From assembly GCF_026210795.1 (NCBI RefSeq), contig NC_089431.1:4402001-4466000 (forward strand): a stretch of DNA of 64,000 nt, written 5' to 3'. The translations under genes and the position numbers were made by a program. The DNA comes from Rhizophagus irregularis. Its lineage: Eukaryota. The notes under the pieces are model-generated. The model was not told the DNA's origin. It did not search any database and saw nothing but the letters and a program-made list of their open reading frames with translations. Positions within the stretch are counted from its first letter, which is position 1. Each line of letters opens with the position of its first letter. Positions 1 through 64,000 of the stretch are shown in pieces.

Positions 1-2
1 AA

Positions 3-68
3 GAAATTGATTTCGATATTGATACTTTAAATTATCAAAATTTTAATAAAATTAATTTTTCTTTTTAA
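3..68 (+). CDS. Terminal exon of a TKL-like protein kinase gene that begins upstream of the window (..EIDFDIDTLNYQNFNKINFSF*)
   Basis: Nearly identical to the last exon of the kinase at 45660-47525 (reverse complement of 45660-45730); the 3' flank stays similar to about position 478. Confidence 0.75.
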   Translation, partial: EIDFDIDTLNYQNFNKINFSF

Positions 69-589
69 TTGTTGTCACTAATAACAATTGGTATTTATTA
101 TTTATAGTCTTAAATTTATATCATAGTATATTTATATTTTGTTTTTTTTTTGGTTAAAACATGAATTGATTTTATTTGTATCTTTTCTTCAAAATTTTTC
201 TTTATCATATTTAAGAAAATAAATATATTTATAGCGCTCATTATCATTATTTAAATAATCAGTGAAAATTTTTAAATAATGAAGAAATTTCTTTTGGAAA
301 AAATGCGTAAACACATAAATTTAACATATGAACTAAATGAGTCTAAATCAAAACTTTATTAATATTATTAATTCTCATTACACAGAGCACATCTTTATTA
401 TCTTTATTTAAAGATTATATCAATTTCCACATTCTGATATCACTCAAGAATTTATTTATAATTTTCCAATAAACTTCCTTAATGACGAAATTTACCAATA
501 AAGGAAAAATTCTAAAATCATTACACACAATACTATTCGTCTATAGCAATAATAAATACAATATCATATATGTGGTTCCAGTAGTGATA

Positions 590-961
590 TTTCTGGTGAA
601 AGCAGAAGGTGAGCCTTCCTTTCCAGTTTTTGTTCCTTACTGGGGTATAAGCTTCCATTCCTTTGTTCTTCTCCATTGTCAACAGACGAGTTACATCTGT
701 CGGTTCATATAAAAAGTCTTATAACAGCTGATTTGCTATCTCACGGGCTTCGTTAGTAGGAATGCTAGGGAGGTAGATAGACTTGCTAGTAAATGATTAA
801 ACGTACCTAAAGGTTCGTCTTCTGAATACGGTTCTCCCTCTTCTGTCTACTTCTTTAATTCCATTCTAGTAAATGCTTTTCTTGATCTCTCTCTCAATCT
901 TTTTCATTCCTAGTTCTAGCAATATTTTTAAATGTTCTTCAGAAAGTTTATTATTTGACAT
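590..961 (-). pseudogene. Degenerate coding-like relic, possibly TE-derived
   Basis: GC-richer island; the minus strand reads MSNNKLSEEHLKILLELGMKKIER.. and then has stops and frameshifts; no family recognised. Confidence 0.25.
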
Positions 962-1246
962 ACTGTCATTTACTAAATAGTAAGTTAAAGTTATCCCACG
1001 TGATAAGAACTGATGATGTCATGATTCATCTACGCGATACTCACGTGAACTATGACCAAATATTATTAACAGCAATTTTATCGAATCGACTCTACAATAG
1101 TGGTTTAATCATTTAATAATACAAGTCTTATGAATTGCACTGCAGCATAAGAAATGCGAGCTATTTATTTTTGTACAGATTACCTAGTATGCTTAAGGTA
1201 ATCGATGATACATATCATGTGAGTTAACATCACAACTTAAATAGAT

Positions 1247-1768
1247 TAGAGATTGGACCCGTCTAAAAAAATCTCTACCCGGGTCGCCTGGCAGATGGAC
1301 CCGTGGGTCACCCGGGTGAATGTCGGGTCAACCCAACCCGTCAACCCACCCGCTACCCACCCGTAATTCATATAAAAATTACTATTTATTTTAAAACTTG
1401 TAAAACATTTATATTATATATTGATTTCTTTTGTTATATAATAGCTTTATTATGATCAAAAAAAGACAAATTTATGATATTTCAAATATCATTAACTCCA
1501 AGCTTTACAATATAAACTATTTTTTTTAACAAATAACAATGAATATCATGTTTTAAAGATAAATGTAACTTTATCATTTTACTAATTTATTAATAATTAA
1601 TACTAAACGGGAACTTTTAAATGGTTTACATTGATCAATAAAAAAATTTAATCAACAACAGTTGACTAAACAGGTGTCCTGACGGGTAATCTGCCAGGTT
1701 GACCTGACGGGTTGACCCACCTGCCTCCACCCGGGTGGAAATTATTACCACCTGGGGTCCAATCCCTA
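1247..1768. mobile_element. hAT-type MITE
   Basis: TIRs TAGAGATTGGACCC / GGGTCCAATCCCTA; perfect 8-bp TSD AAATAGAT (1239-1246, 1769-1776); subterminal ACCCG/CGGGT repeats. Confidence 0.9.
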
Positions 1769-1936
1769 AAATAGATTTTGTAAATATATAACTGATGACC
1801 ATTTTTGTTACAAATGAAACCGGATCATAGAAATTTTAAATGTCTGAAATACTATATATCAAATTAGTTATACAGTATATGACTATACGATTCTACACGA
1901 ATGCCCAGATGTCCGTCTGGCATGTGACATCATGAC

Positions 1937-2191
1937 TAGGGATGGCAACGGTCAGTTATGGTCGGTTATAATTGGTTATAGCAATTTAAATGGTCAGTTA
2001 TGGTCAGTTAAAAATTGGTTAAATGGTCGGTTAAATGGTCAGTTATACCATTTTACTTAAATAATTGGTTAAATTGTCGGTCAAATGGTTAAAAATGGTC
2101 AGCCAAATGTTAAATGGTTGGTCAAACGGTCGGTTAAATGGCGGTTAAATGGTCGGTTAAACGGTTATGATCGTAACCATTGCCACCCCTA
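1937..2191. mobile_element. hAT-type MITE
   Basis: TIRs TAGGGATGGCAACGGT / ACCATTGCCACCCCTA; degenerate 8-bp TSD ATCATGAC/GTCGTGAC; interior made of GGTCRGTTA-like repeats. Confidence 0.85.
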
Positions 2192-2724
2192 GTCGTGACG
2201 ATGTCGGTACAGTACTTCAACAGTTTCGTTTCCTAGTGTTAAATTACTAATTCAATGTGAATCTCACTTATTACTATTTCGTATAAATTAATGCAACGTA
2301 TATTTGATATTATATCGAATCATTTATGATATTTCTTTTTTGTGGTTAAAAACCTCATCATATAGGTGGTAATTTTTGGAATATTCCTTATGTTACTCTT
2401 ATTTAATAATGGATCTCACATAATATAATAGATATGAATCAGAGATATGTGTTAACATTTGTATATTATAAGTTGCTAAGTTTAGTATCATTGAATTACT
2501 GATGCGCGAGATGCTGATTTACTATTTGTACAATATAATTATAATATATCCCGAAAAATTGTTTTTTCATATTTTATTGATAAATGAAACAATTGGGTGC
2601 TACGGATACTTTTTTATTATTTAGGGATAATATTATTAATTTTTTTCATTTTTAATGTAATTTTGATTAAATTTATTCGCTAATGTAAATCATTATACTT
2701 TAAAGGATAGTGCATTTTATATCT

Positions 2725-5700
2725 CACCCCAGCCAAATGATCGACATAGTTTCTAAGCTAAGTGGGCGTGCACTACATCCTAGCTTATAAACTGCCCATG
2801 GGCCCAGATTAGCCCACGAGATCTGATTGGTCCAAACAACTTACCAACATTTAATTACAAATAAGGCAATTTTATAACTTTTGACCGGATATTTACTTAT
2901 AAACTCATCGTCAAGGATTGCATTAATGTACATTTTGTACCACCTTGTAACTATAAAAAAGGCAAAAAAATTTTCAAGGTTACACATTAATTTGGCCAGA
3001 ATTAATATAATTTCGCCCAGTAAAATTTGGACGGAATTATAAAACGGACATAAATGTCCGTTTGCGCCAGAATTATAAAAATGGACATTTATGTCCGTTT
3101 TTGTAAATTTGGCCAGCATTATGAATGTAAATATTTTAACTAATCATTCAGTAATCATAAATAAATAAATTATATTTTGTTGGCTTTGTCTCATAAAAAT
3201 ATGCTAAATAGTGGTAATTTCATATTTCTATTATCAATAAATAAAAGTTATTAGCATTTATAAATATTTAAAAATATAAAAAATTATTCAAGAAAATGTT
3301 AATATTTTATTATTTATTTATTAATCCTAAAGGTATAAAACTGCTACCATTTAAAATATATCAAAAAAACAATTCAACAAGCTATATATATTTTATCTTT
3401 CTATTTGTAATTACTTGATTTCAAGCTAAAGCAGTTTAGCTTTTAGCAAATTAATGTAAATATTTAATCAGATAATAGACATTTGTTTTTTTTTAAATCA
3501 AAATACTAGATATTGTTTTATTATTTATTTAATATATAAAAGTTATATGAACATTGTGTTTTATAAATATTATACGAAAATTTTGTAAAGAAAATTTACA
3601 AAAATTTATAATTGATATAATTAATTAATAATTTAATTTATTATTCTAATTGTTATAAAATAATACATCACATACTATTTATGGAAGTTTACTTTAATAT
3701 AATATATATATTACATTAAGAATATATAAATAAATTATTTGATTATCCAATTCATTATATACTATTTTTGTAGATAATGTTATATAAATATACTATTTAT
3801 TTAATGCTATTTGGCATTTAAAAAATTGGTTTATTTAAAAAATATTGACTTTTTGGTTTTTTTATTTTTAAAAATTGCCAAAAAATTGGATTTTTCAATT
3901 ATTAGTATATTAAATATATGTGGAAGTTTTATATATAAATATACCTAGTATTTAATAGTAAATTAAATATATGTGAAAGTTACATAATAAACATATTAGT
4001 ATTTAATTTAATTTGGTATTTAAAATTATTTTATTAATTAAAATATTTTTTTTATTATTAGATGCAAATTATTTTAATAATTGTTAAAAAATTAGATTCT
4101 TTAATTATTATTAGTACATTACATATGCATAAAAGTTACATAAATAATGCAATTTAGCAATTGAAAAATTATTTTATTAATAGGCCATTGAGTTTTATTC
4201 TTTTTTTTAATTAGATATAATTTATTTTAAATATTATTAGAAAATTAAATGATTTGATTCTTTTAATTATTAGTATATTATTATATCTATAGAAGTTAAA
4301 TAAACATACCTATTTAATGGAATTTAATATTTAAATTATTTTATTAATATGAAATTAATTTTTGTTTTGTTTTTATTTACAGTATTTATTATTTATTTAT
4401 TTTTCATTAGATACAAATTATTTTAAATATTGTTAGAAATTGGATTAACAAAATCATTTATTAAAAAAAATTTGGATTTGCGAAATGTACTGATAAACAT
4501 TTACTGCAATAAATTTTTTTAATAAATGATTTTGTTCTAACAATATTTAAAATATTTTGTATCTAATAAAAAAAAAATAAAAAAAATAAATAAATAAATA
4601 CTGTAAATAAAAACAAAACAAAAATTAAGTTTTATATTAATAAAAATAATTTTAAATATTAAATTCTATTATTAAATAGGTATGTTTATCTAACTTCTAT
4701 AAATATATAATGTACTAATAATTAAGAATCAAATCCTTTAATTTTCTATCAAATTTTAAATAATTTAGATCAAATAAAAAAATAAAATAAAATTAAAATA
4801 AAATCAATGTTAATTGCTAAATTACATTAAATAAATTAAATAAGTATGTTTATTTAACTTCTATAAATATATAATATATTAATAATTAAAAGAGCCAAAT
4901 AAATCATTTAATTTTCTATTAATTTTTAAATAATTTGGATCAATAAAAAAAATAAATAAAATCAAAATAAAATGTTAATTGCTAAATTACATTAAATAGA
5001 TTAATAAATAAGTATATTTATTTAACTTCCATAAATATGTAATGTATTAATAATTAAATGAGCCAAATCATTTAATTTTATCAAATAAAAAAAAAATTAA
5101 TAAAATCAAAATTAATCAATGTTAATTGCTAAATTACATTAAATAAGTATGTTATTTAACTTCCATAAATATGTAATGTATTAATAATTGAAGGATTTAA
5201 ATTTCTGACAATTTTTAGATCTAATAAAAAAAGTAAATAAAAAACAAAAAATTAATGTTTTATTTAATAGCATAATTTTTAAATAATAATTAAAAAATTT
5301 AATTTTCTGGCAATTTTGAAATAATTTGTATTTAATAGTAAAAAATAAAAACAAAAAATCATTTTTTAAATGTTAAATAACTTAAATTGCAATTGCATTA
5401 AACAAACATGTTTATAAATATATAATTTATTAAATAATTAATTTACATTAAATAAACTTTATTGCAATTAAAATAATAAATTATAGTAATTATATCAATT
5501 ATAAATTTTTATATATTTTTCTTTACAAAATTTTCATATAATATTTATAAAACATGATATTCATATACTTTTATATATCAAATAAATTATAAAAACAACT
5601 GATTTTTATTGGATATCTAAATACAATAAAAAAATTTTTTTTTGGTTAAAATATACCAAATTGCTAAAAGTTAAATTGCATTAACTTGTCATCAAGTAAT

Positions 5701-6348
5701 TGTAAAAAAATAATACACAGCTTGTTGGATTGTATTGAGATGTATTAAATGGTAGGAGTTTTATACCTTTAGAATTAATAAATAATAAGATATTTACATT
5801 GTTTGAAAAGAATTTTTTTGTATTCTTAAATATTTCCAAATGCCAATAACTTTCCATCTATTGATGATAGAAACCACAATTTAACAATTTAACATGTCTT
5901 GATGAGATAAAGCTAATAAGTTATAATTTATTTTTTCTATGATCACTGGATTATGATAAATTAATGCAATTTATAATATTTGCATTTATAATGCTGACCA
6001 AATTTACAAAAACGGACATTAATGTCCGTTTTTATAATTCCGGCCAAATTTTGCTGGGCGAAATTATCTTAATTCTGGCCAAATTAATGTGTAACCTTGA
6101 AAATTTTTTTGCCTTTTTTATAGTTACAAGGTGGTACAAAATGTACATTAATGCAATCCTTGACGATGAGTTTATAAGTAAATATCCGGTCAAAAGTTAT
6201 AAAATTGCCTTATTTGTAATTAAATGTTGGTAAGTTGTTTGGACCAATCAGATCTCGTGGGCTAATCTGGCCCATGGGCAGTTTATAAGCTAGGATGTAG
6301 TGCACGCCCACTTAGCTTAGAAACTATGTCGATCATTTGGCTGGGGTG
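2725..6348. mobile_element. Foldback-type non-autonomous DNA transposon (3.6-kb palindrome)
   Basis: Ends CACCCCAGCCAAATGATCGAC.. / ..GTCGATCATTTGGCTGGGGTG; outer ~400 bp near-identical inverted repeats; degenerate AT-rich arms continue to a centre near 4490; 8-bp TSD TTATATCT/TGATATCT; no transposase ORF. Confidence 0.9.
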
Positions 6349-7189
6349 TGATATCTGAATATTGATTATATGAAATTTATAATCAAGACAAATATTATTG
6401 ACAAAATTAAGGTATTAAAACTATTTAAAAAGACTAGCAAAATAACAAAAAATGAAAAAAAAAATGAAAAAAAAATCATATTTTACGTTTAATATTATTC
6501 ATGTTTCTAAATCTGTTTTTTTTTGATTCAATCGAAATAATGATAAAAAATAAAAACAAAAATGTTAATAATTAACAACAATGAACAACAATTTTATTTT
6601 TATTTATTTTTAATCATCGAGATTTCATGTAACGAATAAACTTCAATATCTATATCAAGTTGATAATATGAGTACGAAAATTTATTATTAAAATTTCAAA
6701 TCCTTAATCCTTAATACATAATAATAATAATTAGCTGTACGATATTGAAAAAAAAATTAAATAATCATTATCGCCTATTTCTATATATCACTTTATTGTT
6801 AAATAAGGAAAAATACTCCTTTTATTTCGCCGTAAAAAGTATCGGACTTGTCGACCCCCTTGTAAAATATTCAAATCAGACCCGCACAGGTCAAGAACAA
6901 AACATTTCAAATCAAATATATTCGTAGTTACAATATATATATAGAGAAAATAAGATTGTATCAACAAAGCGCAATAAGATCGTCATGGTTCAAGAAACAC
7001 ATGGAGACATGCACTTAAATATGTACATGCGCAGTAAATTATGAACTTGAAAAAAGTATAAAATAACTAGTTTGCAATGTTTAATTTTTTCCAGCAAAAA
7101 AAAACCATTTGAAAAAAAATTCAAAAATATTATCAAATAAAATTATCGAACAATTCAAAAATTTTAACAAACTAACTTTCCTAAAAAAA

Positions 7190-7276
7190 ATGAACCCAAT
7201 TACATGTCTCTAAACACCTACCGCTGAGGCCACTGAAAAACCTGCCGAAAAAGGGAGCGGTTGTGCTGTCATGTAA
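7190..7276 (+). pseudogene. Candidate a-factor-like CaaX lipopeptide precursor with in-frame TAA at codon 8
   Basis: A-rich context ATG at 7190; reads MNPITCL*TPTAEATEKPAEKGSGCAVM*; C-terminal CAVM fits CaaX; GC-rich island in AT-rich flanks. Confidence 0.55.
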
Positions 7277-7916
7277 TGAAAAATTCTAATTCAACGTTTT
7301 ATATGGCTCGAGCTCTAAAAAATAATAAAAATTATTCCAATCGTCATAAAAGTGAAGCATAAGATACTAATTTATTCTAACTTCTTTGCATAACTAACAC
7401 TATTTGTCGATGAAATGGTCTCTAATCACGTGATAATAATGATAATATAATAATTTAAGGAATTTGAGTTGGAGCAGGAGGATGGAATTGTGTCTCAACA
7501 AGTGTTTCTGCAGGTTTTCTACAGATCGCTCAAAAACATCATCATCAAAGACTCGCTCTTCATCTAATAATGTTTCCGATTCCCTACCTTTTTACCAATT
7601 GCTCAAAATTGTATTTATTTACTTGTTCAAATGTATAATAAAATGAAAAATTATTAAATTTATTGACTTGTTTTTACATGATATTCTAATTCAAGAAAAA
7701 TATAATATATGTTGCGAAATGTTGATTTCAAATTAAAAATGTTTGTTTAAAGTATTTGTAAAATAAACGACCGTTAAGTTCGGAGCACGTGACGAAAATC
7801 GAAAATATATCATGCTAATCATGGTTTCTTTATCAAGGAATGTTATACGCGAACGGGACATTTTGTACCATCATGTCTTGAACGGTTGAACTTTCGCTCC
7901 TCTCTGAATTAGTAAA

Positions 7917-9332
7917 TCATAAATCAAAATCAGCAGAGGTCGATTCTCTTTTTTTTAATGTATTTTCAACTTTGAATTCATCTGGAGTTGGTTCATATCT
8001 TACTATAAAAAAAAAATTATTAAAAATAAAATTTATTAATAGCAATTATAAAATAAAAAATTTACTTACAATAAAATCCAAGACCTTTCTTAAAATTTCC
8101 TTGACATCTAATTGAATTCAATATTGATAAAATCAATAATATCCATGATATTACTGATATAACAAAAAATGTATCAAAAAATGGGCTGTATTTAAAACAA
8201 TATCGTACTGATTTATGTAATATAACATGACAATAATCAATTGTTCCAAGATACAATAATATAGCTTGACAAATATTTCCAATATATAAAATAAACATCA
8301 ACCGTCTTGATTCGTCTCTAACCTAAAAATATTTATATATAGTACATAAGAATTTTATTGATAAATAAACATTCAGTTATTATTATTAAAAATTATATAA
8401 TATATAATACTTACACCTTTCAACATCGAATATGTATAAAATAAAACAAAAATATTCAATGGAATAAGATAACTGGCAATTCCCAATTTACGTAAAATGC
8501 GTCCTAATATACCCATACCCCAAATTAGAATTGTATAAAAAATTGACCATAAACTTATCATCATTATTTTAGCATGAAAAATAGGAAACTGTAATTGATA
8601 CACAGAATCCATTTCTAAATAATAATAAAAAATGAATATTAGAATTTGATAAAAGAATCTATAAAAAAAAAAATTAGAAACTTACCTATAATATCTTCTC
8701 TTTTTGTGTACGGATATTCATGTCTCAAGGGCCATAATCTAATTTATTTGTATAAATTTTTATTAGTTTAAATTACTAAATATCAAATATATAAAATATT
8801 AAAGTGACTTACTTTCTTGCCCAGAGATGATACAAGATCAGACAATAAAAAGCCGTGACAATTAATAAAAAGGAAAGCAAAAGGACAGCGGATATATAAT
8901 ATATTGAACCTTTTGGAAAAATGCAATCTTTAGGTATATCAGAACAGACGTTATCTTGTGTATAAAAGATAGACACCCCCATAATTATTGGAAATGAATG
9001 AACGCAAATAAACGCAATCCCATGCAATATAGTTTTGCTATAAAACTATAAAGTAGATAGAAATGTTAAAAATAAATAAATTAAAGATATTTTATTAATA
9101 ACAAATTTATACAATTATATACACTTACCATCGTAATGCCAGAAATTATTGGGAAAAAAATTAATAAAATGACCACAAAATTTATTAAAAATTTTCCCGA
9201 CAAAATTAAAAATGACATTAGTAAAAACGTGTAACCCGCCAAGTCAGTTATGCATGTGTATAAGAGTAATTTCTCTGTTTTATTAAGTTTATTGTAGAAA
9301 TCACGAAGTACACCTTGAAGTGAATCCTCCAT
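7917..9332 (-). CDS. Six-exon polytopic membrane protein (~342 aa, ~8 TM, apparent 2x4-TM repeat), function unknown
   Basis: Exons 9332-9129, 9045-8813, 8738-8686, 8614-8415, 8322-8070, 8002-7917 join in frame through GT-AG introns; eight hydrophobic segments. Confidence 0.8.
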
Positions 9333-11182
9333 TTTTTTTTTATAAAAATTTATATGTTAGGGTTTAAAGTATATAATGTGTAAGGGTTTGAAAGTTTCTA
9401 ATAATTTTTTTATTATGTTAAAATTTAAAAAATATATCCAATTTCTTTAACACGAATTCGAATTTTGATATTAATAAATTTATATCCATTATATATATTT
9501 TTCAACAAAGACTTTTTTTATATTAATATTTTGTTTCATTTCTTCGTCAAATCGCAATGTACTGCGCCATTTTTTTAAAAAAATACAAGGAAATCGTATG
9601 TACAACTATTTGTTTAACGAAAATAAGAAATAATTGACAATCAATTTTATTAAAGCTGAGAGATTCTGCGGCAAAACTAATACAAAATGTCATGTTCAAA
9701 AAATAAACAGTGATCTTACGTTGAATTTATTTATATATTAATTTATTTTATTTATTTGTTTGTTTATTGATAATTTTTTAACAATACATTTGTTATTTGA
9801 TTTCTTTCATTTTAAGTAGGACTTCATGATTAAAAAGAAATTGTAAAAGGAGTGCTTAAGACTTAAGTTGAAGATGAAGCGTATGCCAAATAATAGGAAT
9901 TTATCAATCAAAACATTATATAACTTTATAAAAAATTATTCAAACATTTTGAACGGAATATTACAAAATTGATATGTATATGCATCAAACGATTTATAGT
10001 GCATGTAATAATGGAACTGTCAAACTGTCGTAGGTTTGTTTCATCTTTGACATTCTATGTTTTTGGATTTAAACTTATCGAGATTTATGATTTTGTCGAT
10101 CAGGATTATGTAATATTGAGCGTGCATAGGAAGACAAAGAAAAAAAACAAAAAATTTATTTTACTACGGATTAGAATAATTATTATCCTGTTTATGGTTA
10201 TGTATTATATTTTTATAAATTGTAACAATTAATAGAAGTCTTTAATTATAATTGGTTCCCTATATATTAATGATTTGCAAGCCATTTTACAAATTTGTGC
10301 AACATTAATATATGCAAAGGCTGTTCTTTTCCCCCTGGACGTTAAACAAACAATTATATTAGAACGGTCTAACAAGATAATTTAATTTAAAGTTTATTTT
10401 TTTGAACCGCATGTTTCTATTTTTAATCCAAATTTATATTTACTCAAATTAGTAAAACCTATTAAGGCATCTTTTCTTTCTCATAAATTTACATAATACA
10501 ATAATGCTATAAAATTTAAATAAAATAAATTTGACCGGCGAAAAGCGTAACGATCATCAGTTTTGCACATGATTTAAATAGAATGCTGACGAAATTCTTA
10601 CATTTCTATCGAAAAGGATTATGTACTCATATATTATTAAATTTTTTACTCGTCTCTGAATATTTCTATTTAACTCCCTATATCAGATATCTAATTTATT
10701 GAAATCTACTAATCGTATAACTGAACGCCTTTCCTTCTTCGTTTACAACACTTTTTAAAAGTCTTACTTGACGACATATCTTTTATTCATTTATTAGAAA
10801 CGTTAGCAGTTAGTTATTAAACCTTTAATTATCTCATGACAAACAAATTGAGCTTGCCGATTTCTTTAAAATAATCGTGTAAAAAAATATTTAGGATATT
10901 AAACTTTATAATTATTAGGAACCGACTTTGTAAGAATCGGATAAATCCGAATCGGTTATTCCGGTTCCGCCAGTTACCGAAACGTTCCATTCCCAATTTG
11001 GAACGATCTGACTATAATTTATTCCTAATTGGTTTATAATACGACACGAGCACGTTTATAAATACAATTTTATTAATTTTATTATAAAAATATGATTATA
11101 TTTTAAATACTAAGTGATACTGTAAAATTAATTAATTATATTCTGAATGAGAAGAATATTGAGAATTACGCGTTTGATTTAA

Positions 11183-11229
11183 TATGAAAAGTATGAAAAG
11201 TATGAAAAGTATGAAAAGTATAAAAAGTT
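11183..11229. repeat. Short tandem repeat (ATGAAAAGT)x5
   Basis: Directly visible upstream of the BTB gene. Confidence 0.8.
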
Positions 11230-11435
11230 TAGTTATTAATCAAATATGATAATGGGCGTTTATGCTTAATAATGATTCGATGTGACAATTTTGTGACACA
11301 TTAGTTATCGTACCATTATTAAGCACACCAGTATAATAAATACCATACAAATTATTTCGTCAAAAATATTATTCACTTTAAAAAAAAAATATTTCTTTCT
11401 CATTTTTATCATTTTTTTTTTTTTTGATTATTATA

Positions 11436-13000
11436 ATGGCCAGTAAATTTTTATCAAAATTATCACAAAATTTACTCGAAATTTTAGATGACGACGAATA
11501 TTATGATGTTACAATTGAAGTTGGTAACGATCCTTACGTAAAAGTATTTCGTGCTCATATGGTTATATTAAATTATCGTTCTCCTTATTTGAGAAGAATT
11601 TTATCAACTAATAAAAAGAAAAATGATGGAACTTTAACTCATATAAAATTACCAAATATTTTACCCGAAATTTTTCAAATAATTTTAAGGTATTAAAAAC
11701 TCATTTTTTTTAATAAACAAGTTATTTAAGATTATTTTTTTTTATTTTCTTTTTATAATTAATTTTTATTTTTTTTTTTAGGTATATTTATGGTGGAAAA
11801 CTTGTTTTGAAAGAATATGATATTTTAGATATTATTAAAATTTTGGTTGCTGCTAATGAATTAAATCTTCAAGACCTTATTCCTTATTTACAATTATTTT
11901 TAATTAGAAATAAAACATCATATTTAGAACAAAATTTTAATTTAATATATCAAACTAGTTTCGAAAATGATTCTTTTTTGGATCTTCAAAAATTTTGTAC
12001 AAAATTAATTTCTAAACAACCAGAAAAAATTTTTAATTCACCTGATTTCACTTCAATTTCAGAAAAAATATTAATCTCTCTTATTCAACTTGATGATCGT
12101 AAAATTAATGAAGTTCAAATCTGGGAAAATGTACTTAAATGGGGTATTGCTCAGAATCCTGGATTATCTTCAGATCCTTCAAATTATTCAAATGATGATT
12201 TTATTACTTTAAAAAATACTTTACAACAATTTATTCCTTTTATTAAATTTACTGATTTTACTTCTAAAGAATTCGTAAGTAAGGTGTTTCCATATAGAAA
12301 GATTATTCCTGAAGATTTACAAGATAATTTAATTAAATACTTTTTGGATCATGATCATAGTAAATCAAATAAAAAATCAGAACAACAACAGACAATCAAA
12401 ACGATCAAAAAAATCGATTCTAATAATAATAATAACAATAAGAAGAAAAGTATTGATTCAAAAATTATTACCAATCAACATGTTGAATTAATCTCAAAAT
12501 GGATTGATAAATTAGAAATTACTGATGAATTAAAAAATTTATATGAATTCAAATTAATTCTTCGTGGATCTCGTGATGGTTTTACACCTGAAAAATTTCA
12601 TGAATTTTGTGATAATCAATCTAATACTATATCAATTATTAAATTAAAAGATAGTAATGAAATTCTTGGAGGTTATAATCCAATTATGTGGCAATTTAAA
12701 ATATATAATATATATAGTGAAACTAAAGATAGTTTTATATTTTCTTTTAATAATAATAATATGAAAGATATTAAAAATCATATATTAAGTCGTGTTAAAA
12801 ATAAAAAGTACGCTATAGATAATAATTTTATACATGGTCCATCATTTGGTCAAGAGGATCTTCAAATTTATGGTGGTTCTAAACGTTCTTTTAATGATCG
12901 TACTAGTCATTGTAAAAAAATTTCTTATGAAAAGCAGATCAGAAAAACTGAAGATCATTTTTCTATAGAAGAATATGAAATTTTTCAGATTTACAAATAA
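11436..13000 (+). CDS. BTB/POZ-BACK-TLDc domain protein
   Basis: Exons 11436-11689 and 11782-13000; BTB motif YDVTIEVG..FRAHMVILNYRSPY; TLDc motifs LILRGSRDGF, ILGGYNP, GPSFG, IEEYEIFQ. Confidence 0.92.
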
Positions 13001-13756
13001 TTACTTTTTATTTTATAATATAATTAATTTGATTTTTAGTATAAGTATATTTTTTCATTTATTGGTAATAAATTTTATTAATTTATATAAATATATCATT
13101 TTATCGTATTCACAGAATTTATTTCTTCAGTTTATTTATCGGATAAATAGTAATGGATGAATTATTTTCTAATAAACATTAATAAATATCAGAAACTTTA
13201 AATACACCGATCGATTAATTAACCGATTAAGGCGGTTAATCGGTCAAGATACCGTTAATATGCTAAGTTGGTTATAGTAAATAGCGTTTCGATCCGGATT
13301 AAATAATTACTCAATTCCGAGATAAAAAGATAAAAAGTAAAACTTCAATTTTTGTAAAAAATTGAGATTATCAACACTACGATCAAATTCGTAGCACTAA
13401 GAGTTTCGAACAAGTTGTTAGTTCATGAAATATTTTCAGGTTATCCGAAATCTGCGATATTTTAATTTATTATTTTAAGATTTTAATAACGAAAATAAAT
13501 TACACAAGATATCAAGATATATTTATTCATTTATTATATTTTTTTGTTTATTATTAATGGATCTTAAATTACATGAAGAAATAATTAAAAAACAACTAAA
13601 TTTATTATATACATCTTGAAGGTTAAACTAAAGTTTAATAAAGCTTAATTCTCGAAATTGTATAAAAAGTATTAAGCTTAAATAGTATGTATATATCACG
13701 TGTATGTAAGTCACGTGTGGGACAGACGAACATTGTAGAATGTAATCCTCCACTCC

Positions 13757-13890
13757 TAAATCATCGTCTACTCGGGTTCGCCGGGTTTGCGATTTGGTTG
13801 ATAGTGTTGTCGGCTTAATGTATTTTTTGTCCTTATAATTTGTACTATAACTTTGTTTTTCTGCGTCATAAAAATAAAGATAAAAAAAAG
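13757..13890 (+). mobile_element. 5'-truncated non-LTR retroposon (LINE/SINE 3' end)
   Basis: Ends in A-rich tail ATAAAAATAAAGATAAAAAAAAG; flanked by perfect 11-bp direct repeat TCCTCCACTCC (13746-13756, 13891-13901). Confidence 0.65.
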
Positions 13891-14244
13891 TCCTCCACTC
13901 CGCTTCGGACAATAAACTAAAAAATACTCAACTATAATCGGTTAGCTCAGATACACAATTTATCATAACAAATTACTGTATTCAATATACCGTAATTCGG
14001 GAAAAATACTTTTTAAGACAAATAAAATTTGACAAGGAAATATTATTTTTAACGAGAAAAAAAAATATAAAATATAATAATAAATTTATTTATACAGTTT
14101 AATTAATATTCGTGATAAAACTTATGTTAAAATATATGAAATACATGATAAATAAAATAAATACTATGAATATGATATATATATATGTATATATTGTATG
14201 GTAAAAATACAACCAAAATGAGTAGTTATAGTATATGAAATTAA

Positions 14245-16191
14245 TTAACAATAATTAGTATAAGCGTTAATTTTTTTATTATATGTAAAATACATATCCA
14301 AGTACGTATGAATTTTATGTGTATGGGAAAACGGAACGAGTGAAAGTTTTCCAACTTTCATATCCTGCCCTTTAAAAAAATGATTTTTCCATTTATCCTC
14401 CACCAAAATTTTCGCACCTATATCTGCAATATTATACGGATGCGTGGTAATTTTATCATATCGGAAATACCCAGCCATGTCTGAAATAATTTTACTCATC
14501 GAAATGATATTTTGTCCTTTGGCATAAATCTTACGACGAAGTTCGACATTATAATCCATAATATGTGCGCCATAGGTTTCTGTAATCCAATTCTTCGAAA
14601 TTACCAAGTGAACTGTATCCTCGCCTGAACATGCTCGAAGTAACTTGTGAAAATCATGTACATTAAAGAAATCGCAAATATTGCTCCAAGACATTGTCCA
14701 TGGGTCCAATTGACGAATCGAAGCATGTAATGCAGGATTATCATTATTAACGGATTGATAATGCAGATAAATTTCAATCGATTCAGTTTTTCTTGCAGGT
14801 GGAGATAGCCAATTGCAAATTTTTGTGATTGAGTCTTCAAGAAAATTATATATCGCTTTCAGGAAGGGAGTGATTTTCCGATTATTTCCAGCTAGAATGG
14901 GATCCGATGGCATCATTTCAAACATAAATTCACTTGTTGAATGTGGAGAAATTCCGTTATTGCAATTAAACATTGTAATACTTGCAATTAGATTTTTTTG
15001 TTGTTGATCATCCATGAGAGGAAACTCGCCAGTAAGGATATGACGTGTAGCTTGTATACGATCTCGTGGTTCGACAAGATTGGTAACAAGGTAAAATATA
15101 CTATCTCCAGAATCAAAGGCTTCTGCCCAAAGTTTATGTGCTTCTTGTCGAGATTTCGGTGATTTAACAGATTTACTCCAGTGAGAAATTAATGATCTAA
15201 CTTTTGGGTGAAGCTCATTTTTCGTGGGGTTAGGAGGACCATTATTTGGCGCATCTTTATATTTCAAGACTTTATTGACAGCATCCTCAAAATATTTTAA
15301 AGTCTTCTTTGTCCATACACTAGAAAACCAAACTTCAATGATCGATCGAATTGGTGCTTTTCCTATCATCATTTCTTTAATAACATTGGTTTTTGCTACC
15401 GCATAAATCGATCCTTCATAACCAATAAATTTATTTGGTTCATTTACAGAATTCATAGTTTTCTCAATTCTAGCTCGTAAAAGAAAATCCAAATCTACAA
15501 AACCTACAGCAACATGAACTTTTCCTTGATCAAACGTCATACTTTGTTTTGGAGTATTACTAAAACTTTGAGCATATTTGCCTTCGAATTCATCAAATGA
15601 TTTTTTTACTTTTTCAGTGAAAATGTCACCAATTTTTCTTGGAGACGAAATAAATTTTATAAGTTCTTTTGAATATTCATTCCATCTTTTCAAAGTGTGA
15701 AAAAGTCCTCCGTTAACATTAAGATTTAAATATTTATCGACATCTTGATTTTCTATTATTAATGATCTAGAACGGTTAAGAAGTTGTAATCGTTTCGTTT
15801 CATTTGGATATTTCGTGGCATATTCTTTTCCAAAATCAGGTACTTTCGAACCTTCTAAATGCTTACGGTACATATGATTAATTAATAATTCGGGATGCTT
15901 AAGTAACATAAGATTAAATAATAATTCTGTGAAATCATCATCATCCTCCTCATCATCATCATCAGATTCACGGATAAATTCGGTAATTTCTTCATCATCG
16001 GATTCATCAATAATTTTATCATCGGATTCATCGATAATTTCGTTAATTTTAACGACTGGTAATTTATTATTACATGACTTTTTATGCTCTTTCCAGTCTT
16101 TTTTTTGACATTCTTTAGAGCAATAATGAGTTTTTCGGCATTTTGCACAGTGGGTTTTAGTAAGTTTTTTGCATACGTAGCATTTATCCAT
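14245..16191 (-). CDS. MYND-type zinc finger protein, 648 aa, single exon
   Basis: N-terminal CYVC..CAKC..YCSKECQKKDWKEHKKSC MYND motif, acidic tract, uncharacterised C-terminal domain. Confidence 0.9.
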   Translation of the reverse strand: MDKCYVCKKLTKTHCAKCRKTHYCSKECQKKDWKEHKKSCNNKLPVVKINEIIDESDDKIIDESDDEEITEFIRESDDDDEEDDDDFTELLFNLMLLKHPELLINHMYRKHLEGSKVPDFGKEYATKYPNETKRLQLLNRSRSLIIENQDVDKYLNLNVNGGLFHTLKRWNEYSKELIKFISSPRKIGDIFTEKVKKSFDEFEGKYAQSFSNTPKQSMTFDQGKVHVAVGFVDLDFLLRARIEKTMNSVNEPNKFIGYEGSIYAVAKTNVIKEMMIGKAPIRSIIEVWFSSVWTKKTLKYFEDAVNKVLKYKDAPNNGPPNPTKNELHPKVRSLISHWSKSVKSPKSRQEAHKLWAEAFDSGDSIFYLVTNLVEPRDRIQATRHILTGEFPLMDDQQQKNLIASITMFNCNNGISPHSTSEFMFEMMPSDPILAGNNRKITPFLKAIYNFLEDSITKICNWLSPPARKTESIEIYLHYQSVNNDNPALHASIRQLDPWTMSWSNICDFFNVHDFHKLLRACSGEDTVHLVISKNWITETYGAHIMDYNVELRRKIYAKGQNIISMSKIISDMAGYFRYDKITTHPYNIADIGAKILVEDKWKNHFFKGQDMKVGKLSLVPFSHTHKIHTYLDMYFTYNKKINAYTNYC

Positions 16192-16726
16192 TGCTTATAA
16201 AAAGAATTTTTATCAAGTAAATAGATAGTGTAGTATATTTATGAAAAAAAAAAAAAAAAATTCGAGCAAGTTGAAAGTGTGTTTAAATAACTTCTTTATG
16301 TTACACATCGCTTTTAACATATTTTCAAAATCATCATTGATATATTTTTAAATTTATCGTACAAAAAAGATAATTCTATAAAGTAACAAAATTAATATTA
16401 TTGTTTTAAAATCGACTCAAATTAGAAATTTATTATTTCCAAGAAAGTATTTGAAATGAATTTTGTTCGGTTATTAAAAAAAAAGTGATTTATAAATCAT
16501 GATAACAATATCAAAGAATATCAAATCCTTTCTTTTATAAATAGTACACGGTACGTTTCATTGATTTTTTTGGGTGTAACGTAAAGAAAAACCGAAAAAG
16601 TAATGACAATACCAACAATTTTTATACAGTTAACCAAATTTATATTTTTAAAACGTTATAGTTTGACATATGAAGCACCAAAGATATGACCAAAGGTTTG
16701 AAATACAAATACAAACAGATCATAAA

Positions 16727-16829
16727 GTCACGTGAAATCACGTTATTCGAAGTGACGTTGTTTGAAGTGATGTTATTTGAAGTTACGTCAGTTGAAGTGA
16801 CGTCATTTGAAGTGGCGTGACGTTATTTA
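16727..16829. repeat. 15-bp tandem repeat GAAGTGACGTYATTT, ~6 copies, with CRE-like TGACGT cores
   Basis: Directly visible ~540 bp upstream of the MYND gene start. Confidence 0.75.
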
Positions 16830-17177
16830 AAAAACCCCCTTGTCTTTTTGTAACAAATGTAACAAAGGGCAAGTTTTATAAATTTAACTATTATGGTGAT
16901 TGTATTTAAAGTTGTTTCTTAATAGAAGTTACTGCTCCCTTTTTATTATTCGGCCGAATTATAAAACAAGGAAAAAAAAATATTTTCTCGAATAAGAATG
17001 TTTAAAATGAATAAAATTTCTTGAATGTGATAAAAGTAAAATAAAATAAAATAAAAATTGACTATTATAAACTGTGGCATAAATTAAAGAATATTCGTTA
17101 AATTGCCTTATATTTCAGGTATTGTACGTTATTGCATTTTATTTTGTGAAATGAAATTTTTTAAATGATACGCCATA

Positions 17178-17606
17178 TTTTGCGCAGCATAGAAAAAAAA
17201 TCCTTTTACTTTACTTTGCGCAGCATAAAAAATAAAAAAGTCCTTTTACTTTACTTTTGCGTAGCATAGAAAATAAAAAATCCTTTTACTTTACTTTGCG
17301 CAGCATAAAAAATAAAAAAGTCCTTTTACTTTACTTTTGCGTAGCATAGAAAATAAAAAAATCCTTTTACTTTACTTTGCGCAGCATAGAAAATAAAAAA
17401 ATCTTTTTACTTTACTTTGCGCAGCATAGAAAATAAAAAAATCTTTTTACTTTACTTTTGCACAGGCATAAAAAATAAAAAAATCTTTTTACTCTACTTT
17501 TGCGCAGCATAGAAAATAAAAAAATCTTTTTTCTTTACTTTTGCGCAGCATAGAAATAAAAAAATCTTTTTTCTTTACTTTTGCGTAGCACAGAAAATAA
17601 AAAATC
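17178..17606. repeat. ~40-bp minisatellite (TTTTGCGCAGCATAGAAAATAAAAAAATCTTTTACTTTAC), ~10 copies
   Basis: Directly visible; followed by three degenerate ACAAATGTACCTTCGCCATCACATAGCGCT copies at 17690-17840. Confidence 0.9.
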
Positions 17607-18854
17607 ATTTAAATACTTTAAAGTTTAAATTGGTTTAATTTATGAAAAATAATTTTAAAAAATTAATTTTACTTACATTGAACGACAAATCAAATGTACT
17701 TCGCCATCACATATCACGAAGCGCTTTAATTAAATATATTATTTCAGAACAAATGTACAAATGTACCTTCGCCATCACATAGCGCTTTAATTATTTTCAG
17801 AACAAATGTACAAATGTACCTTCGCCGTCACATAGCGCTATAATTAATAAAAAAAAGTTTTAATATAGAATTTTTTAACGTCTTTGTATATATAAATTTT
17901 TATAATATACTAATATTTCCTTTTCTTTATTAAAATATAAAATATAATTCACGCGAACATACATTTCTCGCATGGCCGATATTAAAGTCATTAAACCGGT
18001 CAAACTTATTAATTCGGACCGAAATTATATTAATTTCGGTCAATCGGAATTAAAATCGGTTTGTTTAACCAATAAGAAATGATATAAAATTTATAAAATT
18101 AAATAAGTTTAGACAGTTTAGACAGTTTAGACAGTTTGAGATAACCGGCTAATTAAACCGACTCGAAATGATATTAGTTTTTGGCTGAAATTAAGATCAC
18201 CAGCTTTCGTAATCGAAGATATTTAATTTAACCAGTTATTTTTTTATTCAAAAACTCTATTTATAATAATCAATATAAATAAAAATTATGGTTATTTATT
18301 TAACATATAAAAATTTTACTTAAAAGTATAAACAAATAATCGATAAAAATTTCTTTATATGGTTCCAATTTTAATCGACTATTACTTTAATCACTTAAAA
18401 ATGAACTCTGATCGAAATAAAAATATATGATGTGATCGTGTAAAACCGTCAATATGTATGCATTGTTACGTATAATAAATCAAGGATTAATTATTATTAT
18501 TATAAAGGAGATATTTATTTGTTTTACGACTTTTGAATTTTGATACGTAATTTAACACCATCGATCATTACATGTGATTTAAAAAACAACGTTTGTGATC
18601 GACGGCAATATCCTAGATATAAAATAAGATTTTTTTTTTTTTTTTTTTTTAAAAACTATTACATGTTATGATAATTAAATAATTTTTTTTTATAGATACC
18701 GTAAGTATAAAAAATGAAATAAGAATTTATATATATTAAAAATTTAAAAATCCATCCTCGACGGAAGAATCGGAAGATCTACAAGTAATAAATTTATATT
18801 TAATATTTTACGTATTTATTAAATGAAAGTAAAAAAAAAATCACCTGCTAAAAA

Positions 18855-20484
18855 TTATTCATTTGAATTTACTGGTTCAGGAAGATTTTCGAAACTTAAA
18901 AGTCTACTAGTATAAATTGCTTGAGGATGTATTTGAATATTTTCAGGGACAGTTTTATTATCCCTAATTTTTTCACATTCTTTTATTTGAGTATAAATAT
19001 CACCGGTCCTATCCATAGCTTCATCTCTCCATCCTTGTAATTTTTTACATATTTTTTTAGCAGTTGGTCTATTTTCTGGTTTAGCATCCCAACATTCAAC
19101 GATTAATTCAGAAATTAATTTTGGAGTATCATCAGAAATTTTTGGTCTAAGTCCTTCACATATTTTAATAGCCAAATTATTATCATGAGGTATATCATTA
19201 TAAGGAATTTCTTCTGATATATATTCATTCATTATTATTCCAAATGAATAAATATCAGCTGATTTTTCATATTGACCACCACGTAAAATTTCTGGTGCCA
19301 TATAAGGTAATACTCCATAAATACCTTTTTTAGGTAATTTAATTTCATTATTTGCTGGTTGACACATTCCTAAATCACTAATAAATACGTTATAAATATT
19401 AGCGAATAATATATTACCGGAATGAAAATCTTTATGAACTTTTCCAGAATTATGAATATTTGAAAGCCCATTTGCCATGTTTGACAAAATTTCAATTTTT
19501 GAAGTATATTCTACAGATTTATTTAAACAATTTCTTAAATTTCCGGATTGACAATAAAATAAAACGATCATATAATCTTTAGTACTAGGATCTTGAGTTA
19601 TTCCAAAACATGGAATAACGTGCGAAAAATCATCCGAAATATAAGATTTTATCTAAAAATAAAAATAAAAAAATAAAAATTTATTAATAAAGTAATAATA
19701 ATATATAATAATAATAATAATTATAATAATAAAAATTAATTTTTTATTTTTTACTAAATGAATAATTAATATTAGTAAAAAAAAAATAAAAAAAAAATTA
19801 ATAATTTACCATATAAAATTCATTTATGTTAATTACCTCATTTAAAAAGTCGGTACTTATTTCAGAAGAGTTATCTAAACTTTTTAAAGCAACTTTTGTA
19901 TTTGAAAATCTATCCCATCTTTGATTTTCAATATCCCAATAATGAATATAACCTTCGGACCAATCGGCCGAATAAATTTTACTAAAACCACCTCTGGTTA
20001 CATAAGTAACATTTTCAAATTTTTCAAAAGGAATCCATTCCAAACATTTTGTATAATATACAGCATTAAGTTGTGATTGTTGTATTAATTCGTCAATATC
20101 TTTATTTCCACTGGTCCAATTTCCAAAGTTTTCCGTAAATCTATTAGCATTACAAGGTTGACACCAATTTCTTCCAGTACCTGGTTTATTACATTCTCCA
20201 CATATTCCATATACTTCTTTTCTTTTCTTTAAGTCATTTATAAAAACGGGTTCTCTATGTGACTCGGAGATATTATCTGATTTAGATGAAACGTGGTACT
20301 GTATTATAATATTAATTATAATATTAATTAATTACATGTTAATTATACAAAGTCGATAATTAATAAATTTAATTTTTTTTACCTGATAATTAATATTAGG
20401 ACTCTTCCATAAATTTCGTTTTTCCATCGTTGAATTATTTTCATCTTCGTTATTAGAATTAAATATCTTTTTAAATGATTTCAT
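18855..20484 (-). CDS. TKL-like Ser/Thr/Tyr protein kinase
   Basis: Exons 20484-20383, 20298-19837, 19652-18855; CGEC..WCQPC N-terminal motif, GGFSKIY, VALK, HKDFHSGN, DLG, YMAPE. Confidence 0.9.
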
Positions 20485-23400
20485 CTTTTAATAAATAAAT
20501 AAATATTATAAATATTGTACTCAATAAATTTAATCAAAAAAAAAAAGAAAGTTTTTCTTTTTTGTTTTGTTGATAAAAAAATATGGCGTTTAAAATAAAA
20601 AAAAATTCGTTAATATTGTTTACTAATCGTCTCATGTCACTTATTTGTTATTGTTTTTTTTTTCCGAGTTCTTTTTTATATTTGGATAAGAATCATGTTG
20701 TGTACTTTATTGAAATTATAATTTTTGTTATACAATCATTTTAATCGGTTATCGCTAACTTTCCCGTTAATCCGTTCGGACCGATAATGCATTATGAATA
20801 TACTTTTTTATGTGACGTTTCACGGTATTTAATATATTTTTTTTTTCCAAAATTATGAAACTTTATTCTGTCGATCAAATTTCATCTCGTACAAAAATAT
20901 CAAAATTTTGATTACACTATTATTCTTTTTTTCGAAGTAAAAAATTATTATTATTATTATTTATTATAAAGAAGAATAATAAAAAAAAAAGAGAATAATA
21001 AGAATAATAGAATTTTTTATAATTATCAAATTAGATAATTGTGATCGTCCTCATTTTTAAGTTCATATAAAATTATTCGTGTGGGTTACAAAAAATGTAA
21101 TTAAGGATAACTTTATTTCAAATTATAATTATTAAAAAAAAAATTTTAACCTTATTTAATTGGTTCAATCCAAATTTTAAATTTTCATGGGCGTTTTTTT
21201 TTATACTGCGTAAAAATGATCGTCGCTAAATTGTATCACGACAAACGTGCTAAAATTTTTTTCATTCCTAGTTTAAGTTAAAATAACACAAATAAATATA
21301 AATATTCTAATGTTTCATTGAATACAAGGAATTTTCGTTTAGGTTCTTTGTGAACTAAAAAGTATTCATTCAATTTATTGGTTATACAGCATATATCTAG
21401 TTATTAAAAAAAAAAATCTTATTGGGATCAGCGACCGGGTTACAATTATTAATAATAATTACGATTGGCACAAGTACCAAACATTTTATTGGAAAAAGAA
21501 ACAGGATTTTAAGTTTGGTACGCCAAAAATGTTACATATAATTATTATTTTTGAATTTCGGCTTTTTTGTTTCCTATGTTTTCTATACAAATGATATTTA
21601 ATTTTTTTTTTCGGTTTATATATTCATTCATGTAATATATATATATGATATCAAAAGTGATGATAATTTATATATACTCTACATATACAGTATACTATAT
21701 TATTATATGTATCTCTCTATATACTGTATATATTAATAAGATGTTTGATATTTACATATTTAAGTTCTTTATAATTTAAAGTTTTCATGATGTAAAATAT
21801 TTATTTTGCATGCTTTTCTTATTATTCACAAGATTTAAAATTATAATTTTAATATTACCTTAAAAGAAAAGTCTCACCATTAAACTTGTTTGAAAAAAAA
21901 ATATTAGGTTCCCATATGATCGGATTATACCCTCAAAGAATATATTTATATTATGAGATCTGATTATCAGATTTATGGAAAAAATTTTTTTCTGTCAAGT
22001 AATATTTTTTTTTTTGTAATGGTTCATTCAGTTTTATTGTAACAAACATTTTTTTTAATTTTGTCTCACCTGTTACGAAATTTTCATAGTGCACAAAATG
22101 AATTTCCAAAAACAGATTTAATCACGTGAAATTTTCATTGGATCGGGTATTCAAGTTTCAAAGTATTTTATTTTTTGACAAAATCCTTGTCGGCTTGGTT
22201 ATCAGTTTTTTTGGGTTCTAGTATGTTCTACTATATAGTTTCTTTGTAACTTTTACTGTAAACTTTGTTCATTTTTGAGAAATAAAAAATAAAATAAAAT
22301 AACAAAATCCTTTAATTAATAATAAAAGAACCACAATATCATTTTTTTTTTTTTGAGAAATTATTATTAATTTAGGAAATTTAATATGTACGTGCATTTT
22401 TATTTAATTTATTTTTTATTCTTGGATTTCTATTATCGACCGGTCATTTGGTTTATTTTATAATTATTACATGCATAAATTATAAATTAAAAAAGAAAAT
22501 AAAAAATGGAAATTGATATAGATTACTTGATTTGTATAAGGATAAAAAATTTTTTTAACCCGTTTTTTAATCATATTTGTGCGTGTGTAACATTATTTCC
22601 CCCTTGCTAAAAAAAGTCCTTATGAATTCATTTTATTAAATTTTATTAAATTGGTTAAAATTATGTTCTTACGAAAAAAAAAAATTTCGTAAAAGAATTA
22701 AATATATGTATGATGTGCTATTGTATCAAAAGTTATCAACATTTATTTATGCACTTTTTTTTATTATTTACATGAATTTTTTTATTAGTCATAATGTGTT
22801 TAAAATGTGTTTAAAATGTGTTTAAAAGTATCTCTCAAATTTTTCTTAAAAAATATCTTTCAAAATTTATTATTTTTGCTTTTATAGCAACTTCGTTGAA
22901 TGACACTTTTAAAAGTTATACATATTCACAATAGTGAGAGATACATTGAACTTGACGGTAAATATAAGCTGTACTGTGAACTGTAAAATTTAAAATATCA
23001 AAATTCGTTGTGCCGTTACCGGATGACTAATGCAGACTAACTAAAAGCATTATATATTAGCCAGCTAATCGTCATCTGATACGAGGCATAACGTTATACG
23101 GGGAAAATGATTATTGATTTTTTTTCATTACGATACTGTATAACGAACCGAACTCTCTTACCTTAAAACCAATTTCATAGTGTTTAAAAAATCTTGATAT
23201 CCCTAATATTATATAAAGCTCAAATATAATGTTTACTGTTTTACCATTTATAATCCCATAATTTAATTACTGGTACGCTGATCTTGGTGGATGATTTAAA
23301 ATCTTAATTCTGACCGAAATTAATATTCTTAATCACGTGATCCATCTATTTACAATGGAGTTCGGCATATAAAAAAATTTACATACCGAACTTTTATTAT

Positions 23401-24479
23401 ATACCGAACTTTTGTTATTGAACCACGTGTTCGGTATATCGACTTTTATTTTATTGGTTTTTTATTGAATATGTAATTTTTGATGATATTTTTTCGCTAT
23501 ATTATAACTAGTGAAGGAAAAATACTATTATATTAAAAAACTACTTATCTGAAAATGCTTTTATAATTTTTTTTTTTTGACGAATTTAATTATTTGTGAT
23601 TACGTAACAGTTTGATAAATTATTATTAAATAGATATAAAACAGATAAAAATTTTTATATTGTAAGTTTCTCTGATAATTTCCCGTCCCGAATGTTTTAA
23701 TTTGTGGGTTATAAATCAAATTTTACATTCAATTCAGAAGCGTTATCTTTATTTCTGAAATCTTTAAAAATTTTCCAAAATTTTCGGTGCTTCGTAAATT
23801 GTAAAGAAAAAAGAGAGTTACAGTACTCAATATTCCCACGCTGTACCCAACCGTAGTACTGACTGGGCCATCAATTCGGCACTTTCCACTGTGCATGGCA
23901 TGGCCGTAACTTGATAATCAATTATATAATACTTTACTAATCATCAATCTAATTCAACATAAACCTTATGAAAACGGATCTTCGGTTATTTATCCTTAAA
24001 AGTCATCTCATACAATTCTATTGATGAATTAAATATTATTTAACACATTTTTCTCATTAAAATACGTTTCTAAACGAATATTGTTTTGAATTTTTATATT
24101 ATTATTTATTATTTATCTATTTTACGGTACAAATGAAATTTTTTTTGAATATTTATAATTTTTTCTCACCAAACTATGTTATCTCTGTTTAGAAAAATCT
24201 AATTTTTTCCCCCGGTATATAACGTTTGACACTTTTGAATTTTAATTTCATTTAAAAAAAAATTATTTTTTTTTTATTCGTTGTCCGGAAGGCCTTGATC
24301 ACGCGTAATTAATAGCCTCTTTTTGTTACTTAAAAATAAATAAATAGATAGATAAACAATTTATATATTTAAAAACAGGTTTAATAAACAACATGTACAA
24401 GAAATAAATTATGTGTAGTATATTAATATAATTTTACCTATATTTCATTCATCTTTGCTTTCGCCCAATCAAATTTACT

Positions 24480-25490
24480 GTGATTCAAAAGGATGTCCAT
24501 TATCATTAAAGGACTGAAAACTAGTATAATATAAAGTTGTAACTAAAACCAAGAGATTCCAAGTTATTCATCCAAACAAATCCTCGTCGTAATGTGTGGG
24601 AAAACGGTGTATACATTTGTTTACTTGTGTACATGTTGTTGCGAATAATCAAGATGATACCAAGTGCTTTAAAAGGCGAAGCCGTTCCAAAAAAATCCGA
24701 GTGGAGGAAAATTAAAGAAATGATGGCATATTTACTACCATTCCACACCAGATACTAAAAGTAAAGCGATAACCGGCACGATAACTGAATTATAAATGTT
24801 AGTTTAAATATATTGATAAGCATAAATGTTTATTTATTTGAAGTATTTAAATTAAACTTATAAATAATTGTCTTACCTTGCTGAAAAATTCATTAGTATC
24901 TAAACATTTTAATACAAAACTTTTATAAGAGTCCCTTTTCCATTCCTCATTAATGTATAATAATGGACCATTCTTCCATATTGCCGAGCATAAAATAACA
25001 GTACACGAAAAAAATATAAAAAACTTTTCTAAATATCTTGGCGAATGTTTACTGCTGATGATATTGATCTCTGGGTACATTATAATTATTATTTCCCTTA
25101 ATAAATAATATTTATCATTCAAGATCGAGTACACTTGAATGAATTTACTAAATTACCGCACCTCAGCGACTGGCCATGACCAATTAATTAGTTGTACAAC
25201 GTCGAGTCAATTTCAAGATATAATGGGACCGTTATTCCTGAAGAATGAGTCAATATGTTTAATTAATAATATCAAGAAAGAGATGTTTTGAAATTATGTA
25301 AATTAAATATTGACCTTCCGATATCTATCCCCAATAATAATAAATAAACATTTAAAAAACTTGCAAAAGCTCTTAAAACCCATTCCGCTTTTGAAATATT
25401 GCAAGTATATATTATATCAAATGAGTTTCCAATGAAGATGATGCCACCAAATTTCTTGCCGACTTTCGTTCGCGTTGTCTTAAAGTGATA
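24480..25490 (-). pseudogene. Degenerate multi-exon gene relic including a kinase N-lobe-like fragment
   Basis: SAIWKNGPLLY..FVLKCL..EFFSKV resembles the kinase N-lobe exons elsewhere in the window; surrounding frames are broken by stops. Confidence 0.35.
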
Positions 25491-26137
25491 ATTACTAATC
25501 TACAAGAAATTAAAAATCGTCTTTTGGAAACATATTCATTGAATGAATTCTTTAAACATGAATTTCAAAAAAAAATATCTGGCGTCACATCAATAAATGA
25601 ATTATACAGTGAGTCATACATGTAAATTTAATAAAATTAAATCTCGTCATACAAAAAATTTTTTTTATTATGGATAAAATTATGTGAGAACATATTATAA
25701 ACTGCATTTTTTAATAATTAACTATTTCTTTTGATCTCAATACGCAGCACTTGTTTTTTTATAAATATGACTCATTATTAAACATACGTATATTGTTTTT
25801 TATTAGGTCTAAAAAAAAAGTCAAAATGACGTGATCTTTCCATAAAAAAAAAATGACTAATATTGCTGATGCTACTGATGCTAAGCTATCAGATAATACT
25901 AGTCTGACTTTTAACAGATTATCTAGATTATCTAAAAACGCGTGATATTTTCGATAACTACAATAACTATTGATTAATCATTGACGCGTTTTGTAAATAA
26001 TTATGTAATTATAACGCCAACGCCAACTTTCATAAGCTTATGGGAAAAAATGATGTAATATTGTAACCAAACTCCCTAAAGAAGTATAACAAGATTATTA
26101 GTCACTATATATCTGAAAGGGTTTTTTAAAAGTATAT

Positions 26138-26332
26138 ATATACCCTCACTCTTTTTTTTTAAAAAAAAATACACCCTTCTCTCACTTCTTTTTTTTTAAA
26201 AAAAATACACCCTTCTTTCTTTCTTTAAAAAATATGCCCTTTCTTTTTTTTATAAAATACACCTTCTCTTTCTTTAAAATTACACACTTCTTTCCTTCTT
26301 TAAAATACACATTATATTATGTATTTTATTAT
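26138..26332 (+). repeat. Degenerate TACACCCTTCT-Tn-An repeats (~6)
   Basis: Directly visible just upstream of the intron array. Confidence 0.6.
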
Positions 26333-26397
26333 TTTACTCTTTAAAAAATTATTAACTTTGGAAGTTTAGCATTACTGAAGTTGAAAATAAAAAAATA

Positions 26398-28125
26398 ATC
26401 TTTATTTATTAAGGTAAGCTTGCGCTCCCTGCTTGCATAGTTTTAATGATACTGGTTTACGGATAAAAAAAGCTGAGGAGTAAGATATAAGAGAAACTGG
26501 CTTTCCCTTAAGAGGGTTAGCCTATGTACCTGGCTCTTATGGTTGGTGTCATGATATCAGTGGTTTGCCATAGGATTATACAGTGTATTGTTCTAGGGTG
26601 AACCACTGGTAGCATGATATTGACACTTTTCTGGAAGCTTTTTTTTATGGAGTATGGTGCAAATCATACTAACGTTTTTTTTTATCTTGTTTAGATTATT
26701 TTAGGTCTTTATGTGGAATAAATCAATGACTTTTAATATAAGATAACATACATCTTTATTTATTAAGGTAAGCTTGCGCTCCCTGCTTGCATAGTTTTAA
26801 TGATACTGGTTTACGGATAAAAAAAGCTGAGGAGTAAGATATAAGAGAAACTGGCTTTCCCTTAAGAGGGTTAGCCTATGTACCTGGCTCTTATGGTTGG
26901 TATCATGATATCAGTGGTTTGCCATAGGATTATACAGTGTATTGTTCTAGGGTGAACCACTGGTAGCATGATATTGACACTTTTCTGGAAGCTTTTTTTT
27001 ATGGAGTATGGTGCAAATCATACTAACGTTTTTTTTTATCTTGTTTAGATTATTTTAGGTCTTTATGTGGAATAAATCAATGACTTTTAATATAAGATAA
27101 CATACATCTTTATTTATTAAGGTAAGCTTGCGCTCCCTGCTTGCATAGTTTTAATGATACTGGTTTACGGATAAAAAAAGCTGAGGAGTAAGATATAAGA
27201 GAAACTGGCTTTCCCTTAAGAGGGTTAGCCTATGTACCTGGCTCTTATGGTTGGTGTCATGATATCAGTGGTTTGCCATAGGATTATACAGTGTATTGTT
27301 CTAGGGTGAACCACTGGTAGCATGATATTGACACTTTTCTGGAAGCTTTTTTTTATGGAGTATGGTGCAAATCATACTAACGTTTTTTTTATCTTGTTTA
27401 GATTATTTTAGGTCTTTATATGGAATAAATCAATGACTTCTAATATAAGATAACATACTTCTTTATTTATTAAGGTAAGCTTGCGCTCCCTGCTTGCATA
27501 GTTTTAATGATACTGGTTTACGGATAAAAAAAGCTGAGGAGTAAGATATAAGAGAAACTGGCTTTCCCTTAAGAGGGTTAGCCTATGTACCTGGCTCTTA
27601 TGGTTGGTGTCATGATATCAGTGATTTGCCATAGGATTATACAGTGTATTGTTCTAGGGTGAACCACTGGTAGAATGATATTGACACTTTTCTGGAAGCT
27701 TTTTTTTATGGAGTATGGTGCAAATCATACTAACGTTTTTTTTATCTTGTTTAGATTATTTTAGGTCTTTATATGGAATAAATCAATGACTTCTAATATA
27801 AGATAACATACTTCTTTATTTATTAAGGTAAGCTTGCGCTCCCTGCTTGCATAGTTTTAATGATACTGGTTTACGGATAAAAAAAGCTGAGGAGTAAGAT
27901 ATAAGAGAAACTGGCTTCCCCTTAAGAGGGTTAGCCTATGTACCTGGCTCTTATGGTTGGTGTCATGATATCAGTGGTTTGCCATAGGATTATACAGTGT
28001 ATTGTACTAGTTCTAGGGTGAACTATTGGTAGCATGATATTGACACTTTTCTGGAAGCTTTTTTTTATGGAGTATGGTGCAAATCATACTAACGTTTTTT
28101 TTATCTTGTTTAGATTATTTTAGGT
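26398..28125 (+). repeat. Tandem array of 353/354-bp units (~4.9 copies), each an intron plus a non-coding exon
   Basis: AAG|GTAAGC starts at 26411, 26765, 27119, 27472, 27825; each unit has TACTAAC, a T-tract and TAG. Confidence 0.95.
26542..26624 (+). ncRNA. Candidate intronic pre-miRNA-like hairpin (first of 5 copies)
   Basis: 40-position stem with 3 mismatches, 9 G:U pairs and no A:C mismatch, so it folds well on the + (intron-sense) strand only. Confidence 0.55.
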
Positions 28126-29483
28126 TTATTACAGTACGAATATATAATATACACAGTAAACGCAATAGAAAAATAATAAGGAATATAATGAATATAATTG
28201 GATTACGGGTCATTGCAAAATTGGTAAAGTATTATTCTAATTATGAGCCCCAAATATTGTGCTGTAGTCAAACAAAAATCTCAACAAATTGTCTATGATC
28301 AAATAAAATTCATTACTATTTTGTCAAAACTTTATTTTTCTATGCACTCCTTGGTTTTTACTAATAATTTTTTGATAATGTTTGTTTCGTTAATTTGCAA
28401 TTTCTTGTATTACTTTTTTAGAATAAGTGGCTGCACGAACTGCATGGTAAATCATGATATAGTTGATCAATAACTTTTTTCGTTTGTTCTTAAAAAATTT
28501 TAAGAATTTTATATTTGCTGTCATAACAACTATTATACTCAAATTAAGCACTCTCGTTAATTTCAAACACATAGCATCTGATCGCATTTAATATACTGTA
28601 CAATTTATTTCTACAGTACATTCAATCTCAGTCAAATGGTCTTAGAGGAGAGTCCATGCTTAAAAAAATAAGTATGAAAATTCGATATCATTAGAACCAT
28701 GTTGAGAGATAATAATGATAGTTTAAAAATAGTATATCGTAATTAAAAATATATTTGTTCACCATACATAAAGTATAATAAATTTGAATATTTTTTTTTT
28801 TTTGCACAGCGTAATATTTTTATAGCATAAACCCATTAATTATAAATTTATAAAAATTATTTTTTACTTGAAATAATTTAATAATTTGTTTGTATAAAAT
28901 ACGTTTGGCGTAATTGACAATTAATAATTACGTTATATATCACATATTTATAAATTAACTATTCCTTTTTCAGACTTCAAAAAAAAAAAATCAAATCATT
29001 AAAATTTTCTTCCAAACTTTTAATATATATATTCTTTTAATAGAAATTTTTTCTTGAAATATAAAATATATCTCCAAGAATTATTATGAAAGAATTTAAT
29101 ATTATTTTATTGTTTAATTATTATCGGTATTTTAAGATCGGTTAATATTGTTGTAGGTTTGTGAAACTTTAACGTAACACAATGCAAGTCCCATTTTGAT
29201 AAGTTCTAAGAATTCTGTACGGAATGTACAATAAAAATCGAAATGTCATTTGGAAACATACTTTAACCATATTAGGCATTAAAAAAATCAATTTTATAAA
29301 CAATGTAGGATCCATTTTGTATCAAAACATTAGAAACTTCTATCGGGTATTATACGCAGATTTTTTTTTAATTTTGTAAAAGAATTCATTGTTCAATTTT
29401 TTATTATAAAAACGTATATATATAGAAGCTGTTTCTTTTAAATATATTCAAAAATAAACAAATAAATTAATAGATAAAAAATT

Positions 29484-31325
29484 ATGAACCAATTAACAAA
29501 TCATAATCATAAAATTGACTTTTTAACATCAAATGATACATCTTCATTTCAACCAACGCAAACTATAGTCAAATCAAAGTATAAAAAAGAGAAATGTAAT
29601 GAATGTAATAAAAGAAGGTCACGTTTAGATGAAACTCACCAGATTTGTCACGTTTGTTACAAAATGAAGACATTATTTAAACCGAGTGGAAACAAAATTA
29701 TCGATGATTTCATCAGATTTACACAAGTCAATTTGGTCAGGAAGGAAGGAAAATTGGAGTTTGTTCCCTATGAACAATTCAAAAATATAGAATTTATTGC
29801 TGAGGGAGGATTTAGCAAAATTTATAAAGCAACTTGGGTTGATGGTCCGATTAATTGGGATAATGTTGAACGTAAGAGTGATAATATTTCTCGCAAACCT
29901 AATTATACAGTAGTTCTCAAAAAAATCAATGATTCTAAAAACATTACGTCTAAGGAATTGAATGAGGTAACGTAAAATAATATGTTAAAATAAATCGTAG
30001 ATAATTAATAACATAACTTTTTTTTATTTTAGCTTAAGGTATATTATGATTTTTACACAAATTGGAATTCACAGCATAACAATTATCAGGTTAAGCGTAG
30101 AAGTAATAAGATATCTTACCAAGAAATTCCGCTTAATAGTTACATTTGTAATTATTTTGGTATTACTCAAGATGTGAATACACAAGATTTTATGATTATT
30201 ATGCAATATTATGAATTAGGTAATTTAATACATTACCTAAGTAATGATTTTTATAACATTAAATGGTCTAATAAATTACATGATTTAACATGTATCGCGA
30301 ATGGACTTATTAATATCCATAGTGTAAATATTATTCACAGAGATTTACATAGTGGAAATATTTTTTTTACAAGTAACCCGTCGTATAATGTAGTAATAGG
30401 TGATTTAGGGTTAAGTAAATCTGCTACTGAATCTACAGATGATAATAATGTGAAATATGGTATTATTACTTATATGGCACCAGAGATTTTTCAAGGACAA
30501 AAATATACTAAAGCTTCTGATATATATAGTTTTGGAATGATCATGTGGGAGTTTATGACAGGTAGAAGACCTTTTTGGGATGAACATCATGATACAAACC
30601 TTATAACTAAAATACGTGATGGATTGCGACCACCAATCGTAACAAATGCACCTGAAGGATATATTGAATTAATGAAAGAATGTTGGAATTCTGATCCATG
30701 TAAAAGACCGACAGCCAATGATATATATAAAAGAATTTGTATATTGGTTAGAAATGAAGAACAAAATAGTAAAAATCAGAATCCAACTAAAATTATAGAA
30801 TCATCAGATATTGGACCTGTACCAAAATATAATCCAGGTGCCATTTATAAGAGCAGGCCTTTAAGTGGTATGATTAATTCTGCAATGTCTTTAAGGAGTT
30901 CAAGAAGTCAATCTATTAACTTAGAAAAAGTCAAACGAAAATTTGAAGATAATAATGATGATGGTATGATTTTATTTACAATTTTATAATAAGATTTTAG
31001 GATGTCAATATTTATTAATTAAAATTTATTTAGGTCAAAGTATTAAAAGAAAAAAATTGTATGAAAATGAAAATAATGGTAATAATTTTTTTTTGATAAT
31101 ATATCAATTTCATAACTTGATTTAATTAAAATTAACGTATAATTTTTCATTTTTCTTTAGATTATTTTACAAAATTCATCGAATTAGATATTGATATGAA
31201 ATTAAGTACTGATGGTATGTAAATATATACTGACTATAGTAATTTTTTAATATTAAATTTTAACCTAACGTTCTTAATTTATATTTGCAGAATATATTAC
31301 CCAGGAATATGATTTTGATATCTAA
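29484..31325 (+). CDS. TKL-like protein kinase
   Basis: Exons 29484-29966 and 30033-~30964, then three short exons ending ..QEYDFDI* at 31325; CNEC..CHVC, GGFSKIY, HRDLHSGN, DLG, YMAPE. Confidence 0.9.
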
Positions 31326-31694
31326 TTTTAATTTTTTAAATGTTTATAGAAAGTTTAATTTTTTATTTATCATAAATAATGGATCAGAAACATATTATAT
31401 TATCAATAAATTATTTTTTTTACTCTATGAAAATGATTGTTATCATTTAGTCTTATTTAGTGTATAATTACTAAATTTTTAAGAAAAGCGTGTCAATCCA
31501 TTTGACGCTACTTCCAAATGACTAAGGCATGTGAGGGAGAATCTATATTTTATAAACTGTAAAATCGTTAAAATCCCACCTTCTCGTTGATATTTGAAGA
31601 AACATTATGTAAATTTTTCTTTATTCTAGACACAGATTCTGAAATCACTGATTTATCTGTATTTTAGAAACGTCATCGCAATTTGTATTCATTT

Positions 31695-31874
31695 ATTTTA
31701 TATTTGTTTTATTTATTTTATTTATGTAAAGCAGGAAAATTACAATGAAAAGTCACTACACAATTCCAAAGAATAAAAGAAGCGGGCAACATAAAACTTC
31801 ATCCAAACCATAACGGAGCGGACCCTCACTAGAGAAATCCATCTTTCCCAGAACCCAGTACGGAACAGCGGGGA
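31695..31874 (-). mobile_element. 5'-truncated non-LTR retroposon 3' end
   Basis: GC-rich body ending in a (TAAAA)n-like tail on the minus strand; 17-bp flanking direct repeat GCAAWTTGTATTMATTT (31678-31694, 31875-31891; 2 mismatches). Confidence 0.6.
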
Positions 31875-32491
31875 GCAAATTGTATTAATTTGCGTCGCCG
31901 TATTAGAACCGTATCGTTACAAATCACGTGTCTGCGTGACTTTGGTCACGCACTTATTGTTCGATTCAGAAAAGTTGAACAGATGTAATATTTCAATAAA
32001 TTTTATTGGTCCGTATATCCTTGAAAAAAATTTCTCAATGTTTTTCAAAAAAGACTTTATCTCATAACAAATCGAAGAAATATTTAAAAACTTGAAATTT
32101 TTTATAAAAACATCATCGCATGCGTTTCTTTTTTTTTTGCTGTCCCGCTTTTGATACTTAAATTCGATTTATACTTAAAATAGAAAATAGATTCATTTGG
32201 TTCATATAATGAAATATATTTAATTTTTAACACTTGTAAATACTCAATTTAGAATGATATTTGGCGTTATCGAAATTTACTGCAAGCGCAGCACCTGACT
32301 CATCTTTATTTACTTAAATATAAGCGTAACTACATGCCATTATTTTATCAATAATGAAAATAATAAAAAGTAAAATAAAATACACAATAAAAAATAAAGG
32401 TATAAAATAATAAGCAATATAGTGAACTATAAATAAGAAAAAAAATAATTGTTAATAACATACAGTATATATTATGAAATTTACAAATTTT

Positions 32492-33166
32492 CTAGATTTC
32501 ATGAACATTATAATTATTGTCATAAAATTCAAAATTTTGAGGACTAGTTAAAATTTCACTATTTTCAGAAAAGTTAACTGCAGCAGGAACATTCACTTGT
32601 TGAGGACAAAAACTATTTGATAAAATATTTTGTTCATTCATAAAATTTAATTCATTATTATCATAATGACAGTCAATTTCTGTAGCAGTTGATATGTGAG
32701 AAGTGACTAATTGACGTTCATTCAAATAAGGATGAGTTCGATAATCACGGTTTCGGTTTATACGGTTTATACGACGAGGCATAGAATGTTGTTGTTGTGT
32801 GTTAAGAAATTGTTTCAATTGATTTAAATGATTCTTTAATTCATATAATTGTTCAAGTTGTCTTTTAGCATTTTCTTCAAATATCAAAATAGAATTAGAA
32901 ATTCTTTGAAATTTTTGATACATAAATGGAACATTTTTTTGTTGAGAAATCGTACGAGATGTTGATTGAAATTTTGGCGTAACATAATGTGTTAAAGGAA
33001 CAGAAACAGTATGTTCGTTTTCGTGAAAAGAATCATTAAAGAAGTTTGGATTAGTTGTAACAATATTGTCGTTATTATTATTATTTTCAAAAGGACTTGA
33101 AATAAGTTCGGTCAAATTTTCATTATAACCTTGGAAATTTTGAGAATCTTGAGAAAAATGTGTCAT
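32492..33166 (-). CDS. Hypothetical N/Q-rich protein with coiled-coil and basic patch, 224 aa
   Basis: Single long ORF with coding-like composition; LEQLYELKNHLNQLKQFL heptads, RRINRINRNRDYRTHPY. Confidence 0.7.
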   Translation of the reverse strand: MTHFSQDSQNFQGYNENLTELISSPFENNNNNDNIVTTNPNFFNDSFHENEHTVSVPLTHYVTPKFQSTSRTISQQKNVPFMYQKFQRISNSILIFEENAKRQLEQLYELKNHLNQLKQFLNTQQQHSMPRRINRINRNRDYRTHPYLNERQLVTSHISTATEIDCHYDNNELNFMNEQNILSNSFCPQQVNVPAAVNFSENSEILTSPQNFEFYDNNYNVHEI

Positions 33167-34817
33167 GATTATTATAAATTATTATAAATTTTTTTTTTGT
33201 TTCTTTTAAAAAAAAAAGTACAAATTTTACGAGTTTAAGAAATGTAAAAAGAAATGTAATTTTGTTTTTAATGTAATTTTTTTTTTTATGGGTGGGTCAG
33301 AGACGTTTTTTATCAGTGGTTTTTATATTTGTTTTTTCAATGTCGGGTATTTATGGAATAAAGGTATTTTAGTTAATTAACCCTAGTTAATTAACGTCCT
33401 TATGATCGTCATACTGTATAGTTAACGGTTAATTTAACAAAATGATCGACAAACTAACCTAATTGACAGTAAAAAAGAATATGAAATCTTGGCATTCGTT
33501 GTTAGTATGATGCAATATTCTACAACAAATTCAAGATCCGCATATTCGTCAAGTTTTGAAATTATTGAAAAAAATTTAATATTAAACTCTCATCCTTTGG
33601 AAATCTCTAAAATCTCTATAATTTGGTTAATTATCCCGTTAAATAACTATATTAACCAAAATCACACTAAATTAGTAATGTGATACACAAATCAAACAGG
33701 GCATATGTAATAGTTGTCAGATACAAAGCGAAATATTAAATCCCGAATGATCATCCAGGGTAATGTTACGAAATTCAATAATCCCGGATGATCACCTGGA
33801 TACATCCAGGGTAAAAATACTCCAAATCGGATTTTTGAAAAGTATGGCGCTTCAAGCCTCTTCATGTAACCACCCTTCATAATCGGGTGATAAAATAATC
33901 ACAGGATTTTTACTGAGCATAAAAGAGCCATAATAATTGGATATTCGGACAGATTACCAGTAATGAACAACAGAAAAAATTTAATAATAACACAGTAAAT
34001 TTAACAAAGAAAAATTATTGGGAGCACCGATTAATAAACGGGCATATGTTGCCAAATAGGATTATGCAGACGTTCTAGTTTTATTAGGCATAACAAAGTA
34101 TGTAAATAGTAAAAGTACATACATATAAGTAATAAAAAGCTTTAGAAAGCAATGAATGAACACGGGGGTAACGATGATTATATATTGTAGATCACGTGAA
34201 CTGAAGTTGGCTGGTTCTGGTATGCTATGATCATATTGATATATTTATTTTATAATTTAACTATATTGTAATGATCAAATAAATAATCGAATATTAAAAA
34301 TATATATAAATTCTGTTAAAAAACTTTCAAATAATCTTAACGACATAAGTAAAGGCGTTTTTAATCGTTTAATAATTTTTTTTAGTACAAAGTAAATCGT
34401 CTGTGCGATCAATTTGAAATATCGATTTTTACTTTTTTTTTAGAATAAACTCAATGAGGCGTGAAATCAAAAAGAATTTTAAGTTGAAATGAAAGATCAC
34501 TTTCCTTCAAAGAAAGTTTCTCTTGATCAGTGACGGCGATGAATTTGGTCTTCAGAAATTGATTATTCATTTTACAAACTTTTTGATTTAAAAATAAAAA
34601 AAAAACGAGTTGAATAAAACAACATTATACGGTAATTAGAATTATCAAACGAGTCCTCAAAAAATGATTCTTCCCAAAATTTCAAAAATATTCGAATATC
34701 AAGTGAACCAGTTAATTAATATCACGAGATCTCTTTTCAATTTGTTCAAATTGATGATTCGCTCAAAATACAAAGAATGATTTCAATAAAGTGATATTTA
34801 ACTTCTTGAACGATATA

Positions 34818-35002
34818 CAGTCATCCTCCCATATAATCACACCCTTCGGGACCATAAAAAAATGGTGTGACTATAAAAATTATATATGATGTGATTAAAG
34901 GGAAGGTTTTTTAATAAGTTTATTAGTAACTTGGGATTAATGTAAATGTGCTTATAAGGGAGTTGTGATTATACAGGGGGTGACTATATGGGAGGACGAC
35001 TG
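34818..35002. mobile_element. Tc1/mariner-type MITE
   Basis: TIRs CAGTCATCCTCCCATATAATCAC / GTGACTATATGGGAGGACGACTG; TA on both flanks. Confidence 0.85.
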
Positions 35003-35048
35003 TATTCCCTTGATAGAGAAATTTTACTCGAGAAATTTTATATGTATA

Positions 35049-35258
35049 CTAGGACCCCGAAATATATATGTAGAGGTCAGGTCCAGAAGTGGTCCAAAAT
35101 ACGCATTCTTTCAGGGCCGGAATTACGATAATTTCAGCCATTATCTAAATTAGGAAATATTATTTTGGCTGGGATTATCCATAAAAGGAATGATCTACAT
35201 GATTTTTTTGACTCATTATACGCAAACTCGACCTTTTATGTATATTTCGGGGTCCTTG
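35049..35258. mobile_element. Tc1/mariner-type MITE
   Basis: TIRs CTAGGACCCCGAAATATA / TATATTTCGGGGTCCTTG; TA flanks; related relic at ~37699-37890. Confidence 0.75.
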
Positions 35259-35329
35259 TATACTAATTTTTTTTGGATCTCAATTTTATATCATCCGAGC
35301 TTCAAATGGTCGAGATTAAAATTTTGATT

Positions 35330-35760
35330 CAAAAATTAAATTATTTCAAATCAAAATGTCGAATTAATTTTAAAATGAATAATTATGAAGTTTCAAAATA
35401 ATTAAAATAATTAAAATCAAAATCTTCGAAATTAAATTCTTTAAAATTAAGTTATTCAAATTAATTCCTCGTGATCTCGTGATGGATTTAATCCTGATGC
35501 AACAATTTTAAAGTGAACTGAAGAACAGTGACAAGATTCTTGGAGGGCATAATCCAATCATGAATCATTTAAAAAAATGCTAGATATAGTCTAATGATAG
35601 TGAAAATTGTGTTTTAAATCGTATAACGGGTGGGAATAGAATACGTTCTGTCATTTCCGACCCACCGGCCAGGAAGCAATTGTTTAACTATTGTTATTTT
35701 AGGGGATAAATTGACTAGAGAACTGGTGATAGTAAGACATGAAGTAAATTATAAGGTATT
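35330..35760 (+). pseudogene. Degenerate TLDc-domain fragment (second copy at ~38880-39310)
   Basis: Relics of FKLILRGSRDGF and ILGGYNPIM with deletions and frameshifts. Confidence 0.6.
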
Positions 35761-35956
35761 TTTTTTTTGAAATAAACGTTATTTTTATTTTTATTTTTAT
35801 TATTTTATTTATTCATTTATTTAGAAAAGAATAAAGACAAAAGTAGAACGAAAACTTCGACTTATATGTCATAATGGTATATTGGAATACTTAATCAAGC
35901 TTAAATTTTTTAGTAATAGAAATTAGACTAAGGAGAACAATCATACTACTAATAAG

Positions 35957-37542
35957 TCAAAAACTATTAATCTGAAATACTTCATAGTCTTCTATAAAAA
36001 ACTTATCTTCAGATTTTCTGATAGGTTTTTCATAGGATGACTGTTTACAATAACACTTATTAAATTTTTTACCATCAGATACATAGCAAGTTTTTCCCAA
36101 TAATATAAGATCACCATAACCAAATGATGGACCCAATTTCTTCTTATAATTTATGGCATGCTTTTTATCCATCACTCTACTTAGAAGATAACCTTCAACA
36201 TTTTCATTGTTCATAAAGGAAAATATAAAACTATCATTAGTAACGCCCAAGCCCTCAGACTTCCATTCAATCGGATTATATCCTCCAAGAATTTCATGAC
36301 TGTCTTTTACTTTTAAAATTGCTATAGTATGAGATTTGTTATCGCAAAAATCATGAAATCTAGGAGCATTAAATCCATCACGAGATCCACGATAAATCAA
36401 TTTAAATTCGTACGAATTTTCTGCCTTATCTGTAATTTCTAATCTATCAATCCATTTTGAGATTAATTCAGAATGTTGAGTTTTAATAATTATCGAATCT
36501 ATACTTATTGAATCAACTTTTGGAGTAAATTCGACCTGCTTGTTTGAATTGGCTGTTGAATTACTAACGCTCTCTGAACTGATTGTTTTGATCATTTGAA
36601 GTTCGTCTGGCCTATAATCATGATTCAAAAAAATTTTCAATAATTCCTTATATAATTCCTTGGGTAAAATTTTCTTATAAGGTAAAACTTTACCCAGAAA
36701 TTCTTTAGAGGACAAAGTAAAGAATTTAATAAAAGGAATACATTGTTGTATGGTATTCTTTAAAACATTGAAATCATCTTTTGAAAAGTTTGCAGGATCA
36801 GAAGGGAGTTCAGGATTTTGAGCAAGTCCCCATTTAAGAACGTGTTCCCAGGCTTGAATTCCATTCATTTGAAGATTATCGTGTCGAAGAAGAGAAATCA
36901 AAGTTTTCTCTGAAATTGAAGTAAAATCGGGTAAATTAAAAATTTTTCCGGTTGTTTAGATATTAATTCCGTACAAAACTTTTGAAGTTCTAAGAAAGAA
37001 TCACTCTCAAAACTAGTTTGATATATTGAAATAAAATTTTGTTCAATCCAGTTTGCTTGGTTATCAATCAAAAATGATTGCGAATGGGGTATTAGCTCCT
37101 GAAGACTTAGTTCACTGGCAGCAACCATAATTTTAACAACGTGCGAGGCATCATATTCTTCCAAAGAAAGTTTTCCTCCATAAATATACCTAAAAAAAAA
37201 GAAAAATTATTTTTTTTAATGAAATAATCACAAAATATGTAAACTATATATTAAATTAAGTAATTATAATTTAATCCGTTCTTACTTCAAAATTATTTGG
37301 AAAATTTCAGGTGAAATATTTGTTAATTTAATATGTGTTAACGTTTCGTCATTCTTCTTTTTATTTGTTGACAAAATTCTTCTCAAATAAAGAGAACGAT
37401 AGTTCAAAATAACCATATGAGCGCGAAAAATTTTAACATAAGGGTCATTACCAACTTCTATTGTAACATCATAATATTCTTCATCATTCAAAATTTCGAG
37501 TAAATTTTGTGATAATTTTGGTAAAAATTTATTATCCGACAT
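35957..37542 (-). pseudogene. BTB-BACK-TLDc gene with a single 1-bp frameshift (pseudogene or homopolymer sequencing error)
   Basis: Two-exon structure like the paralog at 39598-41167; T5 at 36943-36947 where the paralog has T6 splits exon 2 into ORFs 36898-37164 and 35957-36901. Confidence 0.8.
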
Positions 37543-37698
37543 AATGAATGAAACAGAAAATAAAGTTTTTTTTTGCAGATCGTATCCGAATGTTTGAATT
37601 TATAAGAATACAAATATATTACTGTATGACTGTATCACATACGATCGACATAGTTTTTTTGACTATCAAATCTCATTACCTTACTATATTTACTTTAC

Positions 37699-37890
37699 TG
37701 GAACCCCGAGTTAATATACAGTATTATAGGTCAGGGAAGATCGGCACACATTTACTATTAGCTCTACGAATTTCTTCAGGGCCGGAATTATGTAATGCCG
37801 GTCGGCATTATCCACAAATGGAAACGATCTACATGATTTTTTTTTTTTTTAGCTCATTCTAAGTAAATAACTAGGACCTGACCTTTCTAT
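37699..37890. mobile_element. Relic of the MITE family at 35049-35258
   Basis: Shares TTCAGGGCCGGAATTA..ATTATCCA..GATCTACATGATTTTTT..CTCATT; absent from the paralogous promoter at ~41270. Confidence 0.55.
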
Positions 37891-39597
37891 TAATTCAGTC
37901 AAGAGACGTAGTCGATCTATGACTGACCCGTTTCCGCAGTTCTGGTGATTACCATCTAACTTAATGGCGTATTGAATAGCTCAGTTTACCGAATATATAA
38001 TTTAGGAGATAGGAATTGTCAAGAGATTAGCAAATATTCTGGCAAAAATATCGCAAGTCTCGCTCACAAATTAAAAATATACAGTAAATTGAATTAAGAT
38101 AAATGATAAAACTATTAACAAACTAAAACGAACTCTTCAACAAGCTTATCAATTTATAAATTCAAAATTATTAATTTCACAAAGTAACCTTTTTTTTTTT
38201 TAAATAAAAAAATTATTAGCATACAGTTTACGACGTAATATCCGGAACTTAGAATTTTATTATTTTTATTTCGAATTAATGCTATTACTAGTAGTTTAAT
38301 ATACATAGATGAATATATGTTAAAAATTATAAACAATTTATTATATAGCATTTTTTTCTGACACTAATCTAATCCAATACGCAATTTTCTAATTAAAGAA
38401 ATAATTTTAATTAATTTATCCCACTCCTATGAATAAAGCCTCCATCCAAGTATTTTTTTTTTAATAATTCAAATAAATAGACCGGTTAATTGTTATTTAA
38501 TTATTTCTGTATGTTATCCCTTCTACAGTTAACTTATACATTTTGAATATGAAAGAAGAAACTGTGAATTTGTATTGCTACTAATAAATAATTAGGTAAG
38601 CATGATATTGTCGCTCGCTTATTCTATATCTAAAAATGGTTAAAATATTCGTTGTTTAATTTGAGTTTTCGGTTCACGTACGTTGAAAAAAATTTTCAGT
38701 TTTAAAAAAATCCACCTGGCAAATTTTATAACAAACAATCATATTATAAAATTTTTTTCGAAGTTTTACAAAAACTGACCCGGCCGGGTGATGTGAACCG
38801 AAAAATCAAATTTGTGTGGCTTTAGATCATCCGGGCTTCAAAAGATCGAGATTAACCTTCTAAGAAATTTTGATTCAAAAATTATTTCGAATCAAAATGT
38901 TGAATTAATTTTAAAATGGATAATTATAAAAGTTCAAAATCATTAAAATCAAAATCTTCAAACTAAATTCTTTAAAATTAAGCTTTTTGCATGAATTCAG
39001 ATTAATGTTTCGTGATCTCGTGATGGATTTAATCCTGATGCAACAATTTTACTAAGTGAAGAACAGTTGACAAGATTCTTGGAGGTATAATCCAATCATG
39101 TGAAAATATGAAGAATTTAAAAAATGCTAGATATAATCTAATGATAGTGAAAATTGTATTTTAAATCTTATAACGGGTGGGAATATAATAATTCTGAATA
39201 GGTTCTGTCATTTTTGATTTACCAGCTTGGAAGCAATTGTTTTAATTATTGTTACTTTTAGGGGATAAATCGACTAGAGAACTGATGATGGAAGGACATG
39301 AAGTAAATTATAAGGTATCGATATTAATCATTGAAATTTACGTTATTTTTATTTTTATTATTTTATTTATTTACTTATTTATTTATTTTAGAAAAAAATA
39401 AAGATAAAAGGATAAAAGTAGAACGAAAATTTCGGCTTATATGTCAATAATGGTATATTGTGATAATTAATTTAAGCTTCGCAATTTATTAAGCTAAACT
39501 TCTTAGTAATAGGAATTAGACTAATAGATTTATAAGAATGTAAGAAGAAAAGAATTATACCAATAAGTCAAAACAAGTTTAAACAAAAAACATATAT

Positions 39598-41167
39598 TTA
39601 AATATTAATCTGAAATATTTCATATTCTTCTATTAAAAACTCATCTTCAGAATTTCTGATAAATCTTTCATAGGATGACTTTTTACAATAACACTTATTA
39701 AATGTTTTACCATCAAATATATAGCAAGTTACTCCTAATAATGTAAGATCACTTTCACCAAATGATGGACCAAATAACCCCGAATAATTTATGGCATGCT
39801 CTTTATCTTTCACTCTACTTAGAAGATAATCTTCAATATTTTCATTGTTCTTAAAGGAAAATATAAAACTATCGTTAGTAACGCCAAAGCCCTCAGACTT
39901 CCATTCAATCGGATTATATCCTCCAAGAATTTCATCTCTGTCTTTCACTTTTAAAATTGCTATAGTATGAGATTTGTTATCGCAATAATCATGAAATCTA
40001 TAAGCATTAAATCCATCACGAGATCCACGATAAATCAATTTAAATTCGTACAAATTTTCTGCCTTATCTGTAATTTCTAATCTATCAATCCATTTTGAGA
40101 TTAATTCAGCATGTTGAATTTTAATAATTATCGAATCTATACTTATTGAACCAACTTTTGGAGTAAATTCGGCCTGCTTGTTTGAATTGACTATTGAATT
40201 AACGCTCTCTGAACTGATTGTTTTGATCGGTTTAAGTTCGACTGGCCTATAATCATGATTCAAAAAAATTTTCAATAATTCCTTATATAATTCCTTTGGT
40301 AAAACTTTCTTATAAGGTAAAACCTTGTCCATAAATTCTTTAGAGGACAAAGTAAAGAACTTAATAAAAGAAATACATTGTTGTAAGGTATTCTTTAAAA
40401 CATTGAAATCATCTTTTGAAAAGTTTGCAGGATCAGAAGGAAGATCGGGATTTTGAGCAAGTCCCCATTTAAGAACATGTTCCCAGACTTGAATTCCATT
40501 CATTTGAAGATCATCATGTTGAATAAGAGAAATCAAAGTTTTCTCTGAAATTGAAGTAAAATCGGGTGAATTAAAAATTTTTTCTGATTGTTTAGAAATT
40601 AATTCCGTACAAAACTTTTGAAGTTCTAAGAAAGAATCACTCTCAAAGCTAGTTTGATATATTTGAATAAAATTTTGTTCAATCCAGTCTGCTTGGTTAT
40701 TAATCAAAAATGATTGTGTATGGGGTATTAGTTCCTGAAGACTTAGTTCACTGGCAGCAACCAAAATTTTAACAATGTAGGAAGCATCAAATTCTTCCAA
40801 GGAAAGTTTTCCTCCATAAATATACCTAAAAAAAAAAAAGAAAAATTGTTTTTTTTAAACTATATATTAAAATAAATATTTATAATTTAATCTGTTCTTA
40901 CTTTAAAATTATTTGGAAAATTTCGGGTGAAATATTTGATAATTTAATATGTGTTAACGTTCCAATCGTTCCATCATTCTTCTTTTTATTTGTTGATAAA
41001 ATTTTTCTCAAATAAGAGGAACGATAGTTTAAAATGACCATATGAGCACGAAAAATTTTAACATAAGGGTCATTGCCAACTTCTATTGTAACATCATAAA
41101 ATTCTTCATCACCTAAAATTTCGAGTAAATTTTGTGATAATTTTGGTAAAAATTTATTATCTGACAT
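39598..41167 (-). CDS. BTB/POZ-BACK-TLDc domain protein
   Basis: Exons 41167-40902 and 40826-39598; intact BTB and TLDc motifs. Confidence 0.92.
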
Positions 41168-42329
41168 AATGAATGAAACGGAAAATAAAGTTTTTTTTGC
41201 AGATCGTATCCAAATGTTTGAATTTATAACCAGCCAAATGATCGACATAGTTTTTGTGCAGAATTAAATTATGATGTATTCAGTCAAGAGACGTAGTCGA
41301 TCTATGTCTGATCTGGTCGGATGATTGACATCTAACTTAATGGCGTATTTAATCAATTTTTTAGCCCGCTAAGTCCAAAACGTCGACCCATAGAACGGTC
41401 GCATCCTCTCTCTCGATTTGTACATTACCTCACTTAAATGGAGGATAATTGTCGCCTACCGCCATACTCTCTTGAAAATAAGACGGAATTTCCTAATACT
41501 CAAACGGAACTTCTTAACCGACTTAAACTGTCCAGAAAGACAAAATTGAAGTCGTTTTACTTTGTGACTTCAACGACCAATTTGACACCATGGGATCTTC
41601 ACATGCCATTAATCATCAATTCCTTCACAATCAGGATTTCATTGATTGTTTCGCCAGTGACCCTCTTACCGACAAACCTTTATCCACACATTTTTATTCT
41701 CATTATAATGTCGCAAATCTTCCAGAATCAACTATATTTGGCTTTCTCCGGCCTATAATCTATTAATATTAATAATAATAATTTTCTTATTTAAAATTTT
41801 AAAACATGATTTTTCATCAGTATAAAGAGTTATAACGAGAAATGTGATAAATATTTTTTCTATTAGTTCTAATAAAAAACTGTTTATGTATCCGAATCTA
41901 CTTTCATATTGAAAAACTTTATTTCCACATCCATTTATTTCTAGAATAAATGATGAGTATATGACATTTATTATTAATACAGGCTTTATTACATAAATGA
42001 GAAGTAATATATTATATTCGTACAATACATGTTCAATATAGCAGTCAATACGAGTCTTCTTTCTCAAAACAAATTACCTTTAATTAAAACTTAACGTGTG
42101 ATTTTCCAGAAAAATAAAAAAAAATTGGCGTAGCCTTTATATTCTTGCAATAAATTGCAGTTTATTTCAATATGAAAATTTCAATATGAAAACATCTGAC
42201 GTAATTTTAAAACGGTGAATTGAATTTGAAATAATTTATTATAGGATAAATTATCTTTTTTTGAATAATTTTATAAAATGACATATTTTTACTATAGAAA
42301 ACTTTAACGTATACAAAATTTTTTAGATA

Positions 42330-42780
42330 TTTTTATTTGAACAAACAAAAAATCATTTATTGGTAATGGAGTACGCTGATGGCGACACTTTTCGAGACTA
42401 TTTGAATAAAACTTTCCATAAACTTACTTGGAATAATAAATACAATTTAGAATATATTATGACTATATGACGAAAAAATAGTTCATCGAGACCTAGTAAT
42501 ATTTTTTTTTAATATTAAGCAACATGACTGTTCTATGAAAGTTTAACTTTTGTTTATACATTATAATAGCGTTCTTGTAATGTATTGGTTCATCAAATTC
42601 CATCAAGTTGACGGACGTTGGCTTATCAAAAAGGAATAATGAAGCATCTAAATAAATATCAAAATTACTTTATATAGTTTTCTAAATGATAATAACTTAG
42701 TGCACTGATATAGGAAATATCAAGTAGCAAATCCATTTCAAATGGGAATTATGATTTCAGTTTAATGTATAAATTTCACA
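42330..42780 (+). pseudogene. Protein kinase pseudogene fragment
   Basis: LVMEYADGDTFRDYL..LTWNNKYNL..IVHRDL and NVLVH..IKLTDVGLSK relics with frameshifts. Confidence 0.75.
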
Positions 42781-43319
42781 ATCACCCTCCTAAAATATAA
42801 ATTCACGAAGCACGTTATCTATTTACGTATAATATTTATTTACAATACCTTCGCGTCAATATAAATTTTAATTTAACTAAAACTAAAACAGAAATCATTA
42901 ATACTTGATAATTAAGTAGATTTAACTTGATAAATTTGTTACTTATCAATATCTGTTTTATAATTAGTCTAATTTATTTTAGTTAGATTCTAATAAAAAT
43001 CATTTTAATTATTTAGCTACATTTCTCAATTATAGACGGTATTTGTTACTGATTTAAAAATGTATTATTTAAAGTAATTTTTATATTTATAATTTGTTAA
43101 TTGATCCATAATTATTCAATTCTTTTTCAAATATAGCGTTATACTACCATTAGTTTTTATTTTAAAAAAATTCAAGAAGCTTAAAAGTGGATTTCAATTT
43201 TTAAATTTATAAAATTGTCATGTATTTCTCAATAAAATATCAATAATAGATAAAATAAATAAATAAATAATTTTATTGTAATAATTTACAAATATTACAA
43301 TGATTACAAATATTGTAAT

Positions 43320-44942
43320 TTATAAATAATAATCAATATTCTTTACGAATTCATAAGCTCTAATAGCTAAATATAATTCACAAAAATTTAGAACTTTAAT
43401 ATTATATAACATAAATTCATTCACTTCATCTTCTAAAGTAGACAAATCTATATTTCCAAAATTCTTAATAGCCAAATATTTGACTCTTTTTTCTTTCATA
43501 ATAAATTCCTTTATATAATATAAAATATCATCATTACCTTTTTGCATTATTAACAATCTATTAATAAAAATATTTTGAGAATTTTCTAAGAATATTTTAA
43601 AATCACTTTTTTTAATAGAAAGAGATAAACTTAAATATTCTAGTTTAGAAGGGAGAATTTGTCCTAAATTTTGTAATATAGTTGAAGTATAATCAACATT
43701 ATAATTAAATTGATAAATTTCTTTGATGTGAATTGAAAGATAATTAAGATTATGGTTAATACTTTCAATTAAATTTGATACTAGATGAGTAATCTGATTT
43801 ACAAATCCATATAAACCAAGAAATTTGATATTATTACAATATTTAGTAATTAATTCTAATAATTGTCGTCTTGATGATAAATCATAATCGAATCCAAATA
43901 CAATGAAATTTTCCAAATAATCACCAGATTTTTGTAATAATAATTCTAATAAATTGATTTGTAATCTCTCTTCTATAAATAAAGACTTTAATTTAAATGG
44001 TTTAGTTAAATTAATAATTTGTTGAATAAAGTTACTATTTAAAGAATAACAATAAGTGATATGAACAGATTCTAAAACATTTAATTGTTCAAATATTTTG
44101 TCTAAATTGATTATACCATTAAAATTAACTTGATGTAGTATGATCGTATTTAAAGTATTTGAACAATTATATTCTTTTAATAAAAATAATGATTGATAAT
44201 AAGGGAAACTATTATTATCCAATAAAATTTTCTTAAGATTTTGATGTAAATAAATTACTTGTAATATTTGACTTTTAAGTAATTTATATTCACTAGTACT
44301 ATTGTTATGATATAAGATATTAGGTGAGCTACTACCAAAATAAAGGTTTAAATTTTTAATATTATGAATGAAATTTGAATTTTGTAAAATTAATACAATA
44401 ATATCATCATAATATGGTTCATAACTATAAATAGTGAAGATATCAATGTTAAGAGTATTTAAATTTACTTCATTTTCAATGAATGTTTTAAATAATGATA
44501 TATAAATTAATCTTTTAAAATTAGATTCGGAAAGTATATCTAAATTTTGTAAAAAATATCTATTTCCGGGTTTTAAAGTCCTAACAGAATCTTCAAACCA
44601 TTTCCCAACAGAAGTAATAACCTTCAATAAATTTATATCTTTTATAAAACTAGTATAATTAAAAAGTGTATTTAAATAAAATAAATTATCATTAATTTTA
44701 TATATGTTTAAATTTGTTTTAAAATCATTATCATTTAAATTTTGTAAATAAATTTCAATAAATTTATAATTTTTTGTAGGAATTGAAAATGGATTTTCCC
44801 ATAATAATGGAATCGTTAATCGACACCATAATCTGTTAACTAAAATGCATGAATGTAAAGTTAAAAAATCATTTTGTAAATATTTTATAATTCCATATGT
44901 TAATTCAGGTAAATCTCCTGAAAATATTTTTGAACATGACAT
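43320..44942 (-). CDS. F-box / leucine-rich repeat-like protein, 540 aa
   Basis: N-terminal LPELTYGIIKYL..LHSCILVNRLWCRLTIPLLW F-box-like motif; LxxLxL repeats downstream. Confidence 0.85.
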   Translation of the reverse strand: MSCSKIFSGDLPELTYGIIKYLQNDFLTLHSCILVNRLWCRLTIPLLWENPFSIPTKNYKFIEIYLQNLNDNDFKTNLNIYKINDNLFYLNTLFNYTSFIKDINLLKVITSVGKWFEDSVRTLKPGNRYFLQNLDILSESNFKRLIYISLFKTFIENEVNLNTLNIDIFTIYSYEPYYDDIIVLILQNSNFIHNIKNLNLYFGSSSPNILYHNNSTSEYKLLKSQILQVIYLHQNLKKILLDNNSFPYYQSLFLLKEYNCSNTLNTIILHQVNFNGIINLDKIFEQLNVLESVHITYCYSLNSNFIQQIINLTKPFKLKSLFIEERLQINLLELLLQKSGDYLENFIVFGFDYDLSSRRQLLELITKYCNNIKFLGLYGFVNQITHLVSNLIESINHNLNYLSIHIKEIYQFNYNVDYTSTILQNLGQILPSKLEYLSLSLSIKKSDFKIFLENSQNIFINRLLIMQKGNDDILYYIKEFIMKEKRVKYLAIKNFGNIDLSTLEDEVNEFMLYNIKVLNFCELYLAIRAYEFVKNIDYYL

Positions 44943-45659
44943 TGTAAACGAAGAAAGAAAAACAAAAAGGGTATTTGTGTATCATATTTTATTATTATTA
45001 AGCCCGATTTATATTAATTTTCGGAATGATGATTTCCGTGTGTAACGTCACTAACGTCGTTAATAATCATTAAGGTTTTGTCGATCACTTGGCACAGTCA
45101 AAATCTGTTGTGGCTTAGCCCGTCATGTCAAATTAAATAAATATTTGACAGTATTTTAGTCCAAATTTTTATTCAAGTCCCAAATTTGTAAAATAACCAA
45201 CTTCGAAGTTTATTGGAAACTTACAAATAAATTCTTGGATAATATCGGAATGTAAAAATCATTTGATATAATCTTTAAATAATGATGCACTCGGATGTAA
45301 ATAATTCCTTTACTTTTTAATAATCATATGAATTACATAAAGTTTTGATTTAGCTCATCTAGTTCATATGTTAGATTTAATCTGTTCACGCATTTTTTTC
45401 CAAAAGAAATTTCTTCATTTATCATTATTAAATAATCTGTGAAAATTTTTAGATAATGAGTGCTATAAATAAATTCATTTCTTAAATATAATAAAGAAAA
45501 ATTTTAAAGAAAAGATACAATAAAATCAATACATGTTTTAAACCAAAAAAAAACCAAAATATAAATAGACTATGTTATAAATTTAAGTAAGACTATAATT
45601 GATAAATTTACCATAATACTTGATATTATATACTAACCAATTGTCAATAGTGACAATAA

Positions 45660-47525
45660 TTAAAAAGAAAAATTAATTTTATTAAAATTTTGATAATTTA
45701 AAGTATCAATATCGAAATTAATTTCCTTTGTAATATATCCTACATTTAAATTAAAAATATTACATATTAGGCATATAATATTGACTAAGGATTTCATTTA
45801 TAGTATATTTAAAAATATTTTTACATACCATTATTATTAAAATTTACATCAATGTCTAAGTTGATTTCTTCTGTAAGATAATCTAAAGAATATGTACATA
45901 ATTTTGTTAAATTATGAATTTGATATGTATTTACAAAAAGTAATTACCTTCATTTTCATATAATTTTTCTCTTTTAATACTTCGACCTAAATAATTAGTA
46001 GACAATGATTTACTGAAGTTTATCAACTAATTACATTTATTTGCAATCGACAAATATCATACCATATTCATTATTATCTTCAATTAAATCATCTTCAACT
46101 CTTCTTTTTAATTTTTCTAAATTAATAGATTGACTTTTTGAACTCCTTAAAGACATTGCAGAACTAATCATGGCACTTAAAGGTCTACTCTTATAAATGG
46201 CACCTGGATTATTTTTTGGAACAGGTCCAATATCTGATGACTCTATCATGATTACAGTTTGGTTGTTTTTCCAATTTAAATTTCTTTCCTTGGAACGCAT
46301 TCTACTAAATCTCACGCATATATCAGTAGCTGTTGGTCTTTTACTTGGATTAGAATGCCAGCATTCTTTCATTAATTTAATATAACCTTCAGGTGCATTT
46401 GTGACAATTGGTGGTCGTAAACCATCACAAATATCAATAATAAGTTCTGTATCATGATTTCGATCCCAAAAAGGTCTTCTACCTGTCATCAACTCCCACA
46501 TAATCATTCCAAAACTATATATGTCTGAAGCTTTAGTATATTTTTGTCTTTGCAAAATCTCTGGAGCCATATAAGGAATAATACCATAATTCTCATTATC
46601 ATCTCCAGATTCAGTTGCAGATTTACTTATACCAAGATCACCTATTGTTGTTTTGTCACTAATAAAATGATCGGTTTGTTTATTAAAAAAGATATTCCCG
46701 CTATGAAAATCCCTGTGAATAATATTTAATTGATGTATTCGTTTAAGTCCAGCTACTATATCTAATAAGTTATCTAGCTTTTTTTCCCAGTTAATATTAA
46801 AAAAATCTTTGGTGATGTAATGTACCAAATCACCTGAATCATAATATGGCATGATAATCATGATATCTTGAGAATCAGGATCTTGAGTAATTCCGAAGTA
46901 ATTGCAAATTTGCAAACTATAATATTCATGACCTTTCTTATAAATATCATAAAATACCTTGAGCTAGTAAAATGAAGAAAGCTTATTAATTTATGAATCT
47001 CATTAATGGTAAGGATTGTCGATTAAAACAGCATAATATGTACTATACCTCGTTCAACTCCTTAGATGTGATGTTTTTAGAACCATTAATTTTTTTGAGA
47101 ACAACTGTATAATTTTGGGAACGAATATTTCTTTTTTTACTATAATCCATAACCGGGCCATCAATCCAAGTAGCTTTATAAATTTTACTAAAACCTCCTT
47201 CAGCAATAAATTCTATATTTATGAATTGTTTATAAGGAACATATTCCATTTTACCGTTTTTTTTAACAAGATTAATTTGTGTATATCTGATAAAATCATC
47301 AATAATTTTGTTTCCACTTGAGCCGTACTTGTATACCCTCTTTATTTTGTAACAAACATGACAAATCTGATGACTTTCATCTGAAGGTTTCCTTGTATTA
47401 TTACATTCGGTGCATTTAATTTTTTTATATTTTGATTTAACAATGGATTGTGTTGGTTGAATTAAAGATGTATTGCTCGATAATAAAAAGTCAATTTTAT
47501 GTTTATAGTTTGTTAGTTGTTCCAT
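45660..47525 (-). CDS. TKL-like protein kinase, paralog of 29484-31325
   Basis: Exons 47525-47049 and 46963-46062, then three short exons to the stop at 45660; HRDFHSGN, DLG, YMAPE. Confidence 0.9.
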
Positions 47526-48678
47526 GTTTTTTTTTTATAAAAAAAAATGAGTTTTTTAATTTGAGTCAAGGAAAACTGTTGTCTAATATATACGTTTTAA
47601 ATTTAATAATTAAGCAAGAAATTCTTTTTTTCGAATTCTATACACAATTTCTAGAAGTCTTCTATGGGAATACGATTTTCTAAGAAATATTTGCGAGAAT
47701 TCTACGTAACAATCGTATCATGCAAAGAATTCTGTAGTCATGCATGATGTTGCGTAACTGCATAAGTATGTGGTACAGCGGAATGGAATTCTATTTTAGA
47801 AATGTTCTGCAATAAGTAAATAATTTCAAACACGTGAATTATTACTTACTTAATTTTGATGTTTTGTACCGTGGCTTTGTTCACATGGAATTTAAAAATT
47901 AAAAAATGAATTTTTGATATTTAAAATTATAAGTCTTGACCGATGATATATTTGACCCTTATAAACAATCTATTTTTAATAAAGTATCATTTAGAAAAAG
48001 AAATCACAAAACAATGAAGTTAGTAAATAATATAAATAGATCGAAAAGGTCTTGAAGAAAAAAAAATTTTGATAAGGAATATGAATAAGATAATAAAACA
48101 ATTCAAGGAAAAAACAATTATTAAAGATTTATTCAACAAAATATTTAAATATAATATTATATTAATGATTAAAATATCACAGTGATTATGTTTTAAGTTA
48201 TAGAAAATTGTATTTCTCCTTCATAATTTTGCTTCAAAATTTGAAGAAATAAACTCCTTTCTCCTCTTTAATTACTGACGCGTGCCACTTGTCACATATA
48301 ATTAAACACCAGTTTTAATAACATTTTATATGTACAGCTACATTAAATTATTTTTTCCAAAATTAATGCTTTAAAGCGTAGGTAAAGGAGCGTAAAAAAT
48401 TATTGAAAAATATTAATCATCATTATGGATTTAAGTAATATGTAAAAAATGAAACTTATTATTAACCAATAATACTGTAAGATGTTTTTTTGCTTTAATT
48501 TTATAATTTTATAATAATGTGTTTTCTACTAGTAGTGGAATTCTATAAGAAGTATTAAAAGAACAAATTATTTAATTTTCGTAAGTTTATTACATTATAA
48601 TACCAAAAATTCTATTGACCTTACCAAATATTATTGTTTCAATCGTACAAGCCTGCCTGATTGTCTGAAATAGGAATA

Positions 48679-49258
48679 CCGTATAGCGCTGCATACAGTA
48701 CCCCCTTGTAATAGTACCCCCTTGTAATAGTACCCCTTCAAATAGTACCGGGGTATTATTCAAATTCCTAATAAAAAAAGAATGTCCGGAAATTGTAGCT
48801 AAAAACGTCCGGAAAATGTTTATTTGTCTGGAATATGTCCGGAATATTGCAATATTCCGGACGTTGGAAAATTTCCATTTTCCAGAAAATGTCCAGAAAA
48901 TGTCTAGGAGGGTTTAGACCCAGCGTCCAGAAAGTGCCCGGAATATTGCAATTTTCTGGACGTTTTCCGGACACACGGACATTTTCCGGATGTTTTTAGC
49001 TACAATTTCCGGACATTTTTTTTTTTACAGGGATTCACATTCGGGTATTTTTGAAAAATACCCCGGTACTAATCAAAATTCGATTTTGAATAGTACCCGG
49101 ATACTAATCATATTCCGACTTGAAAAACTAATCTAATTGTAATAAAATCAAATGTACCCCCTTCCAATATACCCCCTTTTAATAGTACCCCCCGGGTACT
49201 ATTCAATCTAAGCGGACTTTCTTGAATAGTACCGGGTACTATATGCAGCGCTATACGG
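48679..49258. mobile_element. Tc1/mariner-type MITE carrying a nested insertion
   Basis: TIRs CCGTATAGCGCTGCATA / TATGCAGCGCTATACGG; TA flanks; AATAGTACCC subterminal repeats. Confidence 0.9.
48767..49032. mobile_element. Nested palindromic MITE with CC(C)..GGG ends
   Basis: ~50-bp inverted arms AATGTCCGGAAATTGTAGCTAAAAAC..; ATT on both flanks; TCCGGA repeats. Confidence 0.75.
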
Positions 49259-49558
49259 TAATATATATTCTCCAAATTGTCAATTCATCATCCAATTTTC
49301 GTGATTTTTCATAATAAAACGTCAGTATTTATTTAATATCCAAAAACTTTATCTTACGATTTAAAAATATGAAAAGTCACTTAAGCAATTAAATAAGCAC
49401 TAATAATACTTGCTAAATTTTATATTGCATTTATTTATTTAAAATAGGAACATAATTGATAAAATGTTGTTATTACTGCTTATATTGTTTTACTGTATAT
49501 ACTGTTGTTACTAATTTACTATTTGATACTTATGGTGTTGTTAATTACTACTTATAAA

Positions 49559-51814
49559 CTATTTTTCACTATTTTTTTTTGTATTTTTATTATTATACAA
49601 AATTTTAATAACCAAATCCATATATGGAACAGTTTTTTCCGTCAAATAAAGTGCTTCTTTTTTCCATTTATCTTCATCCTTAAATTTGCCTAATAAAGGT
49701 ACTGCTGACCTCTTCAATAATATGTCAACCCATTTTCTTGCTTTTTCCATCTGCTCGAGATTAACGCAATATAACACGATATCAAGGACAATCCAATTAA
49801 TGATTCCTAGATAAACATTTTTATATGAATTGTAAACCTCTTCTAGGATAGAAATTGCCTTTCTTAGGTTTCCATTTTTACGATAAGCAATTGATAGACT
49901 TCTACTGGGTTCTAATGTATCAAATTCAAGTCCTGGATGTTCTTTTCTAAGATTGTGTAATTCAAAAATAGTCTTTTCTAATTTTTTAATAAGAGAAGGA
50001 TCAGGTTCAGGTTCATCTGCTACAAGTTCGAGTAATTTTTCAACAGTATTAAGTAATTGTGCTCTTTTATGTGCCGTCTCTGGTGTTTCAGATTTATCCA
50101 ACTTACAAACTCGACATTGACAATCTATACCAACTGATTTAAGAAACATTGATCGGTTCTCATAGTCATGTGCACCTCTTCTGTAATTAAGAAGTAGTTC
50201 TTCGCCTTGTAAAATAGGTCTAAGAGATCGTATAAACATTAAATCTCCAAGAAAATATTGTGTAACATTATCATCAACACATGAATGATTAAAATAAGAT
50301 GGCATAATCCATAATCCTTCACCACTCAAATTAGAATTTCCAACTATAATGCCATCCAAACTAAAAGAATTATAACTGACAATACCTCCAATTATATCAA
50401 CATTTGCCGGGTTCATGTCAATTTTATCTAAATTTAAGCTATTGTAAAGTTTGTACACTTCTTGACAATGATAAGGTTCTTCCATAAGTTTCTGCGTAAT
50501 GCGGTATATTAATTCCTCAGAATATAGGTCATTTTGAATATTATTCTTCGTAGAGTACCCAAGGACTTCATGATTATATACTATACTAAATGCCTTAGAG
50601 ACCATCAATAAAGCATTTTCAGGAATATCCCGTTTTGCAACCCATCCTCTTCCTTTTCCTTCTACCAAACGAATTTCAATATCTTCGCATAAAAAATCAG
50701 CATGATCCAATCTTGCTCCTACCTCATGGACCCATTCGTCATTACCTTTACTATCTTTTCTAATTTCAGCTCTTTCACAACACTCATCGAGAATACTTAT
50801 ATAATCATATTGCCCATTTTTATTTTCAGAAGCTAAAATTTCCGCTTGTTTCAGTAATTGTTCTATACTCTGCTTAATTGAAGAGATACTATCATTTGTA
50901 CTGGATTTTATACTTTGATGCAAATCTTGAAGTGTAATAATGGCTTCTTCATAACGTTTAAGACCACAAAGAGCTTTACCTTTGCGAAAAGCTGCTTTTA
51001 AATGACTAGGTTCATATTTAAGAACAACTTCTGTATCATTTAGAGCATTATAAAATTGAAATAATCGCAGATATGCCTCTGCTCGGTTGGCTAACAATGT
51101 GACATTTTGTGGATTCAATTCGATGCCACCTGAATACTCATCAATAGCTGCCGAGTAATCCTTTGAAGCAAAATAATCATTCCCATGACGACGGAATTCA
51201 TCAACAATCTTTACTTTAATTTCTTTCTTATCCAATAGGTCGGAGGACCATATTAAGTTACCAAATAACTTGTCATTATTATGATCAATGATAATAATAT
51301 CTTCAGGATTATTTGAATTAATTATGGTGTTCCTATCTGCAGCAACTTTATATGATAAGTTTTTGATAACGAGTTTGGTGCCTACTGGTAAAAATGATTG
51401 ATCAATAGGTCGACTAGCCATCTGATCTTCTTTGTTTTCTGGTAATCTTGTCCAATTGTATAAAGCAAGTCGTTCCACATTACCCTCTGGATCTTCCACA
51501 AGAGCTAAAAGAGCACTTATTTTCATAAATTTGGTTATCACTCGACATAACAAAAATTTTTCGGGGAATTCATGATCAATTTGTAAATTTGCTATGGATA
51601 CCCGATGTTGAAGATTTAAACTTAAATTGGGTTGACTGCGAACGTTATGAACTATATAATTATTTTTATCATAAAAATACTTTAATTTTTGATGTTCTTC
51701 AATTAATCGTTCCCTGCTTTTTTTTTGCGAAATATTACCAGTATTTAAACGTAGAATAACATTTTGCAATATATCTATTGCTGGTATTTCAGTGTCTGAA
51801 AATTGGAGTTTCAT
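49559..51814 (-). CDS. TPR- and SET-domain protein (SMYD-like lysine methyltransferase)
   Basis: TPR GNDYF..AAIDEYS..LLANRAEAY; SET GKGRGWVA, SYFNHSC, GEELLLNY; post-SET CQCRVC; likely start MKLQ at 51814. Confidence 0.9.
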   Translation of the reverse strand: MKLQFSDTEIPAIDILQNVILRLNTGNISQKKSRERLIEEHQKLKYFYDKNNYIVHNVRSQPNLSLNLQHRVSIANLQIDHEFPEKFLLCRVITKFMKISALLALVEDPEGNVERLALYNWTRLPENKEDQMASRPIDQSFLPVGTKLVIKNLSYKVAADRNTIINSNNPEDIIIIDHNNDKLFGNLIWSSDLLDKKEIKVKIVDEFRRHGNDYFASKDYSAAIDEYSGGIELNPQNVTLLANRAEAYLRLFQFYNALNDTEVVLKYEPSHLKAAFRKGKALCGLKRYEEAIITLQDLHQSIKSSTNDSISSIKQSIEQLLKQAEILASENKNGQYDYISILDECCERAEIRKDSKGNDEWVHEVGARLDHADFLCEDIEIRLVEGKGRGWVAKRDIPENALLMVSKAFSIVYNHEVLGYSTKNNIQNDLYSEELIYRITQKLMEEPYHCQEVYKLYNSLNLDKIDMNPANVDIIGGIVSYNSFSLDGIIVGNSNLSGEGLWIMPSYFNHSCVDDNVTQYFLGDLMFIRSLRPILQGEELLLNYRRGAHDYENRSMFLKSVGIDCQCRVCKLDKSETPETAHKRAQLLNTVEKLLELVADEPEPDPSLIKKLEKTIFELHNLRKEHPGLEFDTLEPSRSLSIAYRKNGNLRKAISILEEVYNSYKNVYLGIINWIVLDIVLYCVNLEQMEKARKWVDILLKRSAVPLLGKFKDEDKWKKEALYLTEKTVPYMDLVIKILYNNKNTKKNSEK

Positions 51815-51887
51815 ATTGGTTATAACAGTTGAGAAATGACAAATTGTAAAAAAAAAAATATTTTTCTTGGGAATTTTTTTTTTCAAA

Positions 51888-52005
51888 AAAAAAATGATTA
51901 TTTAAAAAACTGATTATTATTTTAAAAAACTGATTATTATTTTAAAAAATTGATTATTATAAAAAAATTGATTATTATTTAAAAATTGATTATTATTTAA
52001 AAAAA
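51888..52005. repeat. ~20-bp tandem repeat AAAAAACTGATTATTATTTT, ~6 copies
   Basis: Directly visible just upstream of the SET gene. Confidence 0.8.
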
Positions 52006-53479
52006 CGTAAAATCATGCAATCAATTACATCATGGAAGACCGTAAGATTTCTTTATAAATACTAATTAAGGGGTACAGTAGCTCGAATTTATTATAGTTG
52101 GCGTAACTGATAACAATGATAAAATATTATTATGATAATTTTTAATAGTTAAAATATAATTTAATTTGGAATTGTTTAAATCATTAATAATTATCCACGA
52201 ACAAATGAATAATCATTCAAAAATTAATATTCTCACGTATGTTATATATTTAAACAAGATGGATAAAAAAAAAATTTAATAAAAAGTCTATTATTATTAG
52301 AATAAAAAGTCTATTGTTAGTTAAAAAGGTATATTAATAGTTTTATGATAATAGTAATAATTATTTCAAGATTGCGCCGTGAAACTCATTGATAACTATT
52401 AATATATGAATTGATAACATCAATTAATGGCTGTAATTTCCATCAACAATTCGTTCACAACGTATTTTTCTATTAATATCTAAATAATAAATACTAATAA
52501 AATATATTTAGTGACAATTAAATCACGAAATTAAAAATTACCATCAATACGATCAACAAGATCATAAAAATTCATGTGGTAGATCACGTGCAGAAAGGAA
52601 TAATTGTTGACGACACAGTCAAAGCTGTAAATGTGATTATATAATTTATAATACAATATAATTTATAATTTGTTGTATTAAATCCGACTTCTTTTTAATT
52701 TATTCATATAATGAGAATTCAAAGTGATGATTTTTTTTCTTAAATACAACGATATAAATAATGACTTTAATTAGTAAATTCGGTATATCGTTATTTTATT
52801 TCAACTATGGAATTCTCGGATATTAAAATTTTAAATGCTTACTTGGCAACAAATGAAAAGAAAAGGATAGGACTTAAAGAATTATAGTGAATTAATATTT
52901 TTATTATGTTATAAAATATCTAATGTCGTAAACAAAAATAATGCATTTAAAAAAATTGATGTATCATTTGTTTTTTGCAAAAATATTCTTATTATAATCA
53001 TAACGCTTGTTTTTAACTTGTTTTTATAAATTATAGTATTTATGGATGAAATTATCCTTCATGTAAAGATCATTTTTCATATTTGAGTTACCTACTTATT
53101 TATTATTGTCTCATTTTTTTTTATCAATTCATTTTATTTAATTTATTATGATTTCATAATTTCAATTTTAACAATTATTAATAAATTACGATGAATAAAA
53201 ATTTATTAAACAATAACAATTTTTTTAATTAGGGTATTTAAACAAAGAAATAAAATCATAGCCTTAGATAATAATCGCTATAATCCCCTTTTTGTTTTTT
53301 TTTGTTTTTTTTTGCGTTGTTTAATTAGGGGAATTAATATGGTAATAATTAGTTAACAAAAAATAATAAAATAATATGTATAAAATTATATTTGCAATAA
53401 TGTAGCCATTTATATTAATGATTTGACGAGTGTAGAATGAAATTCGGATTAATTAAAGAATTGTGAAAAAATAATTATC

Positions 53480-53990
53480 AATAAAAATTGATTAATTTTT
53501 TAGAAGTATTTTCGAAAAAACTTTGATATTATGAAAATACTACAAATATTTTTATTAATTAATTATAAATTTTTATAATTATTTCTTATTATTTTATATT
53601 ACGACAATCTTAAACTTATAACTGACTTAGGAAAAATATTTGAAAAATTAAATGTATTAGAATCTGTTCATTTCACTTATTATTATTCTTTTGATACTCA
53701 TTTTACTCGATAAGTTATTAATTTAACTAAATCATTTGAATTAAAATCTTTATCCAAAATTCTCTAAATATTAAATCACCAGATTTTTGAATATAGATTT
53801 GGTTATAAGAATCTATTATTAAATTAACAATTTTTTCAATTAATTAATTATAAAATATTGTAAAAATATCAATTTTTTTTGATTTTTATGAATTTGAAAA
53901 TCAAACTATTTATCCAGCGTTCAATTTAATTAAAAAAAATCTTAATTATCTTTCTATCAACGTCGGTCAATTTTCCTACATGTTATATTC
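53480..53990 (+). pseudogene. Fragment of an F-box/LRR family gene related to 43320-44942
   Basis: KIFEKLNVLESVHFTYYYS..INLTKSFELKSL matches KIFEQLNVLESVHITYCYS..INLTKPFKLKSL; stops and frameshifts present. Confidence 0.75.
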
Positions 53991-54763
53991 ATTTTTTTTA
54001 AAAAATAATAATTTTGTAAATATATTTAATATAATATTTTATTTCTTTATTTAAGAATAAAAAAAAATAAAAAAAAAATTTGAGAGGTAAAGAAAGAAAC
54101 CGGTTTAAAAAAAGGGAATTCCGAGAAAAAAGGAATCCGAAAAAAAAAATAAGTACCGAAAAAAAATCTGAAAAAAAAGGACAATAATTCGGTCCAAAAA
54201 GAGTGAAAAAAATAAATTTTTTTTAAAAAAATAACAATACGGCCTAAAAAAAAAGTTCAAAAAAAATAATATAAAACAAAATCGGTCTTAAAAGACCGAA
54301 ACAATAAGATTATTTAATAATAATTTTTCAGTTTGGGAAAAAAAATCAAATCTAAACGAGAAAAGAATGAGAAAAATCAAATTTTTCGGTTTGGAAAAAA
54401 AACTAAACCGAAAGAAAAAAAGGGAGAAAAAATTTGTAAAATTTTAACTGAAATTGGATTGGTTGATTGGAATGCACACGGATCGAGACCATAAATAGAT
54501 TAGGCGGAGGCATGTCACGCGTTTTAATTATATGTTCAAGTTACACAATTCAAATTATTTATTCGCAGACAAATTTTTTTAGTTATATAGATTTAGCAAA
54601 ATTATTCAATAATTGCAAGATTGTGAGATAAATTTTACAATAAAATATTTATTAATATAAGTAAACTATTAATATGTGTGTAGTTAAAAAAATAAATACT
54701 ATTCTGACTTTCAGAATTGAGTAAAAAAATATTTTATATGAAAAAAATACGTTATTTTAATGT

Positions 54764-57700
54764 TTAATTCATCAGAATCTCGGGAATTTCTAATTCGTCC
54801 TGTTCCTTTGAATGAAGGTTTGAAGAATTATATGTTTCATAATCATCTATATATAATTATTATCCAATAAGATTATGTAAGTATAAATATTATTAAGGAA
54901 AAAAATTATTTACTTACTATCATCATCGTCTCTAATATAATTTCTTTGCATATATTGAAATTCAGCTTCATTATTATCATAATTTACTAATTTACATTAA
55001 TTTACAGAAAAAAAGATTGATTATGAAATAAAGTTTTTATTTATTATTAAAATCAAAATTATGTACTAGTTACCTTTATTATTGTATAACTTTTTAGATT
55101 TAGGCTTGTCTTCTATTTTAGACAATAAAAACAAATTAATAAATAAATTTGTTATACATGAATTTATTAGTATATATTTATTAAATTTGAAATTCTTACC
55201 AATTAATTTCAAAGAATTTTTCTGTTCAGACGTTTGTTTGGATGCAATAACTTAAAATAATTAAATAAAATTTTAATAATATTAACAATTAGTGTGCATA
55301 TACTGTATTAATAAATACTTACTTTCTGGAATACTAAGATCAAATTGGACACTTCGATACGCTAATAATAAACCATTTTGTTACATTTAGTTTAATTATG
55401 GCATATAATTTATTTTTATTATTACCTTCTAGTTCTTCTACAAAATATATAAAATATTATTAAATTTCATAAAAATTTGAAATAATATGAATATGAAAGA
55501 AAGCAAAATTCATTACCTTCAGTAGCATTTCTTGGTTCAGATAAAATTTCAAAATTATATATTTTACTTTTAAGATTTTCAGAAAAAGAATTAATTGAAC
55601 TTGAGCTTACACTGGAATTGGTATTTAATTGATTATTATTTATATTTTTACTATTATTTATTTGTTTTTCTATTCCTTCATTTTGATAAAATAATGTACT
55701 AATTTCTCTTATTTTTCGCAAAAGCCTACTAACGTTAGGTCTTTTTACTGGATCAGCATCCCAACATTGTATCATTAAATTTTTATATTCTAAAGGAGTA
55801 TCTGATAATATCTTTGGTCTCATACCATTTACAATGTTCATTGCCAGATCATAATCCTTATATCTATTAAAATAAAAGGGTGGTTTACCGGATGAAATTT
55901 CCCACATAAGCATTGAGACACTATAAATATCAGATGCAAGAGTAAACCCTTTTCCAATAATTACTTCTGGTGCCATATAAGGAAGATTACCATAGATACT
56001 TCCTAGTGGTTTATCAATAGGACCACAAAATCCGAGATCACTGATATACCAATAATTATTATATTGTGAATACAATATATTTCCGGAATGCAAATCTCTG
56101 TGAGCCACATTCTCGTTGTGAATACTATTAAGTGCATCAATTATTTTTATTGTAATTAAAATCTTTCCCTTCCACGTAAGTTTATTAAAATTTTGTTGCA
56201 AATATTTTCTTAAATCCATATCCATTAAAGACATTACAAGAAAATGAGCATCATTTAGTGGATTTCGCGTTATACCATAACATAATGCTACTTCTACCCA
56301 TTTGATACATATGTTCAAATGTAATGCCGCCTATATAAATGTTTTCAAAATTTTTATTAATTATTCAAAAAAATAAATTTATGGTTTTTTTTTGATCACT
56401 TACCTCTTCAAACCAACTTCTGTTCGCACTTTCAATGTTTTCTAATTTTTTAAGGATTACCTTATGTTTTCCTGATCTTATTAATTTATTTTCTTTGACA
56501 TCCCATTTAATATATCTTCCTTCTATCCATTCAGCTACATAAATTTCAGAACACCCACCTTTCGTTAAATATGTAACATTTTGTAAATGATCATATGGTA
56601 TCCACTCAACTACCAAAATTGGAAAAAATGTTTCCTCTTGACACTTTCGTATTAAAGCATCAATATTATCATTTCCAGATGTCCAATTTTGGAAATCAGC
56701 TTTTAAATAATTTCGCATACAATTCTCACAATAAAATGTTGCTAAACATTCTTTTTCACAATTTTCACATAATCTTTTTGTTCCTTCATTAAAAAGTATT
56801 TTAAGATAATCATAACCTTCATCTAATCTTTTTATCGTTTCAGATTTTTCATCTTCCGTAAGAGTTTTATCATCTAGAATTAAATTTTGTCTAAATTGAT
56901 GTTGTTCACATAATTTATTGTTATAATCTGTTAATGAAAATGCTTTGTAAAGAGTAGCGTGAATTATTTCTTTACGAGTAGTAGAAATTTTAGTGTTATA
57001 TTTAGTGAAATACCAATCACCCTATGAAAAAAGTTTGTGTGATTTTTGTTGAAAAATCATTCAATTAAATTCACTACGATTTCTGTATATTTGACCATAC
57101 AATAATTGTGCTAAAAATTGCAATAAATCACACAATTATTGCATGGTAATTCATTCAATAATTATCCTATTTTTGACCTGAATTTATACAATTATTGTGT
57201 GATATTTGAGCCAAATTTTTTTAGGCCATATTTTAGGAATTATAGGTTAAATTTTACAGTAATAACAGGCAATTTATAAAGTGAAATTATGAATTTTTTT
57301 TATTGACTTAAAATATAAAAAATATACACAATATTTCATAAATAAAATACTAAATTTGATATAATCATAAATATAAAAAATTGTAAGAAAATAAAATAAA
57401 TAAAGTATGTTAGTAACATGAAAGTAAATTAGTATTATCAAAGAAGAAAGTAAATTATTAGTGTAAGTAAATTATTAGTATTAAATAAAAAAGTATGAAG
57501 TTAGTGAAGAAAGCAAATTAGTAGTGTTAAAAAGTACTAAATTATTAGTGTTAGTAATAAAAAAGTATGAAGTTAGTGAAGAAAGCAAATTAGTAGTGTT
57601 AAAAAGTAAATTATTAGTATTAGTAATAAAAAAAAGTATGAAGTTAGTGAAGAAAGCAAGTTAGTAACATTAAAATGTAAAAAGTTAGGAAAATAAAAAG

Positions 57701-58452
57701 ATAAAGAACACAAGTTTTTCTTACCTGATATTTTAAAAGAAAGTTGAAGAAAAGTTAAAAGGTTAAAAAAACATAAACAAAAACATTTCGCGTCGTCATA
57801 TTTATTTTGACGATCAGATCACGTGATCATCATATATAATTTTAAGAGTTGATTTTTACCGCATAATTCTGGCCAAATTATAATTCCGGTCAGAACTAAT
57901 TGTGTAACCTAATAAAAAGTTTTTGACTTTTTTTTAGTTACAAGATGATACAAAAATTTCACCAATGGGTCCAGAAGATGCCCATTTATAAGCAAATATG
58001 CAGTTGAATTTTATGTAACCTTACTGCATAAATCACTTTACTTAGGAAAATCTATTTGTAATGGTTAAAAGTGGTCTATTCGACCCTAAAAGTGGTCAAA
58101 TGTAACCATACAGGTAAGATGGAAAGTAGTATAGTAGGATTACCCAAAAATTGCTTTCTGTATCCTAAATTTAAGTCTATTTTCAAGTTGTACAATAATC
58201 ACAATTTTTATTGTACAAAAATTGAATGTTTTCTGTATCCTAAATTTAAGTTGTATAAAAATCACACAAAAATTGAACATTTTCTATATCTTAAATTTAA
58301 GTTGTACAAAAATTGCATACTTTTAATATGCTTTGAAAAACTTCATAGCTATTTTTATCTAAAAATCTGCAATAATTGTACAATTTCCACACGGACTTGA
58401 ACAAATATTGTACAAAAATTGGATGATTTTTTTTCATAGGGTCAGTATCCAT
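54764..58452 (-). pseudogene. Multi-exon TKL-like kinase interrupted in codon 4 by a transposon
   Basis: Removing 57020-58441 plus one TCA gives ATG(58452) MDTDWYFTKY.. in frame with ORF 56365-56718; kinase exon ~56330-55517; several short 3' exons including a 12-nt microexon at 55426-55437. Confidence 0.8.
57020..58441. mobile_element. 1.4-kb non-autonomous DNA transposon with CCC..GGG ends and 3-bp TSD (CMC/CACTA-like)
   Basis: TIRs CCCTATGAAAAAA / TTTTTTCATAGGG; TCA duplicated at 57017-57019 and 58442-58444; ACAATTATTG and TTGTACAA subterminal repeats. Confidence 0.88.
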
Positions 58453-59204
58453 GTTATAATAAATTGTTGTAAGTATTCAATGTGTAAAAAAATTTTTTTG
58501 AGAAGTTTATATTAGAAAGCTTTTTTTCATCATCGTAATAAAGAAATTTAATTGGAAAAACCGTTATTTTTATTAAAGACGCTAAAACAACGAAATGATC
58601 GGCCTAATGCAGTTACCTTGTGTTTTAATTATACGAATGTTATACGAATGACAAAGAAAAATTTTCTTTAATAAATCAAGTGGAACACAAATAAATATTC
58701 TTTACGCTGTTACTTTTTTTTACATATACGGTAAACAAAACCAAAATAACAGGTGTTACCTTAATACCATCTTTTGAATTTTTTGAGTATCACCTAAAAT
58801 TGTTTAGCGTAGTCTCATTCTGCAATTATTTCGGAATGAATGAGACAGTTTCAAGCAAAAAGGTTTCTTAATCTGCTGATTACATAAAAAGCCCATAGCG
58901 CCAGAGAGACCTTGAATGAGATAGAATAATTTGCTAAAAGTAGGCTTAATTTGTCTTACAAGGTACTAATTACATCGTCTAGTGTCACATACATGTTAGC
59001 TTTAATATATACTATTTATTGTATTGAATCCTGGTTTCAAGACAACTTAATATATAGCGATATAGCGATGGTCACCTCGGACCGAAAATGGTCATCAAAA
59101 TGATAGTTTAAGGTCGGTTCCGGATGGTTTGATCTACAACACCACCAATACCAAAAAAAAATCCAGTTAATTTTAAGTAAAGTAAGCTTAGGCTACTTAG
59201 CTCA

Positions 59205-60860
59205 GTATGGCATGATTTCCCGACATCTATTTTTCAAATGTAACCTTTTCCCGATAACAATTTCCCGACAAGACAAATTCTTGAATGGACATTTTCCTGG
59301 AAAGAACTTTTCCCGACATGATATTGCCTCGACATGATGGCAATTTCCCGAATTCAAATTACGAAAAATGATTTACAAAAATACTTGATTTTATTGCGAA
59401 AAAATAAAAATAAAAATAAATTTTTTTATATAATAAAACTTTTTAATCAAGAGAACAATATAATAAAATAATAAATATCCATAAACAAATACGCACAAAA
59501 TAAATGACAATAAAAATATATTAGAGATCATTAATATACTACTAAGTGTAGCACAAAGTAATTAATCCAAAAAAAAAAAATATGAAACTTTTTTGCTTTA
59601 GAAGTATAATAATATGTTGATTTTTTCATTAGTCCGACTATTTATTGCATTAAAATATAATATTTCGTTGTAACATTTTATCCTAATCTAATACGTATTA
59701 TTTTAGATAAATTGAAAGTTTAGGTATAACTTGCATTTATTTAGGAAATCTGAGGACATAGTTTCAAACTCAATCTGCATGTTATTATTTAATACTAAAC
59801 ACGAATAAAATATAAATGGAAGCAAAAACTTCTGAAAGTTCGTTTATTGGATTACTGTATTATGTTACTAGAAGTTATTAGATGATCCGTTAGACGTCTG
59901 GATGATTCAAGTGCAACAATTGCGTAACAACAATTGATATTCTTTAAATGTAGCGATTCTTTTAAGATTCCGATCTTGTGATGAGTAGCTTTTGAATGAT
60001 TTAAGTATTATAGGAATTGATTACTTTTTTATTTCAAACATTTAATCTCATTAAGTCTTATTGTTATGCCAATAATTTTATTAAATTACAATTTACTTAA
60101 TACTACTATTTTTTTCATAAGACAATAATAAAAGTAAATTATCAAAACCAGAATTCACAGATTTCTATCCGATCAAACTTAAAAATAACATAAATATGTA
60201 ATTGAAAAATTAATATTCAATATGCAAATATACCTTGCTCAATTTTCATTATAAATATATCCTCAGTTACATTATTTTTAAATTTATTAGATTGAAAATA
60301 TTAAATTCTTTACTCTTTACAAAATTGAAAAGAAAAGTTCAAGATCTATCAATTCCAATTCCTCAATAAAGATGCAATTAAAAAATTGCCAATAAAATTT
60401 AATATTAAAAATATATAGGAAAGAAATTGAAATAAAAATACATAAAAGGATTTAGATGAATTTAGAATTTTTTATAATTTATTATAGTAATAGAGAACTA
60501 TTAAAATTTTTAAAGGTGTGATACTTAATAATATATTCACGATATATATTTCCTTAAATTCTATTATCAACATTTTATTTTCCAACAAATTGTTTGTTAA
60601 GGAAAATGTAACAATATAATCATCTACTAAAAAAGTTTTATCTGCCGTTTAGAATAGTCTCCATATAACAAGGGGTCATTTCCATGGGGAGCTTGGCATA
60701 TATCTAGTAGAAGGTCTTTAAGTGAAAGTTATTGCAAAAAAATGACATCATTTTTTTTAAAACGGCATGCAAAATGTTGATCTCTTTTTATAAAAATGTC
60801 CGTTCTAGGAACGATCTGATATTTTTTTTCAGGTTGGGTCAGGCCAGTTGGGTCGGATAA
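59205..60860. mobile_element. Possible degenerate DNA transposon with ~15-bp TTCCCGA periodic ends; related end fragment at 62600-62690
   Basis: AAGACAAATTCTTGARTGGACATT shared between 59270 and 62606; weak inverted match near 60795-60820; boundaries uncertain. Confidence 0.35.
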
Positions 60861-60902
60861 CCTGGATAATATAGTTATTGAGTATGGTCATAGTACTGAT
60901 AA

Positions 60903-61075
60903 CATCATGAAATTTTTAGGTAGATGCATTAGTTCAGAAATATGTGGATTCCCATATATTCTACGTGGATCTACGGAGAATTTTGTGGATCTACGTCGAA
61001 AATACCATGTGTTTCGTCACTGGGTATTTGGAAAATATTGGACATGTGGATTTAAGTGGAAAAAATTTCCTGATG
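60903..61075. mobile_element. Small MITE with CA..TG ends
   Basis: TIRs CATCATGAAATTTTT / AAAAATTTCCTGATG; AA on both flanks; internal GTGGAT repeats. Confidence 0.55.
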
Positions 61076-61478
61076 AAGTAGGGTTGGATAATTATCTATA
61101 TACTCCAAAGCAAAAGGACTATAATATCTAATCTTAAAAAAAGACTAATACAATGATTGTTTGAATCGATGCGATTGCATCATTCATACAATTACTTAGT
61201 GTACTTGCTCTGATGATTTAGTACCATTTATAATAAAAAGTTTTTAAAATATATTAATTTCAAGTTTGGTTGATTTATAGAACAGTTTAAAAAATAATTT
61301 TAATAGATTATTAATAAAAAATAAAATGATAAAAAAAAAGAATGATAACAAATGATTACTACTAAAATTTAATTGGCTATTAGTCATGTAATTTAAACTA
61401 ACTAAACTAACTAAGTAACCTATGTTATGTAAGCTCCCATACATACAAATTGTCACAAAGATAATTAAGAAAAATAAT

Positions 61479-61913
61479 TTAATGACAGTTTGGATCAAAC
61501 CACCAACTAAAAACATCACCATGTATATGATAACAGATATCTCCATTAAAATTACCTCGGTCTTTTTTTTGCCTGGTACTTCCTTGTACTTCTGCATGAA
61601 TCCAATAATTAGGTGTATTAGTAAAAGTAATGTTTAGTTGTGTATGTTGATCACATTCGTGGTAATTATAATCACCAGCTATTTGATTATTATTTTGATC
61701 TGTTACCCAAAGTCTACACCTAGTACCTGCTATCATATCCCTAGTTATCGAGGCAGTATATGTTACATATAAAACCAAAAAAAAAATGAATTATTAGAAG
61801 AGAACAGAGAAAATACTGAGTATAATAAAAACTTTACCATCAGTGACCGAAACAAATGTTATGCAGACACAGATGAAGATGGCAATAGGAAGGTAAAAGC
61901 TTTGAAGTTTCAT
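61479..61913 (-). CDS. Small secreted cysteine-containing protein (effector candidate, ~123 aa); the intron acceptor reads GG rather than AG
   Basis: Exon 1 61913-61838 encodes signal peptide MKLQSFYLPIAIFICVCITFVSVTD; exon 2 61774-61479 has 4 Cys and is in frame only through the GG acceptor at 61776-61775. Confidence 0.7.
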
Positions 61914-62082
61914 ATTGGTACTAAATTTATGAAGTTATGTTTTGTTTGTTTTGTTATCTTACGGTAACGATTCTGAAAAACAAAATTTTGGTGGCCATGG
62001 CAATGTTATATATATTCGCTTACATAAATAAATAATGATATTCCTGCTAATTTAGATTATTCAAAAAAGTTAGCAGCAAGCT

Positions 62083-62202
62083 ACCATGTTTCTTTCTGTT
62101 TATTTAAACCATATGATTTATCTTTCTGTTATTCTAAACCATATGATTTATCTTTCTGTTATTCTAAATCATATGATTTATCTTTCTGTTATTATAAACC
62201 AT
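62083..62202. repeat. 30-bp tandem repeat CCATATGATTTATCTTTCTGTTATTCTAAA, ~4 copies
   Basis: Directly visible upstream of the secreted-protein gene. Confidence 0.85.
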
Positions 62203-64000
62203 TCTGTAATAAACAAAAAAGTTCATACATCCTCCTAATCGAGGGGTTGTAGTATTTTTATTTGATAAATGAAAAAACCTCCCTACATTCCAAGTATCTG
62301 GTTACAAATAGAAATGTTTCATTAGAGACGTTTTGTAAATAATCAATAAACCTCACTTGCCCGGCTTTGTCAAAACCAGCAGCATATCTAAAATAAATGA
62401 AATATTTTGTTAGGAATTTTTTTTAATAATTAGCAAAAAATAAAAATAAACAAATTCCTCACTTACTCACAGTCATAACAACCGGATTAATCAAAGCCAG
62501 TATTCCAGGAGTATTTCATTAAATTTAAAATTCACCTTGGTGAACTTCCATGTGCTGATTTACATATTTTGAATAGTGATATTACGAGATGATCAGCAGA
62601 TGCCAAGACAAATTCTTGAGTGGACATTCCCCTAAAAGCATTTGTTCTCGACATGATATTGTCCCGACATGAAATTTTCCCGAAATCAAAATCAAATTAT
62701 TAAAAATGTAACTTTGGTTGAGTATATAGTATTTAACAATAAATAACACATTATAACTGGTAAATCGCAAATATTTAAATTTTAATTAGTTTTTTATTAT
62801 TAACCCATTTATCAAATAATTCGATAGATTTTTTTCGTGCTGAAACGATGATCATATCGTGGAATGTATTAGATCATTTACAATCATATCTTGATTAGAT
62901 TTACATTTTTAATCAAAAAAAAAAAACCGAAAAATACAAAAATAAAAAAGGAAATGATCTCCATTTTTGATCTTTTTCGTAAAAAAAATTATTTATTTTA
63001 TCTCTCTATATATCCAAACTTTTTATCAAAAAATTCATAAAATTCACTTCGTAAGTAATTAAAAAAAATATATAGAATCAAATGAATTTTTTCCTTAATT
63101 AATAATTTTTAATTATTCTTTAAACTTTTTTTTTTAAAAAAAGTGATTAATCTTAAAAAGGAAATCATTTTTTTTTATTTTAAACTAGTAAAAAAAGTTT
63201 TAAATTGATGAAAAAAGAAAAGATTGCAATAAAAAAATATTTGACTAATCTAAAAAGAAAAAAGAAATATTATTTATAATATTTCAAATTAAATAAATTA
63301 GACAATATTCCTAAACTGTAAATAGTGCTCCGTACGGGTTGGGTCAAACCCGGGTGATCGACCCGATCCGAATTTTTAAATCGAGTCGGGATTGCTGTTT
63401 TGCACATCTAAAATCTGTGACAGGTTACGCCGAAATGTGGCGCAACTGTCAAATGATCTGTCTAGCTGTACATAGTTGGGCACGCGATTTTGTGATCTGC
63501 CCAATAGCCATTCGCATGATCGTGTTGCTTTGATAAGCCCTATTATCTCCTTGTGAAATATTTTTTTTTTTGATTTTCTCACACACACTCTTTCCAGGAA
63601 GAACGATTAATTTTCCCTCAATTTAAATGTGGTAGTCTTTTATAAAATTACTTAAATACTCTTATATTAGCAGAGAAAAACTACTAAAAAACTATATACT
63701 TGATTTTAAAAAATTAAAGTTTATAAAAAGTTACACAACTTCGTGAAACAAGTATGGAAAGCGATAACAGTGAAGTGATAACACTACACAAGTAAGTCAA
63801 TTTTACACTAGTTTCGTTACTTTTGAATAGTTACTTTTCAAGATTTTAGAATAAGATTTGTATAAAAGAGAAAATAAAAAAAAAAAATTCCAGATTTTTG
63901 GGTTAACTTTATTTCGTGAAAATATAATATTTATATTGTTATATTATTTTAAATATTATTATATAGAATGTTGTGTACATTTGTTTTTTATAAGCTTTTT

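Follow-up and report, generated by a model that had tools for sequence, protein, structure and literature searches.

Does a short reading frame in Rhizophagus irregularis encode the precursor of an a-factor-type lipopeptide pheromone? Sex in arbuscular mycorrhizal fungi (AMF) is a long-standing question; R. irregularis is a supposedly asexual root symbiont, and AMF keep meiosis genes and a putative MAT locus. The part of PMC3834313 available to us describes Rhizophagus and Glomus as having orthologues of STE3 and STE6 and no a- or alpha-factor gene, and suggests that divergence and a short length may explain why no pheromone gene was found. In addition, pheromone genes were not seen to be up-regulated upon co-inoculation, as far as the consulted sections of PMC7490403 go. 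Here we analyse a candidate in a 64-kb stretch of R. irregularis DNA (the window), a frame at positions 7190–7276 of the plus strand that is absent from the annotation.

A CaaX reading frame with an early stop codon

Under translation table 1, the frame reads MNPITCL*TPTAEATEKPAEKGSGCAVM*, which corresponds to 28 codons in a single exon, with a middle part rich in T, A, E, K and P and an N-terminus that we take to resemble that of yeast MFA2. It ends in the CaaX box CAVM (7262–7273), followed by tandem stops (TAA TGA, 7274–7279), so that, provided the internal stop is read across, it is a short CaaX-stop ORF (<100 aa, ending CAVM*). The CaaX rules for farnesylation call for an aliphatic residue at a2 and Met at X, and by these rules CAVM is a predicted farnesyltransferase substrate.

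The base composition of the frame is unusual for its surroundings: GC reaches 47%, against 25% for the window, and only 0.9% of 87-nt windows are equally GC-rich. The flanks are poorer: GC is 0.16 over the 90 nt 5' of the ATG, and over the 90 nt 3' of the stop it is 0.26. The ATG is preceded by a run of seven A residues (7183–7192 with the ATG), which resembles the start context of the neighbouring gene, and the earlier note's description of a GC-rich 87-nt frame in an A-rich ATG context thus holds. The maximum-likelihood GC island, however, covers 7215–7270, 3' of the internal TAA, and its start can be placed anywhere in 7190–7222 at a cost of no more than 2 log-likelihood units; the island alone thus does not mark the ATG. 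With up to 3 mismatches allowed, the window held no second copy of the frame's 5' end.

An uninterrupted frame from ATG to CaaX was not found: the premature TAA (7211–7213, in the context CTC TAA ACA) is codon 8 wherever the sequencing runs were readable, with one allele, in run X20, carrying an unplaced mismatch nearby. The earlier note had considered three origins for this codon, namely a CAA-to-TAA null allele, a sequencing error and recoding. All 35 sampled words of 7060–7460 were present in 15 of the 24 listed runs, from six studies, with 13 of the 15 flagged as a possible source. Contigs were compared for six of the listed runs (X5, X17, X18, X19, X20 and X21). Those of X5, which is possibly the source, agreed with the full 1.5 kb, free of substitutions and with a single gap (at 7949), and those of X18 and X19, which belong to a different study, had zero differences across 7211–7213; the TAA is therefore unchanged in contigs from three runs and two studies. 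In X17, a gap between contigs falls on the stop; X21 does not cover the locus, which proves no absence. Because contigs in other runs are identical, the TAA is not a sequencing error, and an assembly or sequencing fault in an intact gene can be considered refuted for this lineage, with next to no probability left to it.

The remaining run, X20, is rhizosphere RNA-seq and holds a different allele, about 99% identical, on a contig spanning 6857–7226 at a depth of 2.8. This allele has A7118G and an extra A behind 7182, upstream of the ATG; its unplaced mismatch lies within 7125–7226, close to both the contig end and the premature stop, and is a lead only.

The gene might instead function as it stands, if the TAA were read through or recoded, or changed by RNA editing. 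That the remaining frame is intact, and probably transcribed, would suit such a mechanism, but TAA terminates four of the seven window ORFs checked as well as the CaaX frame itself, and a TAA followed by A is a tight terminator. Since TAA is a normal stop here and ends the CaaX frame too, it is not recoded, and the unchanged TAA in the probable-RNA contigs argues against editing. We consider this explanation very improbable. Two structural solutions were also rejected: a start at the second ATG (7204), which is poorly placed with T at -3 and opens MSLNTYR* in another frame, would need a frameshift; and an intron excising the stop (GT7206..AG7229) would be only 24 nt long and runs into a stop, in contigs that are unspliced.

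With error and recoding removed from the three options, a null allele remains the best reading of the TAA, which would cut translation to seven residues and therefore likely leaves this copy null. Its ancestry is less constrained than had been suggested: seven sense codons differ from TAA by one base, so the TAA does not fix the ancestral residue, and the CAA-to-TAA change, while possible, starts from only one of the seven.

Chance, coding bias, flanking signals and transcription

The frame could also be a product of chance, in which a stretch of GC-rich non-coding DNA, left over from an old repeat or an exon, happens to read ATG...CaaX and was picked from many windows, with any RNA over it representing DNA carry-over or antisense read-through that comes from the convergent neighbouring gene. 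On its own, a CaaX ORF says little. Five loci in the real window carry CaaX ORFs with at most one stop, against about 3.3 per shuffled window, so the bare CaaX ORF is no more than chance, which bears out the caution already voiced that short ORFs of this kind arise by chance. The accessible part of 10.1101/2021.09.28.462209 likewise gives 500–2000 CaaX ORFs per yeast genome. Furthermore, the frame is readable only if a stop is ignored, homologue searches were all blank (see below), and the best-fit GC island begins 3' of that stop.

What sets the locus apart is its anatomy. A TATA-box-like TATAAA (7057–7062, plus strand), the sole copy in 6701–7500, lies 133 nt 5' of the ATG, and a polyadenylation-signal-like AATAAA (7324–7329, plus strand) lies 48 nt past the stop; they would be the core promoter element and the 3'-end signal of the putative gene. 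Using a composite of CaaX, AAA-ATG, GC ≥ 0.42, TATAAA and AATAAA, with thresholds picked post hoc when the locus had already been seen, we counted 9 occurrences in 13,475 block-shuffled, GC-preserving windows (862 Mb), or 0.0007 per window. Since chance alone would produce this post-hoc composite about 1.6 times in a 150-Mb genome, the anatomy makes the locus a good candidate and no more.

The codon-position bias learned from the window's genes provides a measure that is largely independent of the criteria by which the locus was selected. The proposed frame was the best of six (+3.5 bits, the next scoring +0.8), and the core without its ATG and CaaX codons retained the bias (p=0.0036 against 20,000 shuffles), which argues against chance, as do the drops in GC on either side of the frame. 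The coding signal peaks 3' of the TAA, and GC3 of the frame is 0.36, against 0.18 in window genes.

A further point against chance is that the core promoter-like segment (7026–7079, plus strand) is duplicated. A second locus in X5 and X17 contigs matches this 54-nt segment, including the TATA box, at 48 positions (89%, 6 mismatches), and also has a common 10-nt motif just upstream; under an i.i.d. model, such a duplicate is expected about 5e-12 times per 150-Mb genome. The gene behind the second copy is not visible, because the X5 contig stops 8 nt further on, and no paralogous coding piece was seen among the contigs compared, in a comparison that dropped some records. By its sequence, then, the second promoter copy hints at a paralog. 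Three other signals were set aside: a 45-nt look-alike of the 5' UTR in X5, with no ATG after it; a 'joint' at 6765/6922, which is low-complexity; and the output of a sigma-70 promoter scan, which is not applicable to a fungus.

There is also a weak hint of transcription over the frame. Contigs of X18 and X19 (7140–7305 and 7148–7313; unspliced, about 166 nt) each span the whole ORF and terminate near the AATAAA at 7324. Both runs belong to one study, with about 31 Mb of contigs each, a guessed RNA status, a depth of about 3 and no strand information. The chance that two fragments of 166 nt, placed at random, both cover the ORF is about 0.04, and the only other exact-match piece of X18 in 6500–8000 is 7714–7896, inside the 3' UTR of the neighbouring gene; absence of cover between contigs was not used as evidence. 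That two probable-RNA contigs are centred on the ORF speaks against chance, although GC-rich DNA could be favoured in these contigs. In X20, the only run labelled RNA-seq, the contig starts at 6857, 200 nt 5' of the TATA box, a start that is at odds with a TATA-initiated transcript and counts in favour of chance. The RNA check that had been proposed earlier therefore gave a divided answer, with X18 and X19 on one side and X20 on the other.

A second alternative accepts a real CaaX frame and denies it a pheromone role: it might encode a small farnesylated, membrane-anchored peptide, or be the decaying orphan last exon of a prenylated protein with a Ras-, Rho- or G-gamma-like tail. Its charged linker followed by GSG-CaaX resembles the hypervariable tails of prenylated proteins, the coding signal is highest past the TAA, and an AG at 7228–7229 with an upstream CTAAA is a possible splice acceptor. 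CaaX boxes, moreover, are not limited to pheromones according to the available text of PMC10569646. Against an orphan last exon, the X18, X19 and X20 contigs are unspliced through 7190–7226, the TATA box and the A7-ATG suit a stand-alone gene, the upstream DNA holds no exon or GTPase ORF but a foldback element, and no longer protein shares three 5-mers with the frame, which is weak evidence. We regard a non-pheromone origin as unlikely, more so than chance.

Chance, for its part, would have to accommodate the coding bias, the duplicated promoter segment and the centred contigs, and neither an Rfam match at the locus nor a related non-AT-rich repeat among the top matches listed in the window self-search was found. 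It is an explanation that we consider rather unlikely, and by no means negligible. Taken together, the anatomy, the frame bias, the weak transcript hint and the duplicated promoter suggest that a CaaX-peptide gene is probably real.

Relatives, genomic neighbourhood and known pheromone systems

Conservation was sought in several collections. A word-indexed search of 5.8 billion proteins with the read-through ORF gave no relative at 22–70 aa or 71–2000 aa, an exact peptide look-up was negative, Pfam gave nothing for the peptide at E≤10, and a PDB search gave nothing for it either. HMMER over 1.84 billion representatives gave one match (E 2e-4), which was dismissed as spurious: a 445-aa Puccinia triticina protein with six repeats and without a CaaX box. 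At the DNA level, a degenerate pattern running from the N-terminus to the CaaX box had no matches in JGI metagenome contigs and GTDB, which hold little or no AMF DNA. The homologue search suggested earlier has thus yielded no relative in protein, DNA-pattern or profile collections that contain almost no AMF DNA, and these blanks are weak evidence because such collections rarely contain gene calls of 28 aa or DNA of AMF.

Next to the frame lies a convergent multi-exon gene on the minus strand (7917–9332; ATG at 9332, stop at 7919–7917) of the GLOIN_2v1844569 family, one exon of which is 100% identical to R. irregularis GLOIN_2v1844569. This identity supports the assignment of the DNA to R. irregularis and the Glomeromycotina that had been made earlier. 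The gene has relatives in further isolates of the species as well as in R. clarus and R. diaphanus (6 matches among 74 candidates). Public R. irregularis models of the gene skip exons and differ widely in length, from 186 to 275 aa; the one from R. clarus, at 329 aa, takes in almost the entire gene.

The product is a multi-pass membrane protein that falls near DUF7789 clusters in the Atlas (scores 0.90–0.92, with the family on 11–76% of members). It was considered as a GPCR or STE3 receptor and rejected, having no STE3 Pfam match and a DUF7789-like character instead; its fold predicted from the single sequence (pLDDT 49.7) was too poor for a structure search. Within the window, the adjacent gene therefore does not provide the P/R-type linkage of a pheromone gene to a STE3 gene, and this is not a pheromone/receptor locus. 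It is useful as a synteny anchor. The metagenomic neighbour homologues L001 and L002 stop about 45 and 375 nt past the coding match, where the syntenic position needs 640 nt, and no synteny via the neighbour gene was found in GTDB.

Elsewhere in the window, a foldback-like element of about 3.6 kb (2719–6354) has terminal inverted arms of about 330 nt with 98–99% complementarity, an interior of 11–17% GC with 164-nt tandem units and no coding ORF, and ends about 830 nt 5' of the candidate ATG. The window's genes include BTB-BACK-TLDc, MYND and kinase-like ones, and three BTB-BACK-TLDc paralogs (11382–13000, 35957–37599 and 39598–41263) are surrounded by kinase-like genes, typical expanded Rhizophagus families. 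A 40-nt tandem repeat with 10.6 copies (17178–17604) has repeated short minus-strand ORFs with CCAK* at their ends, which illustrate how CaaX-like endings can arise by chance. At 61479–61790, the minus strand has a small ORF that contains Cys and begins with a hydrophobic stretch, much like a secreted protein; it has no meaningful Pfam match.

How does the frame compare with known pheromone systems? Ustilago and Cryptococcus precursors belong with the basidiomycete lipopeptide pheromones. Like the pheromones of basidiomycete P/R loci, the frame is a CaaX precursor with a predicted short farnesylated peptide for a STE3-type receptor; unlike a P/R locus, it has no adjoining STE3 within the window and is present as a single copy in 64 kb, and its 28 codons contrast with the 53–72 aa of P/R precursors in Coprinopsis and Schizophyllum (PMC7288658). 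Ascomycete a-factor precursors (S. cerevisiae MFA1/MFA2, Sordariomycete mfa-1/ppg2 and the putative Leotiomycete a-factor, in the consulted part of PMC10569646) are, like the frame, very short and unannotated; both lack a signal peptide and have a CaaX box ending VM and an N-terminal part rich in T, S or A. The same partial source describes filamentous a-factor candidates as typically having a T/S-rich N-terminus and a CxVM ending, and treats the CaaX box as the only strict a-factor mark, insufficient alone and not exclusive to pheromones.

The frame differs from ascomycete a-factors in its internal stop, its lack of a GY motif, its predicted mature part, which is charged and Gly-rich, its lack of similarity by Pfam or phmmer, and its position outside Dikarya. 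In addition, the yeast Axl1/Ste23 criterion described in the available portion of 10.1101/2021.09.28.462209 places an Asn 5–20 residues before the Cys; the frame has a single Asn, at residue 2, and the Cys follows 23 residues later, so this yeast-specific site is missing. A third comparison comes from R. irregularis itself, for which the section of PMC6339444 consulted describes KEX2-processed repeat proteins with alpha-factor-like STE13 signatures, and names apocarotenoids and sesquiterpenes as the known signals outside Dikarya. The KEX2 proteins and the frame are alike as proposed peptide signals of the same fungus; the former are secreted, repeat-built and unprenylated, whereas the latter has a CaaX box, no signal peptide and no repeats.

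Of the pathway, type II CaaX proteases occur in all early-diverging fungi studied, according to the part of PMC8778642 available. The available portions of that paper and of 10.1101/546531, PMC10013875, PMC11414155, PMC9202105 and PMC6455062 have nothing on a precursor gene. Likewise, the full-text literature searched contained no description of a lipopeptide pheromone gene from Glomeromycotina; one may exist in subscription journals or supplements.

A possible pheromone gene, probably inactive in this lineage

We tentatively read the locus as a null allele of a small, single-exon a-factor-type lipopeptide precursor gene in this R. irregularis lineage, an interpretation that falls a little short of being probable. 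The earlier proposal of a prenylated signalling-peptide gene accordingly stands in part: gene-like anatomy, a weak hint of transcription and the reported STE3 and STE6 favour it, and no homologue does. Because the frame is interrupted here, it cannot be classed as a member of the a-factor family.

Following the steps of the known lipopeptide pheromone pathway (PMC7288658), transcription of an intact allele or paralog would begin at the TATA box and give an mRNA of roughly 250 nt. The Cys of CAVM would be farnesylated, AVM removed and the end carboxymethylated, and N-terminal trimming would leave a short C-terminal peptide. This peptide might be exported by a STE6-like ABC transporter and sensed by the Rhizophagus STE3-like receptor, with a role in mating or in hyphal self/non-self recognition. 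Behind the second promoter copy there may be a working paralog.

A bolder reading, for which we claim some plausibility though somewhat less, is that with this frame a first member of the a-factor-type pheromone family missing from AMF has come into view, and so the ligand class for the orphan STE3. The copy here would be a fixed null, while a paralog that follows the duplicated promoter, or an allele of wild isolates (X20 has its one unplaced difference close to the stop), would be intact. Without conservation, the frame would be no more than an ordinary chance ORF or a decaying fragment. If the gene is real, it would fill a gap in R. irregularis, where STE3 and STE6 are reported and no pheromone gene is so far known, and would provide both a synthesizable ligand for hyphae and for STE3 in yeast and a marker for comparing mating types and nucleotypes. 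A fixed null, in a lineage that is so widely grown, would be relevant to the question of why mating goes unseen in culture and, if the bolder reading is true, a lipopeptide pheromone outside Dikarya would mean that peptide-pheromone signalling predates Dikarya.

Follow-up and report, generated by a model that had tools for sequence, protein, structure and literature searches.

A five-copy tandem array of hairpin-bearing introns in Rhizophagus irregularis: a candidate small-RNA locus within a dispersed intron family

Overview

The explanation that we favor, tentatively, for the repeated stretch at 26398-28125 is an intron of an apparently non-coding Rhizophagus irregularis transcript which carries a 37-pair hairpin, is present in five head-to-tail copies and belongs to a dispersed family, the hairpin likely being cut by Dicer into small RNAs. 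All positions refer to the window, i.e. the whole 64-kb stretch of DNA that was analyzed, and the features of the locus lie on its plus strand. A spliced, multi-member hairpin family that varies in copy number would offer a handle both on how AM fungi make small RNAs from hairpins and on isolate-specific variation. The host organism had been guessed to be an AM fungus in a first-pass annotation of the sequence, and the neighboring SET/TPR protein, 99% identical to an R. irregularis protein, bears this out.

The tandem array

Tandem Repeats Finder describes 26398-28125 as a tandem array with a period of 354, 4.9 copies and 98% matches. It divides into five units of 353-359 bases (period 353-354, the last unit 359) that are at least 97% alike. 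The splice signals that the first-pass annotation attributed to the repeat unit are present in all five: a donor AAG/GTAAGC (at 26414, 26768, 27122, 27475 and 27828; the slash marks the exon end), a TACTAAC branch point (at 26667, 27021, 27375, 27728 and 28087) and acceptor candidates TAG (26694 and 26704 in unit 1, with matching places in the other units). Five of the eight plus-strand TACTAAC words in the 64-kb window, and five of its seven AGGTAAG words on that strand, are inside the array.

These signals delimit intron 1 (26414-26694, 281 nt, GT..AG) and the intron copies 2 (26768-27048), 3 (27122-27401), 4 (27475-27754) and 5 (27828-28113), separated by a 73-nt exon 2 (26695-26767) that is repeated at 27049-27121, 27402-27474 and 27755-27827. 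The introns are 280-286 nt long with a GC content of 0.375-0.382, against 0.19-0.21 in the exons, so the earlier statement that the introns are the more GC-rich (about 38% versus about 20%) was correct. The introns are 0-5 substitutions apart, plus one base in the T-run and six extra bases in copy 5. The differences between copies that had been listed earlier are borne out as well: copy 2 has a single change, G:U to A:U; copy 5 has two changes of G:C to G:U; and the two changes of copy 4 break hairpin pairs (-36.9 versus -45.0 kcal/mol). To these must be added the six extra bases of copy 5, near the hairpin loop, which the first-pass annotation did not mention and which recur in other samples; copy 5 also has an ungapped match in a contig of run X8. 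The intron is poor in CpG (3 observed versus 9.6 expected), a value as low being found in 4 of 93 comparable sequence windows.

Within the 64-kb window there is no further copy of the unit outside the array. BTB-BACK-TLDc genes occupy 35960-41263 and 11382-13000, forming a 3.6-kb direct duplication and an inverted paralogue, and there are four protein-kinase paralogues at other places in the window. Inverted arms of up to 244 nt, 98% complementary, lie at 2719-3607 and 5504-6354 around an AT-rich core containing a 164-168-nt tandem repeat (4670-5086), the whole looking like a foldback or TIR element. Another tandem array, with 10.6 copies of a 40-nt unit and 90% matches, is found at 17178-17604, and a 98-nt inverted repeat (48763-49035) flanked by 15-16-nt tandem repeats resembles a small element (48697-49192). 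Upstream of the locus, at 25430-25625 (plus strand), about 65 codons of protein-like sequence run without a stop amid broken frames and are possibly what is left of a gene or transposon.

Splicing and the transcript

Of 24 public runs listed, none of them a small-RNA run, eight were compared with the locus. In the comparison with 26306-26767, a contig of the public run X6 (319 nt, depth 8.4), free of mismatches, skips exactly 281 bases, 26414-26694, with GT..AG ends. The junction 26413^26695, one of two that the first-pass annotation had singled out for checking, is thus found in one contig, and its acceptor is the first AG (26694). There is no such joint in X1, X7 or X15, so that one of four runs is positive. 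Since the first AG is used in the spliced contig, the internal exons would be 73 bases long and not 63; they have stops in all three frames on either reading, and the earlier description of a ~63-nt exon stopped in every frame was right about the stops and wrong about the length. The library type of X6 is not on record, and strictly the contig could also stem from a DNA allele that lacks the intron; the X6 data suit RNA, however, because a unit-to-unit junction (26751 to 26398, depth 3) occurs there together with very uneven depth. Intron 1 is real and has been spliced at least once, while the splicing of introns 2-5 is predicted. One spliced contig, from a run whose library is unrecorded, implies plus-strand transcription of the precursor. 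Beyond 26747 the same contig carries 30 letters unlike the window, which may be another 3' exon, a difference between isolates or a chimera.

Unspliced contigs or reads span a donor or acceptor in X6, X7, X8, X22 and X23, and a 243-nt contig resembling copy 5 (depth 2), from an RNA library of the rhizosphere, is unspliced as well. In two deep poly(A) runs with the same species label, none of 81 and none of 79 reads on 27755-28900 reached 99% likeness, and no splice joint was present. The main hairpin of the intron (hairpin B, below) is uncovered in X6, as is the locus in X22 and X23; neither shows absence.

The putative first exon (26133-26413) is placed from a TATA-like word at 26133 and a CT/A-rich tract, the reads tested covering 26306-26413 alone, and the putative last exon (28114-28330) from an AATAAA at 28302. 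In the modelled spliced RNA the longest ORF does not exceed 36 codons. Together with the stops in every exon frame, this agrees with the non-coding host gene proposed earlier.

Hairpin B and the predicted folded domain of the intron

Hairpin B (26542-26624) is a candidate Dicer substrate of 37 pairs, nine of them G:U, with three 1x1 mismatches and no A:C, exactly as the first-pass annotation had counted (83 nt, 40 positions, 3 mismatches). Its folding energy is -43.6 kcal/mol on the plus strand (z -8.2), a value that none of 200 shuffles equals, and -21.9 kcal/mol on the minus strand (z -4.0), which one of 200 does; the 9 G:U versus 0 A:C give a binomial p of 0.004. To call this folding specific to the spliced strand, as had been done, goes too far: it is strand-biased. 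The best 91-nt fold of 4262 in the window lies in this hairpin (-41.1 versus -37.9 for the best elsewhere). A stable single-strand hairpin precursor, as looked for in milRNA loci, is therefore present here (37 pairs, z -8.2).

Hairpin B is predicted to sit within a larger folded domain (26465-26646, z -8.4), in which an A-run (26465-26474) would pair with a U-run (26636-26646) as a clamp. The domain also holds hairpin A (26486-26541, z -2.5), which has an asymmetric internal loop and belongs to a sequence block common to the paralogues, though with a variable loop. A small hairpin further downstream (26651-26673, z -2.8) overlaps the branch point (26667-26673) and starts with a latent GTATGG donor at 26652.

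Variants were scored for pairing against the partner base in the window, partners being unlinked in the variant tables. On this basis, 7 of the 14 single-base variants in hairpin B keep their pair (4 change G:U to Watson-Crick and 3 G:C to G:U), 6 break it and one, at a mismatch, would close it (by eye). Of the basal G:U pairs, four have a Watson-Crick counterpart in another copy, sample or paralogue, and both intron changes of copy 4 are among the six that break pairs. Upstream of hairpin B, 10-12 of 25 variants break a predicted pair; since these variants are unlinked to their partners, covariation there is neither proven nor excluded. Because the upstream variants so often break predicted pairs, the support for hairpin A and the clamp is weaker than that for hairpin B.

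A dispersed family of related introns

Shared sequence blocks place the array intron in a family of related introns, dispersed and apparently undescribed. Almost all reads in the two poly(A) runs (80 of 81 and 76 of 79) match the locus over no more than part of their length, in most cases at 85-99% likeness. Besides the window's own, there are at least five upstream flanks, each joining 7-11 bases before the donor, which is where exon likeness fades in the paralogues while the intron blocks are shared. At least five different continuations follow hairpin A or the hairpin B base, at least two the donor block and at least one the acceptor. In a contig of X7 the two end blocks enclose 116 different bases where the window has 204, and one of X6 (1214 nt, depth 143) continues for more than 1.1 kb past hairpin A. 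The first family block (26403-26462) comprises the exon end, the donor and the following ~45 nt; it is common to paralogues with other upstream flanks, most paralogous reads having an A at 26461 that makes a CAG. Because flanks and continuations differ around common blocks, the donor block, hairpin A, the base of hairpin B and the branch-point region are shared and the interior is exchangeable. Among the findings that would refute its own reading, the first-pass annotation had named the unit being an internal repeat of a dispersed transposon; this is so in part, since the unit does belong to a dispersed family, possibly a transposon.

Searches in other collections gave nothing above chance. 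A 17-base pattern run against a metagenome collection returned 119 loci whose best likeness to the unit was 26 bases, all of them chance, and scans of prokaryote genomes and viruses gave 0 matches for long patterns and 6 and 4 chance matches for 17-base ones. Rfam at its curated cut-offs has no match over the window, and at E values up to 10 three generic miRNA-hairpin matches in 26000-26800 (16.7-22.2 bits versus cut-offs of 70-100). A tRNA scan found none, and a bacterial promoter scan, a method unsuited to a fungus, stayed at chance level. Likenesses to a hammerhead, to K-turn or box C/D and box H/ACA elements, to U1, U2 or U6atac and to a telomerase template were dropped, as the motifs (compared by eye with the paralogue variants) are incomplete or not kept. 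We found no description of this intron family in the open-access literature, and the accessible parts of PMC8647823, PMC10234402, PMC7082362, PMC11982788, PMC13106029 and PMC6431247 make no mention of one.

Copy number and variation between samples

The unit is present in several copies in independent runs, and the array is not an assembly artefact of the kind that the first-pass annotation had thought conceivable. In X1 the exact unit contig has a depth of 111 versus 19.7 for the exact flank contig, and both exon variants of the window are seen (depths 63 and 59). For X15 the depths are 172 (unit) and 55 (flank), with a single exon variant, and in X7 the repeated exon runs directly into the 3' flank. 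Such summed depths are not copy numbers and serve here only to indicate several copies; the copy number of the array nonetheless appears to differ between samples.

The fivefold array looks like a recent local head-to-tail duplication (breakpoints 26398 and 26751) that need not be adaptive, and copy 4 is decaying. Dosage amplification, proposed earlier, is unsupported. The amplification looks recent and variable between samples, and both intron changes of copy 4 break pairs. The 3' arm and acceptor (128 nt, corresponding to 28000-28127) also occur, with 7 differences and 1 gap, in run X10, which bears the label of another organism, and the downstream flank next to them is that of the window. 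An X10 contig carries about 115-125 extra bases at 28158, including a piece like the repeated exon, and the ancestral last exon probably held both forms.

Small RNAs

Motifs of both hairpin arms and of the shared blocks are absent from the supplement files searched of PMC6399891, PMC11982788, PMC13106029 and PMC8647823, and in the RisRNA lists of PMC13106029 two matches to one 8-base word are unrelated to the locus. A control word was found in the PMC11982788 supplement and the PMC13106029 list has more than 1390 small RNAs, but the supplements are partial or selective and the PMC6399891 and PMC8647823 files may not list sRNA sequences at all. Since published lists are selective and the isolates may lack the locus, this negative is weak. 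According to the accessible portion of PMC6399891, R. irregularis has hairpin-derived small RNAs and expanded AGO and RdRp families, with only ten miRNA-like loci reported, which form a family distinct from the one here; intronic milRNAs are rare in fungi, as far as the part of PMC9757828 available to us goes. The cross-kingdom RNAi suggested for the array by the first-pass annotation is unsupported. The cross-kingdom study PMC13106029 (seen in part) did include in its tests the known product of another R. irregularis hairpin, locus 340, listed as RisRNA23.

Interpretation

Under our preferred explanation, a Pol II transcript would start near 26140, and the A-run/U-run clamp would loop out 26465-26646, bringing donor and acceptor to a distance of about 100 bases; since the clamp shortens this path, the long structured insert could still be spliced. 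The long hairpin, in the retained or the excised intron, would then be cut by Dicer, as the known pathway of the species suggests. The exons would be disposable carriers; the donor block, hairpin A, the base of hairpin B and the branch-point hairpin would be the scaffold; and the distal hairpin would be a cargo differing between paralogues, perhaps like the mature arms around the shared loop of the scaffold_28 cluster described below. The array itself would have arisen by the head-to-tail duplication already described.

Much of this could instead reflect a selfish mobile repeat, a possibility that we take seriously though we doubt it: an introner-like element or a non-autonomous rolling-circle (Helitron-like) one, the ends of which double as splice sites by chance, with hairpins that serve splicing or copying and small RNA as a by-product of silencing. 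Non-autonomous Helitrons have a 5' TC after a target A and, at the other end, a 3' hairpin and then CTRR/T. The array does start at an A/TC word, 16 bases before the donor; such a word stands 11-14 bases before the donor in four of five other flanks (by eye); and one flank resembles the distal part of hairpin B joined to the A/TC word, i.e. a second head-to-tail junction (again by eye). However, A/TC at the left boundary is also explicable by common descent, and there is no CTRR at the 3' junction of the unit (none after 26672 in unit 1, although the true 3' end of the family may lie elsewhere). Nor is there the terminal inverted repeat of a MITE, the best local match between the two 50-nt ends being 6 of 7 bases. 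Dispersal, with five or more other flanks, interiors that vary while the ends are common, and a CpG depletion as expected of methylated repeats would all suit a selfish element, as would the length and stable fold that the accessible part of PMC3609843 describes for introner-like elements (ILEs). On the other hand, the 7-11 shared exonic bases and a fainter likeness upstream (by eye) suit diverged paralogous exons better than fresh insertions, the paralogous reads, instead of being near-identical, mostly show 85-99% likeness and have had their interiors replaced, and the locus seems common to a second organism label. If it is a selfish element, it would represent an introner-like family in Glomeromycotina, of which our literature search found no description; pairing introner with Rhizophagus gave one unrelated match only.

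Alternatively, the structure could act in cis only, compacting the intron or regulating its splicing or retention in a weakly expressed lncRNA, with a neutral and productless array. The donor and branch point do lie in predicted hairpins, the clamp would cut the intron to about 100 bases, unspliced molecules cross the donor or acceptor in the five runs named above, the depth on the locus is low (2-8) and no small RNA was found. Still, the donor hairpin is no better than its shuffles (z 0.07), a 37-pair stem is far beyond what compaction needs and a family with a shared hairpin A is left unexplained, so that we think this clearly unlikely. Least probable by far is a reading that divides the 281-nt intron into 49 + 189 + 43 nt, with two short introns flanking what was once a coding exon of a protein family, now dead and skipped because the first acceptor was lost by a change of CAG to CGG. 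It draws on the CAG at 26460-26462 of most paralogous reads (CGG in the window), on the GTATGG donor at 26652-26657, before the branch point, and on a middle of 63 codons with several indels of 3, 6 or 9 bases. Yet the 39 variants fall on codon positions 15/12/12, with no third-position bias, and 27 of them are non-synonymous; paralogues have 1-base indels and in-frame stops; protein searches gave no homologue, five HMMER matches being summed weak matches to repeat proteins; and none of the reads or contigs listed uses the CAG. With neither a homologue nor codon-type variation, we reject a pseudogenised coding exon as largely refuted.

A bolder reading is conceivable, if unlikely: a second, undescribed family of miRNA-like genes in R. 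irregularis built as intron cassettes, each a shared splice-and-fold scaffold with an exchangeable long hairpin. The cassettes would spread and amplify themselves, always copied head to tail and always starting at one left boundary, and isolates would consequently differ in the dose and kind of their small RNAs. If true, an early-diverging fungus would possess a small-RNA module that is mobile and borne by introns.

Comparison with known systems

The primate C19MC miRNA cluster belongs to the animal Drosha pathway and consists of dozens of diverged copies with proven miRNAs. It resembles the array in its repeated cassette of intron and non-coding exon, with a hairpin per intron, but only by analogy. 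Among fungi, the non-coding snoRNA hosts of Neurospora crassa, which are UHG/gas5-like, likewise have short non-coding exons and one structured RNA per intron, the payload starting 41-60 nt from the donor compared with 51 in the array (PMC2780460, accessible part). The layout of non-coding exons and structured introns is thus that of a snoRNA host; however, the array has no Rfam snoRNA match and, by eye, neither conserved C/D boxes nor an H or ACA box in the right position, and its five payloads are near-identical copies instead of different guides.

Closer in kind is the milRNA cluster of loci 338-345 on scaffold_28 of the same species (PMC6399891, with hairpins in supplement 5 of PMC9757828, as far as these sources were available), which consists of clustered, co-oriented hairpins of about 90-110 nt and similarly combines a shared scaffold with variable arms. 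Its shared loop motif has no match here at up to 3 mismatches, and the two are different families; the longest shared word is 8 bases and none of its mature sequences matches the array (both by eye). The scaffold_28 loci are supported by reads and, in those same sources, not described as intronic, whereas the array hairpins are intronic and without read support.

Finally, fungal introner-like elements and same-gene intron duplications, as presented in the accessible part of PMC3609843, are multi-copy and longer than usual, with canonical splice signals and a stable predicted structure, and the array intron has these splice signals, this length and this stability. Introners are further expected to occur as near-identical copies in unrelated genes; the present family has at least five other flanks, but its copies have diverged and its flanks share 7-11 exonic bases. 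Unlike the ILEs of that study, moreover, part of the exon is copied here along with the intron, the hosts appear to be non-coding and there are members whose interiors have been replaced.
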